Source: a virus (taxonomy: Duplodnaviria > Caudoviricetes). Taken from it: DNA of 64,000 nucleotides. A program made the translations under genes and the position numbers. Position 1 is the first letter of the stretch, and each line of letters opens with the position of its first letter. The notes beneath the pieces are model-generated. The model saw nothing but the letters and a program-made list of their open reading frames with translations, had not been told where the DNA came from and made no database searches. Shown here in pieces: positions 1-64,000 of this stretch. The stretch is taken from the IMG/VR virus record IMGVR_UViG_3300046460_000154, positions 103-64,102 of that record, one strand, 5' to 3'.

Positions 1-216
1 CGCCAAATTCTTTTTGCCGGCAACCAATCGCCACGCCGACTGCGTCGCGAGCGCCGCAATCGCCCCCTGAAAACCCTCTCCGCAAAAACCTCCATTTGCC
101 CCTTGATCGACCGGCGAAATATGGTAGAAGGCGCCCACGAAACGCAAGCGGCACCAACCCGCAACCGTTGGGAGGCCAGCCTCCAGGCGTTTCTGCCAAG
201 CTGATAACTCAGCCAT

Positions 217-290
217 TGGGGAATAGGTTAACGGTAGACCCACGGACTCTGACTCCGTTAGTCCTGGTTCGAATCCAGGTTCCCCAGCCA
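217..290 (+). tRNA. host tRNA-Gln (anticodon CTG), prophage integration target
   Basis: TGGGGAA acceptor stem; anticodon arm ACGGA-CTCTGAC-TCCGT; T-arm CCTGG-TTCGAAT-CCAGG; encoded CCA end. Confidence 0.97.
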
Positions 291-291
291 A
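244..291 (+). repeat. attL core (48-bp direct repeat)
   Basis: GGACTCTGACTCCGTTAGTCCTGGTTCGAATCCAGGTTCCCCAGCCAA is identical to 62001..62048. Confidence 0.97.
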
Positions 292-387
292 GCTTTCCAC
301 CACTTTGCGCCATCGGAAAAGCAGGACAAACCGGAACAGACGTCGCACACTCGACACACAAAAGTCGGCACAGTTGCGGAGGCTCTG

Positions 388-822
388 ATGGACTACGTTT
401 CCGAACGCCTGAAAGAAATAGCAGCGGAGGTTGCGGAGCGCGGTCCTCGCTTCAAAAACCTTGAGCGGCACAAAACCCGGCACGGCCGGATCGTGACTTA
501 TTACCGTGTTGGCAATGGAAAGCGCTTCCGGCTCCCGAACCGTGAGGACGTCACGGACACCGAGTTCCAGAAAGCCTACCTAGCCGCGATGTCTGGCAAG
601 GTTTGGGAGAAGCCGAAACGGGCAGAGGTGAGGGGAGAATTTGGGCCGCCAGGGAAACCGGGCTACGTCTATTTTGTCCGCGATGCGTCGTCGGTCAAGA
701 TAGGGTTCACCACTTCGATCAAACAGCGAATGAAGGCTATCCAGAACGCGTGCGCCGATCCCTTGGAAGTGTTGCTTGTAATGCCGGGGACGGACGAGAC
801 GGAGAAATTCGGTATTATGTAG
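388..822 (+). pseudogene. integrase-arm-like domain fused to a GIY-YIG (T5orf172/MUG113-like) nuclease, 3'-truncated by the IS
   Basis: N-term RHGRIVTYYR..RLP resembles alphaproteobacterial integrase N-termini; C-term GYVYFVR..VKIGFT..QRMKAIQ; last codons and stop come from the IS TIR starting at 810. Confidence 0.7.
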
Positions 823-877
823 CAAGCGCACCAACTGACATGATGATTATCATCGTTTGAAGTGCTATCATCATCAT

Positions 878-1324
878 ATGGTTTACGTTCGCACTGACAC
901 TTACGAGCACACAATCTCTGGCCTGTTGGGCAAGAGAGCAGAGATGTTCAACGAAGCCGAGCGCATCCGCGACCGCCTGGCTGAGATCAAGAACGATATC
1001 GGCGCACTGGACAGGGTTCTAGGCACTCTCGGCTATACGGGCGATCTGGACGCCGCCATGCCCCGCCAGAAGCGGGAAGTCATATTCGGTCGCGGCGAGT
1101 TATCCCGCGCCATCGTGAGCGAGTTGCGACACGCAACCGCGCCTTTGAGCAGCAGAGACATTGCGCAAGACATTGTAGCCATGCGCGGCGAGGATGCGAG
1201 GGACCGGAAGTACATTTCAGATTTGACGAAGCGAGTAAGCAAAGCCCTCCGGTCAATGAAGGCGGAGGGCTTCGTTAGGTCGGTTGCCGATGCTAAGGGC
1301 AATCTGAGTTGGGAACGGCGTTAG
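878..1324 (+). CDS. IS passenger: coiled-coil/winged-helix-like hypothetical protein
   Basis: ORF just inside the left TIR; helical N-term, C-term LSSRDIAQ..RVSKALR. Confidence 0.7.
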   Translation: MVYVRTDTYEHTISGLLGKRAEMFNEAERIRDRLAEIKNDIGALDRVLGTLGYTGDLDAAMPRQKREVIFGRGELSRAIVSELRHATAPLSSRDIAQDIVAMRGEDARDRKYISDLTKRVSKALRSMKAEGFVRSVADAKGNLSWERR

Positions 1325-1776
1325 GACGGGTCTTCTTGTTCCGGCGGTTCTGGTTTCCCACCAAGCAGTTTTACGAGGCTAGTGATGCCCGTTCCAAACC
1401 ACGAGGTTTCAGACCACTGTCCGGTTAGAATCACGCGGACCAACAGCGCTATCGCCAAAATACCCAGTATTGAACATAGCGTGGCCATCACGCCGGCGGT
1501 AACTACCATGAACGTTAACGCGAATATCGCTACTGCCACCAAAAGAATCGTGCTGACAAAGCCAATGCGGAAACTCACATGCTCCCGATTGTCTTGCGTT
1601 TCTTTTTGCCCAACGATGGCCTCCGCTAGGCTTGGATCAATTTCAGCAATCTTGCGCAGTTCTGTGAGGTCGGTGCCGTGATAATGGAAGCTGCCTACGG
1701 AGTAGTAATTGTTGGACGACCGCCGCTCCGAGCTGCCCTCCCCGTTATCGTTTTTGTCCGGCGGTAGGATTTCCAT
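1321..1776 (-). CDS. IS passenger: DUF2335-like two-TM membrane protein
   Basis: ELRKIAEIDPSLAEAIV..E..REH motif followed by two hydrophobic helices. Confidence 0.65.
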   Translation of the reverse strand: MEILPPDKNDNGEGSSERRSSNNYYSVGSFHYHGTDLTELRKIAEIDPSLAEAIVGQKETQDNREHVSFRIGFVSTILLVAVAIFALTFMVVTAGVMATLCSILGILAIALLVRVILTGQWSETSWFGTGITSLVKLLGGKPEPPEQEDPS

Positions 1777-1948
1777 GGTTCACGTCACGCGAATTGGGGT
1801 TACGTCCTTCATCCTTGACGACAGACTTGCCGTTAGTAGAAATGCCACCTGTCACGTTCCGAATTGCTTCGCGAAGCGGTGCAAGTGTCAGTGCGTCGTT
1901 GACGCCCTTTCGGAAAGCGCGCTGATCGAATTTTACGACCGTGTTCAT
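1745..1948 (-). CDS. IS passenger: small hypothetical protein upstream of the DUF2335-like gene
   Basis: AGGAG RBS before MNTVVKF; overlaps the next gene. Confidence 0.5.
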   Translation of the reverse strand: MNTVVKFDQRAFRKGVNDALTLAPLREAIRNVTGGISTNGKSVVKDEGRNPNSRDVNHGNPTAGQKR

Positions 1949-2117
1949 AATGGACTCCTTTGCCAACCGCACCCGCAATGGCGCTTAGCACACTGTTTAT
2001 ATATGCACACAATGCATGGCCTTCCAAGGCGTTGCAGTTTCACCCGGTGCATTTAATTATCACGTAATAATCATGGCTAATAATCGTGGTTAAAATCACG
2101 CGTAATTATGTCGCACT

Positions 2118-3092
2118 TCAGGCGACCGAACGCTGCCAGTATCCTTTCCAGTTACGACTTACGGGGTGATCAAGCGCTGCACCAAGCAGTCCCGCAGCAT
2201 TGCCACCATTCGAACGGCGACGGTGATCTTCGCACCACGCAGCATGGTTGGCGTACTGATAGAGGTACTTGTGCGAGACGTGGTGATGCTGACCGGACAC
2301 CATCCGACGCAGGCGCGAGAAGTAGCTTTCGACCCAGTTGGTGTGCTTGCCGTTGCGGTCGCTGTAGGCTTCCGAGTGATTGATACGGCCCGTGTCGAAG
2401 TTCATGTCCAGAATGTCCCAGTGGGTCGCTTCATCGGCGTAGACGACGGCGTCGGCGTCAATGTGATCCTTGGCGAGCTGGACGCCCTCAGCTTCGGAGT
2501 TGCGGACAAAGGTAAGGGTGCGGCCATCACGCTCACGCAGGGCCACCACAACGCGGCGCTTGTCTGACTGGTTCTTCTTCAGGCGGCGGTCCTTACGGTC
2601 TTCCTTGCGGTTCTCAGGGCGAACGTGGCCGCCGAAATAAGCGGCGTCGATCTCGACTTCACCGTCAAGGGCTGCGATCTCGGTTTCAGTGGCAAGAGCT
2701 TCGCGGAGCTTGTGAGAAAGAACCCAAGCCGTCTTGTATTGAACCGAAAGGTCGCGGCTCATCTGGAGCGCGGACAGGCCCTTCACAGCGTTGACGAAAA
2801 TGCAGATCGCGGCGAGCAGATCGGTGAAAGCCATCTTGCGGCTTGCGAAGATCGTACCAGACGTGACCGAGAACTGAGCCGAGCAGGCAGCGCACTTGAA
2901 CTTGCGGCGCGTGCTGATTTCGTAGTGTTCCAGGCAGCCGCACTTGGGGCAAACCGGCTGGCCTTCCGTTTCCTGCCAACGCAGCTTGCGGAACGTCATG
3001 TAAGCCTTTTCCTCGCCACCCTTGTAGATCTCCTTGAGGGAGAGGGTGCGGGCTTCTGCCGAGAGGAGAAAGTGCTGCGCCATTGTCATCAT
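2118..3092 (-). CDS. IS1595-family DDE transposase
   Basis: Zn ribbon CPKCG..CAAC; SGTIF motif; VEIDAAYFGG, VYADE, HTNWVESYFSRLRR. Confidence 0.95.
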   Translation of the reverse strand: MMTMAQHFLLSAEARTLSLKEIYKGGEEKAYMTFRKLRWQETEGQPVCPKCGCLEHYEISTRRKFKCAACSAQFSVTSGTIFASRKMAFTDLLAAICIFVNAVKGLSALQMSRDLSVQYKTAWVLSHKLREALATETEIAALDGEVEIDAAYFGGHVRPENRKEDRKDRRLKKNQSDKRRVVVALRERDGRTLTFVRNSEAEGVQLAKDHIDADAVVYADEATHWDILDMNFDTGRINHSEAYSDRNGKHTNWVESYFSRLRRMVSGQHHHVSHKYLYQYANHAAWCEDHRRRSNGGNAAGLLGAALDHPVSRNWKGYWQRSVA

Positions 3093-3186
3093 ATCCGTTA
3101 CTTATGTATCGGATATAGTACGTTGACCGACTCTTGTAAAGTGCTTATATCATCATATGCGATACATTTTGCATCACGAGTGATAC

Positions 3187-3411
3187 ATGGCAGAAAAGAC
3201 CGACTGGGAAATGACGGCCGCTAACCTCCTGAAAGCGGAATTGAAGCGGAAGGGAGTGACCTATTCCGGTTTAGTTGAGAAGCTTGCACAAATAGGAGTT
3301 GACGAAAAGGAAGTGAACGTGCGGAATAAGCTCTCTCGGGGCAAATTCACGGCAGCGTTCTTACTCCAATGTTTAAGCGCTATTGGGTCATCATCCTTGC
3401 ATTTGGACTGA
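3187..3411 (+). CDS. IS passenger: DUF6471-like HTH regulator
   Basis: LLKAELKRKGVTY..L..NVRNKLSRGKFTAAFLLQCL; divergent from the transposase. Confidence 0.8.
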   Translation: MAEKTDWEMTAANLLKAELKRKGVTYSGLVEKLAQIGVDEKEVNVRNKLSRGKFTAAFLLQCLSAIGSSSLHLD

Positions 3412-4304
3412 TCGGTCTAGGCCATTGCGTTGTCTATGGGCAGTCACCAGAAGACGCCAAAGGCGACAAGGCCAATGCAGAGCGGTCCGAACCCAGCGAC
3501 CAGAGCAAGTCCAATCAGATTGTTTTTCCGGTCAGGATACTCGAAAATCCTCCAAAGACCGAGGCTGACCAGCGGGACGAGCAAGAAGCCGAGCAGCGGG
3601 AAAAAGAAGATCTTGTGGCGCAGCAAAGCGTTGCCGAGTCCACCGAGAAAATCCTTTGGCTGTCTGGCCTCCAGATGATCCTTGCCGTCATCGGCACGGG
3701 CGCTCTCATCTACTCCATCCTTCTCAATCGAAAGGCCACGAACGCGGCTGTCGTGGGTGCTGGCGCGGCTGTCTCGGGAGCTGATGCTGCGCGCGATGCC
3801 GTCGAAGTAGCTCGCAAGATGGGTGACGCTCAAACCAGAGCTTGGCTTGGATTTAACAGTTACCAAATTCTGCTCAACAAAGGCGACAACGGCCTTGTCC
3901 ACGAGATTCACTTTCGCCTGCTTTGGAAAAATTACGGCATCACACCTGCCTTGGATACGAACATCACCACAGATAGGGCCGATTCTGACGTCTTCGAAAG
4001 TGAAGACCCTTTTGCGAGAGACGCCCAATACAATGCGTGCGTCCCGCCGGGTGCAGAGCCCGCCGCTGGCCTCGCGGTCAAACTGCCCATCGAAGAGTTC
4101 TTGGCCACAAAAGACGATCCCGTTGGTATAGTTTCCATGGCTCGCTACAAGACGGTTGCGGATACCGAAAATTTCAAAAATTCGCGTGTCGAAATCGAGT
4201 TGCGATATGTGGGTCTCCCAGGGCTGTCGGATCTCCAAAAGGGCAGCCTTAGCCCCAGCAGTGTTGAGGTCAGGGTTGTGGGTTTCGGCAACATCATGAC
4301 CTGA
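3369..4304 (+). CDS. IS passenger: membrane-anchored hypothetical protein
   Basis: N-terminal signal/TM, second TM near aa 95-120, soluble beta-rich C-term. Confidence 0.75.
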   Translation: MFKRYWVIILAFGLIGLGHCVVYGQSPEDAKGDKANAERSEPSDQSKSNQIVFPVRILENPPKTEADQRDEQEAEQREKEDLVAQQSVAESTEKILWLSGLQMILAVIGTGALIYSILLNRKATNAAVVGAGAAVSGADAARDAVEVARKMGDAQTRAWLGFNSYQILLNKGDNGLVHEIHFRLLWKNYGITPALDTNITTDRADSDVFESEDPFARDAQYNACVPPGAEPAAGLAVKLPIEEFLATKDDPVGIVSMARYKTVADTENFKNSRVEIELRYVGLPGLSDLQKGSLSPSSVEVRVVGFGNIMT

Positions 4305-4405
4305 TGCCAGGGACAGCAAAACCAGCGCAGCCTTAATCATTCAACCACCTTCGCAGTTGGCCCTATGCAACTCGGCACCCTTGGTGCTGTTGCTACATAA
4401 GACCG

Positions 4406-4655
4406 GAAATACACCAGCCCGTATCTATCGGACGAGACGTCGCCGAAAGTCATCGTCATGTGCAAGATCTGCGGCATGCGGAAGCAATACGACACAGCCA
4501 GGATGCTTGAACGGCTTGACGAGGATATCCCCATGCCGACCTTGGTTCGTCGTCTGGCGATAGCAGAGGGATGCCAGAGAGGAATGCATCCGAGCTTCGA
4601 AAACCCCTGCGGTCTGCATTACGATCTCGCGGCAATGGGAAGATCAGTCAGGTGA
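4406..4655 (+). pseudogene. small Cys-containing (Zn-ribbon-like) phage protein, 5' end lost at the IS boundary
   Basis: frame KYTSPYLSDE..CKICG..C..C is open right up to the right TIR; internal ATG at 4458. Confidence 0.55.
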
Positions 4656-4817
4656 TTTGTGCTTTGCCTTCTCGCGGCGCTTTAGCTCGGCTTCTATAGC
4701 GGAGCGGATGAGGTCTAGGCGAGCCTCATCATCTGTAAGCGCAGCGTCGATGTCTGCCAGCATCTCTCCCGACAGAGGCAACGTAATACGTTCAGCGAAT
4801 TGTTTCTTGCGTCCCAC
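4644..4817 (-). CDS. ribbon-helix-helix DNA-binding protein
   Basis: GRKKQFAERITLPLSGEMLADIDAAL..RLDLIRSAIEAEL; GTG start. Confidence 0.75.
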   Translation of the reverse strand: MGRKKQFAERITLPLSGEMLADIDAALTDDEARLDLIRSAIEAELKRREKAKHKSPD

Positions 4818-4831
4818 GCGCGGAGACAAAG

Positions 4832-4923
4832 CGTATGTATGAAATTCTGTCAAGCCGCACCTTTTCGTATGTACGATATTGACGTCATAACATACATACG
4901 ATATACCTTCAATCGTACATACG
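4832..4923. promoter_or_regulatory. divergent promoter region with four CGTATGTAYG boxes
   Basis: boxes at 4832, 4866 (forward) and 4891, 4914 (reverse); TTGACG-N17-TATACC on +; TTGACA on - at 4853..4848. Confidence 0.7.
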
Positions 4924-4938
4924 ATTGGAGGCAAGGAA

Positions 4939-5130
4939 ATGAGACTGTTTTACTGCAAGGAAGCTCCGGGGTTGCACGCCGCCGTAAGGTTCGTGGATGC
5001 GACAGGTCCGCTTGAGACGGTCGCGCTGTTCAAGACTGAGCGAGATGCTCGCCGTTTCGTGAATGCTGGCAACAGGTCGATGTCTTCGGAACAGCAAGAG
5101 GCGGCGCTCGCTCACGCGAAGGTGGCGTGA
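4939..5130 (+). CDS. hypothetical protein
   Basis: GGAGG/AGGA RBS; first gene of a coupled 3-gene operon. Confidence 0.65.
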   Translation: MRLFYCKEAPGLHAAVRFVDATGPLETVALFKTERDARRFVNAGNRSMSSEQQEAALAHAKVA

Positions 5131-5360
5131 TGGCGAACACATTCAAGAGCGTCCGTAAGCAGATCAGTTATGATCCGTGTCACCGGACACAGCGCCAAGC
5201 GACAAGCGCCCAACTCGATTACCTCGCTCAACTGATTTTGGATTGCGAGGGCAAGCCCGGGTTCCGCTGGGATTTCTGCCATCCGGAAAGCTTCACGGTC
5301 CACCGTGCTTCCGTGCTGATCGACAGCCTAACGCGGATCAAGGCCGGGATGGCGTCGTGA
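5127..5360 (+). CDS. hypothetical protein
   Basis: overlap coupling with both neighbours. Confidence 0.6.
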   Translation: MMANTFKSVRKQISYDPCHRTQRQATSAQLDYLAQLILDCEGKPGFRWDFCHPESFTVHRASVLIDSLTRIKAGMAS

Positions 5361-5695
5361 TGGCAAAGCCGGACGCAAAGGGGTGGCGATATACACCCGG
5401 ACTTTGGTATAGAACGGACGGTGCTCGTGTGGAACGACATCGCCATGGCTCTCGAAAGGGTGTCTGGAAAGCGCATCTACCGGGCAGCCAGGCGGTGAGC
5501 CAGAAGATGATCCTGATCGATGGAACGGTCGGTGACCCATTCACAAAGCAGACGCCTTGGCGCGGCTATCGCTATGCAAAATTGGCAAAACATGCGCTCG
5601 ATACCCTCACTATCAACACTTGTAGGCTATCAACAAACAAAAAGCCGCCCCCAGTCCTAAGACCAGAGGCGGCAAGACATGTTGATAGGCGCTGA
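5360..5695 (+). CDS. hypothetical protein
   Basis: TGATG coupling; basic, Trp-rich. Confidence 0.55.
   Translation: MAKPDAKGWRYTPGLWYRTDGARVERHRHGSRKGVWKAHLPGSQAVSQKMILIDGTVGDPFTKQTPWRGYRYAKLAKHALDTLTINTCRLSTNKKPPPVLRPEAARHVDRR
5639..5672 (-). terminator. intrinsic terminator ending the late/lysis operon
   Basis: GCCGCC hairpin followed by a T-run on the minus strand. Confidence 0.6.
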
Positions 5696-5722
5696 GTAAC
5701 GCGAGGGGCGAAGATTCGGTTC

Positions 5723-6010
5723 CTACGGCACCTTGAACCCGCCGGCCATCATGAAGGCGATCACCCCGAGAACGATGCCACCGAGGATAAGCTTGACGAT
5801 CCAGGATATGTTGACCTTGATGGTTTTCAAATCTTCCTTGATCCCGGATAGTTGCTCATCCCGGCGGGCGTCGGTGACGTCACGCTGGCGCGTCCACAGT
5901 TCGAGCGCGGTCAATCGGTTGCCATGGCCGGTGCTGCCATGCTCCAGATTGACTATCCTGCTGCGCAAGTCGAAATCGTGCTGATCCATGTCGGATGTCC
6001 GATCGCTCAT
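5723..6010 (-). CDS. XhlA-like coiled-coil protein with C-terminal TM (lysis-associated)
   Basis: coiled coil then WIVKLILGGIVLGVIAFM. Confidence 0.65.
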   Translation of the reverse strand: MSDRTSDMDQHDFDLRSRIVNLEHGSTGHGNRLTALELWTRQRDVTDARRDEQLSGIKEDLKTIKVNISWIVKLILGGIVLGVIAFMMAGGFKVP

Positions 6011-6061
6011 CTCTATTCCTTCGTCATGCACTGCAATGCAATTAAGTAGCGGGTGGTTCGG

Positions 6062-6280
6062 TTATTTCCGGCAGAGAGGAGCTCGCTGGCACGCCGCGCG
6101 GTTGGTCGCGACTTGGACTGCGAGTTCCCGGTCGTTCGCCGGCAGGTTGGCCCTGGACCAGGCGTTCGGGGTCTCCAACACGAAACCGGCGCCCGACAGG
6201 TCGGAAGCTGGCTTAACCGTCGCTGAGCAGCCCGTCAGAGCGGCGCACAGAGCGATTGCAGCTATCCGGGTCACTGGCAT
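6062..6280 (-). CDS. outer-membrane spanin (Rz1-like lipoprotein)
   Basis: lipobox LTGC; overlaps the i-spanin; downstream of the endolysin. Confidence 0.7.
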   Translation of the reverse strand: MPVTRIAAIALCAALTGCSATVKPASDLSGAGFVLETPNAWSRANLPANDRELAVQVATNRAACQRAPLCRK

Positions 6281-6504
6281 ACTCCCTCGATTGTGCGGCC
6301 ACCTAGGGCGCGGCAGAGGTCTTCGTCAGAGGCCTTGCGCATCACGTCCAGCGCCTTGTCGCTCTCTCGGATAAGCTCCACGGCATCGGCCATGCGCGCC
6401 CGTCGTTCCGCCTCTACAGCGGCGCTGCGCTCCGCATCCATCCACGATTTCATTCCGAATATGACGGATAGGGTGATGAGACCCAAAAGGACGTATTTCA
6501 TCAT
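6271..6504 (-). CDS. inner-membrane spanin (Rz-like)
   Basis: N-terminal TM, coiled coil, C-terminal Cys residues. Confidence 0.7.
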   Translation of the reverse strand: MMKYVLLGLITLSVIFGMKSWMDAERSAAVEAERRARMADAVELIRESDKALDVMRKASDEDLCRALGGRTIEGVCQ

Positions 6505-6602
6505 GGCTTCACCTGTGCATAAATCATGACTGCGAAAAGGAAGACGAAGGCGGCCACCGTGAAAGCGGCGAGGATGAAGCGCATCCGTCCGTTACGAGGC
6601 AT
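6501..6602 (-). CDS. 33-aa single-TM peptide
   Basis: MPRNGRMRFILAAFTVAAFVFLFAVMIYAQVKP; ATGA overlap with the next gene. Confidence 0.5.
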   Translation of the reverse strand: MPRNGRMRFILAAFTVAAFVFLFAVMIYAQVKP

Positions 6603-6607
6603 TCTGT

Positions 6608-7060
6608 TCATGCCCCTATCTTCGAAAGGACAACGGTCGCCGCAACAATAGCTGCGATGACCAATGAAGCTGCCGCCATCATACCCGTATAGCTCTGCCG
6701 CGATCCTTGGCCGCCGCCCTCCATTCGCAGCAGCGTCTCTTTCGTGTCGTTGAGCCGGGTTTCTAACGCCCCGATAGCTTGGAGCACTGCATTCTCGCTT
6801 TTTGCGGCGGCTTCCTTTTGCGCCTGAAGGGCAACGTCGATTGATTTTTGATCGCTTACGGCAACAGCGGAATTCCGCTTCTCCATTTCCGAAAACCGCA
6901 GATCCATTTCACGGGCCATTGCCTTGATACGCTCTTCGAGCACGTTGGCCGTTGGCTGCCGGTTTGAATCTTCCTGCAACAGGCGGACGGCTTTGCCGGT
7001 CTCCTCGAACCGAGCGTCGAATAACTCGCGCAGGGAATTCAGGGCGCCGGGATCGGTCAT
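6608..7060 (-). CDS. coiled-coil protein with C-terminal TM (lysis cassette)
   Basis: coupled to the holin; hydrophobic C-term. Confidence 0.7.
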   Translation of the reverse strand: MTDPGALNSLRELFDARFEETGKAVRLLQEDSNRQPTANVLEERIKAMAREMDLRFSEMEKRNSAVAVSDQKSIDVALQAQKEAAAKSENAVLQAIGALETRLNDTKETLLRMEGGGQGSRQSYTGMMAAASLVIAAIVAATVVLSKIGA

Positions 7061-7338
7061 TGCTTGATTTCCACCGAGGTCTCGGATGTTGATGGAGTGG
7101 CCTGATCGACAGCGGACTGGGCAATCATCTCTTTGCCTTTGAAGCGGTCGTCCATAACCGAACCTGTCATGTAGACACCAAAAGCACCCATGATGATGAG
7201 CATGAGGGTCGAGAGCGAATCCCGCCGCAGGGCATCGTCAACGCCGAAGACCACCACATAGGATAGCAGGGCAAGCCCGACGACGAGGATCGCGAAGAAA
7301 GCGATGCGGCGATAGTACCAGCTTCGTTCGAACATCAT
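7057..7338 (-). CDS. putative holin (2 TM)
   Basis: two TM helices, charged tail, directly after the endolysin. Confidence 0.65.
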   Translation of the reverse strand: MMFERSWYYRRIAFFAILVVGLALLSYVVVFGVDDALRRDSLSTLMLIIMGAFGVYMTGSVMDDRFKGKEMIAQSAVDQATPSTSETSVEIKQ

Positions 7339-7967
7339 GCCCCTGCCGCCTTCAGCGCCGCTTCGAACCTGACTGCGATGAGCGCGATTTGCTCCGCCTT
7401 GTCGGTGCCGTTGATAATTGGGCGGGCGTTCCGATACTCGCGAAGGTCTTCGCTGTCGGCCTCGTCGATGTCATCGATATAATCGTCCAGCGTCTTGCCG
7501 GTAAACCAACCCTCCTCCATGCCCCGGATCATGATCTGCGCTGCGATGGGCGGGCTCATGGCGAGATCGGGATGATTGACGAGATCGGCGCCGAGCTTGG
7601 CCGCTGCTTTCTCGTAATTGGCCTTGTGGGTAAGCTGAACGTATCCGCGACCAAGCCAGGACTTGCCGCTGGCATCCTTGCGCCAATAGGGCTTGCGGAC
7701 CCAAGGAAGGCGACCGCGAGCAAATGCGTTGTCGAGCACCCGGATAGCCAGGTCATCGCTGGAGGCCAGTGTCTCGCGGACTGGGAGCATAGTGTGGGCG
7801 GTTTCCCAGAACGCGGTGGCGAGCATGTACGCCGCGTGGTTTCTTTCGATGTCGCCCTCGGCCTCAATGCTGTCGAGCAAGAATTCGAAGCCCGTCACTT
7901 GAGCCTGCGTGAGCTTTCCGGCGAACAACGAGGCTCGCACGGCGCTGAAAAATGCGCTTCTCTGCAT
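7335..7967 (-). CDS. endolysin, GH19/lysozyme-like
   Basis: AYMLATAFWET; GRGYVQLTHKANY; ARPIINGTD. Confidence 0.88.
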   Translation of the reverse strand: MQRSAFFSAVRASLFAGKLTQAQVTGFEFLLDSIEAEGDIERNHAAYMLATAFWETAHTMLPVRETLASSDDLAIRVLDNAFARGRLPWVRKPYWRKDASGKSWLGRGYVQLTHKANYEKAAAKLGADLVNHPDLAMSPPIAAQIMIRGMEEGWFTGKTLDDYIDDIDEADSEDLREYRNARPIINGTDKAEQIALIAVRFEAALKAAGA

Positions 7968-8013
7968 CTTCTGTTTCCTTCTGGCAATTTATGGCCGCCT
8001 CAGTGGGCGGGGG

Positions 8014-9318
8014 TTAAGCGACCATGGCCGCGAGCTGCGCATCGGTGCGCGTGCTGAGATGAGCGACCCGGCGAATGTATGCGTTGGCCTGGTTGGCCCC
8101 TGCCCCGTCTTGGCCGAGCCCGATGACCGGCGTTCCTGTGATGGGGGTGCCGCTGACGTCGTTGGAAGGCGAGCCGAGGGAGGACGTTACCCGCATGGCA
8201 AAATCGTTGCTGCCCCAGCGAACTGCCGCCTTGTAGTTCGTGTTGGCTGCGATGACGTTGGTGCTGACGAGATCAGCTTGCGTCACGCCGCCATTCACGA
8301 CGATGAAATGGACCTTGTTGTCCGTGCCGATGCGAAGCGCCATGTAATTGTTTGCATCAACATAGGCCGCCCAGAGCGTGCAGACTTTGCCGACCGCTGC
8401 GGCGGCCATGCTCCATTCCAGATACAAGCTCGCGCCTGCCAGAGCGACCGAGGCAGTGTCGTTGATCGTCGCTACATCACCGAGACGCTGGACGGCGGCG
8501 CTTGTAGTGCGCATTGGGGATGTTGCAAACGCCGCAAATTCGATCTGAGGCCAGCCGATGCGGAGGGTGATGTCGATCAGCACGCCAGTCGAGCAATTGA
8601 CGAAAATGCAGGGCACGACAAACGCCGTCGAAGCGTTGGTCAGGGTGGTTACTCCGACTTGCCGGGACGCGCCAAGATTCGCGCTGGAGGATGCCGGCGT
8701 GAAGGTTGGGCCGGTGATGAAGCCGAGATTGCCGCCACCCGCAGCACTCTGACGCGAGGCCAAGCCGATGTTTGTGATATTCGACATCGACCCGCTGCCG
8801 ACCATTTTCACGAAAGCTCCAGGCGCCCAGACCTGACCGTTCAAGGCGGCGATCTGCGCTACCGCTTCCGGGTAAATGACGATTGGCGTGACGCTGGTCG
8901 TTCCGGAAAGCCGGATATCGACGTAATCAATGCCGTTTTCAGTTCCACTGCCCACCACGCTAGAAACGGCAGTCCCCAACTGCCCAATTGCCCAGTTTGT
9001 TGGCAGGGTTCCTGGAGTTCCCGCGACCGACCCCTGAACGGCGCTGTTGCGAACCGCTGGCGTCCGCACTTCCTCGCAAAGGAATCCCTTGCTGGTGCGC
9101 CGCATGACGCCGCTCGCGAAGGATGACCACACACCGGAGCTATCATCCTCGTAGGCCACACTGGCGCGCGCGAACGTCACGGCGGATGAGACAGAGGCCG
9201 CCGGATAGGACAAGTTGTTGACCAGATCGAGGTCGAGCAAAGAGCCCGGCATCTGAAAGCCAACGCTGGACACGGCTGGAGACCCCAGCGCAAGGCCAAG
9301 GATGAGGTTTATCGGCAT
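8014..9318 (-). CDS. head-spike fibre-like protein with C-terminal LamG-like domain
   Basis: N-term MPINLILGLALG (RcGTA Rcc01080-like); FARAS and GFLCEEVRT motifs; beta-sandwich C-term. Confidence 0.65.
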   Translation of the reverse strand: MPINLILGLALGSPAVSSVGFQMPGSLLDLDLVNNLSYPAASVSSAVTFARASVAYEDDSSGVWSSFASGVMRRTSKGFLCEEVRTPAVRNSAVQGSVAGTPGTLPTNWAIGQLGTAVSSVVGSGTENGIDYVDIRLSGTTSVTPIVIYPEAVAQIAALNGQVWAPGAFVKMVGSGSMSNITNIGLASRQSAAGGGNLGFITGPTFTPASSSANLGASRQVGVTTLTNASTAFVVPCIFVNCSTGVLIDITLRIGWPQIEFAAFATSPMRTTSAAVQRLGDVATINDTASVALAGASLYLEWSMAAAAVGKVCTLWAAYVDANNYMALRIGTDNKVHFIVVNGGVTQADLVSTNVIAANTNYKAAVRWGSNDFAMRVTSSLGSPSNDVSGTPITGTPVIGLGQDGAGANQANAYIRRVAHLSTRTDAQLAAMVA

Positions 9319-9337
9319 CTTGAATCCTTGTGCTTTG

Positions 9338-9811
9338 CTAAGCGGCGGGCTCTTCCACCGGATCGGGAGCGTCCATCAGAACCTCTTCCGGAGGCTCCGG
9401 CGTCCTGTCCCTGATCGATCGTTCCAGCCCTTGGGTGAAATTGTTGAGGATGGAGTCGCTGATGATTTTCTCGGTCGCGGAGACAAGGCTTTCGAGCAAA
9501 GGCAAGTCCGCGTCTGGCTCCCCTGCCGAAGCCACCATCGACGCCTCTGCGGCAAGGTAATACAGGTCTTCGATGGCCTGCCCGTTGCTGGCGATGACGA
9601 GGTCAATGGCCCGGTAATGCTCGAAATATTCGAGGAAGGTCGGGGCCAGTTGGGCGAACGAGCTCGGGGCGGAAATCGTCGGCTGAAATTCCGCCGCGTA
9701 TGGGTCCGGAACCGTGCGAACGTAGACCGGCGAGCCATGCGCCATCGTGGCACGAAGCGCCGTGGCCAACTGTTCCCTGTAGGCGTCCATGGTCTCATTG
9801 GGCTTTGCCAT
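9338..9811 (-). CDS. hypothetical acidic protein (possible spike chaperone)
   Basis: RBS AGAGGA; lies between spike genes. Confidence 0.6.
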   Translation of the reverse strand: MAKPNETMDAYREQLATALRATMAHGSPVYVRTVPDPYAAEFQPTISAPSSFAQLAPTFLEYFEHYRAIDLVIASNGQAIEDLYYLAAEASMVASAGEPDADLPLLESLVSATEKIISDSILNNFTQGLERSIRDRTPEPPEEVLMDAPDPVEEPAA

Positions 9812-9834
9812 CGGCTTCCTCTTTTGCATCGTCA

Positions 9835-11397
9835 CTAGCGAACGGTCTGGAAGTCCATGCGGATCACATAGGCTTTCGTGGTGCCGGTCTTGTTCTTGAG
9901 TTTGATCATCCCGTCGCCGGCATCCCGATAGAGCGCCTGGTCCGTTCCAGTGTCGGTGTTCACCCACTTAGCGGAGGGATCATAAAGCTCGGCCGGTGTT
10001 CCGCCGGGAAACAACGCAAGCGCCGCGCAATAGCCATTGTTGATCTGAACGACACTGACTTGACCGCGCTGCGTGTCAGGGCAGATTGTGAAAGTCGCCG
10101 CGTCGGCAATGTTCATCACCCTCGGGAATCCAACCGCGCCGAGATCTACGGTCTGAAACACGGAAAGATCGTCCACGACGCCGCTGCCGTCATATCCTGT
10201 CAACACCGCCTCAGCCGAAATGCGGATGTTCTTGAACGTGCCAGAGACTTCGCCGCCCACAGGTGTCTGTTTGTAGATCCCGATCGGGTGGCGCTGCGTG
10301 ACGCTTGCTCCGCCCTGATCGTCATAAATGACGCAGCCCGCACCGAGCGAAACATCTTCGATGACCTTGTCGGGCAACAGCGCGAATGTCAGCCCGCCGC
10401 GATGAACTGAGGGAGATGCCCCGCCTTTGCTCTGCCAGTTGTTCTTACTGTGAAGAACACCGATAGCAGCGCCCTTGATGGCTCCCGCCAGAAGAACCCC
10501 GGCCGCACCGCAACCATGCGTCCTGACGACGCCCAGAACGATGTCCGAGCAATCGATAACATCGACACCGTTCCCGCCTGTCGCGCCGTTCGATACGTCT
10601 AGGTCATCGAGTGTCAGGCCGACATTGTTGGCGAAGTAGAGCGAGCCCGCATCACCGTCGCGGACCTTGATGCCGATGCATTCGAAATCGGTTTGGCCCG
10701 TGACGGAAACGCTATCCAGTCCGGTGGCGTTGTGGTCGCCATTCTTGACGAAATTGCGCGTACCCCCCGACGTGAAAGCAATGGCCTGCTTTCTGTCGGA
10801 ACTGACGAGCGTCGAACGGCTGAGCGTGCCGCAATCATTCGTCCGGTAGTTGATGACGCCGCTGAGATTGCAGCCGCTGAAAATGCAGGCAATGCCCCGC
10901 GTGTTGAACCAATAGCACCCGTCATAGACAACGTCGGTCGCTTGATAATTGGTGCAGAGATTGTTAAAATTGGTAAGGTTCGGACGGTTGCCGTCAAAGG
11001 TTATATTGAGAAAACGGACCCTGGTCTTGGCGTTGACTTCGAACAAGAGCGGATTCGCAGTCGATCCGGCGACAGGACGGAGGGTCGATTTTCCCGATGC
11101 AATGATGGTCTGGTTGTCGTTGCAAGGTAGCCTATCATTAATCGGCGACGTGCCTTCAGGGCCAAAAACCCATGTACGGCCCGTTGCCAGGGCTTTCTTC
11201 CAAGCCGCTGTTACCCGAGCGCCGTGAGCGTCACTGGTGGAGTTTGCCAGGATAAGGGCTTTGTCGGACTTGCTCAGGTTGTCGGAAACACAGATCGTCT
11301 CAAACAGCTTGTCATAAACGCTCGTGGGAACGCCGTCTGGCGGCGTGAGATACATAGGAAGCCCACTGCGCTGCCCGAGCGAGGTAAGCGCGCTCAT
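9835..11397 (-). CDS. tailspike/depolymerase with right-handed beta-helix
   Basis: NITFDGN and repeated beta-helix rungs; ATGA-coupled to the upstream small gene. Confidence 0.75.
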   Translation of the reverse strand: MSALTSLGQRSGLPMYLTPPDGVPTSVYDKLFETICVSDNLSKSDKALILANSTSDAHGARVTAAWKKALATGRTWVFGPEGTSPINDRLPCNDNQTIIASGKSTLRPVAGSTANPLLFEVNAKTRVRFLNITFDGNRPNLTNFNNLCTNYQATDVVYDGCYWFNTRGIACIFSGCNLSGVINYRTNDCGTLSRSTLVSSDRKQAIAFTSGGTRNFVKNGDHNATGLDSVSVTGQTDFECIGIKVRDGDAGSLYFANNVGLTLDDLDVSNGATGGNGVDVIDCSDIVLGVVRTHGCGAAGVLLAGAIKGAAIGVLHSKNNWQSKGGASPSVHRGGLTFALLPDKVIEDVSLGAGCVIYDDQGGASVTQRHPIGIYKQTPVGGEVSGTFKNIRISAEAVLTGYDGSGVVDDLSVFQTVDLGAVGFPRVMNIADAATFTICPDTQRGQVSVVQINNGYCAALALFPGGTPAELYDPSAKWVNTDTGTDQALYRDAGDGMIKLKNKTGTTKAYVIRMDFQTVR

Positions 11398-11741
11398 GCG
11401 GCAATCCACGCGAGCTTGTCGCCGGGCTGACAGCCAAAGTCATAATCCATACCGGCATAGAGGGAATGACGAGGGCCGTTCGTCGGGTCTGGGCTTCTCC
11501 CAATGGCGACGTACGAATCCTGTGCCGCCTTAACCCGAAAGCACGGTTGGCCGCCGACAAAATCCTGGCTGATAATCCCCAGAGCGACGGCGCTGTTGAT
11601 ATCTGGCGCCGTCCGTGTCGTTGCCACTCCGGAGTCAGGGCTTGCATCCCATGCCGGGGCCGTGATGACGGGCATCTCGCTTCCCCGAGGACCGAGAACA
11701 CCGGAGAAACAGCAAGCCACATGGAAACTCGGGAGAGCCAT
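11394..11741 (-). CDS. small beta-rich virion protein (possible spike base/adaptor)
   Basis: FRVKAAQDSYVAIG..GDKLAWIAA; coupled to the spike gene. Confidence 0.65.
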   Translation of the reverse strand: MALPSFHVACCFSGVLGPRGSEMPVITAPAWDASPDSGVATTRTAPDINSAVALGIISQDFVGGQPCFRVKAAQDSYVAIGRSPDPTNGPRHSLYAGMDYDFGCQPGDKLAWIAA

Positions 11742-11770
11742 GGAAATTATCCTGATGCTATGAAGGCATA

Positions 11771-11795
11771 GAAAAAGCCGCCTCGAAGGGCGGCT
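11771..11795 (-). terminator. intrinsic terminator
   Basis: AGCCGCCC-TTCG-AGGCGGCT-TTTT on the minus strand. Confidence 0.75.
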
Positions 11796-11819
11796 GTGTG
11801 CGGTGGTGAGCGGAGATTG

Positions 11820-12077
11820 CTAGGCTATGATCTTGAGCCAATCCCGGAGGCCGTCGTCCTTCAGATGCTCAACCCAGCCGGCATCGTCGATCTGACCCGA
11901 GAGGCGGCAGTCCAGCAACTCGCGAAACCCCTCTTCCGCCGATTTCGGAGGAGTGAATTCCGGGAGAGAGCGGAGAAGATTAACCGGGTCTTCCGCCAAA
12001 TCCATCGTGAGATTCCCGCGCAAAAAGCCCACAATCGCGGCGACCTGCCTTGCGGTGATGATATGCTGCTGTTCCAA
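11820..12077 (-). CDS. hypothetical protein (possible fibre chaperone)
   Basis: TTG start with GGAG RBS right after the spike stop. Confidence 0.5.
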   Translation of the reverse strand: MEQQHIITARQVAAIVGFLRGNLTMDLAEDPVNLLRSLPEFTPPKSAEEGFRELLDCRLSGQIDDAGWVEHLKDDGLRDWLKIIA

Positions 12078-12078
12078 G

Positions 12079-13383
12079 TTATGCTCCAATCGAACCGTGA
12101 GTGGTGAAAGCCGCTTGCAGCGCCGCGACACGGGCGGCGAGCTGGGGAAGAGTGACACTGGCCACATCATAGGTAGCGGCCTTGTTCGGGGTGCCGGTCA
12201 TAGCCGTCCAGCCCGTATCGCGAGCGCCGAGCACCTGCACATTGTTGACCTTGAGGACATTGCCGGTGATGAGGTTGACGGAGTTGTTGAAGTCCCACGC
12301 GGACGTGACCGAGCCGTAGCGGAACCAAGCGGAACCATATGCCCCGAACACCTTGTAGCCAGAGGCGAGCGGGTTGGCCGAACTGGTGTTGTTGTAGGTG
12401 ACGGCACCATAGATGCGCTGGTCTGCTGACATGGCAATCGCGGCCTGATTGGCGCCTAGATCCGCGTTGCCGATGTCAAAGCCACGGTTGATCTTGCCAC
12501 GGGCGCCAAAGGCGAAGTCAATCGCCTGCGTGCCCTCCGAGATGATGCTGATCGCGCGCCACATCGCCTCCTGCGCACCCGTCGCATTGTTGCGCTCGAA
12601 GTGCAAAGCAAAGCCCGTGCCGTTGATATCCTTGGTCCCCGCCTTGACGTAGAATTCGCCGATGACGGCATTAACGTGGTCAACCCAAGCCGTAACGCCA
12701 CCACCCATGACGTTGCCGGCCGGCTGCGCAAGGAAGTGTGTCGCGCCAGCTTTGTTGCTCCATATATCGACGCCGGTCGTGAAGGCTGTCGCATCGCCTT
12801 GGCCATGATGGTCGATCTTCATCTGCTGGAAGGCCCAGCCCGTGCGGCCGTCCGTCCAGTCCGTGGCTAGGTTCTTGCCGGCGGTAGTACCAACGCGACC
12901 ATAGCCAACCACTGCTGCGGTTTCGAGGCGCTGTATGTATTCTCCCGTTCCTGGGTCACCGAGCGTTGTCGCGCCCTGAACTCTGAACCCGAGCGGCAAG
13001 AGCGTCTTGCTCCAGTCGCCATTGCCCGCCGTCAGGATACTCCCATTTCCGCCTGGCGACGGGTTGACGGCAGGGGCGGCATCAAGGAAACTGAAATACC
13101 GGAACTGCTTGTTTATGCCAGCTTGAACAACGCCCGGTCCTTCGAAGCGCTTTCCAACGAGCTGCCCGCCATTGTCATCGGTGCCGTATTTGAACGTGCC
13201 CAAGGGCAGGAATACGCCGCCATTAGCCGCCGCTGCCGCAAGCGCCGTAGCGTCGTCTGTTGTCCCGTCCCCTACCGCACCAAGGTTCTTCGCGTTATTT
13301 ACATCCGCCAGATAGTCGGCAAACGTCCGCGATGCGGTGCCGCCCGTGGCCGTGACGCGAGCCAGTGCAAGATTTGTTGGCAT
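12079..13383 (-). CDS. tailspike/fibre with pectate-lyase-3-like N-terminal motif
   Basis: NAKNLGAVGDGTTDDATAL; C-term QVLGARDTGWTAMTGT..LAARVAAL..HG trimer cap. Confidence 0.8.
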   Translation of the reverse strand: MPTNLALARVTATGGTASRTFADYLADVNNAKNLGAVGDGTTDDATALAAAAANGGVFLPLGTFKYGTDDNGGQLVGKRFEGPGVVQAGINKQFRYFSFLDAAPAVNPSPGGNGSILTAGNGDWSKTLLPLGFRVQGATTLGDPGTGEYIQRLETAAVVGYGRVGTTAGKNLATDWTDGRTGWAFQQMKIDHHGQGDATAFTTGVDIWSNKAGATHFLAQPAGNVMGGGVTAWVDHVNAVIGEFYVKAGTKDINGTGFALHFERNNATGAQEAMWRAISIISEGTQAIDFAFGARGKINRGFDIGNADLGANQAAIAMSADQRIYGAVTYNNTSSANPLASGYKVFGAYGSAWFRYGSVTSAWDFNNSVNLITGNVLKVNNVQVLGARDTGWTAMTGTPNKAATYDVASVTLPQLAARVAALQAAFTTHGSIGA

Positions 13384-13403
13384 GTCGTTATCCTGTCGGG
13401 AGC

Positions 13404-13619
13404 TTAGGCGGTGCCGGGGTGGCGGAACGTGTCGTCGATGAACGTCAGCCGGCCTTGATCATCGGTGAAATCGATGACGCCGAGGTCATCCACAAAAACG
13501 GGCATCTGAGAAACAAAGAAGCCGTCAAACGGGCCGATCCATTCCAGCCCGTCTTCTTCCTGAGTAATCCAGGCGAGGCCGTCGCTCTCTTGATCGAGCC
13601 ATTCCAGCACTGCGGCCAT
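13404..13619 (-). CDS. small acidic tail adaptor-like protein
   Basis: TGATG coupling; repeated D/E-G hairpin motifs. Confidence 0.55.
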   Translation of the reverse strand: MAAVLEWLDQESDGLAWITQEEDGLEWIGPFDGFFVSQMPVFVDDLGVIDFTDDQGRLTFIDDTFRHPGTA

Positions 13620-13957
13620 CAGGCGCCCTCGGTCGTCACGGTCTTGACGAGACGCACCGTGACCTTGTCGGAAATCGTCACCGTGTCCCCGTTTTCGATC
13701 CTCATATCCGTGAAGTAGAGACCGGGCCTGATTGTCAGGCTTTGCTCGGGCGAGCCGGTGGCAAACCACATGGCCGGAGTGTCGCCGTCCTCTGGGAGAT
13801 AGGCGACTTCGAACTCCAGCAGTTCTTCTCCCGCCGGATCGCTCCCTGATTTGCGTTTCAGGGCACACCGGACATCTTCGCTTCCGGTGAAATCGCCATC
13901 CGTGATGCTGAGAAATATCGGCAGGGTTGAGCCCTGTCGCCACGTGTAGGTTGTCAT
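13619..13957 (-). CDS. BppU-like Ig-fold tail adaptor
   Basis: YTWRQGST..PGLYFTDMRIE..TVT. Confidence 0.6.
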   Translation of the reverse strand: MTTYTWRQGSTLPIFLSITDGDFTGSEDVRCALKRKSGSDPAGEELLEFEVAYLPEDGDTPAMWFATGSPEQSLTIRPGLYFTDMRIENGDTVTISDKVTVRLVKTVTTEGA

Positions 13958-13969
13958 GTGGATTCCTCG

Positions 13970-15997
13970 TCAGGTGCCGGTCAGGGTTTGCAATTCAACC
14001 CAATCGGTATTGAGAACGTGACCCGTACCCGTGGCGATGCGGCGCCAACCGGTGATGAGATAATCGTCCGTACCATCCGAGGTGACAGAGGGGCCGATTT
14101 TCTTCGTCTCCCAGCCTTTCGGATACCAACCGGACGCGGGCAAGATCGACGACGCCTGCACGGTCATGCTGACAATATCGCCATAGGTGGCTGAGGTCGG
14201 ATCGCAGTCGGCGATGATGTACTTGAAGCCCCATTCCGGTTCGGGAATGTTGCGGATGCCCTTGTTCGAGGCATCGCTTCCGAGCGCGAGGGGCTGGCAG
14301 ACCAGCGTGTTATCGGACCATACGTGCTGGTCCATGGTCGCATCCGTGACGCGGGCCACATTCGAGATTCGGTTGCTGCCGACCTGCGCACCATAGCTCG
14401 ACCCGAGACTGATGGCGGTCGGAGCCGCGAAACCGTTGTCATAGGTGCCGTCCGCGTTGGAATTGGAACTTAGGCGGTAATGATCCCCGTCGATCGTGTT
14501 GTTGTTTATCTTGACGTTGACCAGTTCACCCGACACGCCGCTGAGATAGATCGAACGCTCAAGCACATCTGTAATGATGTTGCCCGAAATGTCTCCGCCG
14601 AGCATCACCGGAGTGACGCCGGACTGATAGATGAGGACGATCCCCTCGGTCGTATGCGAAATGGTGTTATCCTTGACGGTCGCCACCCTGCCGACCGTGA
14701 GATTAATGGCGGACCCGATGCGAAGATCTGCGTCTGCTACCGCATAGTCATCGTTGAAGGTCGTGCTCCCGGGAGCGCCGTAGCCCCAATCAGAATAATT
14801 CGGCACTGCCGGGAGCGAGCGAGCGAACGTGTTCCTTGAGACATCGACATTTTCGATTGGCGGGAATGCATCTGCTGCGACTTGGCTATCCGCATTCTGG
14901 TAATCCCAGATGTATTCGAATGCCCCGGTCGTCACCGCCGGGTTTCCCGGTATGACGTTGCCGCTCTCGGTCGTGCCGCGTGGTGTGAATGCCCCGACGA
15001 TTACTATCCCACCGCTGCTGCCGATGCAATTTAGCCCGATGTTGTCGACGATCTTGATGTTGCCCGCCGGATGCGTTCCCTCGGCAGTGTCGTAGCTGAC
15101 CCGAGCAAAGGTCGTCCGATAGCGATTGGCATTGTTCCCCGCGATGATGACTTGGCGCGCAGCCAGCGCCGATATGGGAGTTGCCGTGTCGCGAAACGTG
15201 TTACCCGTGGCGATAAGGCCTTCCCGTCGCGGGCTGCCGTCGTCAGGGTCGTAGTTGTCCGTGGAGACATATTTTCCGCCATGGAACGCAATATTGTCGT
15301 CGCCAAGCCTTTCAAAGTGACAATTCGTCACCGAGCCGTAGAAACTCTCGCGCATGCGGGCGCCATCGGCCGCAACGTCAACGAACGTGCAATGGTCGAA
15401 CGACGTTCGCTGGTTGAAATGCGTGTCCGTCGCCATGCAGTAGATGTTTTTCCACTGGCAGTAAGAGAACTTCAGTTCCTGATAGTGGTCGAGGAAGATC
15501 GCCCCGGTGTAGTTGCTTCCAGTTTCCCTACCCGCCTGGCCAAAAGTGCCCTTGAAGGTAACCCCATGGAAATAGAGGAAGGTTTTGGCAGCGTCGTTGG
15601 TCGCGTTGTAGATTAGCTGTTTCGGCGTTCCACTGTTTCCCTCATGGAAATAGAGGACGGAGCTGCCATATTCACCGACGACACTGAACCCTCCCACGCC
15701 CGGATCAAGAGACGCGCCACTCTGCGCAAAATAGTATTTCCCGGCCGGAACCTTGACCTTCCCGCCCGTCGCCTGCGCCCTTGTGAATGCTCGTTGGAAA
15801 GCCTCGGTGTTATCCGTGCTGGATTCGGGGTCTCCCGCGTCATAATCCGCCACGGCGCCCAATACCAGGACGTTGAAGGTGGTGACCGGAACAGCAATGG
15901 TGTTGCCGTCGTCATCGAGGGCCGGCATGGAAGTGAGCCCTGCTGCAGTCGATGCGAGGCCCGCCAGATATTCATTGAAAGGCTGGGTAAGCGCCAT
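13970..15997 (-). CDS. tailspike/depolymerase (pectate-lyase-like beta-helix)
   Basis: FNVLVLGAVAD..DNTEAFQRAF..GGKVKVPAGKY; many parallel beta-helix repeats. Confidence 0.85.
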   Translation of the reverse strand: MALTQPFNEYLAGLASTAAGLTSMPALDDDGNTIAVPVTTFNVLVLGAVADYDAGDPESSTDNTEAFQRAFTRAQATGGKVKVPAGKYYFAQSGASLDPGVGGFSVVGEYGSSVLYFHEGNSGTPKQLIYNATNDAAKTFLYFHGVTFKGTFGQAGRETGSNYTGAIFLDHYQELKFSYCQWKNIYCMATDTHFNQRTSFDHCTFVDVAADGARMRESFYGSVTNCHFERLGDDNIAFHGGKYVSTDNYDPDDGSPRREGLIATGNTFRDTATPISALAARQVIIAGNNANRYRTTFARVSYDTAEGTHPAGNIKIVDNIGLNCIGSSGGIVIVGAFTPRGTTESGNVIPGNPAVTTGAFEYIWDYQNADSQVAADAFPPIENVDVSRNTFARSLPAVPNYSDWGYGAPGSTTFNDDYAVADADLRIGSAINLTVGRVATVKDNTISHTTEGIVLIYQSGVTPVMLGGDISGNIITDVLERSIYLSGVSGELVNVKINNNTIDGDHYRLSSNSNADGTYDNGFAAPTAISLGSSYGAQVGSNRISNVARVTDATMDQHVWSDNTLVCQPLALGSDASNKGIRNIPEPEWGFKYIIADCDPTSATYGDIVSMTVQASSILPASGWYPKGWETKKIGPSVTSDGTDDYLITGWRRIATGTGHVLNTDWVELQTLTGT

Positions 15998-17215
15998 TTA
16001 TTTGCCCCTCGTATCGGTCCAGCCGTAGGTAATGATCTGGAGATTGGTGGCGGCGGTGGTCGCGCGCGTGCGGACCTGACCGCTCGTGTTCGTCCGGATG
16101 TCGATGTCGTTGCGGTCCCCGGAGCCGCTAACGGCGCCGATGGACACACCTGGCGTGTCCACCAATTGAGGATCGACGTCGGGAACATCGAGGGCAGAAA
16201 CCAGAATGCCCCAGTTTGACCCGGCATTGTCGCCGCGAAGCCTGAGTTTCGCCCACGCCTTGATTCCTGATGGAACCGTTAGCGTCCGGGTGGACATTAA
16301 TGTTCCCTGCGCCACATCCACGTCGAGAACCGGCGTCTGCAATAGGAATTCATCGCCGAACTGGGAGAAGGCCCGGATCGACCCGCTCGCCCTTATGATG
16401 GAGCCAATGCGGCGGCGGATTGTGTAGTTGGCCGGCATCGTGGGCGACGTCGCCGAGGTGGAAAACAGGACGTCCACAACGCCCGTATCGGGACGCTTGA
16501 TCGCAAACAAATGATAGGTGGCGTTGGCGATCGAGCCTGTGTCCAGCCCTCCCTGCCCCGTCCCAACTGTCCATGCAGCGTCAAGTCGCTTTGTCAGTGC
16601 GGACCCGAGGTTGATGACGGAGGTGTTGGTGCTATCGACGCATGAGCCCGCATCGACGTCGATATCGTTGGTCGCATCCGAACTGTTGTTTGAAAGCGTG
16701 AAACCGGAGAGATAATTCCTCATGTCGGCTACGCCGGCACCTGAAACGCTCGTGCTGCGGAATGCCGAGCCGTCGCGAATGATAGTCGCGGTGACGCCCT
16801 GGGGAATTGGCAAGGTGGTCGAGGCGTTGATTTGCTCCGAGCCGTTCGGATCAACCGTGACCGTCCCGCCATCGGCAATGATTGTTACGTGCCAGCCCGC
16901 ACTGAGCGTGGAAGTAGCCGCCAGAGACAGAGTAGCCGCCGCCGAAAACCGAATGATGGCGTTGTTGTCGGCTGCAACCGCCGTGTAATTGCCGCTCTTC
17001 GTGGCATAGGTCGCCGCCTGATCAACGCCGAGACCAGTCCGCGCGGCTGCCGCCGTCGTCGCCCCAGTGCCCCCGGCCACGATGGGCCGCGCCGAATTAA
17101 ACTCAGCCCCGATATCGTCCACCAGCGTGTTGTGGCCAACAGAGGTGATCTCTTCGTTGGGAATAGCGAGCGTTCCCGCAGGTGCGCTCCATACACCCGA
17201 ACCGTTGCGTGGCAT
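15998..17215 (-). CDS. tail fibre protein
   Basis: MPRNGSGVWSAP anchor; GGTGATTAAAAR motif; fibre-tip-like C-term. Confidence 0.8.
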   Translation of the reverse strand: MPRNGSGVWSAPAGTLAIPNEEITSVGHNTLVDDIGAEFNSARPIVAGGTGATTAAAARTGLGVDQAATYATKSGNYTAVAADNNAIIRFSAAATLSLAATSTLSAGWHVTIIADGGTVTVDPNGSEQINASTTLPIPQGVTATIIRDGSAFRSTSVSGAGVADMRNYLSGFTLSNNSSDATNDIDVDAGSCVDSTNTSVINLGSALTKRLDAAWTVGTGQGGLDTGSIANATYHLFAIKRPDTGVVDVLFSTSATSPTMPANYTIRRRIGSIIRASGSIRAFSQFGDEFLLQTPVLDVDVAQGTLMSTRTLTVPSGIKAWAKLRLRGDNAGSNWGILVSALDVPDVDPQLVDTPGVSIGAVSGSGDRNDIDIRTNTSGQVRTRATTAATNLQIITYGWTDTRGK

Positions 17216-17234
17216 CTATTATCCTTTCGGCATA

Positions 17235-17259
17235 GAAAAAGGCCCCCAAAAGGGAGCCT
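17235..17259 (-). terminator. intrinsic terminator upstream of the fibre cluster
   Basis: AGGCTCCC-TTTT-GGGGGCCT-TTTT on the minus strand. Confidence 0.65.
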
Positions 17260-17316
17260 GGTGTCAGTTTTGACTCTTGGTAGAGGGCGTGATTTCATCC
17301 CGGAAAACGGGAGGGG

Positions 17317-17601
17317 ATGATGACTGAGGCGGAGATAAAACTTGAAGCGCGACTAATCGCGTTGGAGCGTTTCGCCTGCCACTCTCACAACGGCATGATC
17401 CGCATCTTGAAGCAGATGACAGGGCTCAACGATAACCAGATCAATGACCTAGAAGCACAAGCCCTAGAGCAACTGAGGCTAGTCCCAGTGCAAGGACTGC
17501 CGCCAGAGCTATCAGACGTTCTCGCCGACGAAGTTTTTCACGATCTGAAACGGCTGATAGAAAGTGCGGGTGCGCTGAGAACGGGGCAGGCGGAAATATG
17601 A
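17317..17601 (+). CDS. moron hypothetical protein
   Basis: GGAGG RBS; opposite strand to the late operon. Confidence 0.65.
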   Translation: MMTEAEIKLEARLIALERFACHSHNGMIRILKQMTGLNDNQINDLEAQALEQLRLVPVQGLPPELSDVLADEVFHDLKRLIESAGALRTGQAEI

Positions 17602-17743
17602 GAATCTCGGCTGCATCTTCCATCGTCCAAACGCGCCCATCAGACGCTCCGAAAAGGGTGCCCTTCGCCATCTTCAATTTCCTCTCGGTCTCGACTCTTG
17701 GTTGATGTTGTGGTTTTCTTCTCCCTCTTTCGGGGGAGTGGTC

Positions 17744-17956
17744 ATGAAGCTTGTTGCTTTATGCGGTTTACTTGCCGCTATTGTTTTGTCTGGCTGCCAG
17801 ACCGCTGAGACGCCTTCTCGCTATTCGAAGACACCGCCGAAGACCAAGGCGGAATGGTGTCTGCTAGGCGGTAAACTCCTAGGAGACCCTTACCTGTCCG
17901 ATTGGCAGAAACTATCAATCTACGAGAAGCTTCGAAACCGAGGGTGTCTCCAATGA
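17744..17956 (+). CDS. moron lipoprotein
   Basis: MKLVALCGLLAAIVLSGC lipobox. Confidence 0.7.
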   Translation: MKLVALCGLLAAIVLSGCQTAETPSRYSKTPPKTKAEWCLLGGKLLGDPYLSDWQKLSIYEKLRNRGCLQ

Positions 17957-18336
17957 GATTTCCGGTTGCGGTCCTCATTATTCTGGTCCCCACCATGGCC
18001 AGCGGAGATTATTTCACAGGGAATGACCTGCATTCCTTCTGCACCAATAACCGAGGCGTTGTCTCCGGATACGTTGCCGGTTGGATGGGGAAACGTGAAG
18101 ACGACGCGGACGTAATGACGAAGGCCCTCGCGCCAGTGAAGGGTCGTGAAAGGCGGATGCTAATCGCTGTAGGCGACACTTTGCTGAAGGCCTGTATTCC
18201 CCAGTCGGCTACTTTGGACCAACTCGTTGATGTGCTATGCAAGACGTTGAGAAACGTACCCGAAGAACGGCACATCGACGCAACCAAACTCATGAGCGTG
18301 TCGATGTTCATTTCTTTCCCATGCCAGCCTAAGTAA
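17953..18336 (+). CDS. Rap1a/Tai-family immunity protein
   Basis: signal peptide; TGNDLHSFC..GYVAG..CIP..T..QL..P..RH..FPC. Confidence 0.8.
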   Translation: MRFPVAVLIILVPTMASGDYFTGNDLHSFCTNNRGVVSGYVAGWMGKREDDADVMTKALAPVKGRERRMLIAVGDTLLKACIPQSATLDQLVDVLCKTLRNVPEERHIDATKLMSVSMFISFPCQPK

Positions 18337-18348
18337 CAGGACACCAGA

Positions 18349-18588
18349 TTGCAGATCGATCATGACCGAGAAGAGCCGCAGCGAGATTCCAGCCCTAATC
18401 CTTGGCTTTTGGCGTTCCTAATGGCCACGGTGTCCACCGTCATACTTTGGTGGTTAGGTGAGATAGACGCTATTTCCGCTTTGGCAGGGGCCGCTGTGGC
18501 TTTCACCGGCTCTTTTTGGCTCGTGGGTGTGTTGCGCTACAAGCTGTTCCAGTCATGGCGTGATGCGAGCCGGGACCGAAGACCCTAG
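18349..18588 (+). CDS. moron two-TM membrane protein
   Basis: two hydrophobic helices; converges on and overlaps the ejection gene. Confidence 0.6.
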   Translation: MQIDHDREEPQRDSSPNPWLLAFLMATVSTVILWWLGEIDAISALAGAAVAFTGSFWLVGVLRYKLFQSWRDASRDRRP

Positions 18589-20784
18589 ACTCATGAGAGC
18601 CGCGACAATTTTTGCTTTTGTCTCATCCGACATTTTCATGGTTTGAGCACTCTTCGAGAAAAGCTCTCGGGCAACTTCCGGGTTCCGTTCCATGAGAGCC
18701 GGCGCCAGCTTTTCAATAACGCTTGGCGGCATGCCCTTGGCGGCGTTGGCTGTCTGAGAAAGCGCCGAGACGAGGGCGTTTTTCCAGTTGCCCCCGATGA
18801 CAGACGCTATGACGCCAGGATCAAGGCCACTGTCAGCTATATCGGCAGTGTTATCAGCAGTCTTGCTCCCGCCCAGCGCCGTCTGCGCTGTGTCCGTCAT
18901 TGTGTTTTCGCGACCGAGACGACGCATCAAGCGATCACCTTCACCAGGAGCGGCAAGCACCGGCAGTTCGCGGCGCATGCTATCCGAAGTGAATTGGCGC
19001 GCGGCATCCGGGAGTTTGCCCTTGGTGGTTTCCGCATTGGCAATCTTGGAGTCAAAATAACCAACGCGCGCGGATTGCTGCGACTGTTCGTCAGGCAATG
19101 CGCCAAAGGTTTCGAGCGTATCATCCACGCGATTGCGGCCCCGCGACAACTCCCGACCTGTATCCACCGCGTCCACGTGCTGGGAGGCCGTACGATAAGC
19201 GTCACGCGCCGACGCGTACTGCCTTGACGTTGCTGCCAGAGCGTCGTCAAGCTGTTGCTGGACCGGCATCAACGCGTTTACCATTGCGCCCTGCCCGTTC
19301 TCCGTGGCCTTGCTGATCATCGCGTCGATGTTCGTCTTCGCGCGGAAGGCTTTCTCGACGTTCGTCACTGTGAGGTTGTCACTGGCAAGATAGGAGCGAG
19401 CCTCTATGAGAGCCTGGCGGATCGGGTCGCGGATGCTTGATTCCTGCGCCTCGATTGCGGATCGCGATGCGAGGTCCGTGGGCACATCCCCCCGCACCGT
19501 CGCGAGATTGTCCGCGACTGGCGAAATAGCCTTGTTAGCGCGATCCACTGCCGAGCTGACATCAATCGCCGTTTGATCTGCCGAAACGGGGGCGTAGTTT
19601 CTTGCCGCGTCTTCGGCCCGCTTGGAACTCAAAAGGGATTTGTACTGATCGGCGGTAAGAGGCGATCCAGAGGCGTCTGTGAGATCGGCCGCGACACGTC
19701 TTCCTTGATCCATCTGGCGGTTCAAAAGAGCATCGTAAACGGACTTGCGCGCATCGTTCGGTGTCCTGACTGCGGTTGACATGATTCGCTGCCCTGGCAA
19801 CTCCAAGGCGTCTGCCGTCATAAACATGTTCTGGCCGTCGTCCTGCGCGCCCTGGAGGCGAGCGGCAACGTCATCAACAGTGAGACCGGAGCGTTTCAGG
19901 ATAGCCGCCATGATCTTATCCTTGGCCGCCTCGGGGCTAAAGGATGCGGTTGCCCGGTCAAAGACCTCTTTGCCGCCAGCGATTAAGCCGGGAGTAACTC
20001 CACCAAGAACGGTCCCCGCGATGGTCCCAATGGCAGCTTTTTTCATTCGGTCTCTGACGCCTTCGCCCGAACCGAAACCTTGCGCCGCCGCGAGAGTGCC
20101 GCCATCCACCGCGCCGAGACCAGACATCTTCCAGAGCGAAGCGCCCTTGTTCGCGGCGTTTGCACTCAAAGAGAGGCCATTTTTCACTAGTCCGGCGCCC
20201 TGAACCATACCGCCGGCAAGTTGGCCTGTGAGGTGTTCACCAAAGCGATTCTCCGCGTCGGCCCGGTCCGTGGCGCGCTCTGTTGCGAGGTCCTTCTCAA
20301 ACCGTTCATCCGGCGCAATCAGTTGCTTGCCTTGGCTGATGACGTTGTTGATCGGGTTGAGATTGGACAGCGTCTCAAGCGCAGCGGGAACCGAGGAATA
20401 GTTTTCAGGATTCAGCGGGCTCGTTCGCTTGCCAAGCGCTGCGATCTCATCGGCCATGCCAAAAGAAAGAGTGTCGGCACCTCCACGCACAAGCGTGTCG
20501 ATCTTGCCGAGGGTTGTGTCGCGCTCGTCCTTTCCTTCTCCTTTGATGTCCCTGACGATGTTCTCGCCAAGCCAGCTACCAACTACACCCCCCGGGTTGG
20601 CATAGGACGCCAGATCGCCAGCTTTCTTGAAGTAGGAAAGTGCGCCAGGATCATCAGACACGGGCTTTGCAGCCGGCTCTTCCCCGCCCATGTGCTTCTT
20701 GAGCGCCTGCATAGCGCCCTCGGGCGTGTCGCCGCTGATCTTGTACTTTTTCCCGTCCGGGCCGGTGATGAGGTAGGTGCCCAT
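18553..20784 (-). CDS. internal virion/DNA-ejection protein (gp16-like position)
   Basis: 743 aa, helical, Gly/Ala-rich hydrophobic stretch; last of the ejection genes. Confidence 0.7.
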   Translation of the reverse strand: MGTYLITGPDGKKYKISGDTPEGAMQALKKHMGGEEPAAKPVSDDPGALSYFKKAGDLASYANPGGVVGSWLGENIVRDIKGEGKDERDTTLGKIDTLVRGGADTLSFGMADEIAALGKRTSPLNPENYSSVPAALETLSNLNPINNVISQGKQLIAPDERFEKDLATERATDRADAENRFGEHLTGQLAGGMVQGAGLVKNGLSLSANAANKGASLWKMSGLGAVDGGTLAAAQGFGSGEGVRDRMKKAAIGTIAGTVLGGVTPGLIAGGKEVFDRATASFSPEAAKDKIMAAILKRSGLTVDDVAARLQGAQDDGQNMFMTADALELPGQRIMSTAVRTPNDARKSVYDALLNRQMDQGRRVAADLTDASGSPLTADQYKSLLSSKRAEDAARNYAPVSADQTAIDVSSAVDRANKAISPVADNLATVRGDVPTDLASRSAIEAQESSIRDPIRQALIEARSYLASDNLTVTNVEKAFRAKTNIDAMISKATENGQGAMVNALMPVQQQLDDALAATSRQYASARDAYRTASQHVDAVDTGRELSRGRNRVDDTLETFGALPDEQSQQSARVGYFDSKIANAETTKGKLPDAARQFTSDSMRRELPVLAAPGEGDRLMRRLGRENTMTDTAQTALGGSKTADNTADIADSGLDPGVIASVIGGNWKNALVSALSQTANAAKGMPPSVIEKLAPALMERNPEVARELFSKSAQTMKMSDETKAKIVAALMSLGSSVPARITP

Positions 20785-22955
20785 TATTCCGGAACCTCCT
20801 CGATGGTGTAGCCGTCGATCTCGGCCTTTTTGGCCTTCATCTGCTTGCGGAATTCTTCAAGCGGGTTTGGAAGCTTGCGCAGTTCGCGGCGCGCTTCCTG
20901 ACGGGTCATTTCGCCCATGATGACCTGATCGGCAATCTCGCCCTGCTGCTGCTTGTATTCCGCCATGCCGCGCATCACGCCAATGATCTTCTCATTGCCC
21001 CCGGGCTGGTTCCAGAGGCTCGGAAGAGACGACTTGAACAGTTCAACATCGCGATCCGACATCGTGCCGCTGCCCGGCTGGCGCTGCGTTGGGACAAGCT
21101 TATTGATCATCGCTTCGGCGGCCTGAAGGTCGTCGGCGCCCTCGAAATTGATGCCCCAGCGGGATACGGCAGCCGAAAGACCGGTGCCCATGCCGCCCTG
21201 ACCCTTCAGGAATTCCTCAAGCTGGTTGATCGTATCGACATCGGCGCGGGCGTTGATACCCTCATCGGCCATGAGGCTGAACGTCTCCGCCTGCTTTTCA
21301 GCAAGCTTCTTGTCGAAGGCCCCTTCGGTCTTGTTGTCAATATTGATCTGGGAAGCACTGGACTTCCGACGCGCCTGGTCCCATTCGAGAGGCCCGAGGG
21401 GTTCGCGACCGGCGGCCTTCTCACGCGTTTCATAGAACTGGTACTCCTGGATATCCTGCGTCGGCTTGGTGCGCTCGAATTCGAATTTCTCCTTGTCGAG
21501 ATCGAGTTTGGCCTGATCGGCGGGGGAGATCACAGACTTCTCTGCCTTATCTGCCTCGAACTTTTCACGCTCCAGATCCGCCTTGGACTGATCCAGCACC
21601 GATATTTGCTCTGGCAATTCGGCGACGATCTCGCCAGTGTCTATATCAACGACACGCCCATTGACCGTCGCTGTGTTGCGCTTCTTCGGCTCTTGCACGG
21701 TCTTGGTGCTGCCATCCGGGAGAAGATCGTAGACGCCCGTTGTGTCGAGTCCGCCGTCCTTCTCTTCCTGCTCCGTGAGGCGGCGGGCCTTGGGCGGGTT
21801 CTTGAGCTTGTCGATCTCCAGCCGGCCCTTTTCCAGGTCCATCTGATAGGCCGGATCGCTGCGCTTGCGCTCTTCCTCGGCAAGCTGGTCCTGCTGATCA
21901 AGGTGGCGCTTGAGGAAGGTCTGGGCGACCGCCTTCTGGCCCGGGGTCGCCCACGGGTCATTGAGGATCGTCATCGCCTGGCTGGCTTTTTCCGAGGCGA
22001 CGGTGGACATGGCCTGCGCCACGCGAACCGTTGCCTTGGGCTTGGCCTCCATCGGATCGGTCTGTTCGAAACCGTCAGGCACCGGAACGACCGAGGCGTC
22101 TTTGGTCAGGTTGGGCTGGGCATCGAACGCCGTCGTCGCTGCCGGGTCCGCAAACAGGGCGAGCGCCTTCTGGCGGTGCCCGTCCATCTGGTAGTTGACC
22201 TTGTCGGCTACCGTGCCCGGAGCACCTCCGTTGGCCTCATCGGAAGCCCCTTCCCTGTCCACGCCGCCGGCATTGATGGCGGAGTAGATGTCCATGAGGC
22301 TCGCGCCTGGCTTCACGCCGGTATCGCGAAGATATTTGACGACTGCGCCATCCGGGCCAAGCTGTGAATTCAGCGGGTCATTCCAGTTGACGCCATACTT
22401 TTCCGCCTGCGGCTCGCCGAACTGGATAAGGCCGCGGTGCTTTCCCCATTTCGTCGTCGGGCCATCCTTGGTCGGATCGAACGTGCCAGCCGTCTCATAC
22501 GAAATAGCGGTGGCGAGGTCTTCAGGCTTTACGCCAAGCGAGTCCGCTGCGGCCCTGATGCCGCTCTTGAGGTCGAGGCCGGCATAATTCTGCACCGATG
22601 CGCGGTCCCCCGTGCGGGCGTTCTCCATCGTGCCCTCGACAGGCGGCAAGGTGGTGTTGACCGGGTTTGTGGTCGCCGTATCGGGCACTGTGTCCGAGGC
22701 GGTCGTCGGTCCGAACAGATCGGACGCAAAATCGGCAAACGACTTGCTGGACGCGTCCGTTGCCGACTTCTCCGCCTTGTCGGCACGGCTCGACATGGCG
22801 CGGTAAAGGATTGCGTCTCCGATCGAGGCAATGCCCTCACCGAGGTTCTGTGGCGTGCCGCTGCGTCGGCCCATGGCAAGCGCCATAGCCCGCATCTGTT
22901 CCAATTCCTGCGGCGTGCGAGGCATGTTTTCGCCGCCGAAAATGAACCCCGCCAT
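20784..22955 (-). CDS. internal virion/ejection protein with lysozyme-like (SLT) domain
   Basis: DLATAISYETAGTF..GLIQFG..DIYSAIN. Confidence 0.75.
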   Translation of the reverse strand: MAGFIFGGENMPRTPQELEQMRAMALAMGRRSGTPQNLGEGIASIGDAILYRAMSSRADKAEKSATDASSKSFADFASDLFGPTTASDTVPDTATTNPVNTTLPPVEGTMENARTGDRASVQNYAGLDLKSGIRAAADSLGVKPEDLATAISYETAGTFDPTKDGPTTKWGKHRGLIQFGEPQAEKYGVNWNDPLNSQLGPDGAVVKYLRDTGVKPGASLMDIYSAINAGGVDREGASDEANGGAPGTVADKVNYQMDGHRQKALALFADPAATTAFDAQPNLTKDASVVPVPDGFEQTDPMEAKPKATVRVAQAMSTVASEKASQAMTILNDPWATPGQKAVAQTFLKRHLDQQDQLAEEERKRSDPAYQMDLEKGRLEIDKLKNPPKARRLTEQEEKDGGLDTTGVYDLLPDGSTKTVQEPKKRNTATVNGRVVDIDTGEIVAELPEQISVLDQSKADLEREKFEADKAEKSVISPADQAKLDLDKEKFEFERTKPTQDIQEYQFYETREKAAGREPLGPLEWDQARRKSSASQINIDNKTEGAFDKKLAEKQAETFSLMADEGINARADVDTINQLEEFLKGQGGMGTGLSAAVSRWGINFEGADDLQAAEAMINKLVPTQRQPGSGTMSDRDVELFKSSLPSLWNQPGGNEKIIGVMRGMAEYKQQQGEIADQVIMGEMTRQEARRELRKLPNPLEEFRKQMKAKKAEIDGYTIEEVPE

Positions 22956-23188
22956 TAGGTGAGACCCCGCTTGTTTAACATGCCGAATAGGCGACCGAGC
23001 GGCGCGGTGGGGTTGTTGCCCGGGGCTTCCGGAAACGCGCCCTGCTTCTGCTGCGCCCGATAGGCTACAGCATCACCGACCGAAGCGATGCCGCTGCCGA
23101 GATCCTGCGGAGGCCGCATCATAGCCTTTGCAATCCGCTGCTTGCGGCTTGCCGGATCGTTGCCGTCGAAGATGAAATCAGCCATCAC
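22955..23188 (-). CDS. small paralogue of the ejection-protein N-terminus
   Basis: PQDLGSGIASVGDAVAYRA vs PQNLGEGIASIGDAILYRA. Confidence 0.65.
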   Translation of the reverse strand: MMADFIFDGNDPASRKQRIAKAMMRPPQDLGSGIASVGDAVAYRAQQKQGAFPEAPGNNPTAPLGRLFGMLNKRGLT

Positions 23189-24207
23189 GCGGCCATCCTC
23201 TCACCGAGGCCAAAAAGCTTGCCATAATGCACCTTCTTGACGCCGTCTGGACCTGTCAGGACTGCATCGGGCCGCGTCTGCTCGACCTCTTGGGCCATGA
23301 CGCCGACGTGGCGCTTTCCGTCATCGAACTTGCCCTTGTACTCGTAGGAGTAAATCGGGTGGCCTTCGACTTCGCCGACTGGCTCGATATCTTCCTTCAC
23401 CCGCGCATCCGACGCCATGATCATGCTGCCGCCCAGACCGAACAGACCGCCAAGCAACGAGTTGCGCTGCTGTTGCTGCATGCCGTAGCGGCTCATCTGC
23501 TGGTCATAGTTCGCATTGATCAGACCAGCAGTGTCTGTCGTTGGGATTGTTGGCATATTGGCACCCTGGAAGTTGGGCTGCTGGACCTGACTACCGGACA
23601 TGAGGCCGATGATTTCGTTGATCGGCTGGTTACGGTTGCTCAGCGCGGTCTGTTGCCCCGTCTGGAAGCTGTCCAACATGAACCTGTTGCGAGCATCGTC
23701 CGAGCCAGCGGTTAGGTTCCGCATTTCGCGGTCGTAGGCTTCCGAACCTTCCTTGATGCCTTGGTTCGCAAGACGCGTCCGTAAGGATTCGTCCGCCTGC
23801 GTCGATCGCTCTGAATTGAGTTTGTCGTAAAGCCCGCCGGCCCATTGCTCGTGCTCACCCGTATCGTAACTGAACGGTTTGTCCATATAATCCTGGAGGA
23901 AGCCGCTCTGAGATTTGGCGAGTTGGGAGAGATTCAGGCTCGTCTTGTTCTGCTGCTTGAGGATGTCCCGCTGCATCGGGTTGAGTTTGGTGATCCGCTC
24001 CATGAGCGGGATTTTGTACTTGTCGCCGGTATAGGGGTCCTTCCACTTGAACTGCCCGTTCTGGACGACCTTGGTCCGGCCATAGGGCGTCGTTTCGCTC
24101 GGATTGCCAAGCATGGCATTGGCGATAGCCGTGGCGACATTCGTCGAAGAGGATGCCGACGCGGTATCCTGCGGATCAGGCGGCTTTGGAGCCTTACTTT
24201 TACCCAA
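23185..24207 (-). CDS. ejection/pilot protein with C-terminal Peptidase_S74 autochaperone
   Basis: TTG start GKSKAPKPPDP; SDARVKEDIEPVG..GVMAQEV..VHY. Confidence 0.8.
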   Translation of the reverse strand: MGKSKAPKPPDPQDTASASSSTNVATAIANAMLGNPSETTPYGRTKVVQNGQFKWKDPYTGDKYKIPLMERITKLNPMQRDILKQQNKTSLNLSQLAKSQSGFLQDYMDKPFSYDTGEHEQWAGGLYDKLNSERSTQADESLRTRLANQGIKEGSEAYDREMRNLTAGSDDARNRFMLDSFQTGQQTALSNRNQPINEIIGLMSGSQVQQPNFQGANMPTIPTTDTAGLINANYDQQMSRYGMQQQQRNSLLGGLFGLGGSMIMASDARVKEDIEPVGEVEGHPIYSYEYKGKFDDGKRHVGVMAQEVEQTRPDAVLTGPDGVKKVHYGKLFGLGERMAA

Positions 24208-24652
24208 GGTTGTACCTCGCGAATTTGTTCGCTTCCCACGTTTCACGCGTCGTGACGAAGATGTTTTCTGCCCTGTCCCGGCCTCTGAGGCGTGGGATGC
24301 GATAATGTTCAGCCCCGAAGGCTTTCAGCATGCGGTGTTGCGCTTTGTCGTCATCAGGTACTCGCTGCACCACCGCCTGACAGCCGCAATCGACAAAGGG
24401 ATAGCCATACATGATCTTGAGGACTGCCCGGGTCAGCCAGCCCTTTGCCCAAGCGGCCCCTGATATTTCGATCAATTCGGCGCTCGGATCGAAATTGTGG
24501 TAGACGAGACCCGCCGCCAACTCGCCATCATCAGTGATGCAGATGCAGTGGCAATTGCCGAACTCCTTGCCCTGCTCGGGCCAGATACGATCGGCCACGA
24601 GGCGAGCGAGTTTTTCCGTGTCGCCGCCTTCAGTGAACGACCATTCGATCAT
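24200..24652 (-). CDS. GNAT-fold phage morphogenesis protein
   Basis: LAAGLVYHNF..WLTRAVL..YPF; typical position before ejection genes. Confidence 0.75.
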   Translation of the reverse strand: MIEWSFTEGGDTEKLARLVADRIWPEQGKEFGNCHCICITDDGELAAGLVYHNFDPSAELIEISGAAWAKGWLTRAVLKIMYGYPFVDCGCQAVVQRVPDDDKAQHRMLKAFGAEHYRIPRLRGRDRAENIFVTTRETWEANKFARYNLG

Positions 24653-26304
24653 ACAAAAACAGCGCCTGTCTCAAACACCACGTCCGTTGCGATCAGTTCA
24701 AATTCCGGCTTGGACGTGTATTCGCAAGTCACCTGAAGCTGCGGCGAGACCGCAAACCCGGACTGCCCGACCGATACCCATTTGGTGTAGACTTCCTGGT
24801 CTCCGCTGGAATCCCAACGCGCCTGGTCCCAGAGAGCATTATCCCATCGCGCGCCGTTGATGACGTTCGGACCTGCTGCTGGCGCCGCTGGAAGGCGGCT
24901 CTTGTAATTCACCGATGCCGAGACTTTCAGAACCGGCACGAATGAAGATTTGACCGTCACGCGGGCGGAATGGACCAACTTCGTCACGCCCGGAGTCTTC
25001 AGATGATCCGGCAAGCCAACGTAGGTGCATGTATACGGCTCGCCGTCGTCAGTGCCCCCGGTTTCCATGCGGAAAATCTTGCCCGTGCCGGAACCGAAAT
25101 AAGCATTCCCGCCGTAGACAGCCAGACAGCGGGTATCGAGCCCGGTGAACTTTGCCCATGCCCCGGTTTCGATGTTGCAGACGAGGCAATAGTTATCGGT
25201 GCTCCCCGTGCTGGCCGGCGGACTGACGATCAGCATATTTGCCGATGCCCATTTCACTATTTCCCACGGGGCGCTGCGGCGGGTCCGGACAGCCTTCTTC
25301 CACTCTGGCTCGATATTCTTCGTCACCGCTGCGAGAGACAGTGCCGCCTCGTCCTTATCGACGGAAAGCGAAAGCGTAACGATGCCTTCCTCAACGGCAA
25401 TGAGCGGATCGCCACCGGCATAGCTGGTGGCCTTGGAGCCGAGTGGCGCCGTGATCTTGTAGACGCCGACCTTCTGCCAGTTGGTCGCATCGCCCGGGTC
25501 GCCGCCCTGGTAGACCGCGACTTCGCCCTGGTTGCTCACAACGTACCATTTGTCATCCAGGCCGTCTCCAGCGTCCAGCGACCACGTCCCGCCAAAGACG
25601 AGGGAACCGCCCTGCTGCATGATGCCGGCGAGGCTGAACGACGTCAGTTCGCCGTCGATGGAGTCAACCGGCAGATACCAGACCTTCAGCGTGTTCTTTT
25701 CGACGTACCAGAGCCTTGAGGCATACACCCAGACGAAGGAAAACTTCGTCGCGTCCAAGTCGTCGCCAGTGAAGACATGCGCGGCCCATTCGGTCCCGTC
25801 GAACAATAGCGGCGTGTCCGTGCCGTTGACTGCAGACAGAAAATCGCCGCCGGCATTGCCGAACTGTGCCGTGGAATAGTAGCCGGACGTCTGGCCCTCG
25901 ACGCTCTCGGGACGAAGAGCGCCGGTCAAATAGGCACCGGTGAGCGGATTTATGAGGTAGGCACCGGTCTCTGGATCGGTAAGGAAAAAATAGGGCGAGG
26001 AGATCGAGCTGTCCAGGACATTGCTGATCTCGATTATCGTCGTTGCCGTCGCGGCGAAGAACAGTTCCAGCGAGCCCGAGCGATAGGTGAACATGCTGAT
26101 CACCGGTGCGTCCTCGATCAACGTGGCATAAAGCTGAGTGCCGCCCCGAACGCGAACCGACGTCTGCAACGGGAAGAAGTTCTCCAGCACGAGTGCCCCA
26201 CCAGGCTTGCCACCGGCCAAGGGCTCGTCTGCTATCCATCCCCGAACGGGGGGAGCCACGGTATAGGACCGAGATTGCGCCCGCTGCTGGACCGCTCGCC
26301 TCAT
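24649..26304 (-). CDS. tail nozzle / packaged-DNA stabilisation protein (P22 gp10-like)
   Basis: beta-propeller-type sequence; follows the adaptor. Confidence 0.75.
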   Translation of the reverse strand: MRRAVQQRAQSRSYTVAPPVRGWIADEPLAGGKPGGALVLENFFPLQTSVRVRGGTQLYATLIEDAPVISMFTYRSGSLELFFAATATTIIEISNVLDSSISSPYFFLTDPETGAYLINPLTGAYLTGALRPESVEGQTSGYYSTAQFGNAGGDFLSAVNGTDTPLLFDGTEWAAHVFTGDDLDATKFSFVWVYASRLWYVEKNTLKVWYLPVDSIDGELTSFSLAGIMQQGGSLVFGGTWSLDAGDGLDDKWYVVSNQGEVAVYQGGDPGDATNWQKVGVYKITAPLGSKATSYAGGDPLIAVEEGIVTLSLSVDKDEAALSLAAVTKNIEPEWKKAVRTRRSAPWEIVKWASANMLIVSPPASTGSTDNYCLVCNIETGAWAKFTGLDTRCLAVYGGNAYFGSGTGKIFRMETGGTDDGEPYTCTYVGLPDHLKTPGVTKLVHSARVTVKSSFVPVLKVSASVNYKSRLPAAPAAGPNVINGARWDNALWDQARWDSSGDQEVYTKWVSVGQSGFAVSPQLQVTCEYTSKPEFELIATDVVFETGAVFV

Positions 26305-26307
26305 GGG

Positions 26308-27006
26308 TCAGACCTCGATTGTGCGTGGATAGGCGGTCGTGACATCGCGGGGCATCCGGGGCCCGCCGATACGCAACATTCTTGCGCCCCTGTCGCGCAT
26401 GACCTCCCGGGCCAGTGCCGCTTCGTAATTGGCCATGTCCTCGGCATAGGCTAGGCCCTTGTTTGCCCGCCACTGCCAGATCATGCCAAGCTTCAGAACG
26501 CGCTCCTTGAGCCGGAAGGAATCCGTATCCGCCTCAAATTCGGCCTTGTAGGTGAAGCCGTCTTCCTCGGAGATGATTTCATTCGACTGGTAGAAGTATT
26601 TAGCCGTCGCCCCCGTCGCGAGCGCCGGCTTGATATGCATCTGCCCGCCGAAGATGATCCATGAATTGAGGACGAAGTCGAAGGCCGTTACCTCCATCCC
26701 AAGCCACTGGTTGAGGCTCTTGATTGGCGTAAGCGTGGTGGACAGGGTAGACGACCAAACGTCATCATCCACCAGCATCCGGTCATAGTTTTCAGGGAGA
26801 TCGAAATCCTCCTGATCGCCGTCGCCTTCCAGTTCGCAGACTGTCGAGAACTTCTGCCATTCGTGGCCGGACGCGATCCGGTCGGCCATCTCCTGCGCAA
26901 GTGCAAGCAGTTCGACAATTTCCCGATCTTCATTGTTGATGATCGTGGCAGGTACGTCGAGCGCGATGACCTTGCAGACATCCTGGCAGACCGTGAGCAA
27001 GCTCAT
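26308..27006 (-). CDS. head-tail adaptor
   Basis: MSLLTVCQDV..; LGMIWQWRANKGLAYAED; position. Confidence 0.7.
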   Translation of the reverse strand: MSLLTVCQDVCKVIALDVPATIINNEDREIVELLALAQEMADRIASGHEWQKFSTVCELEGDGDQEDFDLPENYDRMLVDDDVWSSTLSTTLTPIKSLNQWLGMEVTAFDFVLNSWIIFGGQMHIKPALATGATAKYFYQSNEIISEEDGFTYKAEFEADTDSFRLKERVLKLGMIWQWRANKGLAYAEDMANYEAALAREVMRDRGARMLRIGGPRMPRDVTTAYPRTIEV

Positions 27007-27008
27007 AA

Positions 27009-27746
27009 TCAGGCAGCCTCGCCATTGAGATCGGCAGCAAGCTTGGCGTTCCATTCGTCGGCGAGAGCGACGAGTTTGGCATGGCCTGCCTTGTGATGCG
27101 GCGTCGGAGCGGCGTTATCCGCGAGCCATGCCTTGATGGCGTCTTCATCCCATTCCTGGAAGGGCGAGGTACTGTCTACCGGCGCGGTTGCCTGAGCAGG
27201 CGCTGTCTTGGACGATAGCACCTGCTCCATGCGTTCCAGCCGGTCGCGCAAAGCATCGTTTTCCTGCTGCATCTTGAGCAGGGCAGCGTTGTCAGTGCTC
27301 TTCTTGAGGAAGGCCGATGCCTGATCCTTGAGCGCACGGGCGCCCATGCCGAGCTTTTCCAGCAGCGCCCCATCGAGAGATGCCAGCGCTTCGACGGTGA
27401 ACACGTTCACGCCGTTGAGCTCAGCGATCTTGAACGGGGCCAGCCCCAGCGCTTCGAGCGGCGTTCCCGCCTCGCGGAAATTCACGTGGCGCTTGAAAGC
27501 GTCGTAATGCTCCGGAAACTGTTCGGCATAGGTCATGCGCCGACCAAGCGACGGATCGAACGCGGAGCCTTGCGACTTGGCCGGCGCCACGAAGACATTG
27601 CCTTTGTCGCCGGCAATGCGAATCTTGACGTATTCGACGTCTTCGAAAATCGGGCGGCTTTCCTCTACCGATCGCTTCTCGTTCTTGGCCGCCTCAAGAT
27701 AAAATTCGGCGTGGAGGTGATGATTGTCCTGGCTGAGCGTGCTCAT
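27009..27746 (-). CDS. phage protein with HhH-like motif and coiled coil
   Basis: GTPLEAL..VFTVEALASL..LGMGAR. Confidence 0.75.
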   Translation of the reverse strand: MSTLSQDNHHLHAEFYLEAAKNEKRSVEESRPIFEDVEYVKIRIAGDKGNVFVAPAKSQGSAFDPSLGRRMTYAEQFPEHYDAFKRHVNFREAGTPLEALGLAPFKIAELNGVNVFTVEALASLDGALLEKLGMGARALKDQASAFLKKSTDNAALLKMQQENDALRDRLERMEQVLSSKTAPAQATAPVDSTSPFQEWDEDAIKAWLADNAAPTPHHKAGHAKLVALADEWNAKLAADLNGEAA

Positions 27747-29152
27747 TGGATGTTCCTTGTCGTTTCTGAGACGGTGCGATTGACGAGGAAGCAGGAGGCG
27801 ATCTGCCCGGGCTGCTCCCATGCTATTTCGGCCCCGATGGACCGGAATTGCTCTGCCCACCACGCGTGAGGGCGAACGGTGCAATGGAGGCGCTGGTGGA
27901 TGACGTCCCCGAACTTGTCCTGAATGGTGGAGATCTGGAAGAAGACGGAGCCCGCCACGTCCATGATGTTGGCGAGAACCGTGGGGACGTCGTCAGTCGG
28001 AATATGCTCCATGACGTCGGTGCAAAGCCCAAACGGCGCGCGCATCGGCATCGGGCGCGTCAAGTCCCATTCGAGGAAGGGAAGTTCTCTGGCTTCGTCA
28101 TCTCGGCAGTTGTCGGCAAAATCCACGAGGAATACGTCATGGCCAGCCTTGCGCAGCGCCAGCGAGGCCCGGCCGGTGCCGCATCCAAAATCGACGATGA
28201 GCCCTTTGGGCCGCGCTATCTCTAGAAACAACGGAACGATGCCTTCACCGGGCGAGACGTCGCGGTATCCGTCGAATTGCCACATGAGGCGGTATTTGTC
28301 GCGCTCGGTGAGGTTGACAGGCGGCGTGTTGAACATGGCCGGCAGAAGACCGTCACCATGAACCGTGATAGCGCACCCCTCTTGCTTGAGGGCCTGCGCC
28401 GTGATCTGGAACTTTTCAGCCTGCGCCTTCATCGCCACGCTGACGGTGTAGGACTCTCCTGCCCACTCGACTGCAAGCGTCGGAATAAGCTGGTTCATTG
28501 GCTGAGAATAGGCGTGGCTCTCGTTGCCGCGATGCGAAGAGTCGTAACCGAAGCAGTGCAGAGTCCTGAACCCGAGAACATAGGCCAGGCAGAGCGCTGA
28601 GTTGCCGACCGAGGCGCCGCCGCCGACGAGGGCGTAGCCGCCGCGCCATCCGATTTTGTCGGGGAAGAGACCCTCCATATCCTCAATGGCGAGATGCCAG
28701 AGTGTGGGTGGGATTCCCAATGCTGCTATGGCTTCGATCGTCGAATAATCAACCTGTGAAGCGACGAGATGCCGATGCGCCAGCGGATCGACGAGCGAGG
28801 ACGTCTCCGGCTTGGCATCCGCCATGACCTGATAGTCAACGGCTATTCCGTTCTCGCTGAGATATCGTGACGCCGCGTTCATGGCGAAGATAACCGCGCC
28901 GTCTTCTACGAGCGCTCTGATTTCGTCTAGATGCTCCGCCAGCGAGGGGCCGCCACCTACGAGCACCGCCACCTGAGCATGAGGGGCTTCAAACTTGACC
29001 CATCCCAGCGGGAGAGCGGAATTGCGCCGGATGTTGGCATGAAGCTCTTCGTCCGGTGTGTTACAGAGCACGAGCACCGGGATAATGAGCGGCATTTCGG
29101 CATGCGGGTTCTGGATCTGCATCTGGTAGATGTCAGAGGAAGGAGCGGTCAT
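27743..29152 (-). CDS. Maf/MptE-like (DUF115) domain fused to a class I SAM methyltransferase
   Basis: VLVGGGPSL, FAMNAA, GGASVG..LAYVLGF..FGYDSS; C-term VDFGCGTG, CTDVMEHIP. Confidence 0.8.
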   Translation of the reverse strand: MTAPSSDIYQMQIQNPHAEMPLIIPVLVLCNTPDEELHANIRRNSALPLGWVKFEAPHAQVAVLVGGGPSLAEHLDEIRALVEDGAVIFAMNAASRYLSENGIAVDYQVMADAKPETSSLVDPLAHRHLVASQVDYSTIEAIAALGIPPTLWHLAIEDMEGLFPDKIGWRGGYALVGGGASVGNSALCLAYVLGFRTLHCFGYDSSHRGNESHAYSQPMNQLIPTLAVEWAGESYTVSVAMKAQAEKFQITAQALKQEGCAITVHGDGLLPAMFNTPPVNLTERDKYRLMWQFDGYRDVSPGEGIVPLFLEIARPKGLIVDFGCGTGRASLALRKAGHDVFLVDFADNCRDDEARELPFLEWDLTRPMPMRAPFGLCTDVMEHIPTDDVPTVLANIMDVAGSVFFQISTIQDKFGDVIHQRLHCTVRPHAWWAEQFRSIGAEIAWEQPGQIASCFLVNRTVSETTRNIQ

Positions 29153-29169
29153 GCGGTCTCCAAATATGA

Positions 29170-29194
29170 GAGGGGCGATCCGAAGACCGCCCCT
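29170..29194 (-). terminator. hairpin after the capsid/decoration genes
   Basis: AGGGGCG..CGCCCCT inverted repeat; weak T-tail. Confidence 0.45.
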
Positions 29195-29204
29195 ATTGTG
29201 ACGA

Positions 29205-29699
29205 TCAACTGATGTCGGAGGGATCGTGCATGCGATTGATCGCAATCGCGACCGTGGTCACGTTGGACTTGGCAGACGCCACGGTACGAACCACCGCGCC
29301 CTGGATGACCGTGCCAGTAGCGACCGCGACCGCGAGACCTGCCGCAGCACCGAGACCCGCACCGTCTGCGAAGGAGACGGTGTTTGCCTTGGTTGCGACG
29401 GCGAGACCCGAGATCTGATACCAGCCGTACTGATCCACAATGTTGGCCGACATTGCGACAGCCAGCGGGCGGGACGGGCCGGTAACGGCAGACGTATCGA
29501 GCGCGGTCAGAAAGCCATCGTCGTAGTTGACGATACTGCCGACCACAGTCGAGCCGATGCCACGGAGATAGATGAATTCGCCCACTCCGAGGGTCGGGTC
29601 TTTCGCCCGGACGATGAGCCCGAGCGTGTGCTTCTGCGTGGTGGAGGTGTCCCCGATCTGCTGACCGAGGAGAGAGTTTTCAGCGATAGTGAAAGCCAT
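29205..29699 (-). CDS. capsid decoration/cement protein
   Basis: directly after the capsid gene; GEFIYLRG..YGWYQISG. Confidence 0.7.
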   Translation of the reverse strand: MAFTIAENSLLGQQIGDTSTTQKHTLGLIVRAKDPTLGVGEFIYLRGIGSTVVGSIVNYDDGFLTALDTSAVTGPSRPLAVAMSANIVDQYGWYQISGLAVATKANTVSFADGAGLGAAAGLAVAVATGTVIQGAVVRTVASAKSNVTTVAIAINRMHDPSDIS

Positions 29700-29717
29700 G
29701 ATGTTGATCTCCTTCGA

Positions 29718-30719
29718 TCACGGGCTGGAGTCGTAGAGCTTGGCCATGTGGAGGGGATTGTTCATGACCAGATTGCCCATGAGGCCGATGTGCTGGACAA
29801 TGGCATCCTGGTTGATCGGAGCCTGCTTACCGCCGAACTTCGTGAAGTTCCGCTGCTCGTTGTAGCGGTACTTCAGCGACTTGGAGTCGATGAAGTAGGT
29901 GGTGTTCGCAGGCATGGCGGAACCGATGCCGCCCTCCAGAACCACGTCAACGGACTTGCCGGCGCCGTAATACTTGAGGTTGGTGAAGCCCATCTTGCCG
30001 AGATCGTTTTCGTCATTGATGCGCTGGATCGCCACCGTCGCCGCCGTGTAGGCGGTGTAGTGCTCGACGCCGGCCACGATGAGGTTCGGACCCTTCGGAC
30101 CCCTGTTGTGCCTGATCATGATCTGGTCAAACACGCTCTTGACGGTGGTCGATGTAATGCCGGTGATGCCGGAGAACGCCGAATTCACGTCATAGGAGCC
30201 CGTGCGCCACTGGGCGTAATCCACGCGCGAAATGCCGCCGTAGAGCCCGCTGGACGGGGTCGTCGGGATTGCCATCTGAAGCCCGCCGATCTGGTTGGCC
30301 GCCAGGCCATCGGAATGGAGGTCTTCGACGAAGCGATCCTGCAGTTCCTGCTCAGCCGCGTCGATGTGCGTCTCCATGACGTCCATGATCTGGTTGGTGC
30401 CGGAATTCTTCAGGATTTCCTCGCCCGAGAGAGTGACCGAGACGGCCGCCATCTTGGGGAGGAATTCAGCATCGCCGATGAGTTCGGCGGGCTGCGGGTT
30501 GAGGTACTGGTAGCCCGCATAGCGGACATAAGTACCGGATTCGGCGTAGAGAAGTCGCTCGCGGATCGTCGGACCCGAAAAGGACTTCCACTGGCCGTTT
30601 TTCTTCATGGTGTAGAGGATGACGTTCGAATTCGACACAAGGTCGGAATAACCCTGAGACCGATCTTCAAGCGCCAGCGAAAACGCCTCTTGCAGGCGCT
30701 CGTTGCTGTTCAGTGCCAT
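29718..30719 (-). CDS. major capsid protein
   Basis: 333 aa after the scaffold; AAVSVTLSGEEILKNSG; strong AAGGAG RBS. Confidence 0.85.
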   Translation of the reverse strand: MALNSNERLQEAFSLALEDRSQGYSDLVSNSNVILYTMKKNGQWKSFSGPTIRERLLYAESGTYVRYAGYQYLNPQPAELIGDAEFLPKMAAVSVTLSGEEILKNSGTNQIMDVMETHIDAAEQELQDRFVEDLHSDGLAANQIGGLQMAIPTTPSSGLYGGISRVDYAQWRTGSYDVNSAFSGITGITSTTVKSVFDQIMIRHNRGPKGPNLIVAGVEHYTAYTAATVAIQRINDENDLGKMGFTNLKYYGAGKSVDVVLEGGIGSAMPANTTYFIDSKSLKYRYNEQRNFTKFGGKQAPINQDAIVQHIGLMGNLVMNNPLHMAKLYDSSP

Positions 30720-30747
30720 TGCACATGCTCCTTAGAGAAAGGTTTGA

Positions 30748-31848
30748 TCACAGGCCCAGCGAAGCGAAGGATCGCTCGATGGCTTCCCGTGCAGAGGATG
30801 GCGGCTTGCGTGTCACCGGGTCTGAACCGGGCGCTGGCGCACCAGACAGTGAGAGTTGACCTTTGCGCGTCTGAGGAGCTGCGGTCTGCGTTGCTGCCGG
30901 AGCAGCGGGTGGAGGAGCCATGACCGGGGCGGGGTTGAGCCGCTCTGCCAGTTGGTAGGCTTCCTTCAAATCTGAGGTCTTCCCGCTCTTGAAGAAGAAG
31001 ACGATGTCTTCCGCCAGTTCTTCGGCGCGGGGATGAGCCGGGTCGGTCCAGAAGGCTTCGACCTGATCAAGCAGCGCTTTTTCCTGCTGCGATCTGATCG
31101 TCGTGGTGACGCCGCCAACCTGCTTTTTCAGGTCGGCTATTTCGGCCTTCAATTCGTTAACGTAGTTGTCGGCCTGCTTCGAGTTTTCGTCCGCCGGCTG
31201 ACCCATGACGTGCTCGGCGATCTGTCGAAGCGAATAGCCGGAATTGCGGCTGATCTGGTCGAGGCCCTTCAACAGGTCGGTTTCCAGAAGCTTTTCGATG
31301 CCTGTGTAATGGGCGAACACTTCCTGGAACGTCTGGCCATTGGCCTTCAGTTGTTTGTCGAAATCCCGGTACGGCTCGTAGGACTGACGGTATTGCTCGA
31401 TGCCGCCTTCTAGTTCGCGAATGGCGCGCGTCGTCTCGGCTTTGACTGCATCCGGCGCCGTCGCCCACGCTGCCTTCGCATCGGCCGAAAAGCGCGTAGG
31501 AGCCTCACCGAGTGCTGTTGCTGGCTTTGGTGGCTCGGTGGCCGGCTTGACCTCGACTTTCGCCGCAGGGGCCGCCTCTGCCGCCTTTTCGATGGCCTTG
31601 AAGGTGCCATCCGGGTTGCGTTCGCGGCCCGATTGCGCTTCTCCGCCTTCGACGGTCTTTTCACCCTGCTCACCGGCATTCATTTTCTCGAATGCGCGCG
31701 CGATGGCGTCCCGGGACGTTGGGGACGTTCTGGTTTCCGTCGCCGCCGGTGATGGCTGATCGGCTACTTCGGGGCCACCCCCCTGCGAGCCGTTGTCGAT
31801 AGGCATAGGCGCGGCATCCGCCGCAACTGTAATTGCTTCGTCGGTCAT
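30748..31848 (-). CDS. capsid scaffolding protein
   Basis: acidic, Pro/Ala-rich, coiled coil; SRDAIARAF/AREAIERSF terminal motifs. Confidence 0.75.
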   Translation of the reverse strand: MTDEAITVAADAAPMPIDNGSQGGGPEVADQPSPAATETRTSPTSRDAIARAFEKMNAGEQGEKTVEGGEAQSGRERNPDGTFKAIEKAAEAAPAAKVEVKPATEPPKPATALGEAPTRFSADAKAAWATAPDAVKAETTRAIRELEGGIEQYRQSYEPYRDFDKQLKANGQTFQEVFAHYTGIEKLLETDLLKGLDQISRNSGYSLRQIAEHVMGQPADENSKQADNYVNELKAEIADLKKQVGGVTTTIRSQQEKALLDQVEAFWTDPAHPRAEELAEDIVFFFKSGKTSDLKEAYQLAERLNPAPVMAPPPAAPAATQTAAPQTRKGQLSLSGAPAPGSDPVTRKPPSSAREAIERSFASLGL

Positions 31849-31877
31849 GTTTTACCTGTCTGAGAGGTTGCGGAGTG

Positions 31878-32231
31878 TTAGGCGCCCAGTCCCGCTTTGC
31901 TGAAGGCCCTGCCAACGGACGCCTTGATGGCCTTCCGGTCTGGCTTGGGCTTCTTGAACGGTTTGGGGTTCATGATGCTCGGGTCGTTGCCGACTTCGGC
32001 GTATCGAATACCTTCCTTGTTCCCGGAGGGCTTGTAGGTGGCGCGCATCGCAGCCTTGCTGGTGTAATACCGACCGTCCACCATGCTTTGCGTTGGTTCG
32101 ATCGTATCGCCGATCAGCATGGGAGCCGGCAGATCGGACGCGGCATAGTTTCGCTCCGGCATGCAGTTGCCTGGCCAGCGATCGACGTCATGCCAGCAGC
32201 CGCAAACCCGGCAAAGACGTTCACGCGACAC
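31878..32231 (-). CDS. Zn-finger-like phage protein
   Basis: CRVCG..H..C; QSMVDGRYYTSK..EVGN. Confidence 0.7.
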   Translation of the reverse strand: MSRERLCRVCGCWHDVDRWPGNCMPERNYAASDLPAPMLIGDTIEPTQSMVDGRYYTSKAAMRATYKPSGNKEGIRYAEVGNDPSIMNPKPFKKPKPDRKAIKASVGRAFSKAGLGA

Positions 32232-32463
32232 GGCTGGCAATCTCGCCGATGCGGGAAACGAGATCGGCGCCAGACGCCAGGCCATTGCAGGCCTCAACCA
32301 TCTCCGCCTTTATTTCTTCCGTCCACGGAACGCGCTTCAGGCCACGCAGTTTGAATTCCTCATTGGCGACAACTTCGCGCATGCCGGTGCGGTCGTATCC
32401 CGCCGCGTTGTATTTCGGGAGCGGCGCGGTGGTCGCTGGCTTATGAGTGGTTTTCTTCGTCAT
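32221..32463 (-). CDS. hypothetical protein
   Basis: GGAGA RBS; in the head operon. Confidence 0.6.
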   Translation of the reverse strand: MTKKTTHKPATTAPLPKYNAAGYDRTGMREVVANEEFKLRGLKRVPWTEEIKAEMVEACNGLASGADLVSRIGEIASRVA

Positions 32464-32474
32464 GGGTTCTCCGA

Positions 32475-32711
32475 TCAATAGACGGTTACGAGCGTGCCGG
32501 ACCCGGACGTGAAGCCCTTGATCTTGTAGGCGTAGCAAGCGCCGGACAGGACTTCGAGTGCGGTTGACGAGCCGTTCGCCCATGTCACGGTTACCGACCC
32601 GGTCACGTTCGAATGAAAGGCGCGGCACGTGTCGAACAGCGTTGGGGAGGCGGTTCTGGCAACGCCACCCTCAGCTGGAACGATTTGAGATGCTGGGGGA
32701 AGATCAGCCAT
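32475..32711 (-). CDS. head-spike base protein (RcGTA Rcc01079-like)
   Basis: 78-aa beta protein CRAFHSNVTGSVTVTWANG..VLSG. Confidence 0.6.
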   Translation of the reverse strand: MADLPPASQIVPAEGGVARTASPTLFDTCRAFHSNVTGSVTVTWANGSSTALEVLSGACYAYKIKGFTSGSGTLVTVY

Positions 32712-34875
32712 TGTTCATAAACTCCGGTCTTGATTGTGCTGCCTTGGCGCTGGCGGTAATGACTGCCGCGCCGGCCTGCTTGTTGATGCGTTCGATTTCC
32801 GCGTGGATCTTGTCGATTTCCGCTCGGGTCTTCTCAAGATCGGCCGCCGATTGCTGCTGTGCCGCGATGGCCTGTTGCCGCTCGGTTTCGAGCGTGGCGC
32901 GGAGTTCTTCGACCCGCATTCCCATTTCGTTTGCCTGTGTCTCTGCCTTGAGGCGGGCCTCTTCTTGTTTGGCCTGCATTTCCTGCGCTTTGACTTCAGC
33001 ATCCGCCTTTGCCTTCTCGGCGACGGGATCGGCCTTCGGCTCCTGAGTGGCGCCCTTCATCTGCTCAATGAAAGTATCGATCGAAGCTTCCAACTGGCGG
33101 CCGGCGCGGAAAGGCGCGACCGCGAATTTCAGCACCTCGCCCGCGAATTCGGCCGTCTGAGGCTGCTGCTGCACCATGGGCGACAATTGAGCGAGCGCCG
33201 TGCCCATTGCTGTCAGGAACTCCGTGGTGCGCTGCTTGGCCGTGTCCTCGTCGGCCTGGATTGTCGAATCTGTCTCGATGTCCAGAGCAAACGGGCGAAG
33301 GCGCTCGTTCCTGAGAAATTCGAACACCTGCTCCATCGTCACGGTCTGGCTGAGTTCCTGCTTTTGCTGATCTGCCTGAGCGAGCATCTGCTGCGCCATT
33401 TCGGGGTTCTGCTGTGCCTGCTGCATGATCTGCGGATTGGCTTTTGCCTGCGCAATCTGCTGATCAATCTGCATGATCTGCTGCTGCACTTCCGCCTGCG
33501 AAGGGGCGCCTTCATACTGCGAATACACCATCAGCGATTCCGGCGAGAAGTTCTCAGCCATGATCTCGCCAGAGATGCGCGCCACGTCACGAGCGATGCG
33601 GATAAGCTCTTCCTGCCTGTCACGAATGCGGACAGAACCATACTGGCTCTTGAGTTGCTGCGCGCCGAGCGTCTCGTTCGGATCGCTGGCGCCGCGCATA
33701 ATGTCGGACAGGCCCGTGATCTGGTAGACGTCTTCGATCATCTGACGGCGCAGTTCGATCAACGTCTTGATGACGCCCACCACCTGATCGACCGGCATCC
33801 ATATGATTGCGTCTTTGAGGCCGGCCCCAAAAGCCGCCACGCTTGGAACTGGGATTAGGAGCGCGTTGTTGTCGGTCTTCTTGATCGCCGCTTCGATGGC
33901 TGACGCGACGTCTTCCCCGCCGGCCGCATAGAACCCTTTGAGCCTCAATGACTCGGCAAGCGCTGATATGCGAGCCGTGAACTCGTTGATTTCCTCGATC
34001 TGGTCCTTGTAGAAGACAAAATCAGGAACCGGGTTCAGGCTCTCGCGCTCGATCGTGCCATAGGCGGGACGAGGGCACGGGAAGAACTTCTCGATTTTGA
34101 GGAATGGCGGCTGGATATCCAGCACGTCATCCGGGCCTTCCGTGACCCAGACAACGACATTGTCGGTCTTCGACCAGATCTCGATGACGCAAGCCTTCTT
34201 GACCTTCGAATGGGTCTCGCCGCTCTTTTCATCCTTTTTGGTCGAAAACTTGATTTTCGTTGTGTCAACGTTAGGGAAGCGGCGCTTCAGCTTCTCGGAG
34301 GTCAGATAAGTCCTTTTCCCGACCCAGCCGACTTCTTTCCACTTGCGCGCCCATTCATGTAGGAAGTCCTTGCGCGACAAGTGCTCATAGCAAATGCGCT
34401 GATTCCCGCCCTCTTCGTCCTCTTCGAACTTGACCCAGATTTGACCCCGGGCATTTGTCGCCAGGTCGTCACGAACGCCCTTCAGGCTCTCGTGCAGGTC
34501 CTCCATGTCGAACGACGTGTTAAGCGACCGTTCCAGCACTTCGGACCCGTGGCGGATGAGTTCGGCACCCTTGCGCTGGTTCTTGAACCTGCCCTGGACA
34601 ACGGGCACCGGCGGGCGAGCATAAATGGAGGGCTTCAAGACTTCCAGATTGGCCCAGAACATCTGCATTTGCCGTTCGCCGTTGGCACCGCTGAGGCGCT
34701 TCAGGTCGGCATATTGCTTGTCGATGCTATCGCACTTGGTGTTCCACTCGGCAAACGCCTCTACGGATTCCGTCACCTTCTCAAGCCACGGCGCGGCCTT
34801 GCGGAAGTCGGCATACTGATCCGCCGGCGCGCTCGCTTCGGTCGCGAGTCCGGTCTCTGTGGTGTCTGCCATCAA
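32704..34875 (-). CDS. portal protein
   Basis: 723 aa after TerL; QITGLSDIMRG..ETLGAQ; long coiled-coil barrel. Confidence 0.85.
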   Translation of the reverse strand: MMADTTETGLATEASAPADQYADFRKAAPWLEKVTESVEAFAEWNTKCDSIDKQYADLKRLSGANGERQMQMFWANLEVLKPSIYARPPVPVVQGRFKNQRKGAELIRHGSEVLERSLNTSFDMEDLHESLKGVRDDLATNARGQIWVKFEEDEEGGNQRICYEHLSRKDFLHEWARKWKEVGWVGKRTYLTSEKLKRRFPNVDTTKIKFSTKKDEKSGETHSKVKKACVIEIWSKTDNVVVWVTEGPDDVLDIQPPFLKIEKFFPCPRPAYGTIERESLNPVPDFVFYKDQIEEINEFTARISALAESLRLKGFYAAGGEDVASAIEAAIKKTDNNALLIPVPSVAAFGAGLKDAIIWMPVDQVVGVIKTLIELRRQMIEDVYQITGLSDIMRGASDPNETLGAQQLKSQYGSVRIRDRQEELIRIARDVARISGEIMAENFSPESLMVYSQYEGAPSQAEVQQQIMQIDQQIAQAKANPQIMQQAQQNPEMAQQMLAQADQQKQELSQTVTMEQVFEFLRNERLRPFALDIETDSTIQADEDTAKQRTTEFLTAMGTALAQLSPMVQQQPQTAEFAGEVLKFAVAPFRAGRQLEASIDTFIEQMKGATQEPKADPVAEKAKADAEVKAQEMQAKQEEARLKAETQANEMGMRVEELRATLETERQQAIAAQQQSAADLEKTRAEIDKIHAEIERINKQAGAAVITASAKAAQSRPEFMNNG

Positions 34876-36386
34876 AGCTTGATCCGTGTTTTGGTCTCTG
34901 GCTCAGGTGGCCCCGGAAGGAAAACCGTGCCGAGCGGCGGAGGAGCAGGCCGTCTTTCGCGCTCCGGCTTGATCCATGGTCGGGACATGCAGGCGTAGCG
35001 GACTTCGTCGGCCGGATGGTCTTCCATATGTGTATTCAGGTCTTCCGGGCGATCCTCGTCGTGCTGAAGCGCTGGTATCGTGCGAATGGCGTGGACGCAG
35101 GTGCTGAAGAAGAACAACATGGGACGGCCATCGTCGTCGCCATCAAGGCGTCCGCGCATCTGATCCCAGCCACCCATGGCACCGCGAGCCGTGACGCGCT
35201 TGTTATCGGCCGGGCGGAATGTTGAGCCCTTTTGACTTGGCGTGCCCCGCTGCATCATCTCGGCAATCGACGGGCCGCCATCTTGAGCAAATGCGGACGG
35301 GTCCAAGACCCCATAGGCTATCGGGTCCGGGCCATCCATGACACGTACCGTCGCCCCGACCTTGTCGGCTGTCAGTTTGAGGCCTTTGTCAGGCTCGAAG
35401 CGTCCTTCTGCGTCTTCCTTGATACCGTACCATTCTCGATACCGAACGAGCGCGCCGCGCGGGATGACAATACCTGGCCCAGCAATGAAGTCGTCGGATG
35501 CGACCGCATACCAGCCGAATGAAAACGGTTTGGCGCTACCCCAGTCCCCTGCCCTGAACCGCAACCAATGTTGCGGTATCTCAAAGGGCCTTAGAACGTG
35601 ACGATCTGCCCTGAAATTGTCGAAGAATGCGCCATCGACCGTATCCCAGTCACCATCCCTCATCGCCCTGACGAGTGATTCCGAACCAAGGCCCTGCAGT
35701 CGAGCGTCGTAGCCTGGATCGTCAAGCATCATGGTTGGGTTGTCTTCCAACCTGGCAGGAATGAACTGCCGAAGCATGCCTCCTTCTGTGTTCGCTGCCT
35801 TGTAGACCGTCAAAGGCCGGCGACCGTCGATGAACGTCGTCTTGACGAACTGATGGCCAATGCCGCCCGGGTTGGCCCCACTGATGATGCGCGGAAACTT
35901 GCCCTTGTATTTCTCCGGAAGAGTAATGCCGGTCATGCGAACACGATTGCGCAGGAAGCGATAAATCTTGTCCGTGAAGTGGGTCAGCTCATCGACGAGC
36001 AGCAGATGAATTTCCGCGCCCTGATATTTGAAGCGGTCCTTTTCGTCCTTGCAGTGGCAAAGGTAGATTTTCGAGCCGTTCCAGAAGCGGATTTCATCCT
36101 CGACGATGGTAACGAAGCCGCACGCCACCCAACCGGCAAGCATCGCGCGAAAACCCTTCGGCCCTTCCATGTGGTTCTTGATCAAGTCGTCTCGAATGCG
36201 CCGGAACAGGTAGACCTGAAGGCCGGGTATCTCTGAACACCAGATCACCGATGCTGTTCGCATAAGGTGACTCTTGCCGCCGCCGGCTGCGCCACCATAA
36301 AGGATCTCGGTCGCATCGCTCTGGAGCGCCGTCATCTGCTTGGGATGCAGATTGACGTCGATCGTGGCGTCAGCCTGCGTTGCCAT
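34872..36386 (-). CDS. terL: terminase large subunit
   Basis: YGGAAGGGKS Walker A; LLVDE Walker B; GANPGG; GDWG nuclease; DHPADEVRY. Confidence 0.95.
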   Translation of the reverse strand: MATQADATIDVNLHPKQMTALQSDATEILYGGAAGGGKSHLMRTASVIWCSEIPGLQVYLFRRIRDDLIKNHMEGPKGFRAMLAGWVACGFVTIVEDEIRFWNGSKIYLCHCKDEKDRFKYQGAEIHLLLVDELTHFTDKIYRFLRNRVRMTGITLPEKYKGKFPRIISGANPGGIGHQFVKTTFIDGRRPLTVYKAANTEGGMLRQFIPARLEDNPTMMLDDPGYDARLQGLGSESLVRAMRDGDWDTVDGAFFDNFRADRHVLRPFEIPQHWLRFRAGDWGSAKPFSFGWYAVASDDFIAGPGIVIPRGALVRYREWYGIKEDAEGRFEPDKGLKLTADKVGATVRVMDGPDPIAYGVLDPSAFAQDGGPSIAEMMQRGTPSQKGSTFRPADNKRVTARGAMGGWDQMRGRLDGDDDGRPMLFFFSTCVHAIRTIPALQHDEDRPEDLNTHMEDHPADEVRYACMSRPWIKPERERRPAPPPLGTVFLPGPPEPETKTRIKL

Positions 36387-36810
36387 TGAGATTGATCGTT
36401 GGCACTAGCGAGACGGCGCCACTGTGTTCTACATCCTGTTTGTCGCGCCAATCGTCCTTGCGGCGATTCTTCAGCCAGTTGAATGCTGCGCCAGCATCAG
36501 GTGGTACGTGCTCGACCGTATCAGCCCGAACGATGACGCCCTGAAACTGAAAGACCTTCTCGCTTTCGAACGAGTAACCAACAGCGCGATTGTACAGCGC
36601 TCGCTCCACTCGATCGTCAGCCATATCCTTTCCGACCTTGACTGCCTGACAAAATTCCTCGTGTTGGTTCTTCCAACGATAGATCGTGCGGGTGTCAACC
36701 TTGAAGAAATCAGCCAGTTCATAGTCAGTGGCACCGAGCCCGCAAAGCTTTGCTGCTTGTTCGGCATACTCTGGTTTGAAGTCGGTTGGACGTCCTCTGG
36801 TCTTTGTCAT
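36370..36810 (-). CDS. terS: terminase small subunit
   Basis: GRPTDFKPE..HTH..VERALYNRAVG..WLKNR..WRDK. Confidence 0.9.
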   Translation of the reverse strand: MTKTRGRPTDFKPEYAEQAAKLCGLGATDYELADFFKVDTRTIYRWKNQHEEFCQAVKVGKDMADDRVERALYNRAVGYSFESEKVFQFQGVIVRADTVEHVPPDAGAAFNWLKNRRKDDWRDKQDVEHSGAVSLVPTINLNGNAG

Positions 36811-36987
36811 TGTTCCCTCGCCGGTCTGAGCGGCTGCGATGTTGGAAGTTCCCGCCTGCATGGCTTACAACGGTTGGTAATGCCCTTTGGCGCCCCGTTG
36901 CTTTCTGAGAGACGAGCCATGCCTTCGCAGCATCGCGGGTTGGGTGCTGGGTGAGGACGGCGCCTAATGGATTGAATTGAAACGTGA

Positions 36988-37161
36988 CTAGACCGCCAAC
37001 CCCAGCCCGGACTTCTGCAACAGGTAGAGCAGCGCGATAAGGGCGACGATGACCTTGAGGATCATGTTGATGGGATGGGGAAGGCCCATGATGTCGATGA
37101 GCCATACGGCAATGAGGACGACAACCACGAGGATGAGGAGGAGAATCAATAGATCGATCAT
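36988..37161 (-). CDS. small two-TM membrane protein
   Basis: MIDLLILLLILVVVVLIAVWLIDIMGLPHPINMILKVIVALIALLYLL; AAGGA RBS. Confidence 0.65.
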   Translation of the reverse strand: MIDLLILLLILVVVVLIAVWLIDIMGLPHPINMILKVIVALIALLYLLQKSGLGLAV

Positions 37162-37170
37162 GTTCGTTCC

Positions 37171-37431
37171 TTACCTGTCGCACGCCGTCCACATCGTAAA
37201 CCCGCCTGCATACTCCATGCGCCCGTCAGAGCGGATGAGGAAACGCTGGGTGGTCATCTTGAGGATGCAACGGACTTTAGCGTCCTTGGGCTTGCTGAGC
37301 GTCAAGGGAGGCGTTTCAATTGTTGGGTTGGGAGCGGCTGAAACGATGAGCGCTGAAATGGCGAGGACGAAGATGGTCGAAAGCACAATCCAGGTTATCG
37401 TGTTGGGAGGCGAGTTCCACCATTCTTTCAT
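37171..37431 (-). CDS. hypothetical membrane-anchored protein
   Basis: one TM; coupled to the upstream gene. Confidence 0.6.
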   Translation of the reverse strand: MKEWWNSPPNTITWIVLSTIFVLAISALIVSAAPNPTIETPPLTLSKPKDAKVRCILKMTTQRFLIRSDGRMEYAGGFTMWTACDR

Positions 37432-37637
37432 CCCAGCAGCCGCTCCAGTTCCGCTACATCGTCCTCTATGCCAAGCCAGACTTCGCGGGGCGGCTGAACC
37501 GGCTGGGTCATGCCGCTGATATCTCTGGTTTTATCGGCAACTCTGCCCTCGTAACCGGCAGGGTCACCGAATATTGCGACCCCGTCGCCCATGAGATACC
37601 CGAAGACATCCGTGATGGGCTGGGGATCGTGGATCAT
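37428..37637 (-). CDS. hypothetical protein
   Basis: contiguous late-leader ORF. Confidence 0.55.
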   Translation of the reverse strand: MIHDPQPITDVFGYLMGDGVAIFGDPAGYEGRVADKTRDISGMTQPVQPPREVWLGIEDDVAELERLLG

Positions 37638-37638
37638 G

Positions 37639-37905
37639 TCAAAACCAATCCGAGCCCTTGAGGCGGTAGGTATCAACCGTCTTGCCCGCGCCGTTCATGA
37701 CGAACACGACGCCAGTGTCGATCGTGCAGTAAGTGCCGTCATCCATGGTGAACCCGATCTGCATCGGAATATTCGGGTTTCCGGCTTCCTGTGACGGAGC
37801 CCTCTCGTACATCACGTTCCGCCCCTCGTAGAGCCGGACCGCGTCTTCTCCATAACCGTCGCCAGCCGTCTTCGTAACGTTCTTGATAGTGAACATCTGC
37901 TTCAT
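37639..37905 (-). CDS. hypothetical protein
   Basis: VFVMNGAGKTVDTY motif. Confidence 0.65.
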   Translation of the reverse strand: MKQMFTIKNVTKTAGDGYGEDAVRLYEGRNVMYERAPSQEAGNPNIPMQIGFTMDDGTYCTIDTGVVFVMNGAGKTVDTYRLKGSDWF

Positions 37906-38239
37906 CCTTCTTCGTGCTTCTGGTGATCCGCGTTTGCCCGCGCGGCCGGGATACGACAAAACCCGCGCTGTGTGCACGGGCTCATGTTAAAGGAATGTCG
38001 GATTTCGAACTTGGCGGGCGAGATATGTCAGGACGGAACGGCCGAGATCCCCCGACCTTCACGACTTGCGCCGCCGTCCTGAACTGTTGCCATGGATGCT
38101 AAGGTGTCTTGTCATCCATGCTAAAGGCTCCGGAATGGCGAGAGGAGCTTCCGAGGTGAACGACCGCGTGGCACGCGACGTATCGAACAGGCTTCCGGCT
38201 GCCCTTGCTCCAGCAGTCCTACTGCACGCCATTCCGAAC

Positions 38240-38311
38240 TGGAGCGGACTGCCGGAATCGAACCGGCCTTGACTGCTTGGAAGGCAGATACCTCGCCTTG
38301 AAGAAGGCCGC
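38240..38311 (-). tRNA. degenerate tRNA-Gly (TCC)
   Basis: CTGC-CTTCCAA-GCAG anticodon arm; GCCGG-TTCGATT-CCGGC T-arm; TCCA end; one acceptor mismatch; shortened D-arm. Confidence 0.7.
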
Positions 38312-38318
38312 TTATGCT

Positions 38319-38363
38319 TGGCGATCGACCGCAGACTTGAACTGCGAACCTCCGGTATCGGAG
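38319..38363 (-). pseudogene. 3'-half tRNA fragment
   Basis: CGCAG-TTCAAGT-CTGCG T-arm plus GTCGATC-G-CCA; no complementary 5' acceptor strand upstream. Confidence 0.55.
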
Positions 38364-38450
38364 ACAATATCTCTCAAAAAGCCCGCAACTAGTGCCAGCC
38401 GAGAAGCAGCCCGTGACGAATCCTCAGACAGCCGCAAATCAATTGACGAA

Positions 38451-38479
38451 ACAATATCGGATAACGTGATGTTATGCAA
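38451..38479 (-). promoter_or_regulatory. putative late promoter
   Basis: TTGCAT-N17-TATTGT on the minus strand, upstream of the leader and terS. Confidence 0.55.
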
Positions 38480-38487
38480 GATGGCCT

Positions 38488-38781
38488 TCACCGCCGTTCA
38501 CCCGGCGCGTAAATTCGCCAATCAAGCCGCGTCTTCACAATCTCTGGCGACGGCGTGTCATGATGGACAACGGTGGAAACCAGTAGGCGTCCCGTCACCA
38601 GCAAGCGAAGCCGATCGAGCAACGTGAACTCGAAGTGGCTGTTAGTGCACATCCAGCCTTCGAGCGCGTCAGTGCCCTCTGGCTCTTCGCCGAGGTGATA
38701 TCGGAAGCCAAATTTCCGCCAGACCCGCTCACGGATTGTCGGGACGTGAATGGCGACGTAACCTTCTGCTCTGTCATTCAT
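38488..38781 (-). CDS. hypothetical protein
   Basis: AGGAGA RBS; DRLRLLVTGRL motif. Confidence 0.65.
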   Translation of the reverse strand: MNDRAEGYVAIHVPTIRERVWRKFGFRYHLGEEPEGTDALEGWMCTNSHFEFTLLDRLRLLVTGRLLVSTVVHHDTPSPEIVKTRLDWRIYAPGERR

Positions 38782-38790
38782 CGTTTTCTC

Positions 38791-39135
38791 CTAGTTCAAG
38801 AGGTCGAGCCCCAGCATCTTCCGCATTGCCGGCGACAGTTCTTTCGCCGCCGCCTGTCCTGATGGGCTTCGGGCCCATTCGTCGCTCTCTTCCTTCGTCG
38901 CATCAAATTCGCCCGTGGCTACCCGCGTAGCAAACTTGGTGAACCCAGCCAGCGAAAGCTCGGTATAAAGTTGAGTGATTGGACACGCATATGTGTCGGC
39001 GTAATCGTCAAACTCGCCGGTAGCGGCGCGCTGCGCGAACGCTTCATACTTCTCGGCGTTCTCGGGCGAGGCTATCTCGGCCACCTTACGAAGCTCCGCA
39101 GCTAGTTTGTCTCGCGTTCTGTGCATCTCCGTCAT
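38791..39135 (-). CDS. hypothetical protein with GEFD repeats
   Basis: RAATGEFDD / RVATGEFDA internal repeat. Confidence 0.7.
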   Translation of the reverse strand: MTEMHRTRDKLAAELRKVAEIASPENAEKYEAFAQRAATGEFDDYADTYACPITQLYTELSLAGFTKFATRVATGEFDATKEESDEWARSPSGQAAAKELSPAMRKMLGLDLLN

Positions 39136-39782
39136 GCCGCCTGCCCTCCATCAAACAATTCGCTGTTGCTCGGGACGGTAAATGTCCCTGCCACGTCCAA
39201 TACGCCAATAAATTTCTTGAGCCGGGGATCGACCTTGGCCTGCTTTCTCAGTTTAGCGCGGGCATTCTTGCTCTGAGCATCGAACTTGGCGTCATATTCC
39301 GCCTCAACCGAGCGGATGGCCATCATGTCGAGGATGTTCATCGGCAGAGCGCCACCAGAAGCCGAGCGAACAATGCCAGAAACGCCGTAAGTGCCGGAAA
39401 GCTTATCCCAGTCTTGGGGATCGCGAACGAACACGTAGCCCACCATGAGGGCAAAGCGGCGAATCTTGTAGAGGTCCGTGTGCCGTCGATCCCGCACAAG
39501 GCGTTTCTCGGTGGGCATGTAATAGTCAAAGCCGCGCTCGTCCAAGGCCCGCTCAATGGCAGACAGGTCGTGCTTGATGTTCGGGACTATGCGGTAGCCT
39601 TTCCCCCTCGCCTGCCCTTCCTTGTCCAGTGTAGTGGATTCCACGACGAACTCACGGCGAGGAAGTTGAGCGCCTGGCGCAGTCTTGATGGCAAACCACT
39701 GTCCCCAGTTTAGCATGGGCATTGCCGCGCGGCGACGGGCAACCATCTTATCGAACGGCTCGATGTCTTCTCTTTGCGTCAT
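39132..39782 (-). CDS. NusG/RfaH-like late antiterminator (NGN domain)
   Basis: WFAIKT..YYMP..LMVGYVFV..GVSGIV; last regulator before the late promoter. Confidence 0.8.
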   Translation of the reverse strand: MTQREDIEPFDKMVARRRAAMPMLNWGQWFAIKTAPGAQLPRREFVVESTTLDKEGQARGKGYRIVPNIKHDLSAIERALDERGFDYYMPTEKRLVRDRRHTDLYKIRRFALMVGYVFVRDPQDWDKLSGTYGVSGIVRSASGGALPMNILDMMAIRSVEAEYDAKFDAQSKNARAKLRKQAKVDPRLKKFIGVLDVAGTFTVPSNSELFDGGQAA

Positions 39783-40360
39783 GCTCTCACCCTTGGGCAA
39801 TCGATGATGGAAATGCGGGCGATCTCCCGATTCACCTTCTTGATCGCCCAGTTTACTGTGGACGGGTCGCGCCCGAACATTCGAGCGACTTCGGACTGAT
39901 TGTCAATCTTGAGATACAGCGCGTACATGACGTAGGCGCGGATCGCGGACATCCGATGGGAATGGTCTTGCACCATCACGTCGTCGAAGGTGATGCCGGG
40001 GAAATTCTTTAGGACAGAACCCACCACTTCCGGGCGTGAGTTGTGAAGATCAAGGCCCGGTTCAATATCTGCCCACTTTGGCCAACTCTTTGCCAATGCT
40101 CGGAGACTTGCAATTCTTGTCCGCTCGGCCTTGCGCTCTTTTGCAATCCGTCGCCGTTCCAAGACGGCACGTTCGGCTGCATCAGCTTGCGCAAGACGAT
40201 ACGCGGCAATGCGGGCCTTCTTTTCGGCTTCCGTCTGTCTCTTGCGGTCTCGCTCCAACTGTTGGGCGCTGGCGCTGGAATGAGGCCATAGCCGCTCGCG
40301 GACGGACGCATAGTGATTGTGCTGGCGGAGGGCTTCTTGGTTCATTGCTTCCATCCCCAT
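39779..40360 (-). CDS. DnaA C-terminal-like HTH protein
   Basis: SEVARMFGRDPSTVNWAIKKV. Confidence 0.75.
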   Translation of the reverse strand: MGMEAMNQEALRQHNHYASVRERLWPHSSASAQQLERDRKRQTEAEKKARIAAYRLAQADAAERAVLERRRIAKERKAERTRIASLRALAKSWPKWADIEPGLDLHNSRPEVVGSVLKNFPGITFDDVMVQDHSHRMSAIRAYVMYALYLKIDNQSEVARMFGRDPSTVNWAIKKVNREIARISIIDCPRVRA

Positions 40361-41004
40361 TATTTTCCGCTCACTATTCTGGTCTGAGTTATCCTTGAAG
40401 GCGGCTCGGGGCGACGTTTCTTGAGCGCGTCGAGCTTTGCTTGCATTTCCGGATCGACGCCGCTATGCGGATGGCTTTTCGAAGCTACTGACGTCCCTGA
40501 AGTCACTTGCCGTGTCAGTTCCTTGATCCGGTCCTTGACGGCTGGGTCAGCCCGCTCGATAGCAATCATATCCCGGCGGCGATCATCCTCGGCCCGCTCG
40601 AAAAGCCGCGAGGCCTCAACCCGGAGCGATGCTCTCTCGGCGAGGAATGGCCGGATAATCTCCCTCGCATGGCGAGCAAACTCAGCACACGTCGGCATGA
40701 ACTGCCCTGTGTGGTTTTCGACGCGGCCGGAGAGAAAATCGTTGGTCGCTTCCGATACGGCCCAAGCCGGGAGATCGGAGCAGGCCAGTTTGAATTCCCC
40801 GGCAAACTTTGCGAGATCGGTTTCCGGCTGGGGTCGAAGTTGACCGCGAAGACGCCCCGCCGCGTCCCGAACATCCGCCGTGTCGCACGCCGTCAATGTC
40901 GTCTCGATCTCGGAAACACGCTTCGAAATCTCCCTGGCTCGCTGGCGATAGCGCTCTGGAAGTCGATCGAAAACATCACTCGGAACGAGGTCAGAGATCA
41001 TCAA
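40360..41004 (-). CDS. replication accessory protein (helicase-loader-like)
   Basis: DLPAWAVSEA..FMPTCAEFAR; follows the initiator. Confidence 0.65.
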   Translation of the reverse strand: MMISDLVPSDVFDRLPERYRQRAREISKRVSEIETTLTACDTADVRDAAGRLRGQLRPQPETDLAKFAGEFKLACSDLPAWAVSEATNDFLSGRVENHTGQFMPTCAEFARHAREIIRPFLAERASLRVEASRLFERAEDDRRRDMIAIERADPAVKDRIKELTRQVTSGTSVASKSHPHSGVDPEMQAKLDALKKRRPEPPSRITQTRIVSGK

Positions 41005-41476
41005 AAGCCTCCATCAATTCCTGATGAGCAGATTTTTTTGGCGCGACAGCGCGTTTAGAAAAAACGTTAGTTTTTTCCTTGATGGTTATGAAAGGATGGC
41101 ATCCCTCAAGCATCGTTTGAGCATCACCTTTTTTTGTTGATTTCCAACGGGTTGCGGCAGCATCGCTCGCCTTCTGCTTTCTATCGACCGCCAATCGCCT
41201 CTCTTTCTTGAGTCTTTTTTGCACCCACATTTTGCTGCGCCCGTCTCTCCTCCAGAAGGCCATGACGATGCGCTTCATGCCCGTCCATTTTTCTTCGGTG
41301 ACGCCGGCAATCCGCGCCAGCATGTCGTCATCATCCGGGAGGGAATTGGTCGGGGCCTTCCACGCGGCCATCAGCAGGAGGAGATATGCGCCATGCTCTT
41401 CCGTCTTGAGGTGGCGGGTGTCCCGCTCGTAATCCTCGACCCAGAACGGCATGTAAGGGAGGCGGCGCTGTTTCAT
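40991..41476 (-). CDS. DUF1376/YdaU-family replication initiator
   Basis: PYMPFWVEDYERDTRHL..EHGAYLLLL..LPDDD..LARI. Confidence 0.88.
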   Translation of the reverse strand: MKQRRLPYMPFWVEDYERDTRHLKTEEHGAYLLLLMAAWKAPTNSLPDDDDMLARIAGVTEEKWTGMKRIVMAFWRRDGRSKMWVQKRLKKERRLAVDRKQKASDAAATRWKSTKKGDAQTMLEGCHPFITIKEKTNVFSKRAVAPKKSAHQELMEAFDDL

Positions 41477-41832
41477 ACGCCCCACTCCAGCTCAACCTTG
41501 ACCCTGCCGTGGCGCTCGACTGGGCCGCGATGATCAACAACAATATCCCATTGGCTATCATCGACGCCGAGCGCCAGCGCCAGCCCGTCTTGAGCAGCCT
41601 TGATCGAGGCAACCAGGTTGTCAGCGTCACGTGAGCGCTTGTCGGGCGGCGAGAACACATAGCGAGCCTTAACCAGACCGCTAGCCGCGTTCTTGAGCCC
41701 GGCTTCGAGCACCGTGTTGTAGGCATCTTGCTTTGCCTTGCGCTTGGCTTCGGCTAGAGGCCGCCAATGCACGCGAGCATTCGGAGACAATTTTCGATCT
41801 GGCCACGGTAGGAAAAGCTCTGCCTTAGTCAT
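41473..41832 (-). CDS. RusA-like Holliday-junction resolvase
   Basis: LPWP..LSPNAR; PPDKRSRDADNL..K..DG..VDD. Confidence 0.8.
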   Translation of the reverse strand: MTKAELFLPWPDRKLSPNARVHWRPLAEAKRKAKQDAYNTVLEAGLKNAASGLVKARYVFSPPDKRSRDADNLVASIKAAQDGLALALGVDDSQWDIVVDHRGPVERHGRVKVELEWGV

Positions 41833-42028
41833 TCTGCGCCTTCGCCCTATCAAGGGACTTCTGGTAGTCATCGCGAATGTCCTGCATCATCTCCAGTCCG
41901 CGCTGCTTGCTGTCGATGTCGCCTTCAGGCCACGGCTTGGCCTTCGTGCCATGCGTCCTGAGCCAAGTGGCGCGGGAGTCGATCTGGCCGTTCAGCCAGT
42001 CTATTTTCTCGGAGACGTTGTTAGGCAC
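41825..42028 (-). CDS. hypothetical protein
   Basis: overlap coupling. Confidence 0.6.
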   Translation of the reverse strand: MPNNVSEKIDWLNGQIDSRATWLRTHGTKAKPWPEGDIDSKQRGLEMMQDIRDDYQKSLDRAKAQND

Positions 42029-42383
42029 CCTTGATTGCCTCCGGAGCGTTGTCGTTGCGCTCGAATAGACGGCAGGCCGAGGCGTGATGAGGAATGAGCC
42101 TATTGGCCTTGTTGAGGATAGGCCGCGTGCAGCGGGCCTTCTTTAGCTCGCAAGGGCTGGACTTGTGCTTTTTGCCAAAGTGCCCCGGTGCGACTTGGTA
42201 CTTTTCGTAGATGCCGTCTTCAATCTTGCGATGCTTGATGAGGCACCAGAACACACACTCCCGACAAGTAGCGCCATCGGGGCCGGTGCCTGCGATATGC
42301 GCTTGGCCAAGGAATGTTGCCGCGATAGCCGCATGGGCCGGAACCGGCTTTAGGCCTTCGCTGAACAAAAGATGCTCTGCCAT
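42021..42383 (-). CDS. Cys-rich hypothetical protein
   Basis: AGTGP.G.TCREC..C..ACRLFE; AAGGAG RBS. Confidence 0.7.
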   Translation of the reverse strand: MAEHLLFSEGLKPVPAHAAIAATFLGQAHIAGTGPDGATCRECVFWCLIKHRKIEDGIYEKYQVAPGHFGKKHKSSPCELKKARCTRPILNKANRLIPHHASACRLFERNDNAPEAIKGA

Positions 42384-42524
42384 GTCATGCTCCTTCGTTT
42401 CAAAAGGGCCGCCGCGCGAGGGAGGTGACGCGACGGCCGTTGTGCAGGAAGTTGCGTGCTCTCTTGCGGGGGAGACTTCCTGCTGGATTCAGCGGGGCCA
42501 GGGGAGTAGCCTCGCTGAAGCTGG

Positions 42525-43154
42525 TTATTTCGAGCCGGCGGCGCGCTTCCTGATTTCGTCGGAGAAAGTGTCCACCGACCCGCTGGCGGCATAGGCGACG
42601 GTGCGGTTCGACATTGACCGCATGGCCGCGTCGTAGCTTCCGGGGACCATGTTGAGCGTCTGGCCAGCATTGTTACCGAGCGAGGCTCCTTGTCCGAAGG
42701 CGTCGAAGTTGGCGCCGATGAAGACGACGTCGAAGTTCTTCGCTCGCATGTCGTCAAGCATCGCCTTGGCGGCGTCCTTCTTGACTTCCTGGCTGGAGTT
42801 TTCGGCGCCGTCCGTGATGATGACGATAGTGGCCTTGGACGGCTTGTCGTCGCGGACCTTCGTCACCAGCTTGCCGATCGCGTCATAGAGCGGGGTGCCG
42901 CCGCGCGGAGCCGCTTCGTCGCTGGTGAACCGGTTCCAGTCGCCCGCCTTCACGTTGTCGCGGATCGTCTCAAAGTGATTGCCGGTGTCGAAAACGGAAA
43001 GCGTGATCTGCGTCTTCTTGCCTTCCTTGGTCTTCGCAAGTTCCTCGACATAGGCGTTCACCGCGCCGACGGTTTCATTCCAGTTGATTTGCATGGACCC
43101 TGAACGGTCCAGAAGCATGTAGGCTTTCATTTCAGTCTCCTTGGTTTTGGTCAC
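42525..43154 (-). CDS. von Willebrand factor A domain protein
   Basis: MIDAS LDRSGSM; GGTPLYDAI; ITDGAEN. Confidence 0.9.
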   Translation of the reverse strand: MTKTKETEMKAYMLLDRSGSMQINWNETVGAVNAYVEELAKTKEGKKTQITLSVFDTGNHFETIRDNVKAGDWNRFTSDEAAPRGGTPLYDAIGKLVTKVRDDKPSKATIVIITDGAENSSQEVKKDAAKAMLDDMRAKNFDVVFIGANFDAFGQGASLGNNAGQTLNMVPGSYDAAMRSMSNRTVAYAASGSVDTFSDEIRKRAAGSK

Positions 43155-43185
43155 TCTTTCGTCTCCTGAGTTTTCTTCCCAGCCG

Positions 43186-43686
43186 TCATGCCGATCGGCC
43201 GTGATTTGGGTGATATCCAGCCGTCTTCTCCGCTGCTTTTCGAACAGCTACGGCTACTGAAAGATCCGCGAAGCGACCTAGATGAATTAGCTTCCCGCCG
43301 TTGCGGATTGAGACCTCATAGGCTCCGCGATCGTCTCGCCAGCGCACACCGTGCGTGCCGGTGCGGTTCCGCTTGTCAAGGGCCGAATTGCGCTGATTTT
43401 CTAGCGGGGTGACATCACGGAGATTACCGATCCTGTTATCGGACCTGTTGCCGTTGATGTGATCAATCTGGCCTGTCGGGTGCGAGCCATGATGAACCGC
43501 CCATATTATTCTGTGAGCGCTCATTTGCTTCCCATCAACCTCGATGGAAATGTAGCCCTTTTCGTTGAGATACCCCGCTTCCAAGGACGCAGGAATGGAA
43601 TTGGTGTGTCGCCGCTTCCACTTGATGGTACCAGTCAAGGTGTCAACATCGAACAGACCACGCAGTTTATCTACAGATACCGTCAT
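43186..43686 (-). CDS. HNH homing endonuclease with AP2-like C-term
   Basis: AHRIIW..IDHINGNRSDNRIGNLR; HLGRF..A..VRKAAE. Confidence 0.88.
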   Translation of the reverse strand: MTVSVDKLRGLFDVDTLTGTIKWKRRHTNSIPASLEAGYLNEKGYISIEVDGKQMSAHRIIWAVHHGSHPTGQIDHINGNRSDNRIGNLRDVTPLENQRNSALDKRNRTGTHGVRWRDDRGAYEVSIRNGGKLIHLGRFADLSVAVAVRKAAEKTAGYHPNHGRSA

Positions 43687-44100
43687 TCACCGATCTCCCG
43701 CAGTTCCGGAGCGATCCGGTAGGCCAAAGAACGAGCGAACAGCAGTACGAAACGCGCTGTAGAAATCCGCGTCATGGCCCACCATGAAAGCGTCGATTTG
43801 GGCGATGATCTGGTCATTGGTGCGCATCTCCTGCTGTGCGTAGACAAGGCCGCTCACGCGTTCGATGTCACGCATCTCGTCGGCATTGAGGGAAATCCTG
43901 TCATCGGCATACCAAGCCGCTGCAACGCGACTGATCTTCCATTGCCGATCGTTGGGAGCGACTTTGTTCAGTTCGCGGGCGGCCACTGTGATGCGCCGCT
44001 TTATCGACCCGACAGTTATCGGTGCGACCCGGTTCTGTAGCGCCCCTTGAGCAAAGGCTGTGCTGTTCATTTCGTTCTTCTCCGAAGCCTTTTCGTTCAT
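43687..44100 (-). CDS. hypothetical regulator (CII-like position)
   Basis: ORF with GAGG RBS in the cro operon. Confidence 0.55.
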   Translation of the reverse strand: MNEKASEKNEMNSTAFAQGALQNRVAPITVGSIKRRITVAARELNKVAPNDRQWKISRVAAAWYADDRISLNADEMRDIERVSGLVYAQQEMRTNDQIIAQIDAFMVGHDADFYSAFRTAVRSFFGLPDRSGTAGDR

Positions 44101-44370
44101 TTACGAAACCCTCTGTGCGATTGATTGGTCATCGCAACCGGGGCAACCGAAGGAGCCAAAACAGCCCCTCAACTTTCATTCCATTGTCAGCGACCAGAAC
44201 CGCCAAGCTCAACGGTCGCGTTTGTCCATTTTCAGCCAGGTACGCCATTGAAGGACACCCAGCCCCGCCTGGAAGAGGACGCCAATTACCGCCGCAATCA
44301 GGCGTCCTCTTCTCTGCCTGCCCCAACGGCGTTTGTTTCGTTGGGGCAGGTTGTCCAGTCGATCATCGCC

Positions 44371-44529
44371 TCACTGTCCCGTAGCCAAGCGCAGGCCAAC
44401 AGCGGCAGCCATGCTCACGGCAGCGGCGATGAAGGTGAAAGTGGTTTTCTCAGTCTGAAACCCGAGGCGGTCCGAATAGACGAACGACGCCCAGAGGAAG
44501 CCCGATAACATGCAGAGTGCGCTGCTCAT
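44371..44529 (-). CDS. small membrane protein
   Basis: ATGA coupling; two hydrophobic stretches. Confidence 0.5.
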   Translation of the reverse strand: MSSALCMLSGFLWASFVYSDRLGFQTEKTTFTFIAAAVSMAAAVGLRLATGQ

Positions 44530-44720
44530 TCCGCCGCTCCCACGAATGAGGACGCAGCCAGTTCGCGAGCCATTGCAGAGTGAAGACGCTCGGCTATCTC
44601 GTCGTCGGTGAGGGGTTCTGCCTCTTCTTCGCGGGAAATACGGCTGCTTTGAATGCACATGGCGATCGTGGAAATGACGACCAGAACCATGAGGATGATT
44701 AATGCGAGCGACCAGATCAT
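44526..44720 (-). CDS. small single-TM protein
   Basis: N-terminal TM; coupled. Confidence 0.55.
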   Translation of the reverse strand: MIWSLALIILMVLVVISTIAMCIQSSRISREEEAEPLTDDEIAERLHSAMARELAASSFVGAAE

Positions 44721-44932
44721 GCCCGTTCTCCTGCTTCGTGACGCGCCAGGATGGACCGGACCTCAGCGCTGAAGACTTCGTCCAGCATTTCAGCGCGGAC
44801 GATCCACGGTGGGTTTGCGAGCCAGAATTCGAGCATTGCGTCTATGCAGACCTTCGCGAGGTCTCCGCGTGGAAGCCCATCCTCGATTGCCTCGTAGACT
44901 TGGCGCCTCATCTCGTCTTCGATCTTGTTCAT
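44717..44932 (-). CDS. hypothetical protein
   Basis: ATGA coupling. Confidence 0.55.
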   Translation of the reverse strand: MNKIEDEMRRQVYEAIEDGLPRGDLAKVCIDAMLEFWLANPPWIVRAEMLDEVFSAEVRSILARHEAGERA

Positions 44933-45144
44933 CCGCCAGTCCCCCCCGGCCGTTTGGTCTGCGCCCGCTCGCACGCGGTCCTGCCGTTGACGGAGCGCTG
45001 GACAACTGCGCAAATGCCGCCAGTCCGTTGCTCAAATGAAATGAACCCAGGCTCGCTCATAGGCTTCAGCTCTCGCCCATCGAACTTTGCGATAGGGATG
45101 GAACGAGGCTCTGGAAGATGTGTGGAGGTGATGGAGCGGTTCAT
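44929..45144 (-). CDS. hypothetical protein
   Basis: GGAG RBS; contiguous. Confidence 0.4.
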   Translation of the reverse strand: MNRSITSTHLPEPRSIPIAKFDGRELKPMSEPGFISFEQRTGGICAVVQRSVNGRTACERAQTKRPGGTGG

Positions 45145-45145
45145 T

Positions 45146-45388
45146 TCAGGTAGACTCCGCCGGCTGTACTTCGCGGACGAAATGCTGAACGTAAGGGCCG
45201 CGAACGACGGCGCACTCGAAGTCGCAATCGCTGGCATTGAGGATGGCCGTGGCCGCCTCCAAGTCCTGCTCGGCTTTGCGGCGAATAATTGCCATCATCT
45301 GCTCGAAGGTCTTCTCGCCCCAGTCCATGAGGCCGTACCTACCTCCGGGCATTCCTTTCATGTGGATGCGCGTCATCTTCTCGCTCAC
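45146..45388 (-). CDS. hypothetical protein
   Basis: GTGA coupling. Confidence 0.6.
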   Translation of the reverse strand: MSEKMTRIHMKGMPGGRYGLMDWGEKTFEQMMAIIRRKAEQDLEAATAILNASDCDFECAVVRGPYVQHFVREVQPAEST

Positions 45389-45741
45389 GTCTTCTCTCCC
45401 TCGATAGCTTTGGTGGATGCATGAGTGGGCTGGCGACGAATGGCGGAGGCGATCTGCTTTGCGGCTATGGAAGCGCCGTCTGCTATGCCAGTGCCGAGAG
45501 GGATGGCGATCTCACATTCCTCAGCCACGGTGGCGCAGTTATCACGCTCAGCCTGGAGCGCTATAGCTATGGCTTCCTCGACGAAAAATGTCTGCTCCAT
45601 CCGAATGCCGATGCCGTTGAGCAGCATCCTCGAAACGATGAACCCCGCCTTCTCGCGAATGTCCGCGTCTATTCCTGCCTTGAGATTGAGAGGCTCGGAG
45701 GCTTCGAAAGGCATGGTGATTCCGTCGAAGTGATCGGTCAT
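45385..45741 (-). CDS. hypothetical protein
   Basis: AERDNCATVAE..IASAIR phage motif. Confidence 0.6.
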   Translation of the reverse strand: MTDHFDGITMPFEASEPLNLKAGIDADIREKAGFIVSRMLLNGIGIRMEQTFFVEEAIAIALQAERDNCATVAEECEIAIPLGTGIADGASIAAKQIASAIRRQPTHASTKAIEGEKT

Positions 45742-46070
45742 GCGGGGACCTCGTCAGAAATCAGGGACCACGCATCGCCATGACGGTAATTTGCCCAAGG
45801 ATCGGCACGGTTGCCGCCAGTCAGCCGGTAGAAAGGATCTTGATCCCATTGCCCTCGGTTGACCTGCTTGCATCCCTTGATGCTGTCTGGATTTCCGTCG
45901 CTAAGGTCGCGGAAAACGTGATAGCTTGGTGTCGCCATTCCGGCGGCGTCGGCCTCTTGCATCAACGCCTCAAGCCGTTCCTGCCACTCAAGCGGCATCG
46001 CTTCCAATGCAAGTCTTGGGATCACCAAGTAAGGCGTCCGATAAAGCCTTTGGCCGAACACGTCGCTCAT
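45738..46070 (-). CDS. phage hypothetical protein
   Basis: YLVIPRLALEAMPLEWQ..DPWANYRH. Confidence 0.7.
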   Translation of the reverse strand: MSDVFGQRLYRTPYLVIPRLALEAMPLEWQERLEALMQEADAAGMATPSYHVFRDLSDGNPDSIKGCKQVNRGQWDQDPFYRLTGGNRADPWANYRHGDAWSLISDEVPA

Positions 46071-46498
46071 GGCTTTTCCACCTCTTGCTCTGGAGAGGAA
46101 GGATGAGCGGGGAGACTGTTAACGACAGCGTCAAAGATTGCGCGAGCGTGGTTTCCGGTCGCACCGCAGTAGCCGGCGTATTGCGAGGGGACGTTGATGT
46201 CCCATCTCTTGATCGCCTGCCAAATGGCCTCGAAAACCGGATCATTGAGCATTTCCGGCGTCGGGTCCGGCCATGGCGCCTTTGCGCCTGGATTGGCCTC
46301 GATAGCCATAAGCAGGCTTTCCGCCTCTGTGAGGGCCGCGATATTCTCGCAAGGCTTCAACGTATCCTCGGCGCGCAAGCCAGTCTTCCCGCACTGCCAG
46401 CACGTGCCGATGAAGACGGTTCCCGGACCCTTCGGGCTGGTGCGTTCGATTGCGTGAGTTCTCGCGGTTGTTTCTACGAGGTGGGGGGTGGAAGACAT
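46067..46498 (-). CDS. hypothetical protein
   Basis: DPVFEAIWQAIKRWDINVP..ATGNH. Confidence 0.65.
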   Translation of the reverse strand: MSSTPHLVETTARTHAIERTSPKGPGTVFIGTCWQCGKTGLRAEDTLKPCENIAALTEAESLLMAIEANPGAKAPWPDPTPEMLNDPVFEAIWQAIKRWDINVPSQYAGYCGATGNHARAIFDAVVNSLPAHPSSPEQEVEKP

Positions 46499-46729
46499 TC
46501 AGACCTCCCTCGCCTTGAGCATGTCGTCCGCCATGGCATAGGCGCTCTTGGCGAAGTCGAATCCGAGCTGCTCGTATTTGCCTTTGGGCGTGTAGCCTTG
46601 ATGAAGCATGCCCATGAGAGCCTGCCCCGCAAACCAATCCCGCATCGTCATTCCGTGCTGGGTAAATCCATCGACGGAAGACGTGGGGAACGCGTGGAAA
46701 TCATTGTCAGCGACGATGTCCCCCATCAC
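46499..46729 (-). CDS. small phage protein
   Basis: AFP..GMTMRDWFAGQAL..AYAMADDML motif. Confidence 0.75.
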   Translation of the reverse strand: MMGDIVADNDFHAFPTSSVDGFTQHGMTMRDWFAGQALMGMLHQGYTPKGKYEQLGFDFAKSAYAMADDMLKAREV

Positions 46730-46854
46730 GCTTCCACCTTCTCTATGTTGGAGAGGGGATGAGCGGAGGCAGCAGACGACTGGCAGCCGGGCGTTGACTC
46801 ACCCATGGATTGCGAGTTCAGATATGATTTTCCAACACCGCAGGAGTTGTAGTC

Positions 46855-47187
46855 ATGAGCGTTGATGAGGAAGTTTCGTCCGGGGGGGCCGCTGCCGAGG
46901 TCGTAATTTCGAGCGGGCGTAAGATCGCCGTAGGCGGCGACTGGTGGGACATTCGCGATGATGGGAGACCGGCGGAGTTTGTCGAGGTAATCACGGAATG
47001 CAGGCAGCGAAACGGTGTCGTATTTCTTGCCTTCGCCTCCATGATCATCGACGCCAACAATACCGGACTCGTCTCCATCGCGTCCCGCCTGCGGATGGAC
47101 CTCGCCAACGCGCAGCATCTTCGCAATATGCTGGACAACATCATCACCGATGCCTTGAAGCCATCCGACAAAACGAACGCGAACTGA
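46855..47187 (+). CDS. hypothetical protein, antisense within the cro operon
   Basis: AGGAG RBS; SRLRMDLANAQHLRNML. Confidence 0.6.
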   Translation: MSVDEEVSSGGAAAEVVISSGRKIAVGGDWWDIRDDGRPAEFVEVITECRQRNGVVFLAFASMIIDANNTGLVSIASRLRMDLANAQHLRNMLDNIITDALKPSDKTNAN

Positions 47188-47192
47188 GTGTC

Positions 47193-47441
47193 TCACTGCA
47201 CCGTTCCCCCGTTCATCTGTGCGAGGACAGCGTGGCATGCGTCTGAAAGTTCGATCAGGGATTCCCGTTGCGAGGGGTGCTTCCACTTGGCTTCATCGCC
47301 GGAAACGAAGTTTGAATGCAGCGCGTTACCGGCAGCCATGAGAAGTTCCAGCATAGATGCCCTGAGCGCCGCTTGGTGCGCCTCGGCGCGAGCCAACTTG
47401 ACTTCGCCTTCCATGTATTCACCCGTGAAAATACCGCTCAT
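47193..47441 (-). CDS. hypothetical protein
   Basis: ATGA-coupled to cro. Confidence 0.6.
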   Translation of the reverse strand: MSGIFTGEYMEGEVKLARAEAHQAALRASMLELLMAAGNALHSNFVSGDEAKWKHPSQRESLIELSDACHAVLAQMNGGTVQ

Positions 47442-47671
47442 GCCGCAGTCTCCCGAATGGCGCAATTTGCCTCGTACAGTTCCTCCGGCGACGTTTCCGC
47501 CAGTGACATAACGAGCGGCCAGTGACGGTCAGGAATCCCGTTCTTTTCCCATTTGTAGACCGCGTCGAAAGTGAGCGGTCGCTTGCCTGTGGCCTTGTCG
47601 ATAGGGCCGCTGGCTTCGTGGATTTTGCGAGCACCGCCCGCTGCCTTGATGATGTCGGATATCGTTCGCAT
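47438..47671 (-). CDS. cro: Cro-like regulator
   Basis: IIKAAGG..DAVYKWEKNGIPDRHW; divergent from cI. Confidence 0.8.
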   Translation of the reverse strand: MRTISDIIKAAGGARKIHEASGPIDKATGKRPLTFDAVYKWEKNGIPDRHWPLVMSLAETSPEELYEANCAIRETAA

Positions 47672-47684
47672 GCACTTTCTATAC

Positions 47685-47738
47685 GGAATTTAATTCCAAC
47701 TTTCAAGCGGGGAATTCAATAACTTTGAATTATTTTCC
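47685..47738. promoter_or_regulatory. oR-like operators
   Basis: palindrome GGAATTTAATTCC at 47685, degenerate copies at 47711 and 47726; same motif at 48984 and 49012. Confidence 0.75.
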
Positions 47739-47754
47739 AAGTTATCTTCTCGGC

Positions 47755-48336
47755 ATGACATGGGCCGCGAGACTGCAGAGCAAATTCAAGGATACGGGCT
47801 GGACGAAGGCGGAGCTTTCGCGCCGATCTGAGGTCGATTACGACAACGTCACGAAGTACCTGGCTGGGAAGGTCAAGCAGCCACGCGGGGACGTGCTGGC
47901 GCAGCTCGCACGAGCGCTTGATGTCGATCCGCTATGGCTGGAAAAGGGAATTGACCCGGACGCACCTTCGCGGAGTGTCCCGCTCAAAGGCTTCATTGGC
48001 GCGGGGCAGTATGTCGAAGCGTTGGAGCATGGCCCGGAAGAGACCGACGCGCCGGCCGATTCACACCCTGACACCGTTGCTGCGCAGATCAAGGGCGACT
48101 CTCAACTGCCGATGCTGCATGACGGGTGGATCATTTATTGGTCGATCCTTAAGCCGCCCGCTCTGATGGTCAATCAAATGGCAGTCGTGCAGCTCGCCGA
48201 TAGCCGGATCATGGTCAAGACGCTTCGGAATGGATCGCAGCCGGGGCTGTGGACGCTGACCAGCTTCAACGCCGCCGATATCGTAGACGTGCCGGTTGAT
48301 TGGGCTGCGAAGATAGATTGGATCAAGCCGAGATGA
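47755..48336 (+). CDS. cI: CI repressor (XRE HTH + S24 peptidase)
   Basis: ELSRRSEV..LARALDVDPLWL; GAG cleavage site; GDSQ and MVK catalytic motifs. Confidence 0.9.
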   Translation: MTWAARLQSKFKDTGWTKAELSRRSEVDYDNVTKYLAGKVKQPRGDVLAQLARALDVDPLWLEKGIDPDAPSRSVPLKGFIGAGQYVEALEHGPEETDAPADSHPDTVAAQIKGDSQLPMLHDGWIIYWSILKPPALMVNQMAVVQLADSRIMVKTLRNGSQPGLWTLTSFNAADIVDVPVDWAAKIDWIKPR

Positions 48337-48518
48337 AGCAGGCATCCTATGGACTGGTGTTTCTGGGACTGTGCATCGTTGCCGCCGCTATCATCATCGC
48401 GCTTTCGAGCCGATATTCTGGCGGCCCTTTGTCGGAAGGGGTTACTTGGAAACTCGATCGGATGACAGGGCGGATGATTTATTGCGGGATAACCGGGTGC
48501 ATTGAGCCCAAGCTCTAG
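48333..48518 (+). CDS. small membrane protein co-transcribed with cI
   Basis: ATGA coupling; one TM; WKLDRMTG. Confidence 0.65.
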   Translation: MKQASYGLVFLGLCIVAAAIIIALSSRYSGGPLSEGVTWKLDRMTGRMIYCGITGCIEPKL

Positions 48519-48519
48519 G

Positions 48520-48939
48520 CATAGGTATCATCATAGACGTAAGGTGAGGTAACACCTTGTCTTGATCCGCACTTCCGAGCTTTCAGACAGAACAGCACAT
48601 TATCGACCAGGCTGATGCACGGATGGTCCCGGCGTCTCTGTAGGGGCCTGCGCTCCCGGTGATAAGGCATTCGCGCCTAACCTCACGCAATTCGTCGTTT
48701 ATGCTACCTTGCGAGCAGCTAGGTCCGTCCAAGACCGCGCTTTCTGTCTCACCACATACCCTATGAGAAATTAGCCATTGACCATCGATCTCACGTTTAC
48801 CCCGGTTTAAAGGCCGGAACCTGATGGAGAGCTTTTCGTTGACTTAGGCGCCGTTACTGTATAACATTTGCCCTGTCCAAGACTGGTTAGCACTTCCAAC
48901 TAAACCACATTCAGAAGCCTCGCCCTAACTCGGCGGGGT
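48520..48939 (-). ncRNA. candidate ~420-nt structured non-coding RNA
   Basis: promoter TTGCAA-N17-TATAAC (48974..48946, minus); no ORF >=60 aa; nested stems, e.g. 48585-92/48742-49. Confidence 0.55.
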
Positions 48940-48943
48940 TTTT
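48873..48943 (+). ncRNA. candidate ~70-nt antisense RNA
   Basis: TTGACT (48839)-N17-TAACAT promoter; stem-loop TGGTTAG-CACTTCCAA-CTAAACCA; terminator GCCTCGCC..GGCGGGGT-TTTT. Confidence 0.65.
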
Positions 48944-48983
48944 GCGTTATAGAGCCACCCTCTTCCCATTGCAATAAAAAGTT

Positions 48984-49032
48984 GGATTTTAATTCCGATT
49001 GTTGTTGACTTGGAATTTAATTCCGATATTCT
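48984..49032 (+). promoter_or_regulatory. pL-like early promoter with two CI operators
   Basis: GGATTTTAATTCC (48984), GGAATTTAATTCC (49012); TTGACT (49005)-N16-TATTCT. Confidence 0.75.
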
Positions 49033-49087
49033 CTCCTCATTCGAACAGCGACTTCCTCCCCCACGGGGAACGAACGGAGAGAACGGA

Positions 49088-49399
49088 ATGGCCAGCCTGC
49101 TAATCACCAAAGAAACCGCAATGGACATTGCCTACGCATATCGCGAGGTCGAAGTGGCCGAGAAGCTCCTAGCTGAGATCACAGAATCTTTGGAGCGCCG
49201 CCAGCAGCCGGACATTCGTGACGCCTTTGGACGTCAGCAGGGCGGTTTGCAGTTGGGAGTGCCAAGCGGCGAAAACTCTCATCGCCTTTTCAACGTCCCG
49301 TGGGAACTGGCGAAGCCAATCCTTGAAACGCATATCGCTGCGTCTAAGGCGAAGATCGCCGTCCTCACCGAGAAGGCAAAGGAAGAGTGCCGGTTCTGA
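49088..49399 (+). CDS. early hypothetical protein
   Basis: GGAGA RBS; first pL gene. Confidence 0.7.
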   Translation: MASLLITKETAMDIAYAYREVEVAEKLLAEITESLERRQQPDIRDAFGRQQGGLQLGVPSGENSHRLFNVPWELAKPILETHIAASKAKIAVLTEKAKEECRF

Positions 49400-49484
49400 C
49401 CGCTTAGGCAATGGCCTTCGGGCCATTTTCCAAACGATCACTCCCCCACGGGGAAAAGACGCTGGCAACTGGAGAACGACGGAA

Positions 49485-49637
49485 ATGACGAACCTCGAAG
49501 CCGCAGCCGACGCATACGCCAAAGACAAGCAGGCGGCCTATGTCGCCAAGCGCGGCGGCAGCGTTCCAGTCAAGGCCGCTCTCGACGTCTATCTCTGGGC
49601 CTTCAATCGCTTCGTTGCGAACCCGGACGCCGCCTGA
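49485..49637 (+). CDS. early hypothetical protein
   Basis: GGAGA RBS. Confidence 0.55.
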   Translation: MTNLEAAADAYAKDKQAAYVAKRGGSVPVKAALDVYLWAFNRFVANPDAA

Positions 49638-49681
49638 CTTCCCCCTTCCCCCATCCCCCATTCAAGGGAACGGATCCGAAA

Positions 49682-50077
49682 ATGATGACGATAGCTGGAT
49701 TGCTCAATGAACAGGCGCTTGACGCCGCTTGCACTGCCGGGCTCCAAGCCGCCCTGAGAACATCTGGCATCTATAGGTCGGAAATCGAAGCCGCTATTTT
49801 GGCCTACCTGACAGCAGTTCATCCTAAGCCTGACGCGCCATCCGCGACAACCCTTTGTGAGGACTGCCCCCGGTACGGACATTCCACCGATGACACGCGA
49901 TGCACGCCCTGCCCTCGTCGCCACCAATGGCGTGTTCGGGAGTTCTCGGCAGTCACCCTCGAATGCTGCGATGTTTGCGGGATGGTGAAGAACATTGATC
50001 AACCGAACAAGCCATGTCGCGGCCCGGCAACGGTCGGACCTAAGAGTGCCGCAACTCTCAAAGCGCTCGATGGCTAG
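49682..50077 (+). CDS. early Cys-rich protein
   Basis: CEDCP..CTPCP; CCDVCG..C. Confidence 0.6.
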   Translation: MMTIAGLLNEQALDAACTAGLQAALRTSGIYRSEIEAAILAYLTAVHPKPDAPSATTLCEDCPRYGHSTDDTRCTPCPRRHQWRVREFSAVTLECCDVCGMVKNIDQPNKPCRGPATVGPKSAATLKALDG

Positions 50078-50117
50078 CCCTCCCCGACAAGGGAGAGATG
50101 AAACCGGAGAAACGGAA

Positions 50118-50429
50118 ATGCCCGCCCTCGACATCCTCAAGCAACGCGACATGGCAGCGATGGCCCTCCGGCTTAACCGCCAGATTATCGACGAAGATGT
50201 TCGCGGCTGCCGCTGGGTTGTCGAGTATCGCAGCAAGCGGACGGACGTCCATGCGGATTACCTCCGGACTCTCCGACTTCTTACCGAGGCACAGGCCCTC
50301 GCCGACAAGCTCGGCATGCAGGACTGCCCCCTCGCCCATCCAATTCCACCGCTGGAAATCTGGCGGGATGACTTTCGCTGGGACGACGTTCTCGCCCGGA
50401 CAAACCCACCATTCGCGACTGCGGCTTGA
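50118..50429 (+). CDS. early hypothetical protein
   Basis: GGAGA RBS. Confidence 0.6.
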   Translation: MPALDILKQRDMAAMALRLNRQIIDEDVRGCRWVVEYRSKRTDVHADYLRTLRLLTEAQALADKLGMQDCPLAHPIPPLEIWRDDFRWDDVLARTNPPFATAA

Positions 50430-50440
50430 AGGAGACGACG

Positions 50441-50845
50441 ATGACAACCGAACTGGTAATCAAGGAAAAGCTTGCCGACCTCGTCAAGGGGATGCTGGCC
50501 AAGGGGTTTCGGCAGCCGGAATCCACTTTCATTCTCCAGGCCGACAAAGAGCCCATGATCATGTTTGGTTGGCTCCCGGCTGGCCGCATGTTTCGAAACT
50601 ATGACGGCGACTCGGCGCATTTTGCCGGCGCAGACTTCTCCGAATGCTTGGTGAAGGCTCACGAATGGCTGGACAAACAGCCCACCGTCGAGCAGCGCCA
50701 GTTCCGCGAGTTCGCTGAAATCCTCGCCAAGGCGGTAGAGGTCGGCAAGCAGAACGGTATCGACGCCGTGCTCGTCAACCCGCTCGAAAAGGCCATGCGC
50801 GATCTTAGCAAGAACGCGCTCATGTTTCAGTCGGAAGCCGCCTGA
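50441..50845 (+). CDS. early hypothetical protein
   Basis: AAGGAG RBS; NPLEKAMRDLSKNAL. Confidence 0.7.
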   Translation: MTTELVIKEKLADLVKGMLAKGFRQPESTFILQADKEPMIMFGWLPAGRMFRNYDGDSAHFAGADFSECLVKAHEWLDKQPTVEQRQFREFAEILAKAVEVGKQNGIDAVLVNPLEKAMRDLSKNALMFQSEAA

Positions 50846-50912
50846 TGCGCGCCCCCGACTATTCCACCCACACCGTCCAACTCGGGACCGTTTCGACTGT
50901 AGCGAGGGTGGG

Positions 50913-51293
50913 ATGATGGGTGATGTTACCGGACCAATATCAAGCCTTCCCGGTCGGCTGCACGAAGTCCCGAAGGATGCCGTCTGCGATGTCCATCCGG
51001 ACAGGCCAGCCGAAGTTCGCATCCAAGGCGAGACCGACTCGTTCGGCTGCGAGATGATCGACATGTGCTGGGAGTGCGCGGAAGAGCATCGCGCCTATCT
51101 CAAGTCCGACCAGTTCAAGGAAGACACCACTGGTCAATGCGGCTGGTGCCGCAACTGGGCTGAAGGTCTCCGGCCTACCCGCGATTACGACGAGGGCTTG
51201 TCCGGGCCTGTCTATCAGGTCTGCCAGCCGTGCCGCAAGCGCCGCGACGACGAGGCCGCAGCCGAGCTCGATAGCTACGGCGACTGGGACTGA
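50913..51293 (+). CDS. early Zn-binding protein
   Basis: CDVH..C..CWEC..CGWC..CQPC. Confidence 0.7.
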   Translation: MMGDVTGPISSLPGRLHEVPKDAVCDVHPDRPAEVRIQGETDSFGCEMIDMCWECAEEHRAYLKSDQFKEDTTGQCGWCRNWAEGLRPTRDYDEGLSGPVYQVCQPCRKRRDDEAAAELDSYGDWD

Positions 51294-51332
51294 CCGCCTG
51301 ACCCGCATGTAGCGAGAAACTGAGGAAAGACG

Positions 51333-51680
51333 ATGACCGATGACAGAAACCTATCCGCTCTTTTCAGCGCTATTGTTGAATGGGCTCTGCAAGTTAAGGG
51401 AGCCGAAGACGTGGGCTCCGGTGGCACCATTTGGATCGAGCAGACGGAGCCGAACGAGCACTTCTCCGCTGCGGTGAAAGTTGAGATGAACGCCACGACG
51501 GCTGAAATCGACGACATCCCGCCGTTTCATGCCCGACTGACCAACGAAGTCTATTTCCCCGGCATCATGGGCTTGGTGAATCCGTACGGCGGAACCCTTG
51601 TCGGTGCTGGGCCGGGCGATGAGGACCGCCTCATCGAGCACTTCAATAGCCAACCGCGACCGCAGTCGGAAGCCGCCTGA
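51333..51680 (+). CDS. early hypothetical protein
   Basis: GAGGA RBS. Confidence 0.65.
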   Translation: MTDDRNLSALFSAIVEWALQVKGAEDVGSGGTIWIEQTEPNEHFSAAVKVEMNATTAEIDDIPPFHARLTNEVYFPGIMGLVNPYGGTLVGAGPGDEDRLIEHFNSQPRPQSEAA

Positions 51681-51703
51681 CCCCTTCCACCGAGGACCTA
51701 TCC

Positions 51704-51922
51704 ATGGAGACCGAGATGCGCACGATGACCCTGAACCTCTCAGACGAAGAAATGGAAGCGGTCGAGAAGATGGCTGCGGATGGCGACATGTCCAAGACCG
51801 CCGTCATGAAGCAGGCGCTTCGCGTCTACCAACTCATCAGGGTTCGGATGCAGGCCGGCGAAACCATGAGTTTCAGCGGCGACCAGCAGCGAGCCATCCA
51901 ATTCATCGGACCCGGCTTCTAG
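51704..51922 (+). CDS. CopG/RHH DNA-binding protein
   Basis: MTLNLSDEEMEAVEKMA..SKTAVMKQALR. Confidence 0.75.
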   Translation: METEMRTMTLNLSDEEMEAVEKMAADGDMSKTAVMKQALRVYQLIRVRMQAGETMSFSGDQQRAIQFIGPGF

Positions 51923-51953
51923 CCTCAACACTTCCACCGAGGACGACCTATCC

Positions 51954-52307
51954 ATGGACGAGATACACACACTGAGGGAGAAGGCGGAGATCGACGAGAT
52001 CGCTGCTGCTTTCCAAAACGGGTTTACCAACGGCAACGCGGGTTGGGAAGAGACGCCGGAATACCACAAGGATATGTTCCGAGAGGGTACTCGCTGCGCG
52101 CTCGCCCTCCTCGCTTCCCGCACCAGCAATGAAGCGCTCCGGAGTGCGGTGGAGAAACTCGACGCCTATTGGACTCAGAGCTTTCCAGGCGGTCCTGACG
52201 GCGATCCTTCGTGGGCCGGCGGGCTTGGGAGATTGTCCGACGACACTATCGAACTTTGGCGAGAAGTTCGCTCCACGCTCTCCGTTGGACGGGGAGAAGA
52301 GGGATGA
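51954..52307 (+). CDS. early hypothetical protein
   Basis: GAGGA RBS. Confidence 0.6.
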   Translation: MDEIHTLREKAEIDEIAAAFQNGFTNGNAGWEETPEYHKDMFREGTRCALALLASRTSNEALRSAVEKLDAYWTQSFPGGPDGDPSWAGGLGRLSDDTIELWREVRSTLSVGRGEEG

Positions 52308-52609
52308 GCGAGATAAAAATGCGCTCGCCCAGCGGCGGTAAGTCGTCGATCAGCGTCGAGAGTTCTGGAGAAGGAGTTTCAATAAGGTTTTCCCGATCTT
52401 CGGACGGGGAAGTGATGGTCATGCTGCCAAGATACGCGGCCGAGCAACTGGCTAAGCAGATCAGCGACACCCTTACTGGGACTGAAACCGTGGTCCTCAC
52501 TCGTCAGCAAATCGACGCCATCCTGCGGGCGGCATACCCGTTCAGCACCAACGACGAACGCTCGAATACGCATCAATCCGCACTCTCTCCCCATGGGAGG
52601 GACGTATGA
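52304..52609 (+). CDS. early hypothetical protein
   Basis: ATGA coupling. Confidence 0.55.
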   Translation: MSEIKMRSPSGGKSSISVESSGEGVSIRFSRSSDGEVMVMLPRYAAEQLAKQISDTLTGTETVVLTRQQIDAILRAAYPFSTNDERSNTHQSALSPHGRDV

Positions 52610-53178
52610 TGGGCGTGAAGATCACAGACGAGATGGTCAATGCCGCATGCAAGGCGGTTATTCTTGGTGTGGATGAACGCGAAAAGCCCGTGCACCTTTC
52701 ACGGGAGGAGGCCCGCGCCGCTCTCGAAGCAGCCATCACCGCCCCCGATAAGCAGGAGGCGACCGCTACAGCGCGCGATATCGATAGCGGGCGGTTTGAC
52801 GAGTGGTCTACCGCAGAACTCTCCGCACAGTGCAAAATGCAATCTCGCGAACAAATGGATCCTGAATTCTCGCAGTTCATGGCCGAGGTCGGCAAGAGGC
52901 TTCAAACAGAAGCAGAACCCGTCGCATGGACTGGCAAAGCGCAATTAGAAGCCAACGCCCGTTATCCAAAGGCTGGATACACCATGTGGGGCCAGAAGGC
53001 TCAGTCACGCGACATTCCGCTCTATCTCGCACCCGCCAGATCGGACGACGCGCTGAGGGCAGAGAACGAGAGGCTGCGGGAAGCGCTGACGCGGATCGCC
53101 TGCCTCAGCCAGGACGACAATCTGCTCTGGTGGCAAGTTCAGGCCCGCGCCGCTCTAACATCCAATGAGGAGGGGTAG
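52606..53178 (+). CDS. early mosaic hypothetical protein
   Basis: ITDEMVNAA, EPVAW, PLY and ENERLREAL phage modules. Confidence 0.65.
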   Translation: MMGVKITDEMVNAACKAVILGVDEREKPVHLSREEARAALEAAITAPDKQEATATARDIDSGRFDEWSTAELSAQCKMQSREQMDPEFSQFMAEVGKRLQTEAEPVAWTGKAQLEANARYPKAGYTMWGQKAQSRDIPLYLAPARSDDALRAENERLREALTRIACLSQDDNLLWWQVQARAALTSNEEG

Positions 53179-53373
53179 ATGGGAAATCCCCGCGCACATG
53201 AAGATTTTCTGTTCCAGCGGAACGTCATCCTTCTGAGAACGGCTAACCCGATCAACCGCTGGTGGATCGCTCTCTACTTCCTCACCATCATCGGCTTTGG
53301 AACGGTTGGTGCCGTGGCCTTTGCCATGCCCGATATCATCGATCGGGTGAATGCACAGGAGGAAGTCCAATGA
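53179..53373 (+). CDS. small single-TM protein
   Basis: GAGGAG RBS; one TM. Confidence 0.55.
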   Translation: MGNPRAHEDFLFQRNVILLRTANPINRWWIALYFLTIIGFGTVGAVAFAMPDIIDRVNAQEEVQ

Positions 53374-53570
53374 CTCCGACGCCAGGTTCGCTTCGCCAGT
53401 TTGCCGCGAAAGAGCGCAAAGCCATTCGATTCTGCTGGCGGATGGTGGCTCGAAACACTGTCGCCGCCGTCAAGCGCAAGTTTTCAAAGAGCGCAACCGA
53501 TCACGAAGATCAGGCTGAATCCGTCGAACAGTTCATTCAGGAAGGATACCACAATGCCGCAAGAAATTGA
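53370..53570 (+). CDS. hypothetical protein
   Basis: ATGA coupling. Confidence 0.5.
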   Translation: MTPTPGSLRQFAAKERKAIRFCWRMVARNTVAAVKRKFSKSATDHEDQAESVEQFIQEGYHNAARN

Positions 53571-54339
53571 AGTCGCTGCCGAACGTATTGTTCGCCAAGA
53601 GAATGCTCCGATGGTTGCAATGATCGAGCGTATCGTCATGGACCCGTCTATCCCCATCGACCGCCTTGAACAGATGCTCGCCATGAAGGAGCGAATGGAA
53701 GACAGGGCTCGGGAAGATGACGAGCGGGCTGCCAAGCGATCCTATTTCGCCGCGATGTCCGCTTGCCAGGCTGAATTGCCTGTCGTCGTCAAAAACCAGC
53801 GCAACACGCATACCAAGTCGAATTATGCCGATCTGGCGGCGATTGAGCAACAGGCCATGCCGGTGATCCACAAGCACGGCTTTGCGGTCTCGTTCCAGCC
53901 GGACGGGTTCAACGAGCGCGGCGAACTGCGTGTCCAGTGGGAAGTGTCTCACAAGGAAGGGCACGTCCGGAACGGCGTCGGTGAAATCCCCGTGGACGGT
54001 GCAGGATCGCAGGGCAAGGTCAACAAGACTGGCACGCAGGCTTTTGGCAGTACCGCCACCTATGGCCGGCGCTATCTCCTGTGCATGCTGTTCAACATCA
54101 GCACAGGCGACGACACGGACGGCAACCGGCCGGCCAATGACGATGACGACGATTTCATTTCGTCCGATCAGGTGAAGATCATTCTCGACCTGATTGCCGA
54201 CACGGATTCCGACATCGAAAAGTTCTGCGAGATTGGCAAGATCGAAGCCGTTCCGGACATGAGATCCAGCCAGTTCGCGAGCGCTGTTGGCGTTCTCAAT
54301 CAGAAGAAGGCCAAGATGGCGCAGAGGGCTGCGTCATGA
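53554..54339 (+). CDS. ERF-family single-strand annealing protein
   Basis: YADLAAIE..HGF..QAFGSTATYGRRYLL..DDTDG. Confidence 0.9.
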   Translation: MPQEIEVAAERIVRQENAPMVAMIERIVMDPSIPIDRLEQMLAMKERMEDRAREDDERAAKRSYFAAMSACQAELPVVVKNQRNTHTKSNYADLAAIEQQAMPVIHKHGFAVSFQPDGFNERGELRVQWEVSHKEGHVRNGVGEIPVDGAGSQGKVNKTGTQAFGSTATYGRRYLLCMLFNISTGDDTDGNRPANDDDDDFISSDQVKIILDLIADTDSDIEKFCEIGKIEAVPDMRSSQFASAVGVLNQKKAKMAQRAAS

Positions 54340-54938
54340 TCCTGTTTTTCGACACGGAAACCACGGGCCTGTTTCAAGACCGATTGCCGGTGGATGACCC
54401 TTCGCAGCCCTATATTGTCCAGTTGGCGGCGCAGCTCTGCGAAGATGACGGCGAACCCGTGTCTGGATTTTCCTTCATCGTTGAGCCAGGCATCGCGAGC
54501 TTTGGGCTGACAATCCCGGAGGGTGCCTCCAAGGTGCACGGCATCACTGACGAGCGAGCGGTTCAACTCGGCGTATCGTCTGAGTTCGCCCTGTCGGCCT
54601 TCACCCATCTCTACCAGCGAGCGGACGTCGTTTGCGCCCACAATATCAAGTTTGACAAGGGCGTGGTGGAGGCGGCGATAGCCCGCCACTACCAGAGGGT
54701 CATGCCGCTGCGGAAGCCGCTGTTCTGCACCATGGAAGCGGCCACGCCAGTAGTCAATCTGCCGCCGACCGAGCGGATGCGGGCAATGGGCATGACGAAG
54801 CCCAAGCCACCGAAACTGGCGGAATGCATCCGGCACTTCTTCGCCGAAGAGCTTGATGGCGCCCATGACGCAATGATCGATGTTTTGGCCTGCCGCCGCG
54901 TCTACATGCATCTCAAGACGTTGGAGACCGCGTCATGA
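54336..54938 (+). CDS. DnaQ-like 3'-5' exonuclease
   Basis: FFDTETTG, AHNIKFD, AHDAMIDV. Confidence 0.9.
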   Translation: MILFFDTETTGLFQDRLPVDDPSQPYIVQLAAQLCEDDGEPVSGFSFIVEPGIASFGLTIPEGASKVHGITDERAVQLGVSSEFALSAFTHLYQRADVVCAHNIKFDKGVVEAAIARHYQRVMPLRKPLFCTMEAATPVVNLPPTERMRAMGMTKPKPPKLAECIRHFFAEELDGAHDAMIDVLACRRVYMHLKTLETAS

Positions 54939-55546
54939 TGGAGGTCTTCGACATTGAGCAGGGCGAGGCGGAATGGTTTCAAGCGCGCCTCGGAATTCCG
55001 ACCGCGAGCAAGTTCGCTACCGTCATGGCCAAGGGCGAAGGGAAAACCCGTAGCGAGTACATGCGAAAGCTGGCCGGCGAGATACTGACCGGAGAGCCAG
55101 CTGACTCGTTCAGCAATGGGCACATGGAACGCGGCAAGGAGATGGAGGACGAGGCGCGGGAAACCTACGCCTTTGTCGAGAATGCCGAAATTCGGCGCGT
55201 TGGCTTCATTCGCAATGGCAAAAAGGGTGCTAGCCCGGATAGTCTTGTAGGCGCCAACGGCGGGCTCGAAATCAAGTCCGCGTTGCCTCACATTCAGATC
55301 GACCGTCTGGAACGGGATCGCCTGCCACCCGAGCATAAGGGGCAGGTTCAGGGCAATCTCTGGCTCTCCGAGCGTGAGTGGTGGGATTTCGTCTCCTATT
55401 GGCCACGCCTTCCGCTTCTTACCGTCCGCGTCTATCGCGACAAAGAATACATCCGCGAGATGGCAAACGAGATCGACCGATTCAACGACGAGCTTGATGC
55501 TCTGGTTGAACGCATCCGGCGCTATGGCGAAAAGGAGGTTGCATAA
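54935..55546 (+). CDS. YqaJ/lambda-exonuclease family protein
   Basis: WFQARLGIPTAS; GASPD; GLEIK; QVQGNLW. Confidence 0.9.
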   Translation: MMEVFDIEQGEAEWFQARLGIPTASKFATVMAKGEGKTRSEYMRKLAGEILTGEPADSFSNGHMERGKEMEDEARETYAFVENAEIRRVGFIRNGKKGASPDSLVGANGGLEIKSALPHIQIDRLERDRLPPEHKGQVQGNLWLSEREWWDFVSYWPRLPLLTVRVYRDKEYIREMANEIDRFNDELDALVERIRRYGEKEVA

Positions 55547-56037
55547 TGGGCAACCCTATTCCCTTCAACTGGGACGGCGAATCCTTCCATCCCGCGAACC
55601 AGCACTGGGCACGGAAGTGCGACGAGCGTTTCGTCGTCGGCCAAACCTACTCACTCGATGAAATCCACGCCCGGTCGTCGGCTACTCACGCTCACTACTT
55701 CGCGGTTCTCCACGACATTTGGCAGAGCTTGCCGGAAGAATATTCCGAGCAATTCCCGACCGACGAGCATCTTCGCAAATACGCACTTATCCGCACCGGC
55801 TTCCATACGATGCAACAGCACGTCTGCCAGTCCAAGGCGGAGGCGCAGCGCTTGGCGGCCGTCATCAAGCCATACGACACCTATCAGGTCGTCACGATCA
55901 AGGATGCTGTTGTCACCGTCCTCAACGCCGTCAGCCAGGATCATCGGTCGATGGATCGGGCGACCTTTGCCGACTCCAAGGAAAAGGTTCTCGACTGGTG
56001 TGCCGATCTTGTCGGGAATAATCGGAGGGCAGCATGA
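55546..56037 (+). CDS. recombination accessory protein (NinB/DUF1367-like)
   Basis: RSSATHAHYFAVL..SQ..MD..F..VLD. Confidence 0.65.
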   Translation: MGNPIPFNWDGESFHPANQHWARKCDERFVVGQTYSLDEIHARSSATHAHYFAVLHDIWQSLPEEYSEQFPTDEHLRKYALIRTGFHTMQQHVCQSKAEAQRLAAVIKPYDTYQVVTIKDAVVTVLNAVSQDHRSMDRATFADSKEKVLDWCADLVGNNRRAA

Positions 56038-56237
56038 CCCCTTCCAACTCCGTCTCGTCCTATCTGAAACGATATCCAGGGGCTCGTCCTGAAACATTAG
56101 CATGGCTCATGAAACGGGATGAGAAGCTTCACCAGCTCCGGAAGGAAATGGCTCCGAAGCCAAGAGCCGGGTTTGTCCTTCCCCGCGTGATTTATGCCGT
56201 TGCGGACGCGTTTCGATGGTGGAAGAGCGAGAGTTAA
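56034..56237 (+). CDS. hypothetical protein
   Basis: ATGA coupling. Confidence 0.55.
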   Translation: MTPSNSVSSYLKRYPGARPETLAWLMKRDEKLHQLRKEMAPKPRAGFVLPRVIYAVADAFRWWKSES

Positions 56238-56246
56238 CGCTTTGAA

Positions 56247-56268
56247 TTTACACGAAATATGGTAGAAT
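56247..56268 (+). promoter_or_regulatory. possible internal promoter
   Basis: AT-rich intergenic stretch with an extended -10 (TGgTAGAAT). Confidence 0.4.
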
Positions 56269-56382
56269 GCAACCATGAAATATGCTGCGTCTGGGAAGAT
56301 TGCTTCCAGAGGGATTTCTAGACCCCGAGGAGAATTAATGGGCAGAACATTAGCGCGGCGCCAGCCTATTAAGGACAGGAAA

Positions 56383-56655
56383 ATGACCGATATTCAGGAA
56401 GATGTTCGCAAGACGGCAGCCTCCATCCGGAGCAACATCGACATGCTTGTAAGACCCGACGGCATGTATGCCACCGGACTATCGGGCGAGGCCGATGAAA
56501 TAATTGGTTTTGCCATTCAATCCGAGCGCGAACGGTGGAAATCCGCTGTCGAGATGGTTCTAGATTGGTGGCACGAATGGCATGACGCGCCTTCTGAGCC
56601 AGAGGAGGCTGAGATGATCCGCATTCTCCAGGCGCTCGTGGATGGGGAGGCGTGA
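56383..56655 (+). CDS. hypothetical protein
   Basis: AGGA RBS. Confidence 0.6.
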   Translation: MTDIQEDVRKTAASIRSNIDMLVRPDGMYATGLSGEADEIIGFAIQSERERWKSAVEMVLDWWHEWHDAPSEPEEAEMIRILQALVDGEA

Positions 56656-57192
56656 ATGCAGTTCATCCCCGAGGTTCAAGAAACTGCACATTCGGTCTGG
56701 AAATTCTCGCGAGAAGGCGGGAGGTGCATTGTCACGGACGGAACGCTCCAGTTCGAGGCGAACACCATCGACGCGCTCAATCGCGAAGCCATGGCTAAAA
56801 TCAACGTCCTGAACAAACTCCGAGACGAGACCAGCCTCAACGGCCATATGCGGCACATCTTTGTTCAGGACAATCCGCTCTCCGGTCCCGTCGTCAAATA
56901 CTGCGTCTATCATCGTGAAGATGGTCCGAGGCCGCGCGATATGATGATGGGCGGATATTACGAAGAAGCGACCGACATGGCCGCGTCTTATCTTCTTGCC
57001 GAGCGCAAGCGGTGGCTTGATGCCTTGACCCCCAGCGCTGATACCAAGGGCGCTTACATCGGTGAGTTCTCGTTCTCCGAAGAAATATTCGACGGAGAGA
57101 CGGAGACATACATCACTGTCAACCGCACAGTTCCTTGGACGACAATCAAGGAAATCATGGCGGCCATTCGTGTCAAGGCAGGGGAGGCGTGA
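56656..57192 (+). CDS. hypothetical protein
   Basis: ALTPSADTKGAYIGEF..VPWTTIKEIM module. Confidence 0.65.
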   Translation: MQFIPEVQETAHSVWKFSREGGRCIVTDGTLQFEANTIDALNREAMAKINVLNKLRDETSLNGHMRHIFVQDNPLSGPVVKYCVYHREDGPRPRDMMMGGYYEEATDMAASYLLAERKRWLDALTPSADTKGAYIGEFSFSEEIFDGETETYITVNRTVPWTTIKEIMAAIRVKAGEA

Positions 57193-57387
57193 ATGTCAGA
57201 AGTTCTCGACATGCTGCGCGCGCAGAAACTGGAGATTGACCGCCCCTACACCGAAGGGGTCTGCGAAGACGGCGCGGCAATCCTCAAGGATGGCCGGATG
57301 ATGACCATTTCCGAAGTTCTGGACGAACTGAACGAATACGCATGGATCAGGCATTGCGCCGAGTTGGCAAAAAGGGGGGAGGCTTGA
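57193..57387 (+). CDS. hypothetical protein
   Basis: EGVCEDGAAILKDG motif. Confidence 0.65.
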   Translation: MSEVLDMLRAQKLEIDRPYTEGVCEDGAAILKDGRMMTISEVLDELNEYAWIRHCAELAKRGEA

Positions 57388-57587
57388 TGCCTATGCTGGC
57401 GCGCTACACCTCCAATCCTTGCGACGATGGCACAGAGAATTGGTACGTCTGGAACATTAACGATCTTGGCGAAATGGCTCGCTTTGTCGGCTCGATGGAA
57501 GACTGCGGTTTGGTCTCCGACGCTCTCAATAAAGTAGCCCGATATCAACAAGCCGTCCATCTCTCCCTCGATAAGAGGGAGGCGTAA
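57387..57587 (+). CDS. hypothetical protein
   Basis: TGATG coupling. Confidence 0.55.
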   Translation: MPMLARYTSNPCDDGTENWYVWNINDLGEMARFVGSMEDCGLVSDALNKVARYQQAVHLSLDKREA

Positions 57588-57588
57588 T

Positions 57589-58245
57589 ATGGCGCGCCGC
57601 GAGTTCTCCCCCATGGTCTACGCTGAAATCGTCCGTCGCGCTATGGACGAGAAACTACCGTGCCTCGTCGATGGGTGTGACGGGGATGCCAGAAGATCAG
57701 CGCGCGGGAGTCGCGGCTGGTGTGTCGCCCATTATACGCGCTGGCGACGCCACGGCGACCCCTTATTCACGCAAAACACACCGAAGGGAGAAGCTCGGAA
57801 TTATTATGAAACCGTTGTGCTGTCCTACGATGGGGATGATTGTCTCATCTGGCCGTATCTTCGTACTTCAAGTGGCTATGGGCTCCTTTACAACCCTAGT
57901 GGGTCTGATCGTGTGAGCCGAGCTTTGTGCGAGGAGATCAACGGGTCCCCTCCGACAGAAGAGGATCAGGCCGCCCATTCATGCGGGAATGGACATCTCG
58001 GATGTGTCACACGAAAGCATCTCTCGTGGAAAACCCCAAAGGATAATCAAGCCGATCGACTAGAGCATGGCACCAATCTGGCCGGGTCTAGTCACCCAAT
58101 GGCTAAACTTAATGACGACGATGTTCGCAAGATACGTTCGCTAGGAAATGTGTTCACACACAGAGCCTTAGGGAAAATGTTCGGGGTTTGCAGGGTAACT
58201 ATTGGAAACATACTGCTCGGTAAAAACTGGAGCAGTGTATCGTGA
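57589..58245 (+). CDS. HNH / His-Cys-type homing endonuclease with C-terminal HTH
   Basis: C..DGC..WCVAHYTRW; DCLIWP; AAHSCGNGHLGCV..HLSW..N; AKL..V..IR. Confidence 0.8.
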   Translation: MARREFSPMVYAEIVRRAMDEKLPCLVDGCDGDARRSARGSRGWCVAHYTRWRRHGDPLFTQNTPKGEARNYYETVVLSYDGDDCLIWPYLRTSSGYGLLYNPSGSDRVSRALCEEINGSPPTEEDQAAHSCGNGHLGCVTRKHLSWKTPKDNQADRLEHGTNLAGSSHPMAKLNDDDVRKIRSLGNVFTHRALGKMFGVCRVTIGNILLGKNWSSVS

Positions 58246-58667
58246 CAAGGCGCAATTTCACCCGAAACCAGAAAGAGCAGATCGTCGAGCGCGCGAAGGT
58301 GGAAGGTATTGTCCGCTGCGAACGCTGCCACGTCTCGCTCAAGAAAGGTTCGTGGGAAATTGATCATATTATTGCCGAGGCACTTCGCCCGGAAGCCGAC
58401 AAGCAGAACAAGATCACGATAGCCGAGGGCCAGTTGCTCGGCAAATGCTGTCACCGTGGCGAGGATGGCAAGACCAACCAGGACGTCAAGGCTATAGCGC
58501 AGGCCAAGCGCCGCTATGACCGAGACAACGGCATCGTGACCCGCGAAAAGCCGCCGATCCTTTCCAAGGGATTCGCGCCTCCGAGCAAACCCGCTAAATC
58601 CTCCCGTCACGACTGGGCGCCGAAGTTCCAGTCTCAGCTATTTGCACCGAAGGAAACCACATCATGA
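58242..58667 (+). CDS. HNH endonuclease
   Basis: RCERC..WEIDHII..CCH..KT. Confidence 0.8.
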   Translation: MTRRNFTRNQKEQIVERAKVEGIVRCERCHVSLKKGSWEIDHIIAEALRPEADKQNKITIAEGQLLGKCCHRGEDGKTNQDVKAIAQAKRRYDRDNGIVTREKPPILSKGFAPPSKPAKSSRHDWAPKFQSQLFAPKETTS

Positions 58668-58861
58668 AACTCATGGACGACCAACTTGAGTTGATGGCCA
58701 CAGCAGACGAGATTGCCGAAAAGCACGCTGGCGGCTTCTTCGCCACGACGCGTCTCATCAACAAGATTAAGTTGCGCACAGCTGTCTTCAACGCCTTGTG
58801 CTTGGCAGCAGGCGTCCCGCATCCGCGCGCACAACTCTTTGAGAAGGAACGCCAGACGTGA
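58664..58861 (+). CDS. hypothetical protein
   Basis: ATGA coupling. Confidence 0.55.
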   Translation: MKLMDDQLELMATADEIAEKHAGGFFATTRLINKIKLRTAVFNALCLAAGVPHPRAQLFEKERQT

Positions 58862-59169
58862 GCGAAGACTTTTCCCCCGACGCATCCGAGTTCCGCTGCC
58901 TTGTCCCATTCCCCGACGAAAGCCAGAGTTTTGTCCATGGTTTTGAAGCCGGGATGATCTGGCGGCGAATGAACGCTGGAGAGGCCGTCATCGGCGGCCT
59001 GGATGAAATCGCGCTGCATGTCGAGAACGAAGAAGTCTTCCGTCGCATGGGGGCCGCTCATGGCTACACCGTCGATGTTCTCCCACCACGCGACGGCTGG
59101 ATCACCGTCATGTTTACCAAGAACCCAAAGCGGTTCGGCGTAGTGGAAGGTGGGCGCCATGACCGCTGA
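58858..59169 (+). CDS. hypothetical protein
   Basis: SFVHGFEAGMIW motif. Confidence 0.65.
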   Translation: MSEDFSPDASEFRCLVPFPDESQSFVHGFEAGMIWRRMNAGEAVIGGLDEIALHVENEEVFRRMGAAHGYTVDVLPPRDGWITVMFTKNPKRFGVVEGGRHDR

Positions 59170-59614
59170 CTCCACAATGCAGACGGAGCCGGGCGATATC
59201 GTGGATCGCCTGCCATCGATCGTCACATGCGGTTGCGATTCTGACGAGAGCGCTCGCCTCGGCCGTGAAGCCGCCGACACCATCACCAATTTGCGCACCG
59301 AACACGCCACCGCCATGTCTGAAATAGCCGTGCTGCTGGTGGAGAATGAACGGCTGAGGGAGAAGTCTTCATCCGAAATGCTCAGCGCCGCTGCCGTCCA
59401 AGCCATCCGCGAGATGCTCGCCGGTTTTGGTGTTCCGAAGGCTGCCTTCATCGACGACCACGTAATGAACGGCTTGGCGTGGGCGAGAATGCAAGGGCTT
59501 GAGGAAGCGGCTGTCATTATCGAACAAATCGATGGGGCCATTCCAAACCGGCAGGAGCTCGCCGCCAGCGTCCGTTCTCTCGCCAATACTGGCAAGGAGG
59601 ACCGGGGATGCTAG
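59159..59614 (+). CDS. hypothetical protein
   Basis: DIVDRL..EAADTI..GLEEAA phage modules. Confidence 0.6.
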   Translation: MTADSTMQTEPGDIVDRLPSIVTCGCDSDESARLGREAADTITNLRTEHATAMSEIAVLLVENERLREKSSSEMLSAAAVQAIREMLAGFGVPKAAFIDDHVMNGLAWARMQGLEEAAVIIEQIDGAIPNRQELAASVRSLANTGKEDRGC

Positions 59615-59832
59615 GGCAACCGAATTTCCAGATTGGCGATGTCGTTGAAAAGGTCGCCGGCTATAGGTGGCCGGGAGTTGTTGTGTCCACATTCGATACT
59701 ATTGACGGGAAGCCGCGCGTGGTCGTCGAATGCACGGCCCCCGAGGTTTCCGGCGCTCTCCATATCTATGCTCCTGCGCAACTCATGATGACCGGCCGCC
59801 AAGCCCTTGCGGAAGAAGAAGGGAAACGCTGA
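59608..59832 (+). CDS. DfrB/R67-DHFR-like SH3-fold protein
   Basis: FQIGDVVEKVAGYRWPG..VVE..GALHIY aligns by eye with R67 FGMGDRVRKKSGAAWQG..AVE..GSVQIY. Confidence 0.6.
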   Translation: MLGQPNFQIGDVVEKVAGYRWPGVVVSTFDTIDGKPRVVVECTAPEVSGALHIYAPAQLMMTGRQALAEEEGKR

Positions 59833-59833
59833 G

Positions 59834-60001
59834 ATGTTGGCGCGTTGGACCGCGATCTTACCTCACCTCTTTGTCGTCTGGCTAACCAAGCGATATGCCG
59901 AGCGCATCGAAGCAGTGCTAGGCTATCTCTCAGCGAATCCCTACCCCGGAGAGATATTGTCATGGAAGCACGACCGGCGGGACATGGGAGGGGAGACATG
60001 A
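59834..60001 (+). CDS. hypothetical protein
   Basis: contiguous ORF. Confidence 0.45.
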   Translation: MLARWTAILPHLFVVWLTKRYAERIEAVLGYLSANPYPGEILSWKHDRRDMGGET

Positions 60002-60225
60002 TGCAAGATCGCGTCGATTTTGAAAACGGCACACTCGACGAGATCGTGTCCTCCAAAGGAGCCCATCTCGAAAGCATGGGAGGCAACGACTGGTTTCTCG
60101 CCTTCTACCATGAGGACGGGACTAGCACAGCCCTTTGGTTTTCATCGAAGGACTTGCGCAAGCCGCATTGGGAGACCCGACCGGCCCACAACCCCATGGA
60201 CACCCCCAACGGTGAAGGCCGATGA
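59998..60225 (+). CDS. hypothetical protein
   Basis: LDEIV..AHLESM..WF motif; GGAG RBS. Confidence 0.6.
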   Translation: MMQDRVDFENGTLDEIVSSKGAHLESMGGNDWFLAFYHEDGTSTALWFSSKDLRKPHWETRPAHNPMDTPNGEGR

Positions 60226-60605
60226 AACCCGTCTGCGCCACAAAAATTGCCGAGAGATTCGGATTTACGTCTCGCCACTGGATTCGGCAGGCCGCCAATG
60301 GCAATATCCCCGGCGCCTATCAGCCGTCAGGTCCGGGAGGCCAATGGCTGTTCGATCTTCCGACTTTCGAGAAGTGGTTCAATTCCAGGGTGAGGGGCGT
60401 TCCGACATGGCAACACTCTACAAAAGGGGCAACGTCTGGTGGGGTCGCGTCCAAAAGAAAGGTGTTGAGCACCGGACTTCCTTTAAGACAAGAACTAAAG
60501 CAGTTGCTGAAAAACGTCTCCGGACGTGGCTCGACGAACTCGAAGCCCAACAATGGGGCGGAAAACGTCGTCATGCTTTCCGAGACGTCTCCAAGGCGTT
60601 CGTGA
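60222..60605 (+). CDS. xis: excisionase-like HTH protein
   Basis: IAERFGFT..AANGNIPGA..QWLF..FEKW; overlaps the integrase start. Confidence 0.7.
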   Translation: MKPVCATKIAERFGFTSRHWIRQAANGNIPGAYQPSGPGGQWLFDLPTFEKWFNSRVRGVPTWQHSTKGATSGGVASKRKVLSTGLPLRQELKQLLKNVSGRGSTNSKPNNGAENVVMLSETSPRRS

Positions 60606-61501
60606 CGGAATATCTGCCAACGCTCAAGATCGCGTCGGCAACACGGTATGGGGTGAGCCTAGATTGGCTATCTCAGAAGTTCGAAGACGCCTTCATGGAC
60701 GAGATCGGACGGGAAGAGCTTTCCGACTTCGAAACGTGGCGCCGTGGACTTGGCGCGGCCAATCCTACAATCCGCCGCGACCTTGCCTGCCTCTCATCCG
60801 TCTTCACGTTCTGCGAAGATAAGGAGTGGTCCGACGACGGGCGCAACCCTGTCCCGGCCTATCTGCGCCGCAGGGCCAAGCGCGGGCTCAAGGAAGCCGA
60901 TGCGCGCAAGCGTTACCTGTCTGAGCACGAAGAGGTGATGCTGCTCGCTGCCGCCACGCCAGAGGTCTACATCGCCATTTGCGTGGCGATCGACACCGGG
61001 CTTCGCTCGGAGGAAATGTTCTCTCTGACTTGGCCCCAGATCAACTTTATGAAAGGCACGATCCGCACCACCGACGACACCAAGAACGGCAAGTCGCGGA
61101 CGGTTCCCCTTCCGGAGCGGTCGGCACGATTTCTGGCACAGAAAAAGCTCAAGGCCGACCAGGCGAACAAGTCGCGGAAGGTCGCGTCAACCTTCGTCTT
61201 CACGCATGATGACGGGGCGAGGATTCTGCGCCAGAACAAGGGGCTTACCGGCGCAGTACGTCGCGCCAAGATACCGCACGTTCGCTGGCACGACCTGAGA
61301 AGGACCGCCGGCTGCCGATGGCTCCAGCGGGATAGGCGTTCTTTGGAAGAGGTTGCCAAGATGCTTGGTCACGGAGCAAAGTCGGTGACGGAAAAGGCAT
61401 ATGCATTCTTGGACGAGGAAGAGGTCGCGGAATCTATCGCCGCACAAAAACCGTCACGCTCTAAGCAAGGGAAAGCCAGTGGTAAAAACGATCCAACTTA
61501 G
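60407..61501 (+). CDS. int: prophage tyrosine integrase
   Basis: TGLRSEE; TKNG; WHDLRRT; LGH..T..Y. Confidence 0.93.
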   Translation: MATLYKRGNVWWGRVQKKGVEHRTSFKTRTKAVAEKRLRTWLDELEAQQWGGKRRHAFRDVSKAFVTEYLPTLKIASATRYGVSLDWLSQKFEDAFMDEIGREELSDFETWRRGLGAANPTIRRDLACLSSVFTFCEDKEWSDDGRNPVPAYLRRRAKRGLKEADARKRYLSEHEEVMLLAAATPEVYIAICVAIDTGLRSEEMFSLTWPQINFMKGTIRTTDDTKNGKSRTVPLPERSARFLAQKKLKADQANKSRKVASTFVFTHDDGARILRQNKGLTGAVRRAKIPHVRWHDLRRTAGCRWLQRDRRSLEEVAKMLGHGAKSVTEKAYAFLDEEEVAESIAAQKPSRSKQGKASGKNDPT

Positions 61502-61994
61502 CCGAGGAATGCAGGCATTCTGCGATGATGCGGACTTCGAAAGCATCGCGCCGTTTCGCTATTACGCTTATATTTCAAATGGTGGCAAAGTCTATGCGGC
61601 AAGGAAGGTGCGCACAGGAAGGAAACATGGGCGGGTGACGTACACAGTCAGATATCTGCATCATGACATAGCGGGCTTTGTGGATGGCTTTGTTGTTGAT
61701 CACGAGGACGGGGATTCCTTGAACAATCGAAGGGCTAATCTACGTGTCTGCACACAGTCTGTTAATATCCGCAACAGCCCGAACGGAAGAAAGCCAGGGG
61801 TGTTCAAATGTGCTTCGACTGGAAGGTTTGCCGCAAGAGCATCAGTGGACGGGCGGCGGTATTTTCTGGGGAGATTTGACACTTTTGAGGAAGCGGCAGA
61901 AGCCGTCAGTAAATTCCGTGTCGCACATTTACCGGCACATAAGCCCACGGACAAGACGAAAAAGACTAGTAAAAACAACAGTAAAAGTGTATAG
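61479..61994 (+). CDS. HNH-AP2 homing endonuclease between int and attR
   Basis: YLHHDI..VDHEDGDSLNNRRANLR; GV..RFAAR..FLGRFDTFEEAA. Confidence 0.85.
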   Translation: MVKTIQLSRGMQAFCDDADFESIAPFRYYAYISNGGKVYAARKVRTGRKHGRVTYTVRYLHHDIAGFVDGFVVDHEDGDSLNNRRANLRVCTQSVNIRNSPNGRKPGVFKCASTGRFAARASVDGRRYFLGRFDTFEEAAEAVSKFRVAHLPAHKPTDKTKKTSKNNSKSV

Positions 61995-62000
61995 ATAACT

Positions 62001-62048
62001 GGACTCTGACTCCGTTAGTCCTGGTTCGAATCCAGGTTCCCCAGCCAA
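62001..62048 (+). repeat. attR core (3' fragment of tRNA-Gln)
   Basis: identical to 244..291. Confidence 0.97.
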
Positions 62049-62135
62049 AAACATTGTTTTCTTTCAATAATTTACGGAAGTCTCGCCAGTGTTGGGAATG
62101 ACCCCACATTGCACCCCCACATGGGCGCAAAAGAG

Positions 62136-63887
62136 ATGTCCGACTACCTTAGGCGTGAGGCCGATTCCTTTGTTTTCCGGCGGCGAGTTCCGTCCCCCTT
62201 GCAAGCGCGATTTGGCCGGAAGGAAATATACCGGTCTTTAGGAACCACTGTGCGAAGAATCGCGAGATTGCGAGCGGCAGAATTGTTCATGCGCACAGAG
62301 GAGCTTTTTCAGGCGATGGAAGAAGATCAAGAATATGTCCTGACGGACGAGGATATCCGCGCCGCAGTTCGCTACAGTCTTCAGACACCTCGATGGAAAA
62401 CGCGACTGCATGAAAATGTCGATAAGCGTACTCCTGGTGAGTAGAGAGCATACGGCAAGACACTGCCTGAGTCGTTGATGGTTTCCATCGTGCCTGAGAA
62501 TGGCTTGACCGAACGCGACATAATGATCATGGCGGCCTCAGACGCGCTTGAAGATTCTGACTTCTATGGTCGCGGCACCGTCCTTAACAGGACACGCGAC
62601 ATCATGCTCGAAATGCTAGGAGATTACGTTGACCGGCGCATGCAAGCTGTTTTTCAGCCTGAAGCCTTGGACTTGAAAATGTCCGCCGGAATTGCACCAA
62701 CTGCTGCGCAAGGTCCCATACCAGTCGGCGCTAAACTCTCGACCTTCATTTCGAGGTGGCAGACCGACATCATCCAAGGTTACAATCAAGCCCTGGGTCT
62801 CAAACCGGAAACGACTGACCAATATCTGAAAACAGTTGAGCTTTTTGTCGGCCTCATGGGCGATTTGCCTATCGGAAAGATAACGAAAGACATCGCGGAA
62901 GACTTTCGGAAGCAAATTTTGGCGTTGCCAGCGACACACGGCAAAGGACGAACCGGTTCTATCCAGAAGGAACTCGCGCTTGCCAAAAAGAAGACGGGCG
63001 TCCCTACAGTAACAATGAAGACCGCCAAACGACACTTTGCGGGAATGAATTCGATCTGGAAATGGTTGGTTCATCGCAAACACACATCGGACATGGTCAA
63101 TCCTTTCTCTGGACACTCATTTCCAGGAGCAAATTCAGGCCGGTCTGCCCGGGACGATTGGTCCACTGAAGACCTGCAGCTCCTCTTTTCTTCAACGCCT
63201 TATCGGGAGGCAGCCAAAGATAGCGCTCTACGCTGGTTGCCGTTGATTTCCTTGCATTCGGGTTTGAGGCTAGAGGAAATCTGTCGGCTTCGTCCTGATG
63301 AGGATATCATCGTCAGAAATGGTGTTGATTGCTTCGATATACGGGCCCGTGCCGGATGGGACCCGAAGACTGAAGCCGGAAACCGGTTGGTGCCAATTCA
63401 TTCCTGGCTTCTTCAGCACGGTATTAGGGAACTCGTGAACCGGCGACGCGCCGAAAACGCCGATTATCTGTTCCCCGAATTTGAACTCGTAAGAGGCAAA
63501 TTAAGCTCCGGTTTCAGCCGCGAGTTCTCACGTCTTAAAACATCGTTGCAAATTGGGCGTAAAACAGCATTCCATAGTTTCCGTCATTCCTTTCGAACCG
63601 TCCTGGAGTCGACGGAGCTAAAAGAAACGCACATTGATGCGGTTATGGGACATGAAGGCGGCAAAAGCGAAGGTCGGACTTATACAAAACGTGTCACGAC
63701 GGCCAAGCTAAAGGAAGTCGTTGAGAGCTTTTCGTCGCCTCTTGATCTATCTTTCATCGGCGGCGGAACAGTTGGCACCATCCTGCCTGTCAAGAAGAAG
63801 CCCCTTGTTCAGAAGCGAAAGCTTATCCCTCCCTCATTCGACGAGAATGGTAAACTCATCCGACAGACGGAGACACGTAAGCGTTAA
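62136..63887 (+). pseudogene. DUF6538-domain tyrosine integrase of a second island, split by an in-frame TAG
   Basis: FRRRVP..IYRSLGT N-term; SGLRLEE, KT, FHSFRH, MGH..Y; ORFs 62109..62444 and 62475..63887 share a frame with a single TAG at 62442. Confidence 0.8.
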
Positions 63888-64000
63888 GCTCCGATGCGGT
63901 GAAAAGCCCGAATTCCGTCACGCTGGATTTCCCTGCGCAATTCTGCTGCTGCTCCAGGCAATCGGCTCCTGCGCACCAGCTGCCTTTCTGTGCTTCCGCG

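Follow-up and report, generated by a model that had tools for sequence, protein, structure and literature searches.

The lysis-lysogeny switches of phages are textbook protein circuits, and RNA-based immunity is mainly known from P4 and from P1/P7, where the pairing sequences differ between the related phages P1 and P7. According to passages of one published source, the CI RNA of P4 pairs with seqA and seqC, leading to premature termination, and the non-coding RNAs DicF (Qin) and IsrK (Gifsy-1), partly pieces of long untranslated transcripts, lie beside the lambdoid repressor/cro switch (PMC4825925). Temperate, lambdoid-type phages of the Rhizobiaceae carry a self-contained RNA-only module in their immunity region, at the end of the immunity operon and before the left operator and promoter. 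Like P4 CI and the c4 RNA of P1/P7 (Rfam C4, RF01695), this module includes a putative small stable RNA encoded in the immunity region, and it is compared with these and other systems below.

The features of the module and of its borders in the window (the whole stretch of 64,000 nucleotides that was analysed) are collected in Table 1. Briefly, one copy of the repressor operator GGAATTTAATTCC lies between the cro-like gene and the cI-like gene, at 47685, and two more, at 48984 and 49012, adjoin the 49005 promoter, in agreement with the CI operator that the earlier note had seen next to the minus-strand promoter. ERF, exonuclease, YqaJ and integrase genes follow downstream of that promoter. On the left side, the stop codon (TAG) of the 61-aa ORF, for which no PHROG family was found, directly abuts the conserved box, which could be a -10-like element or a part of the transcript. 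The promoter scan of the window lists TTGAGC-18-TATCAT at 48502-48531, and no -35 of the long RNA kept across loci was found in the upstream alignment of the 21 loci.

Table 1. Predicted features of the module and of its borders (window positions)
Feature	Position	Strand	Basis or remark
CI-like repressor gene	47725-48336	+	PHROG phrog_4 transcriptional repressor, E 2.1e-19; left border of the module's operon
Hydrophobic small ORF (61 aa) after the repressor gene	48333-48518	+	ORF list
Conserved box, GGCAATAG..TATCAA type, here CATAGGTATCATCA	48521-48534	+	Upstream alignment, 21 loci; just 5' of the long RNA
Domain 1 of the long RNA	48535-48700	+	Covariation and single-sequence folds
Closing helix P1	48536-48541 and 48543-48550 with 48680-48687 and 48691-48696	+	
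Local hairpin	48535-48562	+	Alternative to P1
P2			Variable hairpin
16-mer TTATCGACCAGGCTGA	48600-48615	+	Identical in the first 9 loci (alignments)
P4	48614-48636	+	
Pseudoknot partner	48643-48657	+	Covariation
P6	48665-48678	+	Loop ATTCGC
Hairpin P8	48703-48719	ambiguous	Co-varying stem
Hairpin P7	48722-48736	ambiguous	Co-varying stem; loop CGTCCAA
Domain 2 of the long RNA	48739-48836	+	Covariation
CU-box	48739-48748	+	Domain 2
P9	48764-48793	+	Domain 2
P10	48802-48817	+	Domain 2
G-box GATGGAGAGC	48823-48832	+	Domain 2
T-run	48833-48836	+	Domain 2
sRNA promoter, TTGACT ... TATAAC/TAACAT	48839-48867	+	Promoter scan; TTGACT-17-TAACAT, 9/12
Small RNA, about 70 nt	48874-48943	+	Predicted start; own promoter and terminator
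SL1	48884-48907	+	Small RNA; loop AGCACTTCCAACTA (48889-48902)
sRNA terminator hairpin and T-run	48917-48939	+	Scan lists a terminator-like hairpin at 48922-48939
Promoter-like TTGCAA-N17-TATAAC (48974-48969, 48951-48946)	48946-48974	-	Back-to-back with the early-left promoter
Left operators	48984-48996, 49012-49024	+	Exact copies, also at 47685
Early-left promoter TTGACT-16-TATTCT	49005-49032	+	Promoter scan; right border of the module

As the earlier note had stated, the region is free of substantial ORFs. Indeed, the longest ones within 48520-48924 are of 51 and 49 aa, both on the minus strand and non-hydrophobic, a minus ORF of 67 aa (48925-49128) reaches into the region only at its right end, and no ORF is shared among the homologous loci; the conserved short toxin ORF that was looked for on the long RNA as a test of a type I toxin-antitoxin system was not found. 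Two coding readings were rejected: a TTG frame at the sRNA -35, after the G-box, is open in only 5 of 9 loci and in the window ends, by eye, after 2 codons, and a GTG after GGAGG has zero spacing, its frame being annotated only in RHph_I3_18. The module also bears on annotation, since the record of this phage has the RNA entered as a hypothetical protein. The tRNA/tmRNA search of the window gave only a tRNA-Gln at 217-290, and sigma-54 and tRNA-like readings were dropped on inspection by eye.

The collection comprises 21 homologous loci (20 distinct sequences) from Rhizobiaceae phages and prophages, and in all of them the module lies 3' of the repressor operon and 5' of the repressor-controlled early-left promoter. 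The whole stretch of about 450 bases keeps 70-75% identity across unrelated phage backgrounds, and no neighbouring gene is as conserved at the nucleotide level. The proteins encoded on either side are unrelated between loci, apart from two overlapping ORFs some 3 kb away that gave the sole match, and the module has been swapped between phages independently of their repressors. Both covariance models match 21 of 21 sources. Among phage isolates, the module is carried by 4 of 50,697 records, namely RHEph18, RHph_N2, RHph_Y1_10 and RHph_I3_18, all with deposited genomes. A blastn search of 400 family-level genomes returned 2 real matches (9 further ones at E<=0.01 were all short), model R1 matched twice in 151 genomes, and matches were found in 3 of 173 genomes of the genus of G001 and in 1 of 8 of the genus of G002. 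A search of Rfam 15 with positions 46500-50500 (E<=10) gave nothing in the region and one match outside it (Xoo5, E 8.1), and the same database gave, for 8 homologous loci (E<=5), four scattered weak matches of which none recurred. No paper on the element was found in the published literature outside supplements, and the four phage names retrieved 0 papers. With the Rfam result, the lack of a conserved ORF and the strong covariation described below, comparative sequence evidence indicates that the ORF-less stretch is a real, conserved and new RNA-only module, and the earlier proposal of such a module outside the known families is borne out.

The earlier note had suggested looking for covariation in homologues, and base pairs do co-vary in Domain 1, Domain 2 and the sRNA. 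This covariation supports an RNA of about 300 nt (48535-48836) with two domains, for which a long-range closing helix, an H-type pseudoknot and at least eight further helices are predicted. In Domain 1, 95.1% of 612 cells pair, versus 88.3% in shuffles (20 distinct sequences), and both-sided changes affect 11 of 31 pairs, a figure found in 0 of 500 shuffles. The closing helix is present in 9 of 9 single-sequence plus-strand folds, and the extension of P4 contains a conserved U.G between Watson-Crick pairs (by eye). CAGGC (48608-48612), which belongs to the conserved 16-mer, is the 5' strand of the predicted pseudoknot helix S1, and the partner region is composed of the S2 5' strand GGG (48643-45), the S1 3' strand GCCTG (48646-50), the loop CGC and the S2 3' strand TCCC (48654-57). 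Four versions of S1 occur, all of them fully compensated (CAGGC/GCCUG, CGAGC/GCUCG, CGAGA/UCUCG and CAAGA/UCUUG), with pair counts of AU:14/GC:6, GC:12/AU:8 and CG:10/AU:7; those of S2 are GC:10/AU:4 and GU:15/UA:3/AU:2. Full compensation is seen in 3 of the 5 S1 pairs despite the absence of S1 from model R1, which was used to align the sequences. Helix P3 (GCUG/CGGY) was rejected since L084/L085 and L088-L096 show S1 instead, and P5 as first read was revised into S2. The stability of single sequences equals that of shuffles (z 0.07 for 48535-48836 plus and z 0.01 for 48520-48939 minus).

Two observations of the earlier note fare less well in this comparison. The repeated words GTCCAAGAC (48727, 48875) and GCACTTCC (48569, 48890) are present in the window but, as the pairing sites they were taken for, are absent from the homologues, and about one or two chance 8-mer repeats would be expected in 455 bases (estimate). 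Similarly, the inverted repeat 48585-92/48742-49 exists but does not recur in the aligned homologues.

The alignment of Domain 2 was fitted to model R2; of its 603 cells, 84.4% are paired (shuffles: 73.1%), and both-sided changes are seen in 21 of 31 pairs, a number that 0 of 500 shuffles reached. Helix PD2, the predicted pairing of the CU-box with the G-box, scores 13.71 for cognate versus 12.68 for non-cognate partners, a small effect reached by 31 of 20,000 permutations for what is a low-complexity CU/GA pairing, weak in L006 and L036. A U-run is found 3' of the G-box in 16 of the 17 sRNA-bearing loci; L095 has CCUU instead, which speaks against a terminator in that locus. Between the two domains, hairpins P8 and P7 behave differently from the plus-strand helices: on the plus strand, P8 has 41 Watson-Crick, 18 A.C and 0 G.U cells and P7 has 76, 4 and 0, respectively. 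Because plus-strand A.C mismatches would read as G.U on the minus strand, both hairpins fit the latter, and the alifold energy of this stretch is -13.7 on the minus versus -5.5 on the plus strand. A CRISPR-repeat-like reading of minus-strand P8 followed by AUAAAC is unlikely.

The plus-strand promoter at 48839, stem-loop and terminator that the earlier note had read as a small RNA gene are well supported by the homologues. The pattern TTG...N17...TA[TC]AAC occupies the promoter site in 17 of 21 loci, and 10 of 13 predicted pairs of SL1 and the terminator still pair through both-sided changes (13 sequences); promoter, stem-loop, hairpin with U-run and compensatory changes thus all point to a Rho-independent sRNA gene. 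A canonical sRNA exists in 17 of 21 loci. The long RNA is kept without it in 4 loci, which have a plus-strand hairpin and U-run 3' of Domain 2; L089 and L085 show such a hairpin with U4-5 after Domain 2.

In 15 of 16 loci, the sRNA loop and the G-box are complementary at no fewer than 9 of 12 positions. In this predicted contact, the C/U-rich loop and the adjoining A-run of the sRNA face the terminal G-box and U-run of the long RNA, and both sides change together: compensated loop/G-box versions are AAACUUCCC/GGGAGGUUU, CUUCCG/CGGAGG, CUUCCU/AGGAGG and AAAGCUCUU/GAGGAGCUUU, to which UCUCCA/UGGAGA, CCUGCCAA/UUGGCAGG and AGGU-C-UCGCCA/UGGCGA-C-GCCU can be added. Cognate pairs score 18.69 versus 16.59 for non-cognate ones (reached by 1 of 20,000 permutations) and their duplex energies are -13.94 versus -10.72 kcal/mol (0 of 20,000), in permutation tests that overstate independence because related sequences share both partners by descent. 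The earlier note had placed the main contact in an antisense overlap; the contact found to be conserved and co-varying is that of the loop with the G-box. The pairing of this window is the weakest of the family (AGC-A-CUUC/GGAG-A-GCU, 7 of 8, by eye). A second, seqC-like site did not emerge in the 500 nt downstream, the best sites scoring 17.2 for cognate and 16.5 for non-cognate partners. We also observed that the sRNA loop resembles the CU-box, the internal partner of the G-box. The co-varying loop/G-box pair offers a directly testable handle, and the hosts are laboratory rhizobia that are not pathogenic.

The best explanation, to which we give even credence, is that the long pseudoknotted plus RNA and the sRNA form a cognate RNA-RNA switch; that its function resembles P4 CI/seqA is something we infer only by analogy. 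The plus-strand RNA of about 300 nt would probably be a 3' extension of the repressor transcript or come from its own weak promoter, and the sRNA of about 70 nt would be made directly downstream from its own promoter. In one state, the G-box would be closed by the CU-box (PD2) to give a 3'-end or terminator-like hairpin followed by Us; in the alternative state it would be captured by the sRNA, acting in trans, or in cis on read-through transcripts. The output may be termination versus read-through, or the stability or availability of one of the two RNAs, and control would be exerted where the lysogenic operon gives way to the early lytic one, with the loop/G-box versions as specificity classes.

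The starts, ends and strands of all these RNAs are predictions from the DNA (a search for sequencing runs gave 4, of DNA or unknown type, and no RNA run), and the strand of the long RNA bears directly on a rather unlikely reading, in which the functional long RNA is a minus transcript of about 420 nt started from 48974-48946 and the sRNA its cis-antisense regulator, pairing with the first 70 nt or so. This transcript, conceived on the model of ColE1 RNA I/RNA II, hok/sok and CopA/CopT, would head leftwards, possibly into the repressor operon. The TTGCAA-N17-TATAAC element pointed out by the earlier note is indeed present, and 9 of 18 loci have a promoter-like element in the corresponding position (on average 0.68 in shuffles, at most 4), so that a transcript antisense to the sRNA is possible; the scan omits the element of the window because it accepts a second hexamer only with T at position 6. 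The reading also gains from P8 and P7 with their better minus-strand energy, from the hairpin at 48535-48562, which on the minus strand precedes a U-rich tract and might be a left-border terminator (partly by eye), from additional loci in which TTGACG is kept next to a poorer -10, and from the frequent abutment of the element on the stop codon of a plus ORF, so close that a plus promoter would not fit. The poor -10 of L002, L036, L078 and L088 (CAGAAA, AAAAAC) counts against it, as do the plus-strand terminator after Domain 2 in the L089 group and the lack of a conserved ORF or other output downstream in the window. Moreover, the G.U to A.C cells on the plus strand are 18:0 in P1a, 4:0 in P1b, 15:0 in S1, 15:6 in S2 and 69:4 in PD2, that is 52 versus 6 for the Domain 1 helices and 121 versus 10 with PD2, counts biased by the first choice of plus-strand helices from a plus-strand prediction, of which P3 was wrong. 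In 7 of the 13 sequences, one position of the loop:G-box helix is a U.G, which would become A.C on the minus strand, where the G-box site could not pair with the sRNA loop because both would have the same sense. By consensus folding energy, the two strands are equal for Domain 1 (-28.6 vs -28.8), and the minus strand is favoured for Domain 2 (plus -12.5, minus -21.0). Most wobble evidence favours a long RNA on the plus strand, the same as the sRNA, against the minus-strand transcript put forward in the earlier note; P8 and P7 (22 A.C, 0 G.U), by contrast, fit the minus strand, and the caution expressed there that wobbles do not decide which strand folds was justified.

Three other explanations were considered. 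The sRNA might target SD-like G-rich sites in host or phage mRNAs, the G-box of the long RNA being a mimic that titrates it in lysogens, as AgvB and AsxR, which are reportedly prophage-encoded sponge RNAs, would suggest. The G-box (GGGAGGUUUUU type) does look like a ribosome-binding site and the loop like an anti-SD, both co-vary, and GCACUU of the loop in the window finds, by eye, its complement AAGUGC at the start codon of the cro-like gene (47672-47677). We nevertheless find this unlikely: the cro match spans 6 bases and L002 differs, with another part of its sRNA matching the cro-like SD, no conserved complementary site appears in the early-left leader or first genes, several loop classes are odd for a conserved host target and fit a private partner better, and a pseudoknotted Domain 1 of 170 nt is left unexplained. 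Very unlikely, in our view, is a passive cis element, that is a structured 3' UTR with terminators that insulates the early-left operon and stabilises the repressor transcript, next to an sRNA that is an unrelated moron. The module lies exactly between two co-oriented operons, with two successive plus-strand hairpin-plus-U signals, and its box carries stop codons right after the upstream ORF in several loci, but invariant single-stranded stretches, a pseudoknot, a co-varying intermolecular site and a nucleotide conservation above all neighbouring genes exceed the needs of insulation. Finally, a replication element, either an RNA-primed origin with ColE1-like antisense copy control or another DNA-level site, is hardly credible. 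A self-contained module moving among phages with different neighbour genes, convergent promoters and the word TTATCGACC, which matches the DnaA box consensus at 7 of 9 positions, could be cited for it. This DnaA-like word is single, iterons and an AT-rich unwinding stretch are lacking, the covariation of pseudoknot and hairpins denotes a folded RNA with conserved loops and not a primer, and the module adjoins the recombination/integration operon, outside the replication gene clusters; the ColE1 analogy drawn in the earlier note thus meets no sign of an origin.

A pseudoknotted RNA of such size and complexity usually signals a sophisticated function. Within the cognate switch, a more speculative proposal, which we regard as doubtful, is that lambdoid phages of Alphaproteobacteria would possess a second system of immunity or exclusion made of RNA only, with lock-and-key classes as in the heteroimmune P1/P7 and Domain 1 as sensor. 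The pair would then control the passage of transcription or RNA into the early-left operon, be it from the lysogenic operon or from a relative that superinfects the cell, and the two mutually exclusive 5' pairings of Domain 1 could sense a ligand, a protein or a ribosome. If true, this would constitute a new class of large phage riboregulator.

Among known systems, P4 and P1 share with the module a short exposed sRNA sequence complementary to a site on an adjacent, untranslated transcript of the same strand. Unlike P4 CI and c4, which are cut from a precursor by RNase P, the sRNA described here would probably be transcribed on its own, as a conserved promoter just 5' of it (17 of 21 loci) suggests, up to its own terminator; it has no Rfam match, only an upstream site and no downstream one (seqC, or a2/b2 at the ribosome-binding site), coexists with a protein repressor and is found in phages of Alphaproteobacteria. 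Its predicted target is the 3' end of a 300-nt pseudoknotted RNA without counterpart in P4 or P1. DicF and IsrK belong to lytic operons and are not known to have either a co-varying partner site or a large pseudoknotted domain; the Rfam searches reveal no sequence or structure similarity with them. The convergent promoters, with an sRNA overlapping the 5' end of a possible transcript of the opposite strand, recall ColE1 RNA I/RNA II, hok/sok, CopA/CopT, lambda OOP and P22 sar, from which the module differs in its conserved structure and co-varying contact, mostly on the plus strand, and in having neither origin features nor a toxin ORF. Like GOLLD, ROOL and HEARO, the long RNA would be an ORF-less phage or prophage RNA with many co-varying helices and a pseudoknot; unlike them, it is much smaller (about 300 nt), restricted to Rhizobiaceae in the searched genomes and without Rfam match, and its place within the immunity region is constant, next to an sRNA partner of its own.

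The immunity region of this 64-kb virus record is lambda-like, and the element is placed between the repressor operon and the left operator and promoter, the position that rexAB has in lambda. The early-left promoter-like site, which corresponds to pL of lambda, is followed by a plus-strand operon for ERF, YqaJ, an exonuclease and two members of the integrase family. Each of its first two genes (starts 49088 and 49485) is preceded, at a distance of about 20-30 nt, by an exact copy of CCCCCACGGGGAA (49058-49070 and 49443-49455), and a C-rich relative precedes the third (about 49640); these copies may represent a leader hairpin common to the genes, or else the site of a regulator.

Features of the immunity region and predicted domains of the long RNA (window coordinates)
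Feature	Position	Strand	Remark
cro-like gene	47438-47671	minus	diverges from the CI-like repressor gene at the operator
Operator GGAATTTAATTCC	47685		between the divergent cro-like and CI-like genes
CI-like repressor gene	47725-48336	plus	PHROG repressor, E 2.1e-19
Repressor operon	end 48518	plus	repressor and 61-aa hydrophobic ORF
Domain 1	48535-48700	plus (predicted)	closed by 14-bp long-range helix P1
Hairpins P8 and P7	between Domain 1 and Domain 2
Domain 2	48739-48836	plus (predicted)	hairpins P9, P9a, P10 and long-range PD2
Operator GGAATTTAATTCC, two further copies	48984, 49012		around the promoter-like site
Promoter-like site (early-left)	49005-49032	plus	flanked by operator copies

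As the earlier note had described, no ORF in the region reaches 60 aa, and a small RNA of about 70 nt is bounded in the window by a promoter-like site on the plus strand and a hairpin that resembles a terminator. The repeats it listed (two direct and one 8-bp inverted) are present, but chance alone would be expected to give repeats this long in 455 bases, and they are absent from the homologues; moreover, neither strand gave a single-sequence fold more stable than its shuffles (z 0.07 and 0.01). The window alone therefore offers little apart from the small RNA gene, and the case depends on comparison.

To gather the family, IMG/VR, metagenomes and species genomes were scanned for patterns, and the matches were screened with blastn, nhmmer and two covariance models; it totals 21 loci (20 distinct), three of which were contributed by genus-wide blastn, and the element is rare among the species genomes searched. 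Four Rhizobium phage isolates, RHph_Y1_10, RHph_N2, RHEph18 and RHph_I3_18, match the region by blastn with some 70-75% identity; it is unannotated in the first three and called a hypothetical protein in the last. This 136-aa product, EVC14_043 (2947-3357 of locus L004), covers Domains 1-2 of the RNA and is probably a mis-annotation, since its frame is not open in other family members. All named sources are Rhizobium or Mesorhizobium genomes or phages, except a MAG contig labelled Pseudobdellovibrionaceae (L046); over the element and its surroundings this contig nearly equals L005, an IMG/VR phage contig, and it is therefore probably a mis-binned Rhizobiaceae phage contig. Wherever a locus has enough flank, the repressor side comes before the element and an operator-rich early promoter after it. 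Since the neighbouring proteins of other loci have no homology to those of the window and the operators vary from locus to locus, the module is, as judged by this comparison, exchanged on its own, and it is the best-conserved thing of its neighbourhood. One Rhizobium genome (G451; L084, L085, L086) holds at least two copies on very short contigs starting or stopping at the element, two of them differing in sequence downstream of Domain 2, which suggests that several of its prophages share the element and that it breaks assembly. In the Y1_10/N2-type loci (minus strand of L002, 2551-2760, and equivalents in L036 and L078), a conserved ORF of 68-69 aa, whose N-terminus is twin-arginine-like (MKRRALLQGMAAGS...), is found just left of the element and convergent to the small repressor gene, and a minus-strand transcript crossing the element would run into it.

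The 5' strand of P1, GACGUA-A-GGUGAGGU, pairs with ACCUCACG...UUCGUC; all nine sequences that were found first contain this helix when folded for minimum energy on the plus strand, and in L006 a U-A pair of it is exchanged for A-U. The more divergent loci revealed an H-type pseudoknot, in which CAGGC of TTATCGACCAGGCTGA, a 16-mer identical in the first nine loci, pairs with GCCUG directly 3' of the GGG strand of helix S2. Four versions of the pseudoknot helix occur, all fully compensated; it was absent from the model that aligned the sequences. Three pair types occur at the closing pair of P4 and three in P6, whose loop AUUCGC is conserved, and S2 has a G-C to A-U change. Altogether, 95.1% of the 612 cells of Domain 1 (one pair position in one sequence) are paired, against 88.3% in shuffles and 40-55% with partners slid, and both partners have changed in 11 of the 31 pairs. 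For Domain 2, in which PD2 joins a CU-box to a G-rich box over a long range, the values are 84.4% against 73.1% in shuffles, with two-sided changes in 21/31 pairs, in an alignment fitted to the model. By eye, an alternative local hairpin (48535-48562) is available to the 5' strand of P1; because the window compensates this hairpin (AAGGUG/CACCUU) and not the distal pairing, the two may alternate. In the window, an 8-bp perfect inverted repeat, GCGCCTAA/TTAGGCGC (48673-48680 and 48844-48851), joins the 3' strand of P6 to the spacer of the small RNA promoter.

The small RNA gene and its promoter (TTG...N17...TA[TC]AAC, whose TATAAC presumably suits alphaproteobacterial -10 elements) are found in 17 of the 21 loci, and 10 of the 13 predicted pairs of the stem-loop and terminator still pair through two-sided changes. 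The apical loop of the small RNA and the A-run before it are complementary to the 3' end of Domain 2 (G-box and U-run), which lies some 60 nt upstream of them on the same strand, and this pairing changes in step between loci, in seven compensated versions. Scored each in its own best ungapped register, cognate pairs reached 18.69 of 24 and non-cognate pairs 16.59 (1 of 20,000 permutations), with duplex energies of -13.94 and -10.72 kcal/mol (0 of 20,000); shared descent inflates both tests, and the signal is carried by the divergent classes. The window has the weakest pairing of the family (AGC-A-CUUC with GGAG-A-GCU). A further partner of the G-box is the internal CU-box (PD2; 31 of 20,000 permutations), which the small RNA loop resembles, GCUCUUGC being present in both in L005. 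A second complementary site was sought downstream and not found. In L095 the U-run is replaced by CCUU and the A-run by AGG, which suggests that pairing rather than termination as such is conserved. GCACUU in the window's small RNA loop is also complementary to AAGUGC (47672-47677) directly before the AUG of the minus-strand cro-like mRNA, a match of six bases that is not repeated in L002.

The earlier note had placed the long RNA on the minus strand, with the small RNA as its antisense. Its minus-strand TTGCAA-N17-TATAAC is in the window as described, and a promoter-like element on that strand directly follows the small RNA terminator in 9/18 loci (0.68 expected); P8 and P7, with 22 A.C and zero G.U cells, and the consensus energy around them also favour that strand. 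Most wobble counts nevertheless favour the plus strand: G.U to A.C there is 18:0 in P1a, 4:0 in P1b, 15:0 in S1 with its sixth pair, 15:6 in S2 and 69:4 in PD2, for helices first picked from the plus-strand prediction (one such pick, P3, was wrong). So do the P4 extension, where U.G stands between Watson-Crick pairs in most sequences by eye, and the four loci without a canonical small RNA, which have a plus-strand hairpin and U4-5 after Domain 2. The consensus energy of Domain 1 is equal on both strands. We consider it likely that the long structured RNA is on the plus strand, with an extra antisense transcript plausible, and the minus-strand antisense model unlikely.

At the level of sequence, the comparison shows two co-oriented predicted RNA genes, the predicted folds of the long RNA, and a co-varying complementarity between the small RNA loop and the 3' G-box/U-run, with an internal competitor. 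We suggest that loop, G-box/U-run and CU-box would form a three-partner switch, modelled on phage P4, that would govern how the 3' end forms, read-through or stability where the lysogenic operon borders on the early-left one; the loop/G-box versions would then be specificity classes. Among the other readings, a sponge or decoy whose small RNA acts on different targets seems improbable, and a passive insulator or 3' UTR very improbable. A replication element is hardly credible. On the features that sequence can test, the element is not of the ColE1 type to which it had been likened, nor does it fit a type I toxin-antitoxin system.

In P4, according to PMC4825925, CI RNA pairs with seqA and seqC, leading to premature termination. 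Like P4 CI and P1 c4, the element has a small RNA that is predicted to pair with a site on the neighbouring transcript of the same strand. It does not belong to their family, because no Rfam family matches it, the small RNA is served by a promoter of its own, the search for a downstream site was negative and the partner RNA is large and pseudoknotted. Literature searches returned no paper on the element; riboregulation in phage immunity regions is already known, and what is new here is the structured RNA family at its centre.
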